Source: Octopus vulgaris (taxonomy: Eukaryota). From it: a DNA stretch of 64,000 nt. A program made the translations under genes and the position numbers. The notes beneath the pieces were generated by a model. It was not told the DNA's origin. It ran no database searches and was given only the letters and a program-made list of their open reading frames with translations. Below are positions 1-64,000 of the stretch, piece after piece. The DNA lies in contig OX597823.1 in assembly GCA_951406725.2 (NCBI GenBank), forward strand, positions 27,590,001-27,654,000, given 5' to 3'. Position 1 is the stretch's first letter, and each line of letters starts with the position of its first letter.

Positions 1-414
1 AAAGCGGTGCTCCAGCATGGCCACAGTCAACTGACTGAGACAAGTCAATGAATATGAGGAAAATTTATACCAGCTGCATGCACGGAAATTCCACGGTTAT
101 TTTGAAAAATTATTAAAATTCTTACAAGTTCATAGAGAACCACGAAAAGCATGATTTTTACTGAAACTATTTTCCACCCAAATTGTATTTGAGATTGAGC
201 AAATCCACACAGATGGATTTATTCATTCTCAAGAAGTTTTCTCTCAGAAGAATACATCTTTGGAAACTATATTCTTTGTCAACACTTTTACATAGAATGT
301 AGTTATCTTATTTTTATCTTTATGTCAAAAAGGGAATGTGAAATAGAAAGAGTTACAAAAAAAAAATATAAAACATTACAAACATAAAAAGCAGTACAAA
401 TATTGGTACTTTAC

Positions 415-513
415 CTGGAGCAATAGCTAAAATATGTCCTTCATTCAGTAAGTTTATACAGCTCTGTACTGTACCAGGGGATACTTTGAAAGCTTCCATC
501 AAAATCCTGACGA
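415..513 (-). CDS. TMEM68: TMEM68 coding exon 3 (not in the ORF track)
   Basis: Acceptor ttgcag, donor GTAAAG, 99 bp, phase 1/1. Translates (F)VRILMEAFKVSPGTVQSCINLLNEGHILAIAPG, matching the TMEM68 ...GHLLAISPGG segment. The gene continues left of the window. Confidence 0.9.
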
Positions 514-836
514 CTGCAACAAGACAGAAATGTCACTAAGTTCCATATGACATACACATACTTCATACAATCCTCTCTCTTTATTGCATCCTCATCATCA
601 TTTATCATGCACTTTCTCATGCTTGCATGAGTCAGACAGAACTTGTATTTGTTGAAACAGATTTTTCACAGCCACATGCCCTTCCTGTTGATAACACTCA
701 CTTGTCTCTAAGTTAGGCAATATTTTCTCATGCCTGGGCATGTTTTTTCACAGAAGACTAGAAACGAACAACCTCACTTGTATGACAGTGAAGCTCATTT
801 ACGGCCAACACACAATGTCTTGACAACAGTACACAC

Positions 837-870
<34 letters not shown>

Positions 871-1092
871 CTTTATTGCCCACAAGGGGCTAAACATAGA
901 GGGGACAAACAAGCACAAACAAAGGGATTAAGTTGATTACATCGACCCCAGTGTGTAACTGGTACTTTATTTATCGACCTCGAAAGGATGAAAGGCAAAG
1001 TCAACCTTGGCGGAATTTGAACTCACAACGTAGTGACAGACGAAATACAGCTTCGCTTTTTGCGCCCGTGAGTGTGTGTATCATAAATAGTA

Positions 1093-1151
<59 letters not shown>

Positions 1152-1329
1152 TGCATATATGGGTACAGGACATTAGCAACGGTGCAAATACCATGAAATA
1201 CATAAACAAAGAGAAAAAATGGAAAACAAGACAAGTAAACACAGAGAAAGGACTCTTCATCAGCTGTCGGCTGTCTATCTACTCCTCGTTTCAAGCATTC
1301 AATGACAGATATGTCTCTCACAGAGTGGA

Positions 1330-1710
1330 AGGTAGCTTGTATGATACTTGTGTATAAACAGCAACGCTACATGATAGAACATGAGCTGTAAATGCAGAGG
1401 ACATGTGAAGCTTTGAAAGAAATTAAGCTAGCATGTTCCACTGGATATACTATGTCAGTATGCATGCTTTAAGTATAAATGTATTGAGATAAACATTGGG
1501 CTTAAGGGGCACCAGATGTAGTATGCAAGAGGGAAGACTGTACTGGTTTGGTCATAAGAGAAAGCCCCAGGAAGACCTGCAATGAGGTAGTGATAAATGA
1601 CTTGCAGATGTTGAACATCACAGAGGGGATGACATAGAACTGAGATGACTGGTGATTTGTTACGCTTGAGAAGACCCATGCATCCAAGTGAAAATGAGTT
1701 TCGCAATCAA
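1330..1710 (+). mobile_element. RTE-like LINE 3' fragment (degenerate)
   Basis: Degenerate translation RLYWFGH...PRKTCNEVVINDLQML resembles the RTE RT C-terminus. Confidence 0.5.
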
Positions 1711-2072
1711 GCAGTCATGTTTGTTATTTCATATCTTTTACCCTATTTCTTCGTGCTTCTTTTATTTTTTCTTTCTCTCAGAGTTGGAGGTGATTGAATT
1801 CAAGAAATCCAGTATTTTGATCCACATCAGTATGGTAGTCCAGAAGACAATGAACAAAAAGAAATGAAAATAACAAAAACAAACAAAGCAAGGGAAAAAA
1901 TGTAGAAAGTCAATATTAAAAAATGGTTAATGTATCAATATTTTGGACAATTTGCCCTTTATCAAGATAGATATAGAAGACAAGAAAAAAACTGAGAGAA
2001 CTAAAATGCCTGTATATGTAAAATAAAAAAAAATTGGAATATATATTATGAAGTGTAGAATGTTGACATTAC

Positions 2073-2240
2073 ATGGTAATTTAAATAGGAATCGGTCTCC
2101 AATGGCACGGATTGTACGACCTTTATGGATGATACAGCTGGCCATGACATAGTAGACATCAATGGGAACAACACCATGGTAATAGATGAGAAGGGCCGGA
2201 CCTGAACTGGGAACATTCTCAAATCCTTCTACTTCATAAC
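2073..2240 (-). CDS. TMEM68: TMEM68 coding exon 2 (catalytic HX4D motif)
   Basis: Acceptor ...cttacacag, donor GTAATG, 168 bp, phase 1/1. Translates (S)YEVEGFENVPSSGPALLIYYHGVVPIDVYYVMASCIIHKGRTIRAIGDRFLFKLP, containing the acyltransferase motif HGxxPID. Confidence 0.93.
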
Positions 2241-2675
2241 CTGTGTAAGACAGACAGAAAGAGAAAACATCATGGAGTGAGAGGGAGGGAGAGAGAGTGA
2301 GAGAAGAGAGAGAGAGGGAGAAGAGAGAGAAAGAGAGAGAGGGAGAAAATGAAAAACAAAAGAAAAAGAAACAGAAACAGACAAACAATCAAACAGACAG
2401 AGAGATGAACCTAACAGTTTGAAACTGGAATATCAGTAATTGAAGCTGAGATGAGAAATGGCTAGACGTTCAGAGACTTGTTGCCTTTATAGGGAACAAA
2501 GGCTTCCTCTGGCCAACAAGAGAGCTTAAAAATCTTTGCTCAGCCTGTTAGAAATAGTAACCAAATCTCGCTCAAATCAAACTCTGAGATCTTCTTGATT
2601 GCTATTTCTACCAGACTGAGCAAGGACTTTGAGGAGCTCTCTTGTTGGCCAAAGAAACCCCTACTTTGCCTATAG

Positions 2676-3700
2676 AGGTGAGAAGGGGTTGTTGAAGGAT
2701 AGGAAATGGTTCAAAGAACTCAGAGGAGGTGTAAGAGTAGAAGGACATTCATGTAAACTTGTCTGTGACATGGTGCCAAGTTCAAATATGAAATGTTCCT
2801 TCCTTTTCCTGGATCCATTGTATGCGGTGATGCTGCACGCTGACTGATGAGTGATGAGTGATGAAATAACTGGTAGTGTTGAAGTAGGGTGACAACAGGT
2901 TGGCCAGGTACATGTAATAGTATGCTTTGAATATGCTCCTGAAAGCAATCAGCAAGACATTATAGTCTGTTTCCCTAATATGAAGGGAACTGCAAAGTTT
3001 GCATATGATACAATATATAGGGTTAGACAATGTGCAACAGAAGTCCTGAGTAATATGATGTGCCTTAGGTCCAGTGATGATAATAGCATTGTTAATGTAG
3101 GGGCAAGTGTTGCAGCAACGAAAAGCACATTTAAAAGCGCCTGGTTGTGTAGGGCTGGTCACAGGGAAGTTTCATACTTGAATGGAACAACATTTCATAT
3201 TTGAACTTGGCTCCATGTCACCAATAAGTTTAAATTAATGTTTCTCCTTCTTTCTACTCCTACACTTCATCTTAGTTCATTAAACTCTTTTGTTATCCTT
3301 CAACACCCCTTTCGTCTCATCTTTTCCCTCCACCTCCCTCTTTGACTTTGCTTGTTTCTCGTCATTCCATTCTCTTTCCTTCTTCCTTCTTACACTGCTT
3401 CTCCTACCACGTCTTGTTCACAAATGAAGCTCACATGGTACTGCGTTCTTTATCAGTTGCAGCCAGTTTCTTTTTTTTTTTTTTTGAAGTTGGAAGATGT
3501 AAAACTTTTGCTGTCTCTCATTCTTTTCTCTCCTTTCAATATTTCTCCTGAAGAAGGATAGCATCCAACATGTTAGATTTTCCACTCCTCGCAGCAAGTT
3601 TTCTGTACTGTTTTTAATGATTTTACCCCATTTTATAAGACTGGCTGATGCAGACCAACAGCCTCTTTGCAATCTGCTTGAGATATATATGTATGTACAT
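2676..3700 (-). mobile_element. Penelope-like element remnant: GIY-YIG endonuclease fragment with an inverted duplicated end
   Basis: Minus frames give RCCNTCPYI...FCCTLSNPIYCIICKLCSSLHIRET and RKRKEHFIFELGTM, typical of the PLE (Neptune-like) endonuclease. 3189-3318 is an inverted copy of 2676-2797. Confidence 0.75.
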
Positions 3701-3881
3701 ATAGATAAAGACACACATACACACACACACACAACAAAATATGAATATCATTAAATATGAAACAAAACAAATTAACCCATGTTATAAAAAAATGTATTTA
3801 AAAACAAAAAAAATACATGAAACAAACAAAAAGTTAAAGATAACAACAATGTTAGAAAGAAACAAAGAAAGAAATGCTCAC

Positions 3882-4179
3882 TGTGCCATATGTAGCCATG
3901 AAAATCCCAGAGCACTGCTAGACTCTGTCGAGCCCCATGCCAGAAGTCTTTAGCATAGGCCTGGCGTAGACCATGTCGGTATGAATAGAAATGAAGGAAG
4001 AGGATAGAGGCCACGAGGCAGAAGGCAAGGATGAGTGGTAGAAGGAAAGATATAATGATTGGGTAGACCAACCATAATACCCATCGCATGTAGTTAATGT
4101 CCAGCATGGATACATAGGCATAGAGTCCCGGTGCCACAGTGGAAATGTTCACATGGAAATATGACCAGAAATCCATCAT
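3882..4179 (-). CDS. TMEM68: TMEM68 (DIESL-type acyltransferase), first coding exon
   Basis: ATG at 4179 reads MMDFWSYF...YPIIISFLLPLILAFCLVASILFLHFY...FWHGARQSLAVLWDFHGYIWH, resembling the TMEM68 N-terminal TM region. Donor GTGAG follows 3882 (phase 1). An upstream acceptor tttcag at 4285-4290 makes 4180-4284 5'UTR. Confidence 0.9.
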
Positions 4180-4374
4180 CGCATTTGAACAGAAACGCTG
4201 TTACTTCAACAATGTGCTGAAAGGTTTTAATGCAGTTGTTGCACTTGTTGCTATTGTCATTATATTTCTGTGGTGCACAAGTTCCTGAAATAGAGGAAAC
4301 AAAGAAAAATATGAAAGACAACATTAGAACACATTTATGTATTTACATCTATATCGGAAAACCTAAATGTGATT

Positions 4375-4686
4375 TAATAACTGGCACTCGGTCGGTTATG
4401 ACGACGAGGGTTCCAGTTGAACCAATCAACAGAACAGTATGCTTGTGAAATTAGCATGCAAGTGGCTGAACACTCCACAGACACATGTAGTTCTCAGGGA
4501 AATTCAGCATAACACAGAATGTGACAGGGTTAGCCCTTTAAAATATAAAGTACTACTTATTTTTCCCAGCTGAGTGAACTGGAGCAACAGGAAATAAAGT
4601 ATCTTGCTAAAGGACACAACATGCAATTAGGTATCAAACTCACAACCTTACAATCTTGAGCTTAATACCCTAACCACTTAACCACC
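4375..4686 (-). mobile_element. tRNA-derived SINE (a related fragment lies at 7082-7220)
   Basis: Reverse A/B-box head (ccctaaccact, tcaaactc). The body ctggagcaac..gaaataaagtatcttgct is shared with the second copy. Confidence 0.6.
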
Positions 4687-4702
4687 GGTAGGGAATATAT
4701 TA

Positions 4703-7080
4703 TCTATAATATATAAGACGGAAGATGTGTGTGTATGTGTCTGTGTGACTGGCCATTTATTTGATCCCACTCAAAATCAATACATATTTCATCCAATTTC
4801 GTTCACACTTGGCACAGACATTACTTATGTTCCACAGATGGCTCTACACTCTTTAGACTTTTCATTTATGGAGTAATATGCAGTAATGGGGATTCTAGGG
4901 TCAGAAAGGGCCAGAAAAACCGCCATTCCTGTTGTATGGTGACTATTGTGGACAAGGGAAGTAACTCTTTGCAAAGTAACATTCAGAAATTGATTGTCTT
5001 GCATTTGTATCCATTACTACACATTTCTGACTGACAATCGGTGGGTTGTATCCCACAAAAAGATGCTCTGCAAAACATTTCATGCACACATCAACATAGA
5101 ATTCTGTAGTTCTGTCAAATCCATGCAATACGTATGCAAGTACATTACCAAAGGATTGGACAGAGCTGTTTTTCAAATAAAATCTACACAATCAACAGAT
5201 TTTACAAATGATGCAGTGACTCTTTTCAAAACTGGATGCTACATATCCACCAATGAAGCCATATGGAGAACCTTAGGATTTCCAATTCATGAACAATACC
5301 TTCCTATAATTCATCTCCGCATCCATTTGGAAAACAGGCAGTGAATTTACTTCAGAGAAGTCACCCTCATTTGAGAAGCAGCTACCCCACCAAAGACCAC
5401 TCTCACGGCCTTCCTTCACCTATGCAAAGTCGACCCCTATGCAAAGTTTATTTTGCATGCTGAAATGCCACATTATTATATATATGGAACCAATCACCTT
5501 CCCAGTGGCAACAATGAAAACAAGGCTGGCCTATGCAGTTGGATCAAGCCATGTACAAAGGTAACACAATTGGACATGTCTACATAGTTCACCCCTTGAA
5601 CTCCGAATGCTTCCATCTGCATCTCTTACTTCATGTCATTAAGGGACCAACCTCCTTTGACAACCTTCACATAGTGGACAGCCACTTATGTGGCACTTTC
5701 AAAGATGCCTGCTCCAAACGGGGACTTTTAGATACAGATGATCAATATGACAATGCACTCAAAGAGGCCTCTCTGTGTCATTCTCTGCACAAGCTCCTAC
5801 ACCTTTTTGCAATAATACTGGTTTTCTGCAACCTGACAGATGCACATTCGCTTTGGAATAAATACAAAGACTCAATGTGCCATGACATTTGGCTGTAGAC
5901 TTGTTGCCAAATCACAGGTAGCATTGACATTCCTACTACCACTGCCATTTACAACAGAGGGTTTCTTCTCTTGGAAGACTTGGTTATGGCAACTGGAGCT
6001 CAATGATTGGATGCTTATTCTCTCAACACTCCAAGCAGAAATGAAGACACCTGTCCCAATTGCAGCATTTTCAGAAAACATCTTACAACATCCACAGATT
6101 CAAACAGTACATTGCTGATAACAAGCCCCTTCTGAATTCCACTCAAGCTGACATATACAATTTTGTCCTCAGAAACATCTACACACACACACTGGCAGAA
6201 TCAATCATCATTTTAGATGCACCTGTTAGAACTGGGAAAACATTCCTCCAGAATCTTCTTCTCGTGAAGTTGTGGCATAATAGTGACCTTGCTATTGCTG
6301 TTGCCTCCTCAGAAACAGCCTCTGCTCTTTTAGACAGCAGACAAATAGCACACTCTACCTTCAAATTGCCTTTCAATGTGGCACATCAATGTGCCACATA
6401 ATGCATTCCTTGGATGAAGCGACAAGTTTGAAAAAGTGCAAACTCATTGTTTGGAATGAAGTAACTATGTCCCATAAATGTTCCCTACAAGCACTTGATA
6501 CCACAATGAGAGACCTTAGATGGAACAACAACATCCTTGGAGGTACAACTCTACTTCTTGCAGGAGATTTTTGACAAACTTTGCCTATTTTACCCAAAGA
6601 AACACCTGGTGATGAACTTAATGCCTGCCTTAAAAATCCCTCCTTTGGTCACATGTCTAATCGAAACAACTCACCATTAACAGGAGATCACTCCCACAGA
6701 CTGGTCAGCCTACAACCCAGTTTTCGGAAATGCTCCTTAAAATTGGCAATGGACAAATTATGTTCAATAACAACAGATGCATTGACACTACCACCATTGG
6801 CCACACTGTTTCCAGCCCTGATGACTTATGCTCTACCATTTACCCAAATATTACAACGGAATACATAAAAATGGATTGGCTTCATGGCAGGGTTGTTTTT
6901 TCACAATTTCTCAACTCCCAAGATCCTCCAGGATTCCCCCCCGCCCATGAACTTCACATAAAGGCAGTTGCTTTGTCATCCTCCTATGCAATCTAAATGC
7001 ACTCACACTATGCAATGGAACTCACCTTGTGGTCAAACAAATGATGGACCACATCATTGAAGCCCAAATTATCATGGGAC
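4703..7080 (+). mobile_element. Decayed Helitron (RepHel pseudogene)
   Basis: 5' TCTATAATATATAA start. Rep-like DNRWVV..HINIEFC..KYITKG and EAIWR..GFPIHE. PIF1 helicase motifs LDAPVRTGKTFL, AVASS, LIVWNEVTM, LLAGDF*QTLP, LCNGT. Many stops and frameshifts. Confidence 0.9.
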
Positions 7081-8399
7081 TCATTTCTAAAGCTGAGTGA
7101 ACTGGAGCAATGCGAAATAAAGTGTCTTGCTCAAGAACACAACACACAGCCTGGTCCAGAAATCGAACTAACTAACTCATGATTGTGAGCCCGACGCTCT
7201 AACCACTGAGCCAGGTACCTTCACACACATATATATAAGTACAGTAAAATATTACAATATATTAATATATTAAATACATTATAATACACGTGGCCTGTTA
7301 GTAATTACAACCTAAAGGCAAGTTAATAAACAAGGCTACAAATGAGTACTGGCAACTGCTAGAAATAAGAGTCAAAAAACGACTCGAATAGCCACACAAA
7401 TAAATTAACGGAAAACAAGAGAGTGAGCTAAAGCACCCTTCCAGAGTGAGATAAACTCATAATTGAAGTAAATATGTGTTGAGTTTTCTGGAATAAATAG
7501 GGGGTGTTTGACAGCTTTAAGTCAAAATTTGTTCAGTACAAAATATCAGCGGTTAAATATTATACTGCGAGAGAATTCCTTTAACAGTTTGGTTTCCAGC
7601 TCGAAAAGCATTTCACATCAAGACATTTTAAATGTACTTAATTATATTTATATAACCTAATTATAATTAATAGTCCATAAACAATCATAAATTCCAGGAC
7701 ACCAGCTCCATCATAGCTGATGAATTTGTGATAACAACTGGAACAGTTATGCTATGTCTGGTTGAACATGAATCAGTGCTGCGACATTATGTTGTGGTCT
7801 TGGCACTCAAAGACTCTTTCACACAAACACTAACAAACTTAGAAATATGTTTGTACAAAGCAAACTTAATTTGATAAAAATCATTAAAATTGTGTCAGGA
7901 TTTCTGTGATATATTAATTATTGCATTTTGAAACATCAGAAGGGTGAGATCGACATCAGCTTGGACTACTTTGTCTCTGAGTGAAACACATCAAGTTAAA
8001 ATACAAGAGAAGGGATGGGAAGTAACAGTACTGTGTGTGTGTGTGTGTGTGTGTGTGAGTGAAAGAGAGAGAGAGGGGAGAAAGAGAGGGAGAAGGAGAG
8101 AGAGAGACTCAAAGATTATATCAGAAACAGAGTCAAACAAAAAGAATCAGAGACAGAAAAAAAGGAAGGAGAGTTCTAGAGAAAGCAAGTCAAAGACAGA
8201 GGGATGAAGGGGATGGTTCTTATGAACCAGCTCTGAAATAGGGTCCAATATGGTAATAACGGGAATTTTTTAGAAATTTCTGTTGGCTTTCTTCGAGATG
8301 TGTGCTTGTAGTCATAAATTCCATGGTTATTGACGTTATGTCTATTTTCAGCATATTTTGGCATTAGAATCTTTTTCTTTTGCCCTCACTTATAAATTA

Positions 8400-8482
<83 letters not shown>

Positions 8483-8568
8483 GTAGGTCCCGGGTTGATT
8501 CGGGGTTAACCACAGTAAGTAAGGTACTCAATACATAGCAGAGTAAAATTAATTTATTATATAGAAGG

Positions 8569-8619
8569 AGCTTCTACAGGACTAGTACTGTTTCATTCAA
8601 GAGAAATCTTCAGGAAGCT
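8569..8619 (-). ncRNA. Type I hammerhead ribozyme motif
   Basis: Minus strand: AGCTTC-CTGAAGA-tTTC tctt GAAt-GAA-ACAG tactagtc CTGT-A-GAAGCT. Stem I 6 bp, stem III 4 bp, GUA cleavage triplet. Confidence 0.8.
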
Positions 8620-9016
8620 ATTTAACAAGAATTGCATTAGCATTTATACATTTAGGCAGGTTTTAAGGAGTGGTGGTGGGGGACTTTTTTGGGGGTAGGC
8701 ATAGCGCAAAATATAATACTTGGGGGAGTGGTCAAGGAGTCAGTGGTAGGTTAGATGAAAGAATAGATAAATAAAAAAATAAAAAATAAAATAAAAAAGT
8801 AAAAATAAAATAAAATAAAATAAAAAAATAAAAAAATAAAAAAATAAAAAAATAAAAAAATAAAAAAATAAAAAATATATATAAAAAATATATATATAAA
8901 AAAATATATATATAAAAAAAAAAAAAAAAAAGGGGGGGATAGAGTTATAGGTAAATAAGGAGATTCTCACTTATACCTATACACATATGTATACGTATCT
9001 ACACACACATATATAT

Positions 9017-9061
<45 letters not shown>

Positions 9062-9352
9062 CACACATACATACATATCTACATACACACATACATACAC
9101 CCGCCCACATATACAAATTTATACACATGCACATGCATATACCTGTCTACACATACACACACGTATATATGCATACACTCACTCCCATGCATGCACGCAT
9201 ACACACATGTATATATATACCCACGACCACACATACATATATACACAGAAAAATATATATTCATACGCACATACACTCATGCACACACAACACACCTAGT
9301 TCCCTATATACACATATTTACACCTATATATACATACACCCACATACACATA

Positions 9353-9429
<77 letters not shown>

Positions 9430-9434
9430 ATGTA

Positions 9435-9474
<40 letters not shown>

Positions 9475-9594
9475 TATGTGTATGTGGGTGTATGTATATA
9501 TAGGTGTAAATATGTGTATATAGGGAACTATATACACATATAGGGAACTATATATGTGTATATATGTATATATATATGTATATATGTATATGTA

Positions 9595-9644
<50 letters not shown>

Positions 9645-9949
9645 TATGTGTATGTGGGTGTATGTATATATAGGTGTAAATATGTGTATATAGGGAACTA
9701 GGTGTGTTGTGTGTGCATGAGTGTATGTGCGTATGAATATATATTTTTCTGTGTATATATGTATGTGTGGTCGTGGGTATATATATACATGTGTGTATGC
9801 GTGCATGCATGGGAGTGAGTGTATGCATATATACGTGTGTGTATGTGTAGACAGGTATATGCATGTGCATGTGTATAAATTTGTATATGTGGGCGGGTGT
9901 ATGTATGTGTGTATGTAGATATGTATGTATGTGTGTATATATGTATATG

Positions 9950-9984
<35 letters not shown>

Positions 9985-10364
9985 ATATATATGTGTGTGT
10001 AGATACGTATACATATGTGTATAGGTATAAGTGAGAATCTCCTTATTTACCTATAACTCTATCCCCCCCCACTTTTTTTTTTTTTTATATATATATATTT
10101 TTTTATATATATTTTTTTTATATATATTTTTTATTTTCTTATTTTTTTATTTTTTTATTTTTTTATTTTTTTATTTTATTTTATTTTTTTACTTTTTTAT
10201 TTTATTTTTTTATATTTTTTTATTTATCTATTCTTTCATCTAACCTACCACTGACTCCTTGACCACTCCCCCAAGTATGATATGCCTACCCCCAAAAAAG
10301 TCCCCCACCACCACTCCTTTAAACCTGCCTAAATGTATAAATGCTAATACAATTCTTGTTAAAT

Positions 10365-10415
10365 AGCTTCCTGAAGATTTCTCTTGAATGAAACAGTACT
10401 AGTCCTGTAGAAGCT
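10365..10415 (+). ncRNA. Type I hammerhead ribozyme motif
   Basis: Same sequence as the 8569-8619 motif, on the plus strand. Predicted cleavage after A10409. Confidence 0.8.
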
Positions 10416-10430
10416 CCTTCTATATAATAA

Positions 10431-10469
<39 letters not shown>

Positions 10470-10717
10470 AATAATAATTTTCTAATTATTTGCATTGGTT
10501 CATGATAAACTCTTATTTATCCTGTTGTTACATGCACTTTAGGTGTAAGGTGTACCTTCACACCGTGGACAATACAGGTAACGGATACCAATAGTATATA
10601 CAGACATTTTATCCCTTAGTCGGTTATTGTAACCACTAACTTTGTTTACACAATATATAAAAATATTAGAAAATTATTATTTTTAAATCTCACGAGAGAT
10701 ATTCAGCAACTGTTCTT

Positions 10718-11038
10718 TGTAGTAAAGGTTGTTTGCCAACATAACATGACAGCCCTGGTTTAGGATGAATGTTGCTGTAATTTAGCCCCAGCAGACATCG
10801 TCTCCAGCTGGCTATACGACACAATCTGTATCCTTATATTTTCAAACAAGGGAATCTAGCACTCCTACTCAGCTCAAAAGAAGATTTGTGTATCGGGATT
10901 TCTGGGTTGTTCGAAAATATAAGGACACAGATCATGACATATAGCCAGCTGGAGACAATGTCTCCAGGGGCTAAATTACAGCAACATTCATCATAAACCA
11001 GGACTGCCATGTTATGTTGGCAAACAACCTTTGCTACA
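10718..11038. mobile_element. Fold-back MITE with about 140 bp TIRs
   Basis: tgtagtaaaggttgtttgccaacataac... pairs with ...gttatgttggcaaacaacctttgctaca. Confidence 0.7.
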
Positions 11039-11605
11039 GTATATGTGTGTGCGTGTGTATATGTGTGCGTGTGTATATATATATATATATATATATGCAC
11101 ACACATTTAACATCACCTCATTTTAATGTCTACATTTTCATGCTTGCATGGATTAGATAAAAACAGCTGAGAGAGATTTTTCACAAGAGTTGTTTCTTTC
11201 TGTAGCCAACCTTCACCTGTTTCTAAGCAAAATAATATTGTTTCCCCTCGTCCTTTGAACATGAAACAACACAAAAGCCAGACATGTTGACATGTTTTTC
11301 GTGAAAGATTGCAAACATCAGTGCGTGTAAGAATGAAGATAGTTTACAGAAAGTGCTTGACTTCAAAACAAGGAGTCAGTCTCACACACACACACACACA
11401 CACACACATGACAGACATGCACTTCAGGCTACTACTTTAGAGATCGTCTACTACATACCCTCAAAAGCCTTTGGTTGGGCCAGAGTGACACACTGGGGCC
11501 CAAACCTGAAATCATATTGTTAAGCAAATTGATAACAACACACCCATAGCGAACAACTGGGTAAATGTATAATTCTCCTCATTTATTTGAATTGTCTTGG
11601 ATATA

Positions 11606-11665
<60 letters not shown>

Positions 11666-11784
11666 AACACACATACCAGAGTAAGCATATAAGTGCAAAA
11701 CATGGTGGATAAAATAGTACTCAATACCAGAGGTAGAGTATGCTTTATTAAAAAGCAGAAAAAAAAAGATATATATATATATAA

Positions 11785-11941
11785 GGAGTGGCTGTGTAGT
11801 AAGTAGCTTGCTTACCAACCACATGATTCCAGGCTCAGTCGCACTGTGTGGCACCTTGGTCAAGTGTCTTCTATTATAGCCTCAGGCCAACCAAAGCCTT
11901 GTGAGTGGATTTGGTAGACGGAAATTGAAAGAAGTCCATCG

Positions 11942-11990
<49 letters not shown>

Positions 11991-12177
11991 TTGTGTGTGT
12001 CCTAACAACATCGCTTGACAACCGATGCCGGTGTGTTTACGTCCCTGTAACTTAGCAGTTCAACCAAGGTGACAGATAGAATAAGTACTAGGCTTACAAA
12101 GAATAAGTCCTGGGGTCGATTTGCTCAACTAAAGGCAGCGCTCCAGCATGGCCACAGTCAAAGTAAAAGAGTAAAGA

Positions 12178-12180
<3 letters not shown>
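11785..12180 (+). mobile_element. SINE family A (tRNA head, CORE-like segment, internal microsatellite, LINE-like tail)
   Basis: ggagtggctgtgtagtaagtagcttgc...caccttggtcaagtgtctt...ctccagcatggccacagtc. Many copies in the window. Confidence 0.8.
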
Positions 12181-12229
<49 letters not shown>

Positions 12230-13281
12230 TTAGTATACTTAGTGTCACTATCTGACAGTAAAAACACATCATACAATACATACAAAACACACATACCGGT
12301 CCAACAAAAGAACACAACTCACATTACACAACAGATAAAACCCTAGAATAACACCAGAATCAAATAAAACAAACCCCACAACAAATCGAAAACTGCTGTA
12401 GTCCATATAAGCACAGCTTTTTATCCTCAAAAGACAATGATGCACATGCCTCAGGAATATGGATGTGCAGCAGGTGAGTCAGTAAAAACTGCTGGAAATA
12501 ATGTAATTTCTACTTTCTGTTCAAGGCCTTGAATGTATGTGGCTGGAGCAGTGAGCTCTAAGTGACGAAATCAACCTCAGTATATTGCAGGTACTTTATA
12601 TTGATAGATGAAAAGTAATGTAAACTTAGGTTAGATATCAGCACAAAATCTACTCAAATATTATCAGTAACCCCATCACAACCTTTGTTAATGATATGAA
12701 TAAATAAGTGAGTCGCCAGAACTATAATTAACCAAAAATAAACTTGCTTTTTATCTACTGAAACAAAATGAGGCAATGAGTGAACCTCTAGAGTCCTACT
12801 AAAAATAGCAGTCACACCTCCTTCAATCTGTACCTCTCAATCTTAAAAGGCAGATGTCACAGTAAAAGAAAAAAACATAGTCCTATATAAACTATGATTG
12901 AAAACAAAATGTATTCCAGAGTAACAGGTCTCTAAATCAACTTATCTATGTGTGTGTGCGTGTGTGTGTGCGTGTGTGTGTGTTGTGTGTGTGTGTGTGT
13001 GTGTATGTGTGTGTGTGAGTGTGTGTAAATGTTATTTAAGGTTTGTTTTTATAAAGCTAAAACAAGAGATAATACAAGTTGAAGTATTTCAAAATTTGTA
13101 TGTCAATATTTCAGGTTATGAGCTCTTCTTCAGGAAATTTTCAATCATGGAAATAGTGTTGTAAATTCACAACACCATTTCTACAACTTGTATTATTTCT
13201 TATAACTTGCATTCTTTTGATTCGATAAAAAGAAAATTGAAAACATATATATCACACAATGCTTCATGCTAACTATAATAC

Positions 13282-14228
<947 letters not shown>

Positions 14229-14364
14229 GCGTTAGGAAGGGCATCCAGCTGTAGAAACACTGCCACATCTGACTGGCCTGGTGCAGCCTTCGGGCTTCCC
14301 AGACCCCAGTTGAACCGTCCAACCCATGCTAGCATGGAAAGCGGACGTTAAACGATGATGATGA

Positions 14365-14454
<90 letters not shown>

Positions 14455-14729
14455 ATATACACACACACTAAGATCCAGATATACACATGAACACACACCA
14501 AATGCATCTGCAAATTAACACACACAAATACACATACACATCTAAACATACATACACACACAATGACATAATCACATGAAAATTCTAATATTACAATAAA
14601 ATTAGTTGCTTGGAGCTAAATTCTTATTGTAAAATATACATTCACTAGTAAAGCCCTGTTGCACAAAGGAGGCAACAGAAGGGTGTACACACACACACAT
14701 GTATGTGTGTATAATGTGTGTGTTTGTGT

Positions 14730-15325
14730 GAGACCATAACCTGTGGCCTATGCCAGCGGTGTAACCAGCCTACTTATGTGTTGTTTGCGAAGACCTGCTG
14801 CGGCAAGTAAAATCACAATCAAAATCAAATTTGCTGACATGGCCAATGACAGCACGCCCTAACTAGCACCCATGCCAGTGGAATGTTAAAAGCACCATCC
14901 AAGTGTGATTGTTGCCAGGGCCACTGACTGGCTCCTGTGCCGGTGGCACATAAAAAGCATCATTTGAGCGTGATCGTTACCAATGTCATCTTACTGGTAC
15001 TTGTGCCGGTGGCACATCAAAGACAACATTCGAGCGAGGTCGTTGCCAATGCCGCTGGATTGGCCTCCTGTGCAGGTGGCACATAAAAACACCACTTGAG
15101 TGTGGCAGTTGCCAGTACCACCTGACTGGCCCTCATGCAAGTGGCAAGTAAAAGCACCCACTACACTCTCAGAGTTGTTGGCGTTAGGAAGGGCATCCAG
15201 CTATCGAAGCTCTGCCAGATCAGATTGGAGCCTGGTGCAGCCATCTGGCTCACCAGTCTTCAGTCAAACCGTCCAAGCCATACCAACATGGAAATAAGAC
15301 ATTAAATGATGATGATGATGATAAT
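14730..15325 (+). mobile_element. SINE family D (internal ~60 bp tandem repeats, RTE-like tail ending in (GAT)n)
   Basis: Repeats of gtgccggtggcacataaaaagca, then ggcgttaggaagggcatccagc...catggaaa..gacattaaatgatgatg. Other copies at 14227-14367, 26820-27295, 42140-42320, 62995-63230 and 63557-63700. Confidence 0.7.
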
Positions 15326-15719
15326 GATATAACCACTTAATCTGTTCCTTCAATTTGGATTTACATGGGATTATTCGTAAGGAGCTATAACTTCACGGAA
15401 GTATGGACCAACCTCTAGACCCTTCGGAATAAGATGAACTGTGAACTTTATACTTCTATCTTTATTCATCTATCTACTGTTTTATTCTTTTATACACTGA
15501 ATTCTCGTTCTGGAACTTTCCTACATACACACCTTGTCTTTGATGATGGAATACCTAGTGTATGGAGATGCTAACCCATCACCTGGGATATCCCAGAAAA
15601 GCTGGAAGACATTAATTACTTCTAATTCACCTTACTTTAATTAAGTACTCTAAATGACCTGAGATACTCATCCTGCCTTGATTTTGTTGACCTTTTTCCT
15701 CTAATATATATATATATAT

Positions 15720-16023
15720 CACGTGATCATGTGACCGACCAGACCATCAGATGTTGTTACACATCGCTGGTCACAATGCGTTCGCATTGTTTTAGCCTTC
15801 GAATGACGCCACCCCGTTGGCTAAGCGAGTAGGCCAACAGAAGAAAGAGTGGGAGAAAGAGTGGTGAAAGAGTACAGCAGGGATCACCACACCCTGCCGG
15901 AGCCTCGTGGAGCTTTTAGGTGTTTTTGCTCAATAAACACTCACAACGCCCGGCCTGGGAATCAAAACCGCGATCCTACGACCGCGAATTCGCTGCCCTA
16001 ACCACTGGGCCATTGCGCCTCCA
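15720..16023 (-). mobile_element. SINE family C (tRNA-derived)
   Basis: Head ggaggcgcaatggcccagtggttagggcagcg with A and B boxes. Copies at 17236-17545, 18917-19130, 53400-53705 and 58678-58797. Confidence 0.8.
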
Positions 16024-16034
16024 CATATGTATAT

Positions 16035-16247
16035 ACAGTGATCTCTCGACTATCACAGATATTACGGTCCAAAACCCATTGCGATAAGCAAGAAGCTGTA
16101 CACACAGTACTATACTGTATATTTTAAAAATTATTTTTATAATTTGTATCTGTTTATTTTATTATAAATGCAAAATAACACCATGGAGGAATCGACGTAA
16201 GCTTAAATAATAAACCACGATAGGTGAACTGCACAATATGGTGAGGA

Positions 16248-16255
<8 letters not shown>
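16035..16255. mobile_element. Tc1/pogo(Tigger)-like MITE
   Basis: TA-CAGTGATCTCTCG start and ...GAGGAATTACTG end (degenerate TIRs). Confidence 0.45.
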
Positions 16256-16299
<44 letters not shown>

Positions 16300-16653
16300 A
16301 TGTGTGCATGCATGCGTGTGTGGAGGCATCTAGGAGTTTTGAGAGACCATGGATCAGACAGATCTGAACTTGGAAAATCTTGCTTCTGCTTTGTTAGAAG
16401 AGTAGCATCTGCCTGTAACTAGAGACCTACACAGAAGTAACAGTCCAGATTAAATCAACTGTACACCAAAATCCTTGCCCACCACCACTCTACTAACCAT
16501 GTTCTGCCTGTCAAATAACCAGATGAAAATAATACAAGTACATTAATTGCACCCTTTGATGGATTAAACTCAGATTTCACCATTTATTGTTATTATTTTG
16601 CTTTGGGGAAATTTTTGTATGTTGTCTTCTTCACTACAGTTTTCACTTCCTTG

Positions 16654-16971
16654 TCACCAGATTTAGCGCCTTCAGACTATTATCTCTTCGGCCACATGAA
16701 ATAAGGTTTGAGAGGCAAACATTATTCCAGTGACGAGGAAGCAAAAACTGTAGTGAAGTAGTGGCTCAAAGAACAGTCAACAGAATTTTACGAGGCAGGG
16801 ATACATGCTCTCATTCGAAGGTGGAACATTGCTATTGAGAGAAACAGTGACTATGTTGAGAAATAGGGGTGTGATCGACAGAGGACCAGCTTCATTTTGA
16901 TGTATGATACATGTTCCTGTGTTGGTAATTATACCTGTCCTAAACAAAATGGCATTACTTTTTGACAGACC

Positions 16972-16977
<6 letters not shown>
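16654..16977 (+). mobile_element. Mariner transposase 3' remnant with right TIR
   Basis: SPDLAPSDYYLFGHMK*GLRGKHYSSDEEAKTVVK*WLKEQSTEFYEAGIHALIRRWNIAIERNSDYVEK* (YSPDLAP motif, two internal stops), then TIR cattactttttgacagaccctcaTA. Confidence 0.88.
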
Positions 16978-17012
<35 letters not shown>

Positions 17013-17591
17013 TTATGTAAGAAAAAAGAAATGACAAAGGAATAAATGAGTATTGTATGAACTTCATTAGGTTACAGCTGTAAGTTAATGAAGTTCATAA
17101 GATTATTCCTTCCTCTTTTTCTTACCCCCACTCTATACTCGCCTAATTCTTTGTTCAGAAGCATATGTATTTTCAGTTCTACACCAGATTACTAGTACTG
17201 TAATGCCTCAGCAGCAAGAATGTATGTATGTATGTGGAGGTGCAATGGCCCAGTGGTTAGGGCAGCGTACTCGCGGTCATAGGATAGCGGTTTCGATTCC
17301 CGGACCGGGTGCTATGAGTGTTTATTGAGTGCAAACACCTAAAAGCTCCACAAGGTTCTGGCAGGGGGTGGTGGCGACCCCTGTTGTACTCTTTCACCCC
17401 AACTTTCTCTCACCCTTTCTTCCTGTTTCTTGGGAAACGCTGCGATGGATTGGTGTCCTGTCCAGCTGGGGGGGGGAACACATACGCCGCAGAAACCGGG
17501 AAACCGGGCCCATGACTCTGACTAAGCTTGAAAAGGGCTCATAAAAAATTTTTTTAAATGTATATATGTATGTATGTAATGTGTGTATATA

Positions 17592-17629
<38 letters not shown>

Positions 17630-17636
<7 letters not shown>

Positions 17637-18203
17637 GTGTGTGTTTGTGTCTGTATTTGTCTCCCCACCATCGCTTGACAACCACTCTTGGTGTGTTTAC
17701 GTCCCCGTAACTTACCAGTTCAGCAAAAGACACCAATAGAATAAGTACTAGGCTTACAAAGAATAAGTCCAGAGGTCAATTTGCTCGACTAAAAGGTGGT
17801 GCTCCAGCATGGCTACAGTCAAAATTATTGAAACAAGTAAAAGTCTTTATACACAAATACATATATACATTCCTATGTGTGTGTATACATATGTACATGC
17901 ACATTATATATGTATGTGGTAAGTAGCTTGCTTCTCGACCACATAGTTCCGGGTTCAGTCCCACAACGTAGCACCTTGGGTAAGAGTCTTCTACTATAGC
18001 CTCAGGCTGACCAAAGCCTTGTGAGTGGTTTTGGTACACAGAAATTGAAAGAAGCCCGTCATACATACATATATATATGTATGTATGCGTGTGCATATGT
18101 TTGTGTGTCTGTGTTTGTCCCCCCAACATCGGTTTTGCTCGACTAAAGGCGGTGCTCCAGCATGGCCACAGTCAAATGACTGAAACAAATAAAAGAGTAA
18201 AGA

Positions 18204-18248
<45 letters not shown>

Positions 18249-18645
18249 TGTGTGGTAAGTAGCTTGCTTACCAACCACATGGTTCCAGGTTCAGTCCCAC
18301 TGCGTGGCATCTTGGGCAAGTGTCTTCTGCTATAGCCCCGGGTCGACCAATGCCTTGTGAGTGGATTTGGTAGATGGAAACTGAAAAAAGCCTGTCATAT
18401 ATATGTATATATATATATATGTATGTGTGTGTCTATGTGTCTCTGTGTTTGTCCCCCCAACATTGCTTGACAACCGATGCTGGTGTGTTTATGTCCCCGT
18501 CACTTAGCGGTTTGGCAAAAAGAGACCAATAGAATAAGTACTGGGCTTACAAAAAGAATAAGTCCCAGGGTCGAGTTGCTCGACTAAAGGCGGTGCTCCA
18601 GCATGGCCGCAGTCAAATGACTGAAACAAGTAAAAGAGAAAAGAG
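17630..18645 (+). mobile_element. Tandem cluster of three SINE A copies or fragments
   Basis: Repeated heads and tails at ~17630-17845, 17915-18205 and 18245-18645. Confidence 0.8.
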
Positions 18646-18651
18646 TATATA

Positions 18652-18878
18652 TTCTGGAGTAAGCACGTAAAAGTGAAACAAGGTGGAAAAAATAGTACTC
18701 AAATACCAGAGGTAGAGCAGTATGCTTTATTTAAAAGCAGCAGAAATATCACAAAAAACTGTTACTCAGAGTTTCATGTTCCCATTTGTCAGACTGTTTT
18801 CTAACAAAACTGTCCGACGAACAGGAACACGAAACTCTGAGTAACAGTTTTTGTGATATTTCTGCTGCTTTAAATAAA

Positions 18879-18883
<5 letters not shown>
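18652..18883. mobile_element. Hairpin element with two inverted degenerate HHRs (family 2)
   Basis: Inverted repeat 18721-18883. Plus arm: AAAACTGT-CCGACGA-acaggaacac-GAAAC tctga GTA-ACAGTTTT. Minus arm: CTGACAA-ATG ggaa CAT-GAAAC tctga GTA. Confidence 0.7.
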
Positions 18884-18909
<26 letters not shown>

Positions 18910-21409
18910 CGAAAGAAGGCGCAATGGCCTAGTGGTTAGGGCAGCGGACTCGCGGTCGCAGGATCGCGGTTTCGATTCTCAGACCGGGCGTTGTGTGTGT
19001 TTATTGAGCGAAAACACCTAAAAGCTCTACGAGGCTCCGGCAGGGGGTGGTGATCCCTGCTGTACTCTTTCACCACAATGGCGGTGCCCCAGCATGGCCA
19101 CAGCTCAAGAGCTGAAACTGGAAAAACAAAATAAAAAGGTTTGAAAATGCAATTTTAAAAGATGTTTATTTACTTTACCAGTTTTACTCTTTAGAAAAAG
19201 ATTGTCAAAAGTAACATGTAAATGTTTGGTTGTGTTAATTATTGGTTGTCACAAATTGCTACAATATATATATATACAGTCTTTGGTATATATTTGAGAA
19301 ATGTGCAAGTAAACTTTTGTGTATGTGTACATATATGTTACTCTGTGTGTGTGTGTGTGTGTGTGTACATACAGGAAAATTCAATAACAAAAAGAAAAAT
19401 ATATATATATATACAGTTGAAATTTACAGAAAAACAAGACGAAGACAGGTATATAAACAACACGCAAAAATATATAGAGAGAGAAATATATATATATATG
19501 AAAAGAGAGAGAAAGAGATTTGCATAGTGATGCAAGGCATTAAACAAATGGCAATTGTTTTATATAATAATGTTTAGGTTTACCTCCTAACGTTCACACA
19601 CCTTACTTCACAATCCAGTCTATGCCTGTGGCAATATATATAAAACACAGCTATATGCTTATCTGTGTAACTTTCTTTGTTTAAACTCAGCAACCTTTAG
19701 AACATACAATTGCAGATCAGAGAAGGATTGAAGGAAGAGGAAAAGAAAAGGTGGGGAAAAGAAGACTAAGGACCCCCCACCCACACACCCACCGAAAAAA
19801 ATAAGGAAGATTAAAAAAAAAATAAAAGAATGAAACAGAAAGCAAAAGGAAGAAAGAATGTGTCATCAAGTAAAATAATTCAAACGTAATATGAAACGGA
19901 ATAAGTTTTTAAAATGGGTTAACATTATGAGCCCAAAACATTGAACTTCGAAGCTTTAGACTTTTTACAGAATTTGGAATTGTTAAATTTATCCCAGATT
20001 TCTATTGTTAATATAACTGAGTTTCAGAATTCCAGATTTTTAAATTTTCTGTTGGTGATATTCTAAAATTTTTTATTTATTTAAAAAGTCTTTTTTTGTA
20101 TGTGTCTGTGTGTTTTGTAATGTAGCTTTCTCGTTATATATCAGATGCCTTTCATACACAAACACACATACAGAACTTTATGAAAGAGAGACAGAGAGAG
20201 AGAAAGAAAGACAGAAAACATCAATAAACATCAGAGCTGATGTAAAAGTCACAAGTTTTAAAGAAGAATGAAAATATATTTTGTAGGAACATATTTGGAA
20301 TAGATTAAGAAAATCTATTTGGAAGCAAGAAGCTTACAAGGTAAATATTTATTTTGTTTTATTTATACATTTAGATTTGCATTTTTTGAATTATTCATTT
20401 AAATATTCATGCAGATGAATGAGTATCTAAATATTTCATTCATTCTTCAAAGAAATTCCACCATTTTTGTTCCATGCAATACACAAGCACACACAAAACA
20501 GACATGTATATACATACACTTAGATATGAATATAAGCCTAATTAATTATGAAGACATAAATATATATATGTTTATATAAAGAGAGAGAGAAACTTTAAGC
20601 AGCAACCAAATATGATTTGCCTTCCAGAAAATTAACAAAAGAACTCTATAGCATTTGATGAGTATATACAAAAATATTATGGACAGATGGATGGATAGAG
20701 AGGCAGACAGGCAACTGTAAAAATTAAAGAAAAGAACAACTCAATACATACAGTGTAGTTTATTCATTCTCTGAACCGAGTTTCCATCTCATTCTTTAAG
20801 CCAGAGAGAGAAACTGCACAAGGCTAGAAACTCCTGTTGTGTTCTGTCCTACCTACTGGTCTCCTGCCCAATGACCAGCTGAAAATACTTGGACATTTAC
20901 TAAAGAACTTCCAGAACCTGTCAATATTTTGGGGGCTGAACCCCCAGGGGGTGACAGTAGGCAGAATTTAAAACCAAGAATGCATAGGGCCACAACAAAT
21001 ACCACAAGGCATTCTGTTTTGATACTGTACTAAATAAAATAAAACACAGGTCCAATACTTGTATTTTATTTATCAGCCCTGAAAGGATGAAAGGGAAAGC
21101 TGGGTTCAGGAGGATTTGAACCCAGATACAGACAGCTGGAACAAGTAATGCAAGGCATTCTAACAACTCTAATAATCTGGTCCCTCATATTTAAGAATGA
21201 TGAATAACACTTAGACACTTTGTTTAATATAGCCAGTGATATTTAATACTTGAGAGATGACTGAAATAGTGCTTTTTATTATAAATAGGTCTGCTCGGTT
21301 GTGGCTGACCTGGGGCTAAATAACAACTACTGCTGCTGCTACTACTACTAAAACTACTACTACTACTACTGTTAAAACTAACATAATTTTTAGAATATTT
21401 TTCTCTACA

Positions 21410-22580
21410 AAGGTGGTGAGCTGACAGAACTGTTAGCACAACGGGAGAAATACTTAGTGGTATTTCGTCTGTCTTTACGTTCTGAGTTCAAATTCCACCA
21501 AGGTTGACCATGCTTTTCATCCTTTCAGGATCGATAAATTAAGTTCCAGTTGCATACTGGGGTCTGTCTAATCGACTGGCCACCTCCCCAAAAATTCCGG
21601 GCCTTGTGCCTAGAGTAGAAAAGATTATTAATAATGCAGCAAGCTGGCAGAATCGTTAGCTTACTGGGCAAAATGCTTAGCAGTATTTCACTTGTTGCTG
21701 CATTCAGAGTTCAAATTCCGCCAAGGTCGACTTTGCCTTTCATCCTTTCAGGATCGATAAAATAAGTACCAGTTGAACACTGGGGCTGATATAATCAGCT
21801 TGCCTTCTGCCACGAACTTGGCTCTTGCACCAAAATTTGAAAACATTATTATTATTAGTAGTAGTAGTAGTGGTAGTAGCATTTACAATGTTTCTATTAG
21901 CTTCTTTCTTCAATATAACTTCTTCCTAAGGCAGTGAGCTGGCAGAAACGTTAGCACGGCGGGCAAAATGCTTAGTAGTATTTTGTCTGCTGCTACGTTC
22001 TGAGTTCAAATTCCGCCGAGGTCGACTTTGCCTTTCATCATTTCGGGGTCGATTAAATAAGTACCAGTTATACACTGGGGTTGATATAATCGACTTAATC
22101 TGTTTGTCTGTCCTTGTTTGTCCTCTCAGTGTTTAGCCCCTTGTGGATAGTAAAGAAATAGGTATTTCGTACATTTCTTTAAAGGCGGCGAGCTGGCAGA
22201 AACATTAGCACACCGGGCAAAATGCATAGCCGTATTTCGTCTGCCATTACGTTCTGAGTTCAAATTCCACTGAGGTCGACTTTGCCTTTTATCCTTTTGG
22301 GGTCGATTAAATAAGTACCAGTTATGCACTGGAGTCGATGTAATCGACTTAATCCGTTTGTCTGTCCTTGTTTGTCCTCTCTGTGTGTAGCCCCTTGTGG
22401 GTAGTAAAAAAATAAGTATTTCATCTGTCTTTATGTTGAGTTCAAATTCCACTGAGATTGACTTTGCCTTTTATCCTTTCAAGGTCAATAACATAAGTAC
22501 CAGTTGCATACTGGGGTCAATCTAATCGAATGGCCCCCTCCCCAAACATTTCAGGCCTTGTGCCTAGAGTAGAAAAGAAA
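21410..22580 (+). mobile_element. Cluster of five SINE B copies
   Basis: Repeated ggcggcgagctggcagaaacgttagc...gagttcaaattccgccgaggtcgactttgcctttcatcctttcggggtcgataaattaagtaccag. Further copies at 870-1070, 23240-23445, 30140-30335, 32245-32460, 33120-33330, 47480-47700 and 61995-62460. Confidence 0.85.
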
Positions 22581-23079
22581 AGAATATCCTTCTCTATCGT
22601 TTCTACTTTAAAGTCACCCTCTATAATACGGATACACTATTGCTCTTTAACCAATGGTTATTCTATACAGAGTGGACTCATGATCACAAATATACCATTC
22701 ATGATCAGAACACTATTTTAAGGACCCTGGAAGGGTTGGAAAAGGAAAAAAGTGAAAAACGAAACTGACCTCAGTGGAATTTGAACTCAGAACACAGAGA
22801 GCTGGAACAAATACTGCAAAGCTTTTTATCCAAGGCTCTAACGATTGTTGATTTATTATTGGTTCCTAGCATGAGCATTAATTTGGCCCAAACATTAACT
22901 TGCTATATATTTTGTATTTTGTCAAATCTATCTGGAAAGCAAGTTGACTCCACTGGGATTTGAAACCAGAATGTAAAGTAATAATATAAAATACTCTAAG
23001 ACATTTTGTCCACAGATCTATCAATCCTACCCAACTTAATCCCCTTCCCCACAAGCTGCCCTTGTAGTAAATTTTGAAA

Positions 23080-23119
<40 letters not shown>

Positions 23120-23181
23120 TATTATTAAAAAAAATTTTTTTATAATAATAATAATAATGATTTCAAATTTTACTACTTTTT

Positions 23182-23222
<41 letters not shown>

Positions 23223-23446
23223 TGATGATGATTTTAAATTTTACTACAAGGGCAGCTTGGGGGAAGGGGATTAAGTCAATAACATCGATCCCAGTGCATA
23301 ACTGGTACTTATTTAATCGACCCCCAAAAGGATGAAAGGCAAAGTCGATCTCAGCGGAATTTGAACTCAGAATGTAGTTACAGAGGGAATACTTTTTAAG
23401 CATTTCGACCGGCATGCTAATGATTCTGCCAACTTACCACCTTAAC

Positions 23447-23483
<37 letters not shown>

Positions 23484-23616
23484 GTCCTGATGCAGCACAA
23501 GGCAGTGGTTCTCGTGGCTTCTGATTTGAACTGATTGGAAGTGTTATCATGTACATTGTTTTGTCTTGGAATAAAAGATAGGCTACAACAAATATTCTGC
23601 TCAATACCACAGATTT

Positions 23617-24060
23617 ATATTTAAGAGATGAGGAATTATGTACATTATTTATATTTGACAGATATTTGTCCTCATCTTGTTTGTTGTTAACACAACGTTT
23701 CAGCTGATATACCCTCCAGCCTTCATCAGGTGTCTTGGGGAAATTTTAAACCTGGGTTCTCATTCCTAAGGTATTTTTCGATGTTATTAATAATTAGTAT
23801 TATCATTATTCAGATCACTGCCTGGAATTGAACTCGGTATCTTGGGGTTAGTAGCCCATGCTTTTAACCACTACACCCAGGCAGTGACCTGAATAATAAT
23901 AATAATACTAATAATAACATTGAAAAATACCTTAGGAATGAGAACCCAGGTTTAAAATTTCTCCAAGACACCTGAAGAAGGCTAGAGGGTATATCAGCTG
24001 AAATGTTGTGTTAACAACAAACAAGATGAGGACAAATATGTCAAAATGTAAATAATCTAA
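23617..24060. mobile_element. tRNA-headed SINE carrying a minimal HHR, inverted dimer, 11 bp TSD
   Basis: TSD accacagattt at 23606-23616 and 24061-24071. Minus copy has a B box (gagttcaattcc) and an HHR. The plus copy 23877-24056 is inverted relative to it. Confidence 0.82.
23689..23735 (-). ncRNA. Minimal type I hammerhead ribozyme motif
   Basis: GACAC-CTGATGA-a-GGCTG gagggtatat CAGCT-GAAAC GTT-GTGTT. Stem III is the palindrome AACGTT and the cleavage triplet is GUU. Confidence 0.75.
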
Positions 24061-24483
24061 ACCACAGATTTGCTTGTCAGTTGTTTGACCTTAATCAGTT
24101 GAGCATATCCCTTAGTGGATGACAATATGTGCATCTCTGATCACGAGCAGAAGTAGTGGGGCAGCATCATAGCCATGTGTTGAGAGGGATTCTTTGGGGT
24201 TTGAATAGTTCACCTCTGGAAACATGGGTGTTTCATTCAACATCCTTAAACAACCCTTATTCAGGGACCTTTTGAGCGGGATGGGTTACTCAACCAGATG
24301 AAAATTCTAACTGGGCCCCACCTACAAGGTCATGTGCTGTTTATCTTGATATGAGATCACCATGTCGCGCACATATGGTTGTGATACATGTGCCTAGTGT
24401 ACCTTTATCAGATGGGTACACTGGGCTTCATATATTTTACACCAGTGTCACTTTGATGGTATGCACTGCTCTCTCACTCACTC

Positions 24484-24518
<35 letters not shown>

Positions 24519-25093
24519 TAATAGCGGTAATGATAATATTTCTTACATGAGTGGGGGAGGGTATAAGGTACCTGGAGAAAGACCTAATGTAAAGTTGATA
24601 GTTGTTTTATCAACGTTGAAGGGATGAAAGGCAAATTCCATCTCAAGGAGGGACAACTAAATATTGTCCACATGATTACAGTAATGATAACGATGATGGC
24701 AGTAATCTTGATGATGATGATGATGACAGTGGGGCATGGAGATGGTAATGATGATGAGAAGGGAGAGGAGGAGAAAAGAGGATAAAGAGGACAGTATATA
24801 GTGATAATGATGACAGTGGTGATGATGTTGGTGGTGGTGGTGGCGGCAGTGGTGTGATGACAATAATGGTGATGATGGTGGGGGGGGGGGGGGGCACGGT
24901 GACTGTGATTATGGTGAGTCCTTAATGCTTTTTTAATCTTTCCTGCCAAATTGTTTCCTCTTCTGTAAAATACAATGCCTGGGGTTATCTTGGGAGGTGG
25001 GGGACCCATAATATGGTGGCCAAGCAACTAAGATGACAATGGGAGCAGGGGTGGGGCTGGGGCTGGTTTCTTAGCAACAGCAGATTGACTGGG

Positions 25094-25557
25094 TAGTAGT
25101 AGTAATAGTAGTTGTAGTAGTAGTAGTAGCAGCAGCAGCAGTAATAGCAGCAGCAGAAGTAGCAGTAAAGGTAGTATTAGTGGCAGTAAAGGTAGCAGGA
25201 GCAGGAGTAGCAGTAAAGGTAGTAGTAGTAGTAGTAGTAGTAGCAGCAGCAGTAATAGCAGCAGCAGAAGTGACAGTAAAGGTAGTATTAGTGGCAGTAA
25301 AGGTAGCAGTAGCAGGAGTAGCAGTAAAGGTAGTAGTAGTAGTAGTAGTAGTAGTAGCAGCAGCAGTAATAGCAGCAGCAGAAGTGACAGTAAAGGTAGT
25401 ATTAGTGGCAGTAAAGGTAGCAGTAGCAGGAGGAGCAGTAAAGGTAGTAGTAGTAGAAGTAGTAGTAGTAGCAGCAGCAGTAATAGCAGCAGCAGAAGTG
25501 ACAGTAAAGGTAGTATTAGTGGCAGTAAAGGTAGCAGTAGCAGGAGTAGCAGTAAAG

Positions 25558-25588
<31 letters not shown>

Positions 25589-25790
25589 CAGCAGCAGCAG
25601 TAATAGCAGCAGCAGAAGTGACAGTAAAGGTAGTATTAGTGGCAGTAAAGGTAGCAGTAGCAGGAGTAGCAGTAAAGGTAGTAGTAGTAGTAGTAATAGC
25701 AGCAGAAGTGGCAGTAAAGGTAGTATTAGTGGCAGTAAAGGTAGCAGTAGTAACAGCAGCAGCAGCAGGAGTAGCAGTAGTAGTGATTGT
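25094..25790 (+). repeat. Higher-order minisatellite (~117-123 bp unit built from GTA/GCA triplets, about 5.5 copies)
   Basis: Unit gcagcagtaatagcagcagcagaagtgacagtaaaggtagtattagtggcagtaaaggt... is repeated. Confidence 0.9.
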
Positions 25791-25810
25791 GGTTTAGTTC
25801 CAAGTCAGCC

Positions 25811-26022
25811 TTAACCTTTTCATTACTATATTTTTCTTTTGAAATACACTGACTTTATTTTAATTCGTCTTTTAAAAAAAAAATGAAGAATTTAGTAAAT
25901 TAATTGTCATAATTAATCTGGTGTTTTGGAGCCAAAATTAACAGGAAATTTTGATAGAAAGTTTTAATTTAGATAACTTCAAGCAGGGATGGTGCCAGGA
26001 AGGTTGGCATCAAAAGGGTTAA
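25811..26022. mobile_element. piggyBac-like MITE
   Basis: TTAA-CCTTTT...AAAAGGG-TTAA ends. A similar TTAA-flanked element lies at 44580-44797. Confidence 0.5.
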
Positions 26023-27435
26023 TCCAATAGACTTAAGAATAAATGTGCTCCTGACATGACCACCCTATCTTTTATCAGACAAACTATATCTAGCACTACA
26101 GCTTCTAATTTGTTCTTTTAACGAGATAGAATGAGATATGAAGGATATTTAACTGCTATTTCCAGAAAGGATGAAAGGTAGAGCTGGCCTCAATGTAATA
26201 GTGGTGGTGGTTTGAATGTAAAGACCCTATATAAATACCACAAGGTATTCTGTCTGCTGCTTAAACACTTCTATTAAGTCACTAACATAATTAGCTGTCA
26301 ATCATATTGTATAAACAAGTCCTTCTTCACTAGAATAACATGCACTGGAGCTGCCATCCTGCCCATTTTCTTTCCACAGACCCCACTATCAATACCCAAA
26401 ATTTGACACAAACAAAAACAAACAACTAATTTCACTCAATGCTTCCAGCATCCCAGGCTAGAAAGTGGGGTGGCTATGGGCTAGAACTGACAAGTGTAGA
26501 CAAAGAGGAGAGGTGATGGTGCAGTTAAAATGAAAACACCTATTGTAAATGCAAGGGGCCCTTAAGGGCTTGTAATTAACATTGATCCTATATTGTCATC
26601 TGGGTAGCCGAGAAACAAATCTCAACCCTACTCCAGATGATCTGTTACCTATTTCTGACAAACATATAATCTACGGCCATATAAAATGAAATATATTGGC
26701 CTAATTATGGAATGAAAGTAATGCAAGGAATTTGGTATCAAGTGCTACAAGCTGATTGTCCAACCTAGAGCCAGTCTCAATAACATGGTCAAAGATTGTC
26801 TTAAAAAGGTCTAGGAAATATTTCCACCTGACTGGCTCCCATGCTGGTGGCATGTAAATAGCACCATTCAAGTGTGGTCAATGCCAGTACCACCTGGCTT
26901 GATCCCATGCCGGTGGCACATAAAAAGCACCATTTGAGCATGGTTGATGCCAGTACTGCCCCACTGGCTCCCATGCCAGTGGCACATAAAAAGTACCATT
27001 TGAGTGTGATCAATGCCAGTACTGCCTCACTGGCTCCTATGCCAGTGGCATGTAAAAAGTATAATTCGAGTGTGATCAATACTATAGTGTTGCCCAACTG
27101 GTCTTCGTGCCAGTGGCACATAAAAAGCACCCACTACACTCTTGGAGTGGTTAGCATTAGGAAGGGCACTCAGCTGTAGAAAGCTTGCCAGATCAGATTG
27201 GAGCCTGGTGAAGCCTCCTGGCTGGCCAGTCATCGATGAAACCATTCAACCCATACCAGCATGGAAAGTGGACGTTAAACAATGATGATGATGATTAGTT
27301 ACAAATGCAAAGTGGATCTTACATTACAGCACTGTAACATGGTTACAGTTACAAACACAACATTCCAGATGTATACAGGGAGTACTGCTCATACATGTGT
27401 AACAGTGGCTACTGTTACACACCCAGACATTCTTT

Positions 27436-27476
<41 letters not shown>

Positions 27477-28284
27477 ATTACTGCTCACCTAGATACATTT
27501 GTGATGCAGATACATACACACATAAACACCCTACATTACATTCTCACCATCACCTAGATTTCAACTTGGCCTCAAAAGAGTTCAGTTTAGCAAAGACCGA
27601 ATCCTCAACATGCTATCATACAACCATTGACTCACTTGGACACTGTTTCTTCCCTTTGCCTCTTCTGTTATATCAACCACTGCTCCTTGGGAATTAGCAA
27701 GCTATGTTCTACCTCCATGTGTCCTACCCAATTCATTCACTCTTCCCTACTTTTTCTCACTCCTCAAACACAGTAATTATTATTATCCATCAGATTCAGG
27801 CAGTGAGCTGGCAAAATTGTTAGAACACCAGGCAAAATGCTTAGCAGGATCTCATCTGCTGCTACCTTCTGATTTTGCTTTTCGTCCTTTTGGGGTTAAT
27901 AAATTAAGTACCAGTCAAGTACTGGGGTCTATGTAATCGACTCAAATCCTCCACCACCAAAATTGCTGCTCTTGTGGTAAAATTTGAAACCATTATTATC
28001 CATCAGATCCACAGTTCTCTGGAATCCTCCTCCTTGTCTGCATGGGCATGAGCATGGTTGTGTGGTTAAGAAGACCACTTTGCAGCCATATGGTTTTGGG
28101 TTCAGTCCAGCGGTGCAGCATCTTGGTCAAGTGTCTTCTACTACATCCCCAGGCCAACACATGCCTTTCGAGAGAATTTGGTAGATGGAAACTGTCATGT
28201 GTGTGTGTTTGTACCCCACCCAACACCCGAGAAAAGTGTTGGCTTGTTTTATCATCTCATAAAAGACATCAGTAAAAGACATCT

Positions 28285-28465
28285 AGCTGGTTAACATCTG
28301 ATATATTGTGAGCAGGGGAATCGAACCCCTACCACTAGCTGGTTAACACTGCACAGCTGCATCTGATATATTGTGAGCAGGGGAATCGAACCCCTACCAC
28401 TAGCTGGTTAACACTGCACAGCTGCATCTGATATATTGTGAGCAGGGGAATCGAACCCCTACCAC
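28285..28465 (-). repeat. 65 bp tandem repeat containing a tRNA T-arm/B box
   Basis: Period 65 (28336, 28401), with a shortened first copy. The minus strand carries AGGGGTTCGATTCCCCT. Confidence 0.85.
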
Positions 28466-28819
28466 ATTCTAGTGACAGGACCAACACATAGTAATTCAAA
28501 CAACTACCATTATGGCAACTTATGGGTTCGGTAGGAGTTCAGTTTGCACTAACAGACTTGGTTCAGTGCACATTCGACGTGGAATTAACACACCGTCCCT
28601 TACAACTTCTCAACGACTCCTACCAACCTCTTGTCGTTACTCTTTATAACAGTTTGGCTAGTCCATTCTTCCAACCTCCCCCACACCCACAGGGTGTCAA
28701 TGACTCTTGCCACAACAGTTGCAGTCCAGTGGCTAAAACAAGTAAAAGGTTAAACAAACAACAAATGTCCAAGGTGAAAAGCTTCTCATCTAAGCCTCAA
28801 CCAATTCACACACACACAC

Positions 28820-29040
28820 ACACAATCAGTGACACAAGTGTCATGCAATCGGTGACACAAGTATCACACAATCAGTGACCACAAGTGTCACACAATCAGT
28901 GACACAAGAAGTATCACACAATCAGTGACACATGTATCACACAATCAGTGACACAAGTATCACACAGTGACCACAAGTGTCACACAATCAGTGACACAAG
29001 TGTTACACAACCGGTGACACAAGTATCACAGAATATGACA
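28820..29040. repeat. About 23 bp minisatellite (cacaatcagtgacacaagtrtca)n
   Basis: About nine imperfect copies are visible. Confidence 0.9.
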
Positions 29041-29523
29041 CTTGTTGAGATGTACATTACTCAGTTGGAATTCTTTTTTTTTTGTCTCATGTGATTTTTC
29101 ATTTTCTCTTTTATTTCCAGACAACAGAAAACCCCGTAACACGCATAGATCCTAACCAAGCACCATCCAAAACCGTCTTCTCTTCATCAATTGTAATAAA
29201 ATAACCAACGCTAATTACCCATAATTGACACTGAAACAGTGCAGCAGAAATGTCAGCCAGAGGTTATGCTTTCATTGCTGTCGCTATAAATATGTTGCTG
29301 AAATATTGGTCAGCATTGAAGACATCGAAAACAAAAGTGAAAACCTTGAAGAACAGAAAGCAATACCAGTCCTTGATTAGATCGGATTTTTTGTCAGATC
29401 TTAAAACTTTTTCAGGAGGGGATAAAGTCACCAAGATATGAGAAAGATCTGATGACACAGAGAAATAGTTAATATATATATTTAATATATATATGTCTGT
29501 CTATCTATCTATCTATCTATCTA

Positions 29524-29570
<47 letters not shown>

Positions 29571-29972
29571 TCACATACACACACACACAGCTTAACAGTT
29601 TATAAAAAGGAGAAAAAGTGAGAGAGAAAGACAGAGAGAAACCTTGATTCCATTTTTGCTTCTTTCTCTTTCTTCCTCCCTACACTTTTCTCTGCTGCCT
29701 CTTTCTTTCGTTCTCCCTCTCTACTCTTCTTCTTCTATCTCCCTATCTACTTTCTTTCTTTCTCTTGTCTCTCCCTCTCTACCCTTTCTCCCACTAACTA
29801 AATTCAGCCGACTCCTCATTCTTCCTCTCTGCTCATTCACACACACAAATACTTCACATACTATAACAACAGCTCTGATGTCTCTTACATTACAAACCAG
29901 TCGAAAGTATAAATAAGTAAAATAAATGCTTTTTTTTTCTTTTTTAAACTCCAGTGATAAATAGACTAAGTG

Positions 29973-30012
<40 letters not shown>

Positions 30013-30100
30013 TTATATATGGGAGTGGAGGTTACATATAAATGATTAGACAAACAAACAAAAAAAAAGCATATCAGAAAACAAACAAAAACATTTATAA

Positions 30101-30131
<31 letters not shown>

Positions 30132-30830
30132 AATTAATTATTGGCACAGGGCCTGAAATTTGTGGAGAAGGAGCAAGTCGATCACATCGACCCCAATACA
30201 TAACTGGTACTTATTTGATCGACCCTGACATGATGAAAGGTAAAGTCGGCCCCAGCGGAATTTGAGCTCAGAATGTAACTACAGATGAAATACCGCTAAG
30301 CATTTCATCCAGTGTGCTAACGATTCTGCCAGCTAAATTAGTACTTTCATTTGCCATTAGGACATAACCATACCTTCACCCTTATAGGAATTTTTCTTAT
30401 ATTTATTGATGATCTATAGATACATCATTATTAACGAGTTAAAAGTATTGATTGCTTACATAGGTACAGGGGTAAAATATTTCATTCATGCGAGGCTGTA
30501 ATTGGACAGTACAAATGCAAAAAAATATTTAAATATTTAAAACCTAAGGTAACAGGTAGTAACCCACTATCGACATAATTTCTATCAGGAATAAGACCGA
30601 ACCTGAACCAAACCAAAATAAGAATAAGAATAATAAACTGCTTTATTGGGGGAAAATTAGGATTTTGAGATTGGTTCTTGGGTGTTGAGTGTCTTCTGTG
30701 GTAAGTTTACATCCAAGTACCAAAGCTTCTAACTTGTAGAAAGAGGCCCTGTGCAACCTGTGACAACAGGTTGTTGTCTGCTCTCACAGAATCGACCAGA
30801 GTAAGTAAGACCGAAAACACTGGGAAGTAA

Positions 30831-30865
<35 letters not shown>

Positions 30866-31004
30866 AAATCAAAGGCATTTCTTTCATTTGTTTTCTTTAA
30901 GAAACTGCTTTTACTCACTTAATTGTTTTAAAATATAAAAAACGTGGGTGAAGGCCAGGATTGAACTTGAGTACTTATATAGACTGGAGCCAATATCAAA
31001 AGCC

Positions 31005-31547
31005 ATGAAGCAAAAAGGAAAAAACAACTGGAAAAGCACAAAGTTTAAATTTCCAGGACTGAACTTGATTTCCCCTCTGGAGATATTGGCTCATAGCAAT
31101 ATCAACTGCCGGAGATCAGGGCTGCACACGGCGCCATCAACCCGGGAGGGAAGTACAGTCAGTGGAGGTGAAGATGGAGCCAAAAGTAACACCACCACCA
31201 CCAACAACAACAACAACAACGACGCCACCAACAAACGTGACAGAGCCAACAGTCGGTCGAAGGTGGGACATATTGTTAAAAAGACTTCAACTCTGCAAGA
31301 TGAGTTGGCAATTGAGCGGAACAGTCAACGAAGTTCATTGAGCTGCATGGCTGCACAGCACCAATACTGCAGCATTGACAGTTTCTTACGTCTAAGAAGT
31401 TTCAGTGATGAGATAAATGTGGAAATGGAAAAGTTGAGTCATACAAGTCTACACAGCAGTTGTTCTGGTCAAAACACGGAGCACAGTTTTGTCAGTTTGG
31501 CCACCAGTCTCAGAAGTATTGAAAGCAGATTCTGGAAAATGCGAATG
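31005..31547 (+). CDS. Candidate coding exon of an unidentified gene (Ser/Asn-rich, probably disordered N-terminus)
   Basis: 181 codons open in non-repetitive, higher-GC sequence. AGCCATGA start context and a perfect donor ATG|GTAAGT after 31547. No recognisable domain. Confidence 0.55.
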
Positions 31548-33559
31548 GTAAGTCTGTATTTGGATTTTCATTGTGTTCTTATAACATTATATTGCTTTGT
31601 TAGAATCTCAGTTTATATCAGCAGTTTCACCAAGAGAGAAATCTCAACACATCAAATTAGCTCATGTATAAATTGCAATTGTGTAATTGCACCTCCCTAA
31701 TTTAGTGTTAAATCTTGGTACAAGGTTTGTCCCTTCAGAGTTTTAGCTTTACCTCAGATATAAGCCTTACCCGTGTTCCAGTTAAAATCAATTATAGAAT
31801 GTGACTTATACACAATACAGTTTATTACCAGCTGTGTAATACATAAAAATCTAGCCATACGGTCGCAGTTATTATTTATTTTCTCTTTTAGTGAGGAAGG
31901 CGACTAAAAAATGGTGGTGCCCATGATTCTCTAACAAGAAACCTAGGATGTAAATACATGCTCCGAAGGCATACTTGATGCTAGATGGGGTGGAGGGTAT
32001 TAAACCAAGGAGTAGATTAAGTCTACTACTCAAGTAAGATATGGTGAGATTTGAACTTAGAACATAAAGAGCAACAACAAATACTACAAGGTATCCAGTG
32101 AGGCCCTGAAAACAATACAGTCAATTCACAGTCTTAGATTGGTGGTTTCGTATTTACACCAAAGAGACGAAAGGTAAGGTTGGCCATGGTGGGATATGAA
32201 CTCAGAGTGCTGTCTTTGAACAAATACCACTAGGTATTTTATCTTTTCTAATCTAGGCACAAGGCCCGAAATTTGCGGGGAGGGGGACCAATCGATTAGA
32301 TCGACCCCAGTACAGAATTGGTACTTAATTTATCGACCCCGAAAGGATGAAAGGCAAAGTCGACCTCAGCAGAATTTGAACTCAGAATGTAAAGACAGAC
32401 AAAATACCACTAAGCATTTCGCTCAGCGTGCTAATGTTTCTACCAGGTCCTCTCGCCTTCCCCAGGTATTTTATCTGATGCACTAATGACTTTACCAATT
32501 TACCACAACCTTTATGATATGCTGCAAATTGATGCAGCATGTGCTCTGCCTATTAGCCTTTATTTGTTTCAGTCATTGGACTGTGGCCATACTGGAGTAT
32601 TGTCTTGAAGAGTTTAGTAGAACAAGTTGACCCCAGGACTTATTTTTATGTCTGGTACTCATTCTATTAGTCTTTGCCACTGAACTGCTAAGTTATAGGG
32701 ACATAAACAAACCAAGATTGATTGTCACTTGGTAGGGAGAGACAAACACAAACACACACACACATATATATACGATAGGGTTCCACATATATTTCATCTC
32801 CCAAATTCACTGACAAAGCAATGGCTAGAAGACACTTGCCCAAAACTGCCATGCAGTGGGACTTGAAAATGAAACCACATAGTTGCAAAGCAAGCTTCTT
32901 AACTACATGGCCATGCCTACACCTTTGTAGGACTTTTCCTAGATTGAATTTTTTTCCCCAAATGAAGGAAGAGGCAGAACCCTTAATGCTTTTCAGGGCC
33001 TTCCTCAAACTAGAGACCTGGCTTAAATACTTGCAACTGTGTAGATTCAACTAAAGGGGCCCAAGAATCAGGTGGCAATATTGATGTAGGCAACTGATTA
33101 AGTCTATTTGGTATAATCCTTTCTACTGGAAGCACAAGGCCTGAAAATTTGAGGGAGGGGACTAACCGATTACATCAACCCCAGTCTATAACTGGTACTT
33201 AATTTATCAACACTGAAAGGATGAAAGGCAAAGTCGACCTTGGTGGAATTTGAACTCAGCACGTACCAACGGGTGACATACCTGTAAGTATTTTGCCAGG
33301 CATGCTAATAATTCTGCCAGCTCACTGCCTTAAGTCTATTTGATATGATAATAAGTGTACCATGAAGATCAACAAACCCCTACATACATCTGCTTGACTA
33401 GGGTCCACTTGGGGCTCAATAGCAACAACATCAATACCATTGACAACACTACTCTTACAAACAACAACAGAGGTAAAACTGAATCAATGAGGAGACTTTT
33501 ATGTGGTCGCATGACCTGGTGACATGCCTCCAAGTTGTATCTCACCTCTCTAAAACTCT

Positions 33560-34060
33560 ACATTTAAGATTAAAACAGGTTTTCACATACTCTTTGGTTG
33601 ACGCAAATTTCTTCTGCTTGCGAGTTATCTTGTATCTCTACAAGGCCACCATTCAACCTTGCATTGAAAATTGCTGTCATCTTTGGTCTGACACTTTCTC
33701 TAAGTCTTGCTTAATCAAATTCAAAATCAAGTTGTTAAAATGGTGGGTTCTTTTCTTTCTACTAGGTCTTCAGCTTATTGTCAAAATGTATCTATGTTGT
33801 ATCATTCTATGAATATTCACATGGTTTTGCTCTGATGAACTTTCTGGTCTAGTAACCTCTGTCATCTTTAAACATGTCGCCTGCTTTTCTTCCCAGATAC
33901 GTCATTTCTCTGTTGAGCTTCTTGTTTGTCATAAGTCCTTTTATTCCAATAGCTTCTTTCCTCAAACTGCCGCTCTCTGGAACAAAGTGCTATCATCTTG
34001 TGTTCTTCTGGTCTACGATGTTCAGTTGTTTAAGCCTCCTTTCAATCACCATCTCTTAAA
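33560..34060 (+). mobile_element. Degenerate LINE RT C-terminal fragment
   Basis: LYLYKATIQPCIENCCHLWS resembles the LYK..IRP..EYC..IW motif of CR1/Jockey-group LINEs. Confidence 0.6.
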
Positions 34061-35245
34061 TTTATAAGCCCTTTATTTTTCTTCTTTGTAGCTCTCTTAT
34101 ATCCTTGGGGTTTGGATATAGACTACGCTGTAACATTGTTATAACACTACAAAAACTAAATCCATAACAAGCACGTAACAAACTTCTCTTCTCAATGACT
34201 GCCTTCACAAATGCAACTGCACACACCACACTGTTTGTCATACTGTCGGTACACATGCACCTTTACAAGATTTAGAACAGTTCACTTGCTATCCCACAGG
34301 GGTGTCAGGATTTCACCACAATAAGTTCCTTACACTGCAGTAGCATCAAGCCTTGTTTGAGACAAAATTGTTCAAAAAAAAAAAAAGGCAGGGGGACATA
34401 ACCAGTGGCCATTAATGTCCATAGCAGAATTCACTCCACTACAAGACTTCAAGCCAGATCTCTAGTTCCCCTCTTTCTCCCATCAGTTTTGAAGGACCCC
34501 CAAAAAATGGACATATACAATCCTTCCCTTTCCAATTATAACATTAAAAAACAAGAACAATCCAAGAGTCTATCTACTATATTTGGTATTTCAGATTGAA
34601 ACATTTCACTCATGGTCAAAGTATGTCATTAGAATTTAACATAAACAACTATACGGAATATTCAGTTTTGTCGAATATAATATTCAATTCAAGAATAAAA
34701 AATGCTATTGAAAGCTAATTTGAATAGTTAACTGTTCCAGAATATAAATATTCTATGAAGTTGTCTAATGTTGTTTGAAATACCAAACTGAATATTAGCA
34801 TAACTGGATATAGTGTGAGAGGAGAGGAGAGAGAGAGAGAGAGAGAGATAGGGGGAGGATAGAGATGGAGTAGAGAGAGATAGAGAGAGGAGAAAAAGAT
34901 AGAGAAAAGGAAAGAAAGATGGATGGGGAAAGACAGATACATGCAGGGACAGCGCTGCCAAGCATTATGCTATTCTTATCAAATAAGCAGTTTCTGTTTT
35001 GTCCTCAGCATTTATGGAATTATGACAGATTTTTATAGAAGTTGATGTCATATGTTTTTGTTTATTTCACTGATCCAAGAATGGATGATGCTGGCAGGAG
35101 AGACAGAACGACGGAGAAATGGGAAGAAGAAGTGGTAAAGGGTGATTACAGGAGTCTGAGTCTTGCAAAAGAGATGACCAATGGAGTGAGCAAACACACA
35201 CACACACACACACAAATATATACTATTTCTGTTCTACATAAATGC

Positions 35246-35301
<56 letters not shown>

Positions 35302-35517
35302 TACACCATGTCTATTCTAAATACATATACATGTATATGTGTGTATGTGTGTGTTTATATATGTGTGTGTGTGTTTATGTGTGTGTGTGTGAATATATAT
35401 GTTAATATATAGTTGAAAAATATCGTTACAGGTATAAATATACCATAAACAAGTATAAAAAAATGGAGGAGAAAAAGATGTTGAATCAGAATTAGATCTA
35501 ATACAAAATAGGATTCA

Positions 35518-35604
35518 ATACATACGCACATTTCAATGGACAATGCAAATATGTAAGAAAAAAAATTATAATTAAATTTATGCATTGTCATTCTCATCAG
35601 TGTG
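35518..35604 (-). ncRNA. Degenerate HHR with long stem II
   Basis: ACA-CTGATGA-gaatGACAATGCA...TGCATTGTCcatt-GAAAT gtgc GTA-TGT, consistent with CpG decay of GAAAC gcgc GTA. Confidence 0.5.
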
Positions 35605-35984
35605 GCATGGAATGTTAATATACATACATTATACATACAAATTATGGGGGTTTAGTTCACAGGTGATCTAAACAATCAGGTACACTAGGTAAGTGCTGTA
35701 ACAGATTACTAGGGCTCCAAGATTATAGCCAAGGCGGTAGTTATGGAGCCATTGCAGATTTCCGATGAGACAGATATATGATTGTTAAAGAGGACAGCAA
35801 ATGTTAAGGCAAGGCAAACATCTCAAGTCTTATATATTATTATTATTGGAAAAAATTCTGAGATATCCCAGAAACTGCTGTAAGACTTTGAATCGTTTTC
35901 TAATAATAATAATGTATATGATTTGATATGTTTGCCTTGCCTTAACATTTGCTGTCCTCTTTAACAATTATACATTTTTATGTT

Positions 35985-36605
35985 TATTTATTTATTTTAT
36001 CTAGTTTCAGCTCACGAGCTGTGGCCATGCTGGAGCACCGCCATTCGGTATTGCTACATGATTTTACTTCACGAATGCATTTTAGCAATTGCCATTTGGT
36101 TCATGAGAGAGTTCGGTGCAGCTGCCCTCATCTGCCCCTCCTGCCGTGAAGTTGGTTCATCTGGGACACCTGGCAGGAAGAGATCCAGTTTTATTTTAAA
36201 GACATCTGTATCCACCCCATGCAGGTCTCTCAGGTCCTTCGGGAGGATATTGAAGAGCTGTGGATCTCTGAAGCCCAGGCTATCACAGTATCTTGTCCTA
36301 CATCTTGATGGCAAATTTGGAGTCCTTGGCACTATGCAGTGGCACCCAGTTCTAGTATTTGTGTAACTCTCGATGCCAAAGTTTGGGACAAGTCCTTCCA
36401 GGATCTTCCAGATGTATATTATGGCATATCTTTCTCGCCTACGCTCTAAGGAATAGAGTCTTAATCTCTTGAGTCTTTCCCAGTAGCTTATATGCTGCAC
36501 AGAGGCTATCTTCATCATGTAGCTTCGTTGGATCACCTCAAGTTCTGTGATTAACTTGACACTGGATGGTGACCATAGCTGAGAGCAATAGTCAAAGTGG
36601 CTTAG
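35985..36605 (-). mobile_element. CR1-superfamily LINE 3' end (RT C-terminus, 3'UTR and tail)
   Basis: YWERLKRLRLYSLERRRERYAIIYIWKILEGLVPN...FKIKLDLFL, then aatggcggtgctccagcatggccacagctc..gagctgaaactag and an A-rich (ATAA) tail. Confidence 0.85.
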
Positions 36606-36839
36606 GACTTAGAACATTATATATATATATATATCTTTATATACATTATATGTGTGTGGTGTGTATGTATGCACACACACACACACACACACATAGGACA
36701 CTTAAATATTCTCAGACGCTGTCTTCCCCTCAGTGTCATTCAACATGGCTTCGTACTGAATTTTCTTCCATCCAACAGGTTGAATCCCTCAACAGCTCAT
36801 ACATGAACCCTTCTACATGGCCCCGGCAAAAGTGCTTTT

Positions 36840-37760
36840 CATGTGACACTGGCACAGGAAGCTTGCAGGTCAATCCTCTTCACCAGGGTGAGCTGCCTTG
36901 ATGCATTTGCTGTAGAGGATCAGTCTACTTAAGCACAGCAAGGTGCCACATACCTCAGTCCTTTGTCATCTCTTCCTTAAGGGTCAGTGTCATGAGGTTG
37001 TCCTTCAGTACTTTGTCGCATGTCTTCCTGGGTCCCCCTCTTCCATCAGTTCCATCCACTCTGAGCGATCAACACTTCTTCATGGAACTGTCGATATCTA
37101 TCCACATCACATGACTAAACCAGCACAGTCTCCTTTCTTGCACACTGCATCTAATTCCTCTTCTGCCTAACTTTTCTCTCAACATACAAGCACTTTACAT
37201 TATTTACATTTAACAGATATTTGTCCTCATCTTCTTTATTGTTAACACAACGTTTTGGCTGATATATCCTCCAGCCTTCATCAGGTGTCTTGCGGAAATT
37301 TCATACCTGGATTCTCATTCCTAAGATACTAGATTTATAAGCCCTAAAATTCACACCAGGCATATGGCGTGGTGGTTAAGAGCACGGGCTACTAACCCCC
37401 AAGATTCCAAGTTCTATTCCAGGCAGTGACCTGAATAATAATAACAACAATAATAATAACATTGAAAAATACCTCAGGAATGAGAACCTAGGATCAAATA
37501 TAAATAATGTAAATAATTTCTCATCTCTTAAAATATAGAACTGTATACAAGCACTTTGTTGCACACGTACATTTACATTCCACATCTAGCTTCATTCCTC
37601 TCAAACCTTCACATGTCCCCTGCATTCATAGCCTGTGTCTCATGAAGAATTGCATCATACACTCTTCCTTTCACTGAGAGAGAGAGAGACACCTTTGGTT
37701 GCCAACAGCTCGCTGAATTTTTCTCCATCCTGTTCTATACATCTGCCTCTTTACCCGGCC
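36840..37760 (-). mobile_element. Degenerate RTE-like LINE fragment, host of an HHR-SINE
   Basis: Minus translation ..DGRGGPRKTCDKVLKDNL.. resembles the RTE GRGRPRKTW motif. Confidence 0.5.
37197..37544. mobile_element. Second tRNA-headed HHR-SINE, inverted arrangement, 13 bp TSD
   Basis: TSD atacaagcacttt at 37184-37196 and 37545-37557. A box tggcgtggtgg at 37365-37375 and B-box-like gttctattcc at 37411-37420. Minus-strand HHR at ~37244-37290 with GAAAC changed to AAAAC. Confidence 0.8.
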
Positions 37761-39039
37761 ATTTTCAAGAAATTGAAGCACACATTAGGCAATGAAGTTC
37801 TAGAATGTGGCTGATCATAATAAGCCTATTGGATCAGGACTGACTTGGAACGGAAGCAAGGACCAGGCTCTGAATATTACACCTCCACTTCCATTCCCCC
37901 AGACAGAGAATGGAAAGAAAGAAAAAGTAAAAGTACATAAAGCAACAACAAACTGAGATTAAAGTCCTGCACTATTGATCATGCGGTCATGAGTTCAATA
38001 ACAACTGAAGCCATTTTACTGTTCCACTGTACAAAGTACCAAATTTCATTTGCTCCAGTTTGCATGACTGAAAAAAAAAAAAAAAAAAAGCAAAAAAAAA
38101 ATTTGGGGGGGGAATATATCAGTTTCTTATTCCTACTTCACAGTTCAGTGGCCAATATTAAGAGAGACATCCTCCTCCTCCCCACCACCACCACCACCAT
38201 TGTCATTATCATCAACAAGCTACAAAAACAAATACCCCCACCATCAACAATCCAATGACAATGACTTAACGAACAGATAAGGAAGTGGTTATTAACACTT
38301 CACTGATTGATAACATAAAACCTCAAGGACATTTCGTTGAGAAACTGTCATTTGAGATAAACAAGTAATTAAGACGATATAGCTTTCTAATTTTAGCTTT
38401 AATATTGGTTTCAAATTCTGGCACAAGGCCAACAATTTTATGGGAGGTGGGTACATTGATTACATTGACCCCAGTGCTTAACTAGTACTTATTTTATCAA
38501 ATATGAAAGGATGAAAGGCAAAATCAATCTCAGGAGAATTTGAACTCAGAACATAAAAGTAGATTTGTGTGATGTGGAAAATATTCCATCAATATTGCAC
38601 CCAAGACTTGGCCACCATGCTATCCCCCCACAATAAAAATCAAACTCAAGACACATAACAATATTACGAAACAACTACTTTACCTCAACCGGTTCAGCTC
38701 TTTTTAATATTATACGAAAATACATCAAAACAGAAACAGATCCCATAAAATTTAAAAGTTCTCTGGACATGTTTCTCCAAAAACATCCTAGACCAACCTC
38801 CTACATTCAGATATGTCTCCAACAATAATACCTGTTTGCTAGCGTGGGCCATGGTGTCCCATATATGACTGAAGTGTGAATCACGATCTAAAAGACTACA
38901 CCAGGTGGAGCTATTAAGTTAGACATGGCCTGGACCTATACTGGCCAAAACCTATCTATCTGAGAATGCAGCATTTCGCCTGGTGGGTTAAAGATTCTGC
39001 CAGCTTGCCACCTTAGTTTTAACTTTAATATTATCCACT

Positions 39040-40650
39040 TCAAGGCAGCGAGCTGGCAGAAACGTTAGCACACCAGGCAAAATGCTTAGCGGTATTTCAT
39101 CTGTTTTAACATTGTAGGTTCAAATTCCACCGAGGTCGACTTTGCCTTTCATCCTTTTGGGGTCGATAAATTAAGTACAGTTGCATACTGGGGTTGATCT
39201 AATCAACTGGTTCCATCCCACAAACATTTTGGGCCTTGTGCCTGGAGTAGAAAAAGGATGTTATATGCTGTTGTTTGTTTGAGGGTGGCAAGCTGGCAGA
39301 ATTATTAGCACACCGGGCGAAATGCTTAGCAGTATTTCATCTGCTTTTACATTGTGGGTTCAAATTCCACTGAGGTCGACTTTGCCTTTCATCCTTTTGG
39401 GGGTCAATAAATTAAGTACCAGTTGCATACTGGAGTCGATATAATCGACAGGCCTGCTTCCCAAAAATTTTGGGCCTTGTGCCTAGAGTGGAAAAGAATA
39501 TTACTCACTTCAAAGATGGTGAGCTGGCAGAATAATTAGCAAGCAGGGCAAAACGCTTAGTGTCATTTCATCTGTCTTCATGTTGTGAGTTCAAATTCCA
39601 CCGAGGTCAATATTGCATTTTCTCTCTTTAGGGATTGATAAAATAATTATCAGTTGATATTGGGTGTTGATGTAATCAACTTAGCCCTGCTCCTGAAATT
39701 GCAGGTCTTGTGACAAAATTTGAAATCAATATTGTATCCACTTTGAAATTTCAAAACAATCCGACTTCTCATTTTTAAAACAACAAAGGATGTTTTATTA
39801 ATTAAGGGCATCCAACTGTAGAAACTATGCTAAAATAGACATGGAGCCTAAACAGCCCTTTAGCTGGCTAGCTCCTGTCAAACCGTCAAACCCATGCCAC
39901 CACAGAAAATGGACATTAAATGATGACGATGATGAACTCTCTATAAATGTAGCAATAACCTTTCTCTCTTTCTCCCTCCCTCTCCCGCCACATACAAGCA
40001 AGAATAATAATGGTTTCAAATTGTGGCACAAGGCCAGCAATTTTCAGGGAGAGGCATTAGTCAGTTACATTAACTCCAGAACTTGACTGGTACTTATTGA
40101 CACTGAAAGGATGAATGGCAAAGTTGACCTTGGCAGCACCTGAACTCAAAACTAAAAGACAAACAAAATGCCGCGAACAATTCTGCCAGCTAATTGCCAT
40201 TCTTTCAAGAACAATGATCCTTTTTAAGGATGCAAGCTGTCAGAAACGTTAGTACGTCAAACGAAATGCTTAGTGGTATTTTGTCTGTTTTTACATTCTG
40301 AGTTCAAATTCTGCCGAGGTCAACTTCACCTTTTATCCTTCTGGGGTCGAAAAATTAAGTACCAGTTGCAAACTGGATCGATCTAATCGACTGGCCCCTT
40401 CCCCAAAAATTTTGGGCCTTGTGCCTAGAGTAGAAAAGAATAATTCTTTCTACAATAGGCATAAGGCCTGAAATTTGGGGGAAGCGATTAAGTCGTACAT
40501 CAACTCCAGTGTGTAACTGGTACTTATTTAATCGAACCTGAAATGATGAAAGGGCAAAGTGGACCTTGGCGGAATTTGAACTCAGAACGTAAAGACGGAT
40601 GAAATGCCACTAAGTATTTTGCCTGGCACACTAACGATTCTGCCAGCTCG
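39040..40650. mobile_element. Cluster of SINE B copies in both orientations
   Basis: Plus copies at ~39043, 39283, 39515 and 40228. Minus copies at ~40010-40200 and 40445-40650. Confidence 0.8.
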
Positions 40651-40761
40651 CGAATAATAACACCATTAGATATATTGAGAGGTACTGATCAACAACAGAG
40701 TAGAGAGCTAGGTAGAGGTAAAGAATTCAAAAACCACCTGTTTTTGGCATAACCCTAACCT

Positions 40762-41326
40762 GGCGAAAGTAAAGACAATGAACTGCACCCCCTTTGGGAT
40801 GAGTTTTTTTTGTTTTTTTTACAGGAACCCACAATATCGAGTGCAGAGATTCCAAATCTGCAAAAAAATCTGCATTTCAAAATTTTTTCTTTGGTAATTT
40901 GTATTAAAATTTTGAAAACGCGTTTCTAGAATGTCAGGTTTTCTGTTTATATACTTTTTGCATCTGCTATTCTATAATACTAAGCATGCGTGAACATTAG
41001 AAGAGAAAACTCTTTAATTTAACTTCTTGTCATAGGGCGGGAGATGGGTTTTTTTTTTTTTTTTTTTGAAAAATTGAAATTTTACAGAATGTCTTTTTTT
41101 TCTTTTTCAGAATCATAATCTCCGTATTTTTCTGTCTATTTCACACAAAAAAAAAAAAAAAAAAAAATTAAAGTGAAAATTTAAGAAATTTAGGGGACGG
41201 AATTAAAATTTTGAAGTGCAGATTTTTTTGGCCGATTCGGAATCCCCGCATTGGACATAGTGGGATCCTGTAAAAAAGAAAAAAAAATCCCAAAGTGGAT
41301 GCGATCCATTGAACTTTACCTCGGCC
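40762..41326. mobile_element. MITE with about 130 bp diverged TIRs
   Basis: ggcgaaagtaaag...aaaaaatctgcatttcaaaatttt pairs with aaaattttgaagtgcagattttt...ctttacctcggcc. Confidence 0.6.
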
Positions 41327-42338
41327 AAAATACGTACACAACCCGTTTTCGGCGTAACAAAAACCCTAACCCTATCCTAAAACCATAACCCTAAACCTAA
41401 ACATCGGGTGCACATCGTCTCCTAACTCTAACCCTAAATACCGGGTGTGCGTATTCTTTACCTTCGCCGAGAGACCTGTTTAAGGTTCTACACTTTAGTC
41501 TTCATAGTACTAACGATGTTCTCAGACAAGCTGACGTGTTAATGTACACAGCAGTGCAGTGAATGATTTAAGGTTTATTAACTCTTCAATATTCATATTG
41601 TCTCAACTGCCGCTCGCTCGACACGTTGACGCATTTATGTAAATATATGGAAGTTAAGGGTGTAGGCGAGGGAAATAACTCTTGTCTGCCTAACTTGGAA
41701 AGGATGAATTACAGTATCAATGCTGCTGTGATTATGTCATCTCACTGACTACTGCTTTGATTATGTCATCTCACTGGCTACAACATTGAACGTCTATTAA
41801 TCCTTGCAATTAAGATCTGATGTTATTGTTATTAACAGAGCGGCAGCGGCGGTGGTGGTGGTGGAGATGAACATGTTACTGTAGTGGTGTTGTAATTAGG
41901 ATGATGTAGGTGATATTTGACAATGTAGAAAGCTTAGTGCGAGAGGAATAAATAGGTGTATTAATGTATTTTGTTTTCACCTCACTTTCTCTCTTCCAAG
42001 GTCACGCGGTAGAGCTTGTGTCGTTGAAAAACTTGCTTCACAACAACGTTTTCAAGTCCAGTCCCGTGCGTGTGTGTGTGTGTGTGTGTGCGTGTGCGCG
42101 TATGTATGTATGAGTATCTGTGCGTGTTTATATACATATGTGGAGCACGTAAAAAAGCATCCACTACACTCTCGGAGTGGTTGGCATTAGGAAGGGCATC
42201 CAGCCGTGGAAACTTTGCCAGATCAGACTGGAGCCTGGAGCAGCCTTTCTGGCTTGCCAGCCCTCAGTCAAACTGTCCATGCTGGCATGGAAAGCGGACG
42301 TTAAACGACGATGATAATGCATAAGTGTGTGTATGTGT

Positions 42339-42391
<53 letters not shown>

Positions 42392-42856
42392 CGTAGGAGT
42401 GGCTGTGTGGTAAGTAGCTTTCTTACCAACCACATGATTCCAGGTTTAGTCCCACAGCGTAGCACCTTGGGCAAGAGTCTTCTACTATAGCCTTGGGTCA
42501 ACCAAAGCTTTAAGTGAATTTGGTAGGCGGAAACTGAAAGAAGCCCGTCGTATATATGTATATATATGTGTGTGTGTTTGTGTGTCTTTGTTTGTCCCCC
42601 ACCCCCAACATCGCTTGACAACCGATGCTGGTGTGTTTACGTCCCTGTAACTTAGCGATTTGATGAACCAGGGAGAAGCACTGCAAAACAAAAATGTACC
42701 ACGTAGCAGTATGAACTCACTTGACAACACTGGTTGGCAGACTGATGCCTGAAGGTCACATCAAGTGGCTTTTAGTAGGAGAAGCCTGAACTGCAATAAG
42801 TTTGTCCCATAGAGAATGTTTCCAGATACTTTTGGGTACCCCCTCATATCTATATC

Positions 42857-42889
<33 letters not shown>

Positions 42890-43030
42890 TAGTGAATAAA
42901 CTGTCGTCTAAATTATGCAAAAATAAAAATAACACTGACATTTATTTACATTATATAATATAATTCTACTATATTATATAATATAGATATAATATTATAT
43001 AATATAACAAATAATCAAAACAAATATAAG

Positions 43031-43110
43031 TCCAACAATTTGTTTCGACTCATAGCCACTCATGAATTTATAAAAATTCACATTTATGCATATGAGTCTC
43101 CTCAGGGAAA
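43031..43110 (-). ncRNA. Type I hammerhead ribozyme motif with extended stem II
   Basis: TCC-CTGAGGA-GACTCATA...TATGAGTC-GAAAC aaatt GTT-GGA. Stem II has 8 bp plus an inner hairpin, and stem III is near-palindromic. Confidence 0.7.
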
Positions 43111-43309
43111 TATTTATTAAAAAAAAAAAATTCCATGTAAGGACTGCTAAATCATAAAATAGACTGATTTAGAACATGCCTATGTTTCCAAGCATCAAAT
43201 ACCTATGTTTATGCTTGTAAACATAGGTATATTTTAAATCAGTCAATCTTATGGTTTAGCAGTCCTTATATAGAATTTTGACTGTTTTTTGAACAAATAT
43301 TACCCTGTG

Positions 43310-43570
43310 TCTGTCTCTGTGTGAATCCCTAAAACTTGAGAACTACACAACCAATTTCATTCAAATTTTACACATTTTACTTAGGGTCCAGGCAAGAAGT
43401 TAAAAATTTACTAGGCAAGAAGTTAATAATTTTTTGGGCCTATGACATTACATGGACCCTAAGTAAGGCATGTGTAAAATTTGAATGAAATTGGTTGTGT
43501 AGTTCTCAAGTTTTAGGGATTCACACAGACACAGATAGACACAGAGACAGACACACATTCTCATCCTTAT
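43310..43570. mobile_element. Fold-back non-autonomous element (Helitron/Helentron-like)
   Basis: tgtgtgaatccctaaaacttgagaactacacaaccaatttc... and its reverse complement at ~43453-43530. Confidence 0.5.
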
Positions 43571-43587
43571 ATATATATAGAGAGAGA

Positions 43588-43748
43588 TACTTTATTTAAA
43601 GCAGCAGAAAATTCAACAAAACCTGTTTCTCTGAGTAACAGGTTTTGTTGAATTTTCTGCTGCTTTAAATAAAGCATATTACTCTACCACTGGTATTTGA
43701 GTACTCTTTTTTCCACCTTGTTTCACATTTATGTATTTACTCCGGTAT
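43588..43748 (+). mobile_element. Internally deleted copy of HHR family 2
   Basis: Hairpin ...aaagcagcagaaaattcaacaaaacctgtt/aacaggttttgttgaattttctgctgcttt. It retains only ctctgaGTAacagg of the ribozyme, plus a tail homologous to 18652-18720. Confidence 0.7.
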
Positions 43749-45317
43749 ATATATAGATATATAGTTCAGATTTACAGTAAACAAAAGATGAAGACAGGTG
43801 AATGAAAATCAAGGTGTATTAGTTTGACACTATATATATATATATATAGGTTTCAAATATGGTAGAAGGCCAGTAATTTTGGGAGAGGGTTAAGTCAATT
43901 ACATTGACTTTTGGGAGAGGGTTAAGTCAATTACATTGACATTCTTTCAGGGTCTATAAAATAACTACTAGTTAAGCATTGGGCTCAACTAGTAGTTATT
44001 TTATAGACCCTGAAAGAATGAAAGGCAAAGTTGATGTCACAGGAGTTTGAACTCAGAGTATAAAAACAGGCAAAATGCTATTTACTATTTTCCCAGTGTG
44101 TAAATAATTCAGCTAGCTTGCTGCCTTATGAGTCCTTTTGTCTTTAATTCTTTCTTTATACTTGTATATTATATCATCCTTAAGCTTAATGTCAGTAGCC
44201 ACCCACTAGTTTATGAAAAATATACAAAAATCCTTACATAGAACTGTGCATTTCACAGTTCCAGCGACACAGTGTTTGGCTGTTGTGTGCATACTCACAT
44301 GTCTGAGATAGGAAACTTCATACAAAGGAGAGAGCACTGTGTGAACGACAGTGCCGAGTGAAAGGTAGTGTTTCTTTTACCCTCTGCATGTGTTGTGCTT
44401 AAAAACATGCTTATATTCTTGAATGTAATAAAATGTAGAATTAGATTATTATCCTGCTTCCAGCTTCAGTGTTACTGCCAGGATTTGGAAAATAGGGCAC
44501 ATTACCTCACCTTATTTTGTGATTTAGGGGAGATTTTTGAAAAACAAGAGAGAATTTGCAGCAGTGTTCAGTGAACAAATTAACCCTTTAGCATTTGAAC
44601 CGGCCAAAAGTATTCAGTCTGTTTTATGTTCAAACTGACCAGATCTGGTCTCTCACACCAACCCTACAATATCGTTTTAAAAATTAACTGCTACCTCATC
44701 AAAATCTCACAGCTACAAGATAATGCATGATTAGTTCAAAACAGTATGGAGGAAAAAGCATTAATTTTAGCAGAATAATGTGAACACTAAAGGTTTAAAC
44801 ACACTACCTGGCAGTGGCTAAAACAAGAACTGATAAAGTTTATGCTTAAATTTTCTTTTTATATGTTTGTTTCCTTTTACACAATATTAAAACAGCTAAA
44901 AGTTTTCTGAAGTAGCACCCACCACTAATTTTATGTATACCTCACAGTATGAGTGCCCCATTGTACAAGTAATTTGCTGTACGAGCCGAGACGTGTGTGA
45001 ATTTTTGTCTAGAAGTACAGGTGGAAATCCACAGTACAAGCACATAAATCATCCCATCTTTAAATTAATTCAGTTAATAAAACCAGTTTACATATTTCTT
45101 TTGCATTCGCTTTTTTATAATTGTCATTTTACTTGTAACTACAGCTTTTCTGTTTAAAAAACCCATAAAACATTATTTTTGAATGGTTTGGGGGTGCTGG
45201 AACAGATTAATTATATTTTAGTTAATTTCAATGGGGTAAATTGATTTGTGAAATGAGTAAATCATAAGATGAGTTCAGTCATAGAATGAATTAAACTTGT
45301 ACTGTGAAGTATCACAC

Positions 45318-45361
<44 letters not shown>

Positions 45362-45364
45362 TAT

Positions 45365-45859
45365 ATATATATAAAACTCAACTTGTGTGTCTGTGTGTGT
45401 ATCTGTGTGTTTAACTTCCTGGCACATCTCCTCCTAGCCAACAAATCGTAGAACCACCAAAAATGGGTCACTTAAAGTTTAGGCGAATGAAAATTGAACT
45501 GCGCTATTTCTGTTCTGAAATTCATCTCGCAAGTGCAAAAATCGATAATGTGTTTGTTTAGGCCTTATCCCATGCATTGAATAGTGAACTTTACTCAGTC
45601 AGCTGTTTGACGTGAACTGTGTTCATCACGCGTGCAAGCATGCGTAAAATGCATGAAAAATAAAAAATCAAGATATAAAAACGAATCGCCATAAACATTG
45701 TAGAAATTCGGCAAAGAAATGAATTTTCGGGTTGTAGCCTGGAGGGTTTTTTTCGTATTAATCGTTTGGACTTTGTGAACACATACCAATTGTTTTCATA
45801 ACATTTTTAACGTTTTGAATTAAATGTGACCACTTTGCAAAGCCGGGCAATATTGCTAG
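45365..45859 (+). mobile_element. Non-autonomous Helitron
   Basis: A TA-rich 5' end with (tgtc)/(tg) runs, and a 3' end gccgggcaatattgCTAG. Confidence 0.55.
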
Positions 45860-47039
45860 AATATATATATATCACCTTCATCATTTAGCATCCACTTTCC
45901 ATGCTAGCATAGGCTGGATAATTTGACAAGAGCTGATAAGCTAGAGGGCTATGTCAAGCTTTATTGTCTGTTTTGGCACGGTTCCCACAGCTGGATGCCC
46001 TTCCTAATGCCAATCATTTTACAAAATGTACTGGGTGTTTTTTCATGGAACCAGCACTGGCAGGGTCACAAGTATCTTGCAAGACAAGACAAAGTTCCTT
46101 CAACTGGGAGGTGTGTAATAGTGAGGGATGTGGCTTCCTGCCAGTTGGTGAGACAGTAAAAGAATAACAGAGGTATAGAGAGTCTTGGTGTAGAAGAAAT
46201 ATAATGGTATTGCAGTTGGAGAAGAAGGGAGAAGGAAACTTAGAAAGGTAAAGATGGCAGGAATAGGAAAGATTGTGGTAGATATGTCAGGACATACCCA
46301 CAGGGCACAGTGGAGTGGGGCGACAGACACAGTGGGGGGAAATCTTAATTATTATTATTGATGATGATGGCCTTCACCAACTGTATGTAAGGAAAATGTG
46401 CACAGGAACAAGTGAAGGGAAGGAAGGACAGAGTAAATTTGACCTCAGCATGACTTCAACTCAGAGCACAGACAGGAGGAATAAAAGAATGAAAATTTCA
46501 AATTAGATGGGAAGAGTTTAGTCAATTACATCAACTCAAGTACTTGACTGGTACCATATTTTATTGACCCTGGAGGAATGAAAGCAAATCTGGCATCGAC
46601 AGGATTTGAATACAGAACATAAAGAGCTTGAACAAATACTGCAAAGTATCTTGTTCAATGCCCTTGCAATTCTGCCAATCACTAACACTCTTATCAATCC
46701 ATGATCTGATACAATGCAAAATACTGCTACTGTCAATATGCCACCTCTAGTCTTAGATATAGTATGTGTGTAGATGGAATGGCCATGGCTGGAATGTCTT
46801 TGATCATAGGAATGCCTTGTTCAAGACTGAAACAGCTAAATTTTCCTGTTGCAATAAAAAAAATAACTTGCTATTCAAGACTGCTACTTAATATACCCAG
46901 CATTAACAAAAGGATGAGGCCTCAGATTCAAGTGGAGGGTTATAATAGATAATACCAACCCTAGTACTAGAAGGGCATTATTTATCTAGCCCAGATTAAT
47001 GCAAAGCAAAGGTTTTGAACTCAATAACTAAATACTCTC

Positions 47040-47457
47040 TTTACTCTTTTACTTTTTTACTTGTTTCAGTCATTTGACTGCGGCCATGCTGGAGTACCGC
47101 CTTTAATCGAGCAACTCGACCCCGAGACTTATTCTTTTGTAAGCCTAGTACTTATTCTATCGGTCTCTTTTGCCGAACCGCTAAGTAACGGGGATATAAA
47201 CACACCAGCATCGGTTGTCAAGCAATGCTAGGGGGACAAACACAGACACACAAACACACACACGCATATATATATATATATATACATATATACGACGGGC
47301 TTCTTTCAGTTTCCGTCTACCAAATCCACTCACAAGGCTTTGGTTGACCTGAGGCTATAGTAGAATACACTTGCCCAAGTTGCCACACGGTGGGACTGAA
47401 CCCGGAACCATGTGGTTGGTAAACAAAGCTACTTACCACACAGCCACTCCTGCGCCT
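47040..47457 (-). mobile_element. Full-length SINE A
   Basis: Complete head-to-tail reverse copy with intact CpGs. Confidence 0.85.
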
Positions 47458-48027
47458 AAATACAGCATATTTTATCAAATGCGGTGAGCTAGCAGAAACG
47501 TTAACATGCCGGGTGAAATGCTTAGCAGTATTTCATCTGTCTTTACATTCCAGGTTCAAATTCTGCCGAGGTCGACTTTGCCTTAGATCCTTTTCAAGGT
47601 CAATAAATTAAGTACCAGTTGTGTACTGGGGGTCGATCTAATCGACTGCCCCTCCAACCTCCCCAAAAATTTCGGGTCTTGTGCCTAGAGTAGAAAAGCA
47701 TATTTCATCAAATGCTCAACTCATTCTGCTGCATCAACACCAGAAGGAAGAAAGTCAATAGGATTTGAACTCGAAATGTAAAGTGAATAATTTCTTAAAC
47801 AGATACAAGGACCCAAATTTGTAGGACATGGTAGATGGGTGAATGGGGGGGAGTCACAATGGTCTATCATAGTGACCCCCAGTTCTTGATTGGTTCTTAT
47901 TTTATGTAGTCCACATGGAGTCGCTCAAGTTGACAGAATCTTAACTCAAATATGAAGAGATATAACTAAATATCATCAATGAAAATATTTTAAAGCAATA
48001 CAATGCCACAAATTTAAAGACTACCAC

Positions 48028-48672
48028 TAGGGGTATAGGTGATGGTACAGACTGGGGGTATAGGTGATGATACAGACTGGGGGTATAGGAGATGATATAG
48101 ACTGGGGGTATAGGTGATGATATAGTCTTGGGGTATAGATGATATAGACTGGGGGTGTAGGTGATGATATACACTGGGAGTAAGGGTGATGATATAGACT
48201 GGGGGTAAGGGTGATGATATAGACTGGGTGTAAGGGTGATGATATAGACTAGGGGTAAGGGTGATAATATAAACTGGGGGTATAGGAGATGATATAGACT
48301 GGGGGTATAGGAGTTGATATAGACTGGGGGTATAGGAGATGATATAGACTGGGGGTATAGGAGTTGATATAGACTGGGGGTATAGGAGTTGATATAGACT
48401 GGGGGTATAGGTGATGATATCGACTGGGGGTATAGGTGATGATATAGACTGGGGGTAAGGGTGATGATATAGACTGGGGGTATAAGAGATGATATAGACT
48501 GGGGGTATAAGAGATGATATAGACTGGGGGTATAAGAGATGATATAGACAGAGGGTGTAGGTAATGATCTAGACTGGGGGTATAGGTGATGATATCGACT
48601 GGGAGTATAGGTGATGATATAGACTGGGGGTAAGAGTGATGATATAGAGTGGCGGTATAGGTGATGATATAA
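48028..48672. repeat. 24-25 bp G-rich minisatellite (gactgggggtataggtgatgatata)n
   Basis: About 26 copies, estimated from length and unit size. Confidence 0.92.
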
Positions 48673-50533
48673 CCCCCACCCAAGTACTGAACTGGTGTAT
48701 TATTTTAACCTGGAAAATCGGTGCAGCATCAGACACAATTCTTTTGATATTTAGTTTCATCTCTCTAAGTTCTGAGACTAGTGTCATTAGTTACAGCTTT
48801 TTAACTGGTTAGTCGGTCAGTCCTTGGTTCATCATATTTCTGACTAATGACAATGGAACATCAATGATTCAGTAGGCTTGGTTGCAAGACTATCAGATTT
48901 CCACCAATTTGTATTTATACATGACAAGCTACTACAGAGTTTTACAAGGTGCAAGTCAACCTGAATCTATGGGAAAAGATACTTGCCTAAGGCGCTGACG
49001 GTGGGAAATAACTCAGAACCGGGTGATTCTGAAGCAAACTTGATATCAGAATATTTTAGCGGGGCATGAGAACAATTGAATAAATATGGGTGCAGCCATG
49101 CCCCCTATCTATACCCATTAAAAACAATTGTGACCTTCTACATATTTTAGAAACCATCGTTTTTTGATTATATGTATACGGAGATTTAAAGGGGATAATC
49201 TTTGGATGAAAATATGAGCGTATAACTGAGACGAGTGACTTGCTTGTCATCTAGACAGGAGGGAGGGTGGGCAGTGTTTATAGTGTATACACAGAGAGAC
49301 AGACAGACTGACAAAGAGAAAAAGAGAGTGTTAATGGTCATTTAATCGTAGACCGTTCGGTAGCATTTTGTTACTGCAGAGACTCTGGACAGGACAAACT
49401 GAACACTTAATTCACAAACGTTCCAGTAGGACCACCCGGGATTTTCTTCCTTTTTAAAAAAACATTGTATATCTCAGATTATGTAATCTAACGGGTTCGC
49501 TTTTGTTTTAAAAAACGATGCTAAGGGAAATTTGGCAGCTGTTTCAAGCGACCACGTAGAACTTCCCAGAGTTGACTCGTGAAGTTATGAATGTGAGACG
49601 AGCGAAAGATTCCAGTTCATCCAAGTACACTGGCAGACATACAACTGTGTAGAAGGGATATAGTGACAGTTCAAAAGCAGAGTTATAAATTAGAATACAT
49701 TTAAATAGACAGGTAGATTTCTTAAATCATTACGTACAACTTCAGGGTCCCTATTCGTTTAGGTTTGGTATCAAAAACTTACGAATCATTAAACATGATG
49801 AAGAAAGAAAGAAAGAAAGAAAAAGAAAACGATAATTTACTTACTGGAGTAGAACAAGGGAACGTAAAATATTTAGATATCGAATCAAGATGTGGTCGGT
49901 ACACATAAACACATATAAACACATATACATAAATACATATATATATATATAGCAAATCAAAAGAACATCGCTGTTTTCCAAACTCTTTTTACAACTTGCA
50001 GTTTTTTGTTTTCTCTTTCCTTCTTAACATAGAACGCTCGCTCTATTTATTCCTCCGTCCTCTTTTCCTTGTTTCTCTGTTCCATTTCTTTTACTCTCTT
50101 CATATCCAGTTACTGCTTTTGTTTTGTTTTGTTTGGTGTTGTTTAATATTATTTTCACTATCCCTTATGTTTATGCATTAGTGCACCGCTTTCGTTTGAT
50201 AACTTAGATGTTCCGTCTGTTCAACCTCAGTATATATATGTATGTGAGTGGCATATATATATACATATATACATATATATATATACACACACTCACACAC
50301 GCACGCACTAAGGTAGGGAGTGAGGGTGCGATGTGGTGTTACTTATTAGTATTTGTTTATGATGATCGCAATGAAAACAGTGGCAAATGTACTGACGATG
50401 CAGTGGGTGGTTATAAGAATCCTTAAATTCGACAGGTAACAAGAGTAGTACTGTAAATCTCTATTATGCTCCACAGACTGCTGTGTACATCTACTAACTT
50501 CGGTAATACGGGGAATCAGGCATGACTATGAAG

Positions 50534-50564
<31 letters not shown>

Positions 50565-50707
50565 ACATTAAGGCTATTGAGAGTTACTTCCCCTGCTCAT
50601 ATAAACATTACTACTAGCGCCACCACTTTGCTAAACTGACAAAAGTTTTTTTTTTGCAATTACGTTTAGTAATCGAACAGAGAAAATGTGTAGAGGCCAA
50701 CGTCACA

Positions 50708-50800
50708 GCTGGCTTGCTTGATAGGGAGTGGTCTGAGGTAATTACTAACCAAGCTGGCTAGCTTGATAGGGAGTGGTCTGAGGTAATTACTAACCAAGCT
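50708..50800. repeat. 45 bp tandem duplication
   Basis: gctggctwgcttgatagggagtggtctgaggtaattactaaccaa occurs twice. Confidence 0.85.
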
Positions 50801-51089
50801 GTCAGCTTTCTAGGTGTTTTTCTGACTGTGACCAACCGCTATTGCGCTGAGTCCATGATTGCTTGGTACGAAGTTTGTCTCCCAACCATATGGTTTCCGA
50901 TTCAGTCGCAATGCGTGGCACTTTGTGCAAGTGTCTTCTGCTACAGCCCCAAACCGAGCAAAGCCCTATTAATTGACGTCGTAGACAGAAACTGAAAGAA
51001 GTTCGTCGCGCGTGTGTGTGTATGTGCCGTTTGTAGAAAAACATAAATCTAGAGAAGAAGCACACTCTAAGATGTAGAGCAGCTAATAT

Positions 51090-51292
51090 TATAATGAGGG
51101 AAGCCGGTTTATGGGGTTACTCTGGTTTTCCCGTCCATAAGGGGTTTGGTCAGACCCCAAACTTGTTGGCCAAAGACCTCTTCAAAATATTTTGAAAAGT
51201 TCTTAGGCCAACAGGTTTGGGGTCTGACGATACGCCGTAAGACCAAACTCCTTATGAATGGGAATCCCCATAAACCGGCCTCCCTCGTTATA

Positions 51293-51295
<3 letters not shown>
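51090..51295. mobile_element. Palindromic MITE (relatives at 51630-51740 and 51820-52155)
   Basis: gagggaagccggtttatgggg...ccccataaaccggcctccctc, with an inner hairpin cagaccccaaac/gtttggggtctg. Confidence 0.65.
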
Positions 51296-51350
<55 letters not shown>

Positions 51351-51355
<5 letters not shown>

Positions 51356-51547
51356 ATAAAAGGAGCTTCTACAGTACTAGAACTGTTTCATTCAGATGAA
51401 ATCTTCAGGAAGCCAGCTTCCTGAAGATTTCATCTGAATGAAACAGTTCTAGTACTGTAGAAGCTCCTTCTATAAAATAAATTACTTTACTCTGCAATGT
51501 ATTGAGTACCTTATTTACTGTGGTTTACCCCGACTCAACCCGGGACC

Positions 51548-51550
<3 letters not shown>
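51351..51550. mobile_element. Compact paired-HHR element (same family as 8484-10432)
   Basis: Minus HHR at 51364-51413 and plus HHR at 51415-51465, back to back, followed by a tail ending cccgggacctac. It sits in (TA)n. Confidence 0.85.
51415..51465 (+). ncRNA. Type I hammerhead ribozyme motif
   Basis: AGCTTC-CTGAAGA-tTTC atct GAAt-GAA-ACAG ttctagta CTGT-A-GAAGCT. Confidence 0.8.
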
Positions 51551-51582
<32 letters not shown>

Positions 51583-53948
51583 CGTTTGTAAAAAAACATA
51601 AATCCGAAAGAAGAAGCACACTCTAAGATGAGGTCTTCGGCCAACAATTTTGGGGATCTGACGATACGCGATAAAGCTAAACCCTTTATGGACGTGAAAC
51701 CTAAGGTATTCCCATAAACCGTCCTTTCCTATTTTTAGTATATATATAAATATATCGTCTTTAAAATACATAAATCCGAAAGAAGAGGCACACTCTAAGG
51801 TGTAGAGCAGTATACATCAAAAATGGAGAAGGCCGATTTATAGGATTACCTTAGGTTTCGCATCCCTAAAGGGTTTTGTTCTATGGAGTATCGTCAGAGC
51901 CCTAAACCTGTTGGCCCTAGATCTCTTAAAAATATCTTCGTTGGAAGGCGTGGATATATTGTTAGTGGAGTAGCCGAGGTCACATAGTTCCAAATTTATG
52001 AAAGATACGTTGTTTCTGTAAATATGTATAAGCGCAGCCTACTGATCAGCTATTTAACATATTTTTAAGAGGTCTTGGGTCTACAGGTTTTGGGATGAGC
52101 CTTTTATAGACGGGAAACCTAAGGTAATCCCATAAACTGGCCATCCCCATTTTTAATATGTATATGTGTGTGTAAAAAAAAATAAAATCCACAAATACAC
52201 ACACACATACATGCATACATACATATGTACGTATGTATTATATATATATTGATATACAAAATCGAACGCGCACACACAAGTCATGCGTGCCGTCAGCTCG
52301 TGGGTCGGCCGCGACCCTTTGGCCTAAGAGAAGCCTAATGGCCGCAGCCGACCCACGAGCTGACGATACGCATGCCTTGTGTATGTGTTTTCGATTGTGC
52401 TTATAAGCCTCGAGCTGCTTCTAATTCATATTTGAATGTGTGTGTGTACGTGTGTTCTCCCCCATCACTTGGCAACTGGTGTTATCGTGTTTATATCCCC
52501 GTAACTCAACGGTTCGGTAAATGGAACCGACAGAATAAGATCTAAAAAATACAAGTAAGTACTGAAGGTCGATTTGTGCGAGTAAATTCTGAAGGCGATA
52601 CCCCAGCATGGCCGCAATCCAATGACTGAAACAAGTAAAAGAACAAAAGAATTAAACTGAAATGCGCAAACCATCCCAGCAGTTAAAAGATGCAAAGTAC
52701 GGAGGTTAATTGGAAAGTATTCAAATATAGACGTGGATTTTCATACGTTATTTTTAGTAGATTTTGCAACACGCCATCACAATCTGGGAAACTTAATCTT
52801 CACAGAAATAACTGAAGGAGAAACTATATTTTCTCATAAAAATATAGCTTCTATCGTTTCCATTGCATTATTTTCACAAAACTTAATTACCGTGATCCTA
52901 ACAAACTAAGGCTTCTGTTCCTACATTTGGGTCTCACGTATTAGATATTAGACATTTAATAATGTATGGGTGACCTTTTTCAAGAAGCGGACTCCATGAG
53001 ATATGGCTTATTGCAAGGCGGGCCGCACTACTAAAATAAATTTCCGTAAGTGCGCCATTCAGAGAATCCTACTGGCCGCTGTTTGCCCATGATTGCTGTA
53101 AGGGGTTACAAGAAATTTACTCGGAGCCATTCAACACGCCAGACACCTGTCTATACTATTTCAGAAAACCGAGGCAAACGTTATCGCCCCAGTTTTCTCT
53201 ATCACCATCGCTAATGGCCCCTTATATTATTATCAACAACAGATCCTTCTTCTATTGTGCCGCCCTTTATTTCATTTTCTGGTAACGGTTCAGTTTTATT
53301 GATTTCTCTCTTTTGTATTCAGATTTCTAATAAAATATTTTGCCTGTGTTTCAGTGAAGAAAATAATCAAGATTTTGGTCGAGTTGTTAAAATAATTGTG
53401 GAGGCGCAATGGCCCAGTGGCTAGGGCAGCGGACACTAGCGATCGGAGGATCGCGGTTTCGATTCCTAGACCGGGCTTTGTGTGTGTTTATTGAGCGAAA
53501 GCACCTAAAACCTCTACGAAGCTCCAGCAGGGTGTGGTGGTGACCCCTGTTGTATTTTTTCGCCACAACTTGCTCTCACTATCTCTTCCTGTTTCTTGAG
53601 TAACGCTGCGATGGACTGGTGTCCCGTCCAGCTGGGGGAGGGGCATACGCCACAGAAACCGGCAAACCTGGCCCATGAGCCTGGCTAGGCTTGAAAAAGG
53701 CGACGTTTATCGTTTAAAATAATTAACTTTTGCAATGTTCAGGTTTGTCGTTGCTGTTTAACCCAAGGTCATATCTAATCCAGTAGTCCCACGATGAAAG
53801 ATGCTCTGATTTTTTTTGATTTTTTTATATTTTTATTTCATTTAATTTTATTTTTATACATCAAGTCTATTAATCTGGAATTGGAAATAGAAGTTGACAA
53901 GAGATCCTCATACAAAAACATTAAGAAATGTTTGATTTTAAATATAAA

Positions 53949-54332
53949 CTAGCAGTATCGCCCGGCGTTGCTCGTGTTTGTAAGGGAAATAACTATATAA
54001 GCATTTTTAGAGAGTTATAGCCAAAAAATAGCAAAAAAATGCATTAAAAATGGGAAAAAAATTATGGTAAATTTTTTTTAAATCGTTGACTCATCGTAGA
54101 CATTTTTAGAGAGTTACTTCCTTTATATAATAGCGAAAAATGCATTAAAATGGAAAAAAATGATGGTAATTTTTTTTTAAATCATAGACGCGCGCTAATA
54201 CCCAGAAGGGCTCGATATGAATCATGACTACAAGATGCCCGGTTTTGGTTAAACTGCACCGCAAAATGTGGGAGTAGTTAGGAATCTAAATCGTAGGAGA
54301 CAGACACACAACCTTACTTTTATATATAAAGA
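53949..54332 (-). mobile_element. Non-autonomous Helitron
   Basis: The minus strand starts TCTTTATATATAAAA and ends ..cgagcaacgccgggcgatactgCTAG. Confidence 0.7.
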
Positions 54333-54629
54333 TCTTTTAAAACGCGATGCTGAGTATCGAAGTTTCAAAAGCATTTATTTGAAAGTTGTTAAAATTAGAA
54401 ACCACGTCGATAAAAAAAAAATTTTAATATGCAAGATAAAAGAAATTTGAAATAACCTACATATTGGCGACCTAGTTTAAGAAAACCGGTTGATAAGGTT
54501 ATAGATTAGAAAACTGAAGTGTAGAAAATATCAAAATACAAGGATGGTACTTAATGTATCGTCAGATATTTATTTAAGGTATAAGATACATTTACAGCTT
54601 AATCCCCAAATATCTTAATCTCTTGGAAA

Positions 54630-54694
54630 AACATACATACATACATACATACATACATACATACATACATACATACATACATACATACATACAT

Positions 54695-54743
<49 letters not shown>

Positions 54744-54846
54744 TACATACATACATACATGCATGCATGCATACATACATACATACATACATACATACAT
54801 ACATACATACATACATACATACATACATACATACATACATACATAC
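54630..54846. repeat. (ACAT)n/(AC)n microsatellite
   Basis: Directly visible. Confidence 0.95.
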
Positions 54847-55086
54847 AAAAATGAAAGTACAAGAAATAATTCGGAGTGGTATGTGTATGAACAGATAAGC
54901 TTATACAAATATATCAAACACTATACAGCATAAATTGTTGAGTTACTAAAATAATTACCGCTTCTAGAGGATGTGTTACATGCCAAATGGCAAATGAGAA
55001 CAACTTTATTTGAGAAGGGGGAAATAATGTCAAGAATCAAGTGACATGCTACTAAGAAAAATGACAGGCTTATTTATTGTTTGGAG

Positions 55087-55494
55087 GGATCTTTTCGGTT
55101 TGAACGGCAGTTTTTTCTAGCGGTGTCATATGAAATTGTTACCCATAATTATGATCCTAGTATCGATCTATTGCATTTCAATCTGTTTTAGGGTTAGGGT
55201 TGGAGGGGTATCTTTTTTTTTCTTCACAAATGTAAATAAACCCAATCTGTTTCTTAAACGAGGGACATAGTCATACGGCACAGAATGTTTTTTTACCTCA
55301 ATGGACGTCATTGATTGGTTGAAATTGCAGAAATTGAAGAAAATAACAACAAATATCTTACAAACTATAGAATTTTGTCAATAAAGCCAAGAGAAAAAGA
55401 TGTTTTATAAACACATTCTACCAGTATACGAAGTTTAGAATTTTTTAGTTACCTAGAAATTATGTAAAAACTGCCGTTCAAACCGAAAAGATCC
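55087..55494. mobile_element. MITE with GG termini, about 26 bp TIR and 8 bp TSD (Merlin-like)
   Basis: TIR GGATCTTTTCGGTTTGAACGGCAGTT. TSD gtttggag at 55079-55086 and 55495-55502. Confidence 0.85.
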
Positions 55495-55754
55495 GTTTGG
55501 AGATAAGAGGACAGTGAGGGACATGTGTTTCGATCTTAATAGGCACCATCAGTACTCTGAATTATTTCTCTTGGCTCACTTTTGATAACTCTATGTTTCG
55601 CTAGCCATAAACGTGTTCAACTCTTTTTGTATGGTTATAGGAAATTTTGTCGTAAATATTTTTCCGTAACAAAATTCGTTGCAAGAAATTTCGTTTTAAA
55701 TTACCTCCTCACGGTTTTTTTTTTTAACACTATTTGGCCCTGAATAAAAACTTG

Positions 55755-56176
55755 GGATCTTTTCGGTTTGAACGGCGGTTTTTTAAAAATAATTTCCACG
55801 TAACTAAACACTTTTACATTTCGTATACTGGTAGAATGTGATTATAAAACATCTTTTTCTCTTGGTTTTATTGGGGAAATTCTATAGTTTGTAAGATATT
55901 TGTTGTTGTTTTTTTACTTCAATTTCTGCAATTTCAACCAATCAATGACATCTATTGAGGTGAAAAACATTCGGTGCCGTATGAATATGTCCTTAGTTTA
56001 AGAAACAGATTGGGTTTATTTACATTTCTGAAGAAAAAAAGATACCCTTCCTCCCACCCCTAACCCTAACCCTAAAACAGATTGAAATGCAATAGATCGA
56101 TACTAGGATCATAATTATGGGTGACAATTTCATATGACACCGCTAGAAAAAACTGCCGTTCAAACCGAAAAGATCC
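55755..56176. mobile_element. Second copy of the same MITE, opposite orientation
   Basis: Same TIR. TSD aaaacttg at 55747-55754 and 56177-56184. Confidence 0.85.
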
Positions 56177-56568
56177 AAAACTTGTATATTTAATGCTTTT
56201 ATAAAACGTTTTATCGTTTTTTCTTTTCTTTATTAAAAGAAGTCTTGGTATAATTGTCTATATATGCATGTCCATTTCGGGACATGCTTTTGTATATGTG
56301 TTTCTCTCTTGGTTGAGATGGTCAGGTGGTCAAAACAGTTACCATGCTGATGATGTTTATTCAGAGAGGAACAGGTGTGCACGACTGTCCTCTTATCTTC
56401 AGACACACTTGTTCTTTTCCTTAATGGCATGTCAATTTTGAAGAATCCTTGAGTTTTAAGATTATCTCCCCTTCGCTGTTCTCGATTGCCATCTGGTTAT
56501 CAAACATCGTCAAGGCAGAAATAATTTTAATCAATCAAAATGTTATATTTTATAATTAATACACACGC

Positions 56569-56618
<50 letters not shown>

Positions 56619-56796
56619 ACACACATATATACATACATAATGTTTAGTAAATTGATGTGTGGGTTAGTGGCTGTGCAGTCGTTACTCCCTTCTCTCTCTC
56701 TATAGCCATATGCTGTCTAAGAGAGAGAGAAAGGGAAAGAGAAAGAGAGAGAGGGAGACAAAGAGAGCGAAGCAACCTAGCCAATAGAGTAGTAAG

Positions 56797-56974
56797 CAGT
56801 GCTGTGGAGTCGGAGTCGTGGAGTCGAGTCATGGAGTTGGAGTCGTGGAGTCAGAGTCGCGAAGTTACAGTCGGAAGCAATTAACAGGTAGCTGGAATCG
56901 GTAACATAGATGACAATCACTAATTACAGAGAGGAGTCGGAGTCGAAGTTTTTTGTTTCAACTCCACAGCCCTG
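56797..56974. mobile_element. hAT-like MITE with GGAGTC repeats
   Basis: TIRs CAGTGCTGTGGAGTCG / CAACTCCACAGCCCTG, with degenerate 8 bp flanks (gtagtaag/ataatgag). Confidence 0.6.
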
Positions 56975-57360
56975 ATAATGAGTTTGAATGAAATTCTGCA
57001 CAGGAAAGGTCTAGACATGGCAAAACAGAGTGGCAGCAACACGACTAAAAGGAAAGTAAATAATAAAAATCTTCGAGGTTTAAGTGAACTGAGAATATGG
57101 CAGGAAAGAAAACCCATCTGCTCTCCGAATAAGAAACCCTAAATAAATTCTTATATTGTATCGATGGAATATTTTCAGTCCTGGCAGGCAGTCTCCCTGG
57201 TGCTGGTGAAATGGCAAAATGTAACAAGTCCAGGCTGTAAACTGATTGGTGATATGAAGAGCACTCAGCCGTTAAAACCAAGCAAAAATCTTGATAGTCA
57301 CATATGACATTAAAAAAAACTAGTTGCTGCACTCCACCGATACTCCTAATGCCCAGTATT

Positions 57361-57570
57361 AACTAGGGACAGATGTGGGTTGTCTGGGTTTCAACACAAC
57401 TGATGAGATTGGAACTAGGGACAGATGTGGGTTGTCAGGGTTTCAACACAACTGATTAGATTGGAACTAGGGACAGATGTGGGTTGTCAGGGTTTCAACA
57501 CAACGGATGAGATTGGAACTAGGGACAAATGTGGGTTGTCTGGGTTTCAACACAACTTATTAGATTGGAA
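57361..57570. repeat. 52 bp tandem repeat, four copies
   Basis: Units start at 57361, 57413, 57465 and 57517. Confidence 0.92.
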
Positions 57571-59272
57571 GAGATACAGTTTAGAATTGTGCCGTGTTGG
57601 CGAATCAAGGCGGTTCTATTTATAGTAAGACAGCTACATGAGTTCTCAGATAAAAGTAAACCACAATACCGAAACATTCATCAACCAAAAGAAAACCTTT
57701 GGTAGGTCACCACACTCTGTAGTCAGGTGATCAATTTAAAAAAAAAACCCCAGAAAATCTTGAATGGCTTGTGGAAGCCTTGCGAGCCATATACAGAGAT
57801 GCAGCCAGAAGAGGCTCTCTTGTTTATTATAGTTATCTAGACCATAATAATAAAGGTTAGGAGCAGATATTCGTAGCAACACCTGTATTCTGAGTACCTG
57901 GTTCCCACAAGAAATTTCAAGCGTGTAAAAGAGCTTAGAATTGAGAAGATTCAAAATAAACCTAGTAATGATAAACATTCTATTTTGAGAGGATCAGACT
58001 GTCAATAAAGCACATGCACTGGTTATGTTTCATTTCAATCTATTATTAATCAATTAGATAATCGATCAATTGATTAATCAAGTCAACCAAAGTCCTTTCA
58101 TTACAGTCCGTGACCTTATCAATGATTGTGTTTCTCAAGCATTCTTTCTCATCAGCACAAACAGTAAATATACAATAAGTGCTGAAGAAAAACAGGTTCT
58201 TAAGGAACATGTAGTCTTGAGTAAGATCACAGACTGTCACGAAGGGACTTTGACAGATAAAACGATTAACCAATTGTTCAATCGATTATATACTTATTCC
58301 ACTGGTAATGAAATGAGCATTCACCATAATTGACATACTGGAAATTGTAATTGATATAAATAATTAAATTGTGTGATGCACTGCAACATTGTGAATCGTT
58401 TAATTATGTAATCCATACCCTCGAAAACGTATCTCTGCAAAATGTCATTAAAAAATATGCGGTTTTAAAGAGAATCATAAAGAAATAGACTCTAGTGAAG
58501 GGAAAAAGTGATTCGAAAATTTTGTTTAAATGGTATTAACATAATCGTTATCTTCGCCCTCAAAATCATATCTCTGCAATTTTTTAATTAAGAAATATGC
58601 ATTTTCCAGAAAGTTGTAAAAAAACTAAGCTTGGGCGGTGTTAGGATACCAAACGATAAGTATGCCAAAATTTGGAACCTCGTGGAGCTTTTAGGTGTTT
58701 TCGCTCAATAAACACTAACAAGGCCCGGTCTGGGAATCGAAACCGCGATCCTACGACCGCGAGTCCGCTGCCCTAACCACTGGGCCATTGCGCCTCTACC
58801 ACCGCTAGACTAAACTAGCGGTGACCTGCCTATGGGCAGGTCCTGTGCATGTGAAACTTTCCTATAGGAACTGGAATGTTCTGCACTCTACCCTACCACC
58901 GTTAAGCACATTACTGCAACTTCGGCTACAATGACTAGATTTAGGATGAATTCTGGAGTGGTTTCCGTTGCCTTCTCCAGAACTAATGGAATTTGAACTC
59001 GGAATAGAGAGGGCCGGAAGATTTGCAGTTAAGTATCTCTGCGCACCAAAGATTCTGCCATTCTCCCACTTGCAGGACAACGTGAAATAGTCTTTTTTTT
59101 TTTTTTTTTTTTTTTTCAAGACTACTACGGCTGCCTGGTGAAGAAACTCACGAGCTAGCAATCGTGAATGCAACACCCCTAACCACTAGGCCACGCGCCT
59201 TCACCATAGAGGGACTCCATTAACTAATATTGTAGCATTTCCACTTGATTACATTTACAAAATATATATCGT

Positions 59273-59691
59273 GGCGATCTTTCGTCTCTAGTAGACCTTT
59301 CCGTCGATTTCCGTAAAAATTTTTTTTTTCTACATATGGGCTTGCGGGAACTTTTGAAGTAATATACATACATATACACATACACCGAGTAAAAAATTTC
59401 AGTTATCTCTTTCTTTCACACATTACTCTGTCTCTTCACACACACTAACAGAAGCACTTCACTTACACAACATACTGTCTGTCTCCCACACCCCATCAAA
59501 CACACACACACACATGTACATCAATGCTTCCCATGCACGGTAACTTCAAAAGAACTTCCCTCGTCATACAATCGCTTTCTCTTAGTCTCTTTCGCTCTCA
59601 TTACTTCAAAAGTTCCCGCAAGCCCATATGTAAAAAAAAAAAAAAATTTTACGGAAATCGACGGAAAGGTCTACTAGAGACGAAAGATTGC
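59273..59691. mobile_element. MITE with about 90 bp TIRs and an 8-9 bp TSD
   Basis: ggcgatctttcgtctctagtagacc... pairs with ...ggtctactagagacgaaagattgc. The flank (a)tatatcgt is duplicated. Confidence 0.8.
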
Positions 59692-61279
59692 ATATATCGT
59701 ATTTGATGGCATATAAGATACACATCTTTACAAAAAAATGTGTAAAAACAAAAACATCAACCCTAGCCCTATATCAGAATTTGGGCCTCCCATAAATTTG
59801 AATGCTCGAAAAACTTTTTCTGAATATGTGCCGCTGAAATTCGTGTGCATTTGATATGTCTGAGGGTCTTTTATGCCATCAAATACGGTATACAGATGAA
59901 TGAATGAATTAATCAATGTATTTAGCTGTAACGCATTTGTCAACAATCAGCGTGTGAAGCAGTGTGTTCCTTAAGTCAGTAACTTCCGTCAATAGCTAAG
60001 CGAAGGGGAAGTAACTCGCAATTGTTTTACAACTTCGTTGAAAGTTAGTGAAAGTTAGGAAGTTGTTTTCTTTTGGAAGCGTTAAATAATCTGTGACGGC
60101 CAAGTTGGAGGAATTGTGCTGCAGTAGTAGTTGTATAGCAGAGTTTGATGATATCATTCCAAATTATGGCCTATATTATCTGATGGAAGAAGAAAATAAC
60201 GATAAAACGGTACATATTTCCTTATATTAACTTGTGAATTCGCAAACTTTCCCATTCACCTCTCTTTCTCGCTTTCTTTCTCTTTTTTTAAATATTTGTG
60301 GATTTTTAACCTCACTTTACTTTTGGTGAAGTATACCCATTGTTAAAGACATTTTCAGCCTTCATCACTTTAAAACAACATTATCTAATGTAAGCTAACT
60401 CTTTTAAGATGGTAGGGCGTGATTTGGTAGAGATTTAGCTGCCATTTCTAGCAGTTGGATCGATCACAGAACTCCTTTCATTTCCCCGTTGTTGTGTGTT
60501 ATGTGTTGTTTATTTTTATTGTGCATGTAAGATAGAGTTGTAAACTTTATGTCTAGCCCGTCGGAAAAAAAAAACGAAAAAAAAAAGCCAACTTTTCAGC
60601 TATCAATTAACTGATCGTGTAGGCTTATAATCCAAGACCTTCCAGCCTTGACCTACCAGGCTTTTATTCAGACCGCGAACATCTAGGATTACGTTATCCA
60701 ATATTTAGTTCGTTTTAAAGAGGGAAAGGTGTAGATTTGGTTGCTATTTCTAGCTTGTTATGTAGGATATAATGTTTGTAGACCAGGTAGATTTCATCCA
60801 ACAGATTAAAGGTTTTGCTGTCCATGGTCATCCTGTTAAAACTACATTATACTAATGTTTAGGCCTTTAGTTGTTGTCATGTATGTTATTACCATTGTTG
60901 TTATTGTTCTAGTTTTCTACTTATTGTTCTACTTTATACGTATTTGCCTGGACGAAAAGAACCACGCCTTATTACGAAACAATAAACCAGATACACATTT
61001 GTAAATACCAAACGTAAACAGACAGCCACATACATAATAACACACTCCATTTTGTTTTGTTGCCCGATTTGCGCAAGTCTTCGAAAGAAAACTTGATATA
61101 TATGTATGTATATATATATATAACAATAATAAATCTCTAAACGAGATATAAACAGTAACCGCTCGACAACGTAAGGTGTATGGCTAGCCACATTCAGATG
61201 GCGAGTACACACACATATATATATATATATCTATAAATAGTAATGCAATACGAGAGTATTGCTTTCCAGTAAAGAATAA

Positions 61280-61832
<553 letters not shown>

Positions 61833-62463
61833 GTGACTGGACAAACGAAAGAAAGGGGCACTCAACACATTTAGTGAGAGTTATGTTGTTATTTAAAACT
61901 GTCCCATTAGGTCCTTTTCGTAGGTTTCTGTAAGGAGCCTGCAAAAGGGGCTGAATCAGACTATTTTAAATAATAACAATGATAATAATAATCTTTTTTT
62001 ACTATAAGCACAAGGCCTGGATTTTGTGAAGAGGCGGACAGTCGATCATATTGACCACAATATTCAACTGGTACTTAATTTATCGACCTGGAAAGGTTGA
62101 AAGGAAAAGTCAACCTCAAAAGAATTTGAACTCAGAACGTAAAGACAGACGAAATGCCGCTAAGCATTTTGCCTGGCGTGCTAATGATTCTGCCACCTCG
62201 CTGCTTTAATAATAATGCGTGATTACACAATACCCTGCTTTTGCTTACGCGCGCAGAGTAATATTAATGGTTTCAAATTTTGCCACAAGGACAGCGCTTT
62301 TTGGGGGAGGGAGGGGACGAGTCGATTACATCGATCGCAGTCTTCAACTGCTACTTATTTTATTGACCCCAAAAAGGATGAAAGGCAAAGTCAACCTAGG
62401 CAGAATGTGAACTCATAACGTGAAGATGAACGAAATGCCGCTGAGCATTTTGCCCCGTGTGCT

Positions 62464-62933
62464 ATTGTTTTGTCTTGGTATAAAAGATGGGCTACAGCAA
62501 ATATTCTGCTCAATACCACAGATTTCCTTGTCAGTTGCTTGACCTTAACCAGTTGAGCATCTCCCTTAATGGCTGACGGTATATGCATCTCTGGTCATGA
62601 GTAGAAGTAGTGGTGGAGCATCATAGCCATGTGCTGGGGTTTGAATAATTCCCCTCTGGAAACGTGGGTGTTTCGTTCAATATCTTTAAACAATCCTTAT
62701 TCAGGGTCCTTTTGATTGGCATGGGCAACTCGACCTAAATAAAATTCTAATTGGGCCCCACCTGCAAGGTCATGCACTGTTTGTCTTGATATGAGATCAC
62801 CATGTCACGCACATATGGTTGTGATGCATGTGCCTGGTGTACCTTTATCACACGGGTAGTCATAATGGGTATATTGGGCTTCGTGTATTTGTAGCCCAGT
62901 ATCACTTTGGTGAAATGTGCTGCTCTTTCACTC
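62464..62933 (-). mobile_element. Copy of the (AAT)n-associated repeat showing the empty insertion site
   Basis: Homologous to 23554-23616 joined to 24072-24483, with a single accacagattt. Followed by (AAT)n. Confidence 0.75.
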
Positions 62934-62948
62934 AATAATAATAATAAT

Positions 62949-62996
<48 letters not shown>

Positions 62997-64000
62997 TGGT
63001 GTCAAGCAATGGTAGATACTGGTGTCACGCAAATGGCACTTGTGCCAATGGCATGTAAAAGCACCCATTACACTGTCAGAATGGTGACATCAGGAAGGGT
63101 ATCCAGCCATAGAAAGCATTCCAAATCAGACTGGAGTCTGGTGCAGCCTTCCAGCTTCCCAGCCCTGGTCAAACCATCCAATCCATGCCAGCATGGACAA
63201 TGGACATTAAATGATGATGATGATGATGATTATATATATATATATATATATATATAATGCAAACAGCTTTCCAAAAGAGCTTAAGAATTGACACATAGAA
63301 AGAGGAAAAGAAAACTGTTTTTGAGTGAATATCTACGTTTGTTAATGCTTTCATTCATTATTGTAGTCTGATAATTTCTTTTAGTTATTGGTCTGCAGCC
63401 ATTTTGGGGTTCCACTGCCCTGAGGTTAGTCAATGAAGGTGCATAGAATATCTTGATCATAGTACTGTATTTGAATTTCTACAAAAATATTTTGTCATTT
63501 CTAAAACCATGTATTGTATATGTATTGTGATGAAGGTAAAACAGAAATAATGTAATTGGTGGCATTAGGAAGGGCCGCTAGCCGTAGCAATCATTCCAAA
63601 GCAGACACAGCATGGCACTGTCTTCTGACTTGCCAATTCCTGTCAAACCATACAACTCATGCCAGCATGGAAAACAGACATAAAATGATGGTGATAGTGA
63701 TGTGTCGTGAGTTATTTGAAACATCAGTGACCTCCTGAGAAGGACTTCCCATGAAATGGTTTATGTCAGTGTTTTAGAATAACATGGAGTATTTCTGAGC
63801 TATCACTCATGTCAGTCATCAATGAAGTTATTCCAGATTCATGTTAAACAGGGTTAAATGTTGGATTATGTCATATGATCAAACAAAAAGAAAAACTAAA
63901 AACTATTAAAGAACAAAAGTATTGAATAAAGAAAATGTTTTGTGTCTTTGTTCATTTCCAAGTAATCTTTGACTTCCAATTCTAAAGGGTCGAAAAGAAA

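Follow-up and report, generated by a model that had tools for sequence, protein, structure and literature searches.

The palindrome at about 51 kb of the 64,000-nt window of Octopus vulgaris DNA analyzed here (positions 27,590,001 to 27,654,000 of contig OX597823.1; coordinates below are those of the window) is almost certainly a pLTR stub of a high-copy Penelope-like element (PLE) with Hydra-clade motifs, and not a standalone element. Taken alone, the 51-kb locus is ordinary repeat debris, and its value lies in the family-wide evidence on the insertion mechanism. That evidence suggests that the stub probably arose when two cDNAs, one primed by each strand of a cut TA repeat, ran off the likely capped 5' end of an uncleaved RNA and were joined head to head.

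Layout of the stub and its parent element

A descriptor scan of the whole window returned exactly four type I hammerhead (HHR) motifs. Two of them lie back to back in the stub, at 51416–51464 on the plus strand (predicted cut between 51459 and 51460) and at 51365–51413 on the minus strand (cut predicted to follow GUA, between 51370 and 51369). Because they are on opposite strands, one RNA carries one HHR plus its antisense. Positions in the element are numbered from the first G of stem I (+1), which puts A(-1) of this copy at 51415 and the predicted cut after +44. The other two motifs, at 8570–8618 (minus strand) and 10366–10414 (plus strand), belong to a second and longer insertion from a different subfamily, each arm of which includes about 0.85 kb of 3' UTR. 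Its tail-bearing long arm occupies 8483–9477 on the minus strand (HHR 8618–8570 and ~0.85 kb of AT-rich 3' UTR), and its inverted, tail-less arm occupies 9520–10432 on the plus strand, where TATAAA (10336–10341) stands 29 nt upstream of A(-1) (10365) and is followed by the HHR at 10366–10414.

The original prediction of an element of about 200 bp with two back-to-back hammerheads and a tail was borne out, with a true extent (51347–51552) slightly wider than claimed. The stub is bordered in the sequence by a (TA)n target, at 51290–51346 on the left and 51553–51580 on the right. The inverted arm without a tail (51347–51413, minus strand) spans element positions +1 to about +67 and ends in a head-to-head junction at 51411–51414. 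On the plus strand follows A(-1) at 51415, the family-wide stop of the cDNA arms and the putative transcription start of the parent, as judged from the tallies of arm ends, palindromes and junction bases. Downstream of the HHR, a spacer (51465–51482, plus strand) leads up to +67, the end point of tail-less arms, which was placed from arm ends and contig loose ends. A 70-nt tail (51483–51552, plus strand) then reaches the second end point, where …CTACAT gives way to the TA repeat. The tail is the onward parental 5' UTR, as seen in three copies that continue into the ORF region (L065, L078 and L079), and includes a TACTC…GAGTA hairpin (51488–51508, plus strand) that is kept in a paralogous family and is a candidate protein-binding site. 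The inversion point had been placed exactly at the 5' edge of stem I; this stood as the family-wide peak, but for the 51-kb copy "exact" had to give way to a doubt of a few bases, given the 3-nt AGC microhomology at 51411–51413 (by comparison with the native upstream sequence of subfamily copies L002–L030) and a sense arm that reaches at least 51414 (-2), with no clear extra G at the junction. The stub is flanked by another repeat (51030–51300 and 51570–52170) that is itself an imperfect inverted repeat with ~70% arm identity. The window also holds a 25-nt tandem array in 20 overlapping registers at 48038–48771 and a trinucleotide-like tandem region at ~24984–25700.

An own-genome search (2.8 Gb) yielded 899 candidates, of which 40 were scored, and the 26-nt tail motif had 5,336 exact genome matches. 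Longer copies (e.g., L033) extend upstream via an AT-rich 3' UTR into an ORF. One partial tandem (L065) contains, in order, HHR, tail, 722-codon ORF, 3' UTR, HHR and tail, with 4.8 kb from HHR to HHR, and this order identifies the tail as the parent's 5' UTR. Partial tandems of this kind (L065, L078 and L079) form pLTRs, and the HHR lies in the pLTR. Among 30 near-full-length ORFs, the intact HHR starts 182–183 nt before the ATG in 25 (24, plus L267 with an inverted arm), and in the remaining five the HHR start was unscored or missing.

The ORF of L065 (P0001), read by eye, carries YRDD of a reverse transcriptase (RT) and a Y-x-C..YIGMT GIY-YIG-like stretch in cis with the repeat. It shares with the Hydra clade of C-terminal EN+ PLEs (PMC8557442) RWR for RWK, DKT, CNCPDKTTC (the CxCX5C linker) and, near the C-terminus, CDLC (CxxC) and CMH (CxH), and a canonical HHR and a (TA)n target are shared as well. 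These motifs point to Hydra-clade membership. The clade is described there as "generally <3 kb", a tendency rather than a diagnostic feature, whereas the octopus unit measures ~4.8 kb, with a long AT-rich 3' UTR and thousands of copies. Atlas neighbours of the ORF, at 0.96–0.97, carry PF01541/PF00078 (GIY-YIG/RVT_1) on 18–77% of members; the ORF gave no RT or GIY-YIG match when its sequence was searched against Pfam and PDB. Another PLE-like ORF with a YIGQTGR-type endonuclease motif was seen at L034:2153-4116, and its BLASTP similarity to the stub-parent family was marginal. Next to a TA repeat, L293 carries a hammerhead-like motif of a third and unrelated type, with CUGACGA, a long stem II and a minimal stem III.

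Arm end points and a putative capped start at A(-1)

Our sample comprised the 90 tail-anchored loci (out of 5,336) that come first along contig C1; they were taken without regard to structure and are not a random draw. Of these, 23 were long (>200 nt upstream) and 67 were short, and 59 of the short copies had an adjacent inverted arm with the 70-nt tail on one side only; stubs with an inverted arm are thus the main class (59/90). A TA-type repeat followed the tail in 79 of the 80 copies with a parsed tail end (10/90 were unparsed); within (TA)n, any target-site duplication would be indistinguishable from the repeat. The 3' ends were fixed, with inverted arms ending at +64 to +67 in 48/59 copies and tails at …CTACAT (about +138). 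Junctions between the arms were very diverse.

The 5' ends of the arms (n = 118, each with a microhomology doubt of a few bases) lay at -1 in 35 cases, upstream in 13 and downstream in 70, and none lay at +43 to +47. Arms run through the cleavage site. Genome-wide, 309 perfect palindromes were centred on AGCT at -1 to +3 (only the CTGAAGA form was counted), compared with 15 centred on the identical AGCT at +47 to +50, 1 among 10 matches exactly on the 6-nt GTTAAC at -8 to -3, and 4 near the cleavage site. These counts indicate that neither microhomology alone nor ribozyme cleavage explains the peak at -1; we rejected the cleavage site as the run-off point (0/118 arm ends and 4 nearby palindromes) and AGCT microhomology alone as the cause (309 versus 15).

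The DNA points to a Pol II start at A(-1), such that the HHR would be the first 50 nt of the mRNA, and to A(-1) as the likely capped 5' end of the element RNA. In each of the 13 distinct long copies, and in every subfamily seen, TATAAA or CATAAA starts 29 nt ahead of A(-1), whereas 13 of the 28 bases upstream of A(-1) vary among five representatives. TATA plus Inr has been proposed in the pLTR of A. vaga Pen2a (PMC3846280, PMC8557442). A TATA box is not a general rule, however: the D. virilis Penelope promoter is internal and TATA-less (PMC2377424).

Natively, T or C stands at -2; nevertheless, 971 matches to G-AGCTTCC were found. Reverse transcriptases can copy a cap as C. Where both arms were complete to -1, G was present on both in 85 loci and on neither in 10, against a random-letter expectation of 1:9. 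At (AT)n-N-AGC junctions without an inverted arm, N was G in 34/46 (7 C, 4 A and 1 T). The other TA-repeat phase told against the capped-start reading, with G in 4/21 and a direct join in 11; pooling of both phases gave G at 38/63 distinct junctions. Non-native, non-palindromic arm ends in the 90-locus sample carried G in 17/23. Many of the G's next to an inverted arm are also readable as microhomology or short templated inserts. Our search of the open-access literature, in main texts only, turned up nothing that ties PLE inversion points to a start site or describes a G derived from a cap.

An unlikely alternative is that the wall at A(-1) is a processed RNA end, either a splice acceptor (YAG at -2 to +1) or a nuclease cut, or an RT stop at the base of stem I, and that the G is an untemplated addition. 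A YAG does stand at -2 to +1 after a pyrimidine-rich stretch in all subfamilies, and untemplated addition of C is known for RTs. In D. virilis, an intron extends up to the 5' end of helix I (PMC4209133). The splice-acceptor reading fits worse because the arms retain the AG that a spliced exon would lose and because, across 30 loci, the sequence ahead of the G is not a constant exon. Furthermore, a branch-point-like motif was found in one subfamily only, whereas the TATA-like box stays in place. As for an RT stop, an enzyme moving 3' to 5' would already have opened stem I on reaching its 5' strand.

A second PLE family (G000; L283–L286 and L303–L332), with ~46% protein identity, many open frames of 727 codons and 5,465 motif matches, has its own stubs and its own HHR at the same place with the core kept; this HHR was found by eye, and the strict HHR descriptor missed the family. 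The TACTC…GAGTA tail hairpin is common to both families (51488–51508; L283) and lies ~25–35 nt after the HHR. Among 30 loci of the second family, 24 end at one 3' base and 16 inverted arms end at another. Arms stopped 14–17 nt before the core in 10/24 short loci, and no arm end was found between -18 and -125. This wall spans 3–4 nt; conservation of the TATA-like box was not seen in this family, nor was an extra G established. In part of the copies, at several loci, CCGA replaces CUGA in the core. The window itself has a match to the tail motif of this family at 43688.

In short-read contigs from four public runs coded as four organisms, loose ends were found at +67 and at the tail end in 4/4 and at -1 in 3/4, indicating that the layout is not peculiar to the Octopus vulgaris assembly. 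As contigs are uninformative on RNA starts, strand and level, they were used for break points only, and depth steps were not read as copy numbers.

Origin of the two arms and relation to known PLEs

Among the 59 copies, the inverted tail-less arm reached further 5' in 18 and the sense tail arm reached further 5' in another 18. Arms that are unequal in either direction cannot be produced by a single fold-back. Fold-back, in which one cDNA or antisense template folds at a short palindrome and extends into a mirror arm, has been proposed for A. vaga PLEs (PMC3846280), and such self-priming on an antisense template misfits the octopus copies, in which the tail-less arm exceeds the arm from which it would have been copied in 18/59. 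It also fits poorly with the 85 loci whose arms are both complete to -1, each arm with its own extra base and with filler between. As the origin of the stubs we consider it quite improbable; the 309 AGCT-centred palindromes and the near-constant agreement of the arms in subfamily, sometimes in the same rare variants, are in its favour, and it may account for part of the perfect palindromes. Arm-to-arm subfamily discordance was found in 9/294 diagnostic cells, several of them at alignment edges, where ~110 would be expected if the arms were independent. The shared subfamily states and the shared rare variant C39A indicate that both arms came from one source element, with which one RNA, two RNAs or later conversion are all compatible. 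Mixed-subfamily arms, considered as a proof of two RNAs, were not found among the sampled loci.

The claim of a minimal two-ribozyme element, made before the Penelope parent had been recognized, was not supported. Junctions vary between copies, the TATA-like box is lost from the stub, and, with the HHRs on opposite strands, an RNA through both 51-kb arms is predicted to form one long hairpin (-111.6 kcal/mol) with a probability of 0.00 for all HHR stems. It is accordingly very improbable that the stub is a non-autonomous mobile unit (MITE- or retrozyme-like) with two ribozymes under selection, for which speak its share of the sampled copies, the 309-fold recurrence of one junction type and the proposal of non-LTR retrozymes as PLE derivatives (10.64898/2026.07.22.740005). 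In that source a non-LTR retrozyme consists of head-to-tail tandem monomers, each with an HHR, whereas the octopus stubs are head-to-head, and head-to-tail monomer arrays were not seen. Private mutations, moreover, fall freely in the core and stems. Long-read assembly artefacts deserve hardly any credence: arm-specific G deletions occur at two HHR positions only in inverted copies (24/283 cells versus 1/945 other G cells) and are unlisted in the public-run contigs, but chimeras would not be expected to have a tail on one side, arms of unequal length, fixed TA junctions and an extra G, and all three break points recur in the independent contigs, one of which has a loose end at an inverted arm. 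The deletions affect G45, the first base past the predicted cut, and G48, in one arm only (L119, L121, L125, L127–L130, L133, L139, L140 and others); they may be either a hairpin sequencing artefact or an RT error at the ribozyme.

According to the two-cDNA mechanism, which we prefer, both strands of a cut (TA)n would prime cDNAs on the front end of the element RNA, and reverse transcription would start internally, ~67 and ~138 nt from the RNA 5' end. Each cDNA would extend to the capped RNA terminus immediately ahead of the HHR and run off there, with the cap copied as C; the two would then be joined through the self-complementary AGCT with which the RNA begins or through a short microhomology. 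Ordinary mRNA would yield stubs only, and long copies would come only from read-through RNAs. HHR cleavage would decap the mRNA, and the templates would be mostly uncleaved RNA. A long outcome is seen at L267, where an inverted arm is joined near +1 to a copy that continues into the ORF. In L1 twin priming, too, both target strands prime and the inverted junction carries microhomology; there the two cDNAs copy adjacent, non-overlapping stretches, whereas in the octopus stubs both copy the same first 67 nt.

Among the closest systems is Poseidon PAc of Anolis, a PLE studied in vitro (PMC11167929): reverse transcription starts at two internal sites that delimit the tail, both strands are cut and extended, HHR cleavage is dispensable, and a dimer is predicted. 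By analogy, the octopus stubs look like the in vivo product of this chemistry acting on a unit mRNA. Two differences stand out: the PAc ORF starts inside the HHR, versus an ATG ~182 nt downstream in octopus, and the PAc start sites are called non-homologous to the target, whereas the octopus end points border TA-like bases (…ATAAAT, …CTACAT).

The inverted pLTR with a one-sided tail, the (TA)n targets and the pLTR hammerheads are already published (PMC8557442, PMC3846280, PMC4209133, PMC6765202, PMC3681739, PMC2377424, 10.64898/2026.07.22.740005). EN+ PLE insertions likewise have a head-to-head inverted copy, a one-sided tail, an AT-rich target, partial tandems and an HHR in the pLTR (PMC8557442, PMC3846280). 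The octopus elements differ from these descriptions in that the insert cut down to ~200 bp is the majority class, the tail is 70 nt compared with the published 30–40, and inversions concentrate at one base, next to which an extra G is found.

Open questions on PLEs in the available literature include the origin of the inverted pLTRs, the need for tandem copies to spread and the role of the hammerhead (PMC8557442, PMC11167929). If the two-cDNA mechanism holds, one rule, that RT starts near the mRNA 5' end, would account for all three, and it would name exact RNA ends and a cap signature that are testable in the existing in vitro system. A further and rather doubtful extension is that in Hydra-clade PLEs the HHR forms the very 5' end of the capped mRNA and acts as both switch and scaffold: the palindromic loop III would pair two RNAs, a protein dimer would use these as templates for priming from the two broken strands, the default product would be a 200-bp stub with a copied cap, and cleavage would decap and remove the template. 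Were this true, the thousands of stubs would be a genomic record of start sites and two-template insertion.

Sequence, predicted fold and variation of the hammerhead

The motif at 51416–51464 shows the core CUGANGA, GAAA, NUH site and three stems of a type I HHR. It consists of a 5-bp stem I plus A-1/U50, CUGAAGA, a 3-bp stem II flanked by U.U, GAAA, a stem III of 4 pairs with a CUAG loop, and a GUA site. Type I architecture, a palindromic loop III, opposite-strand pairs ascribed to truncated PLEs and a low expected activity are shared with published PLE HHRs (PMC4209133), which include opposite-strand pairs 100–700 bp apart in Schistosoma. The octopus motif differs from these in its 4-pair stem III and in a stem II of only 3 pairs that lacks the G10.1-C11.1 closing pair and has U.U there instead; the available text of that paper maps no inversion points. 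An Rfam scan of the window gave 0 hits at the gathering threshold, and no hammerhead family appeared among 45 weak hits at 51300–51600.

In the 51-kb subfamily, the catalytic stem II had a predicted pairing probability of 0.02, with predicted slippage onto the core, which, like the missing G10.1-C11.1 pair, speaks against strong activity. Cofolding indicated that loop III permits a dimer. The HHR is probably a poor self-cleaver aided by dimerization or by a protein, and it is probably under selection in the parent element. Within the stub the HHR is predicted to be unable to fold, with the arms pairing with each other.

Divergence from the 8.5/10.4-kb copies had been described as confined to loops, and our comparison agreed: 5/49 HHR positions differ, 3 of them in loop II (TCTT/ATCT) and 2 in loop III, with none in the core or assigned stems and the CTAG kept. 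A further 7 differences lie within the 87 nt downstream of the HHR. The inference of selection on RNA structure drawn from this pattern applies to active parent lineages and not to the 51-kb copy. Among the sampled loci, variants present in at least 10 loci affect only N7, two positions of loop II and loop III, and a fifth variant, in 4 loci, also lies in loop II. When the cut-off was lowered to 2 loci, four core/stem positions were added (P = 0.036), at least some of which are junction misalignments. Singleton substitutions numbered 16 in the core and stems and 2 in loops, whose expected share is 27% (P = 0.18). With subfamily variants confined to N7 and the loops and singletons even, the loop-only pattern belongs to the active lineages, and inserted copies decay evenly. 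Comparison with the paralogous family by eye, limited to two lineages, revealed compensatory pairs in stem I (CUUC/GAAG, CUGU/ACAG) and stem III.

The loop III variant C39A is carried by both arms of the 51-kb stub. It is rare (9 genome matches) and not a subfamily state, and it lengthens stem III by a U-A pair. A source copy was sought among the 7 other matches, and none was found; these span subfamilies and mostly have the variant in one arm. C39A (51454 and 51375; L333–L339) completes the quasi-palindrome CAGT…ACTG and recurs across subfamilies, often in one arm, perhaps as a templated mutation.
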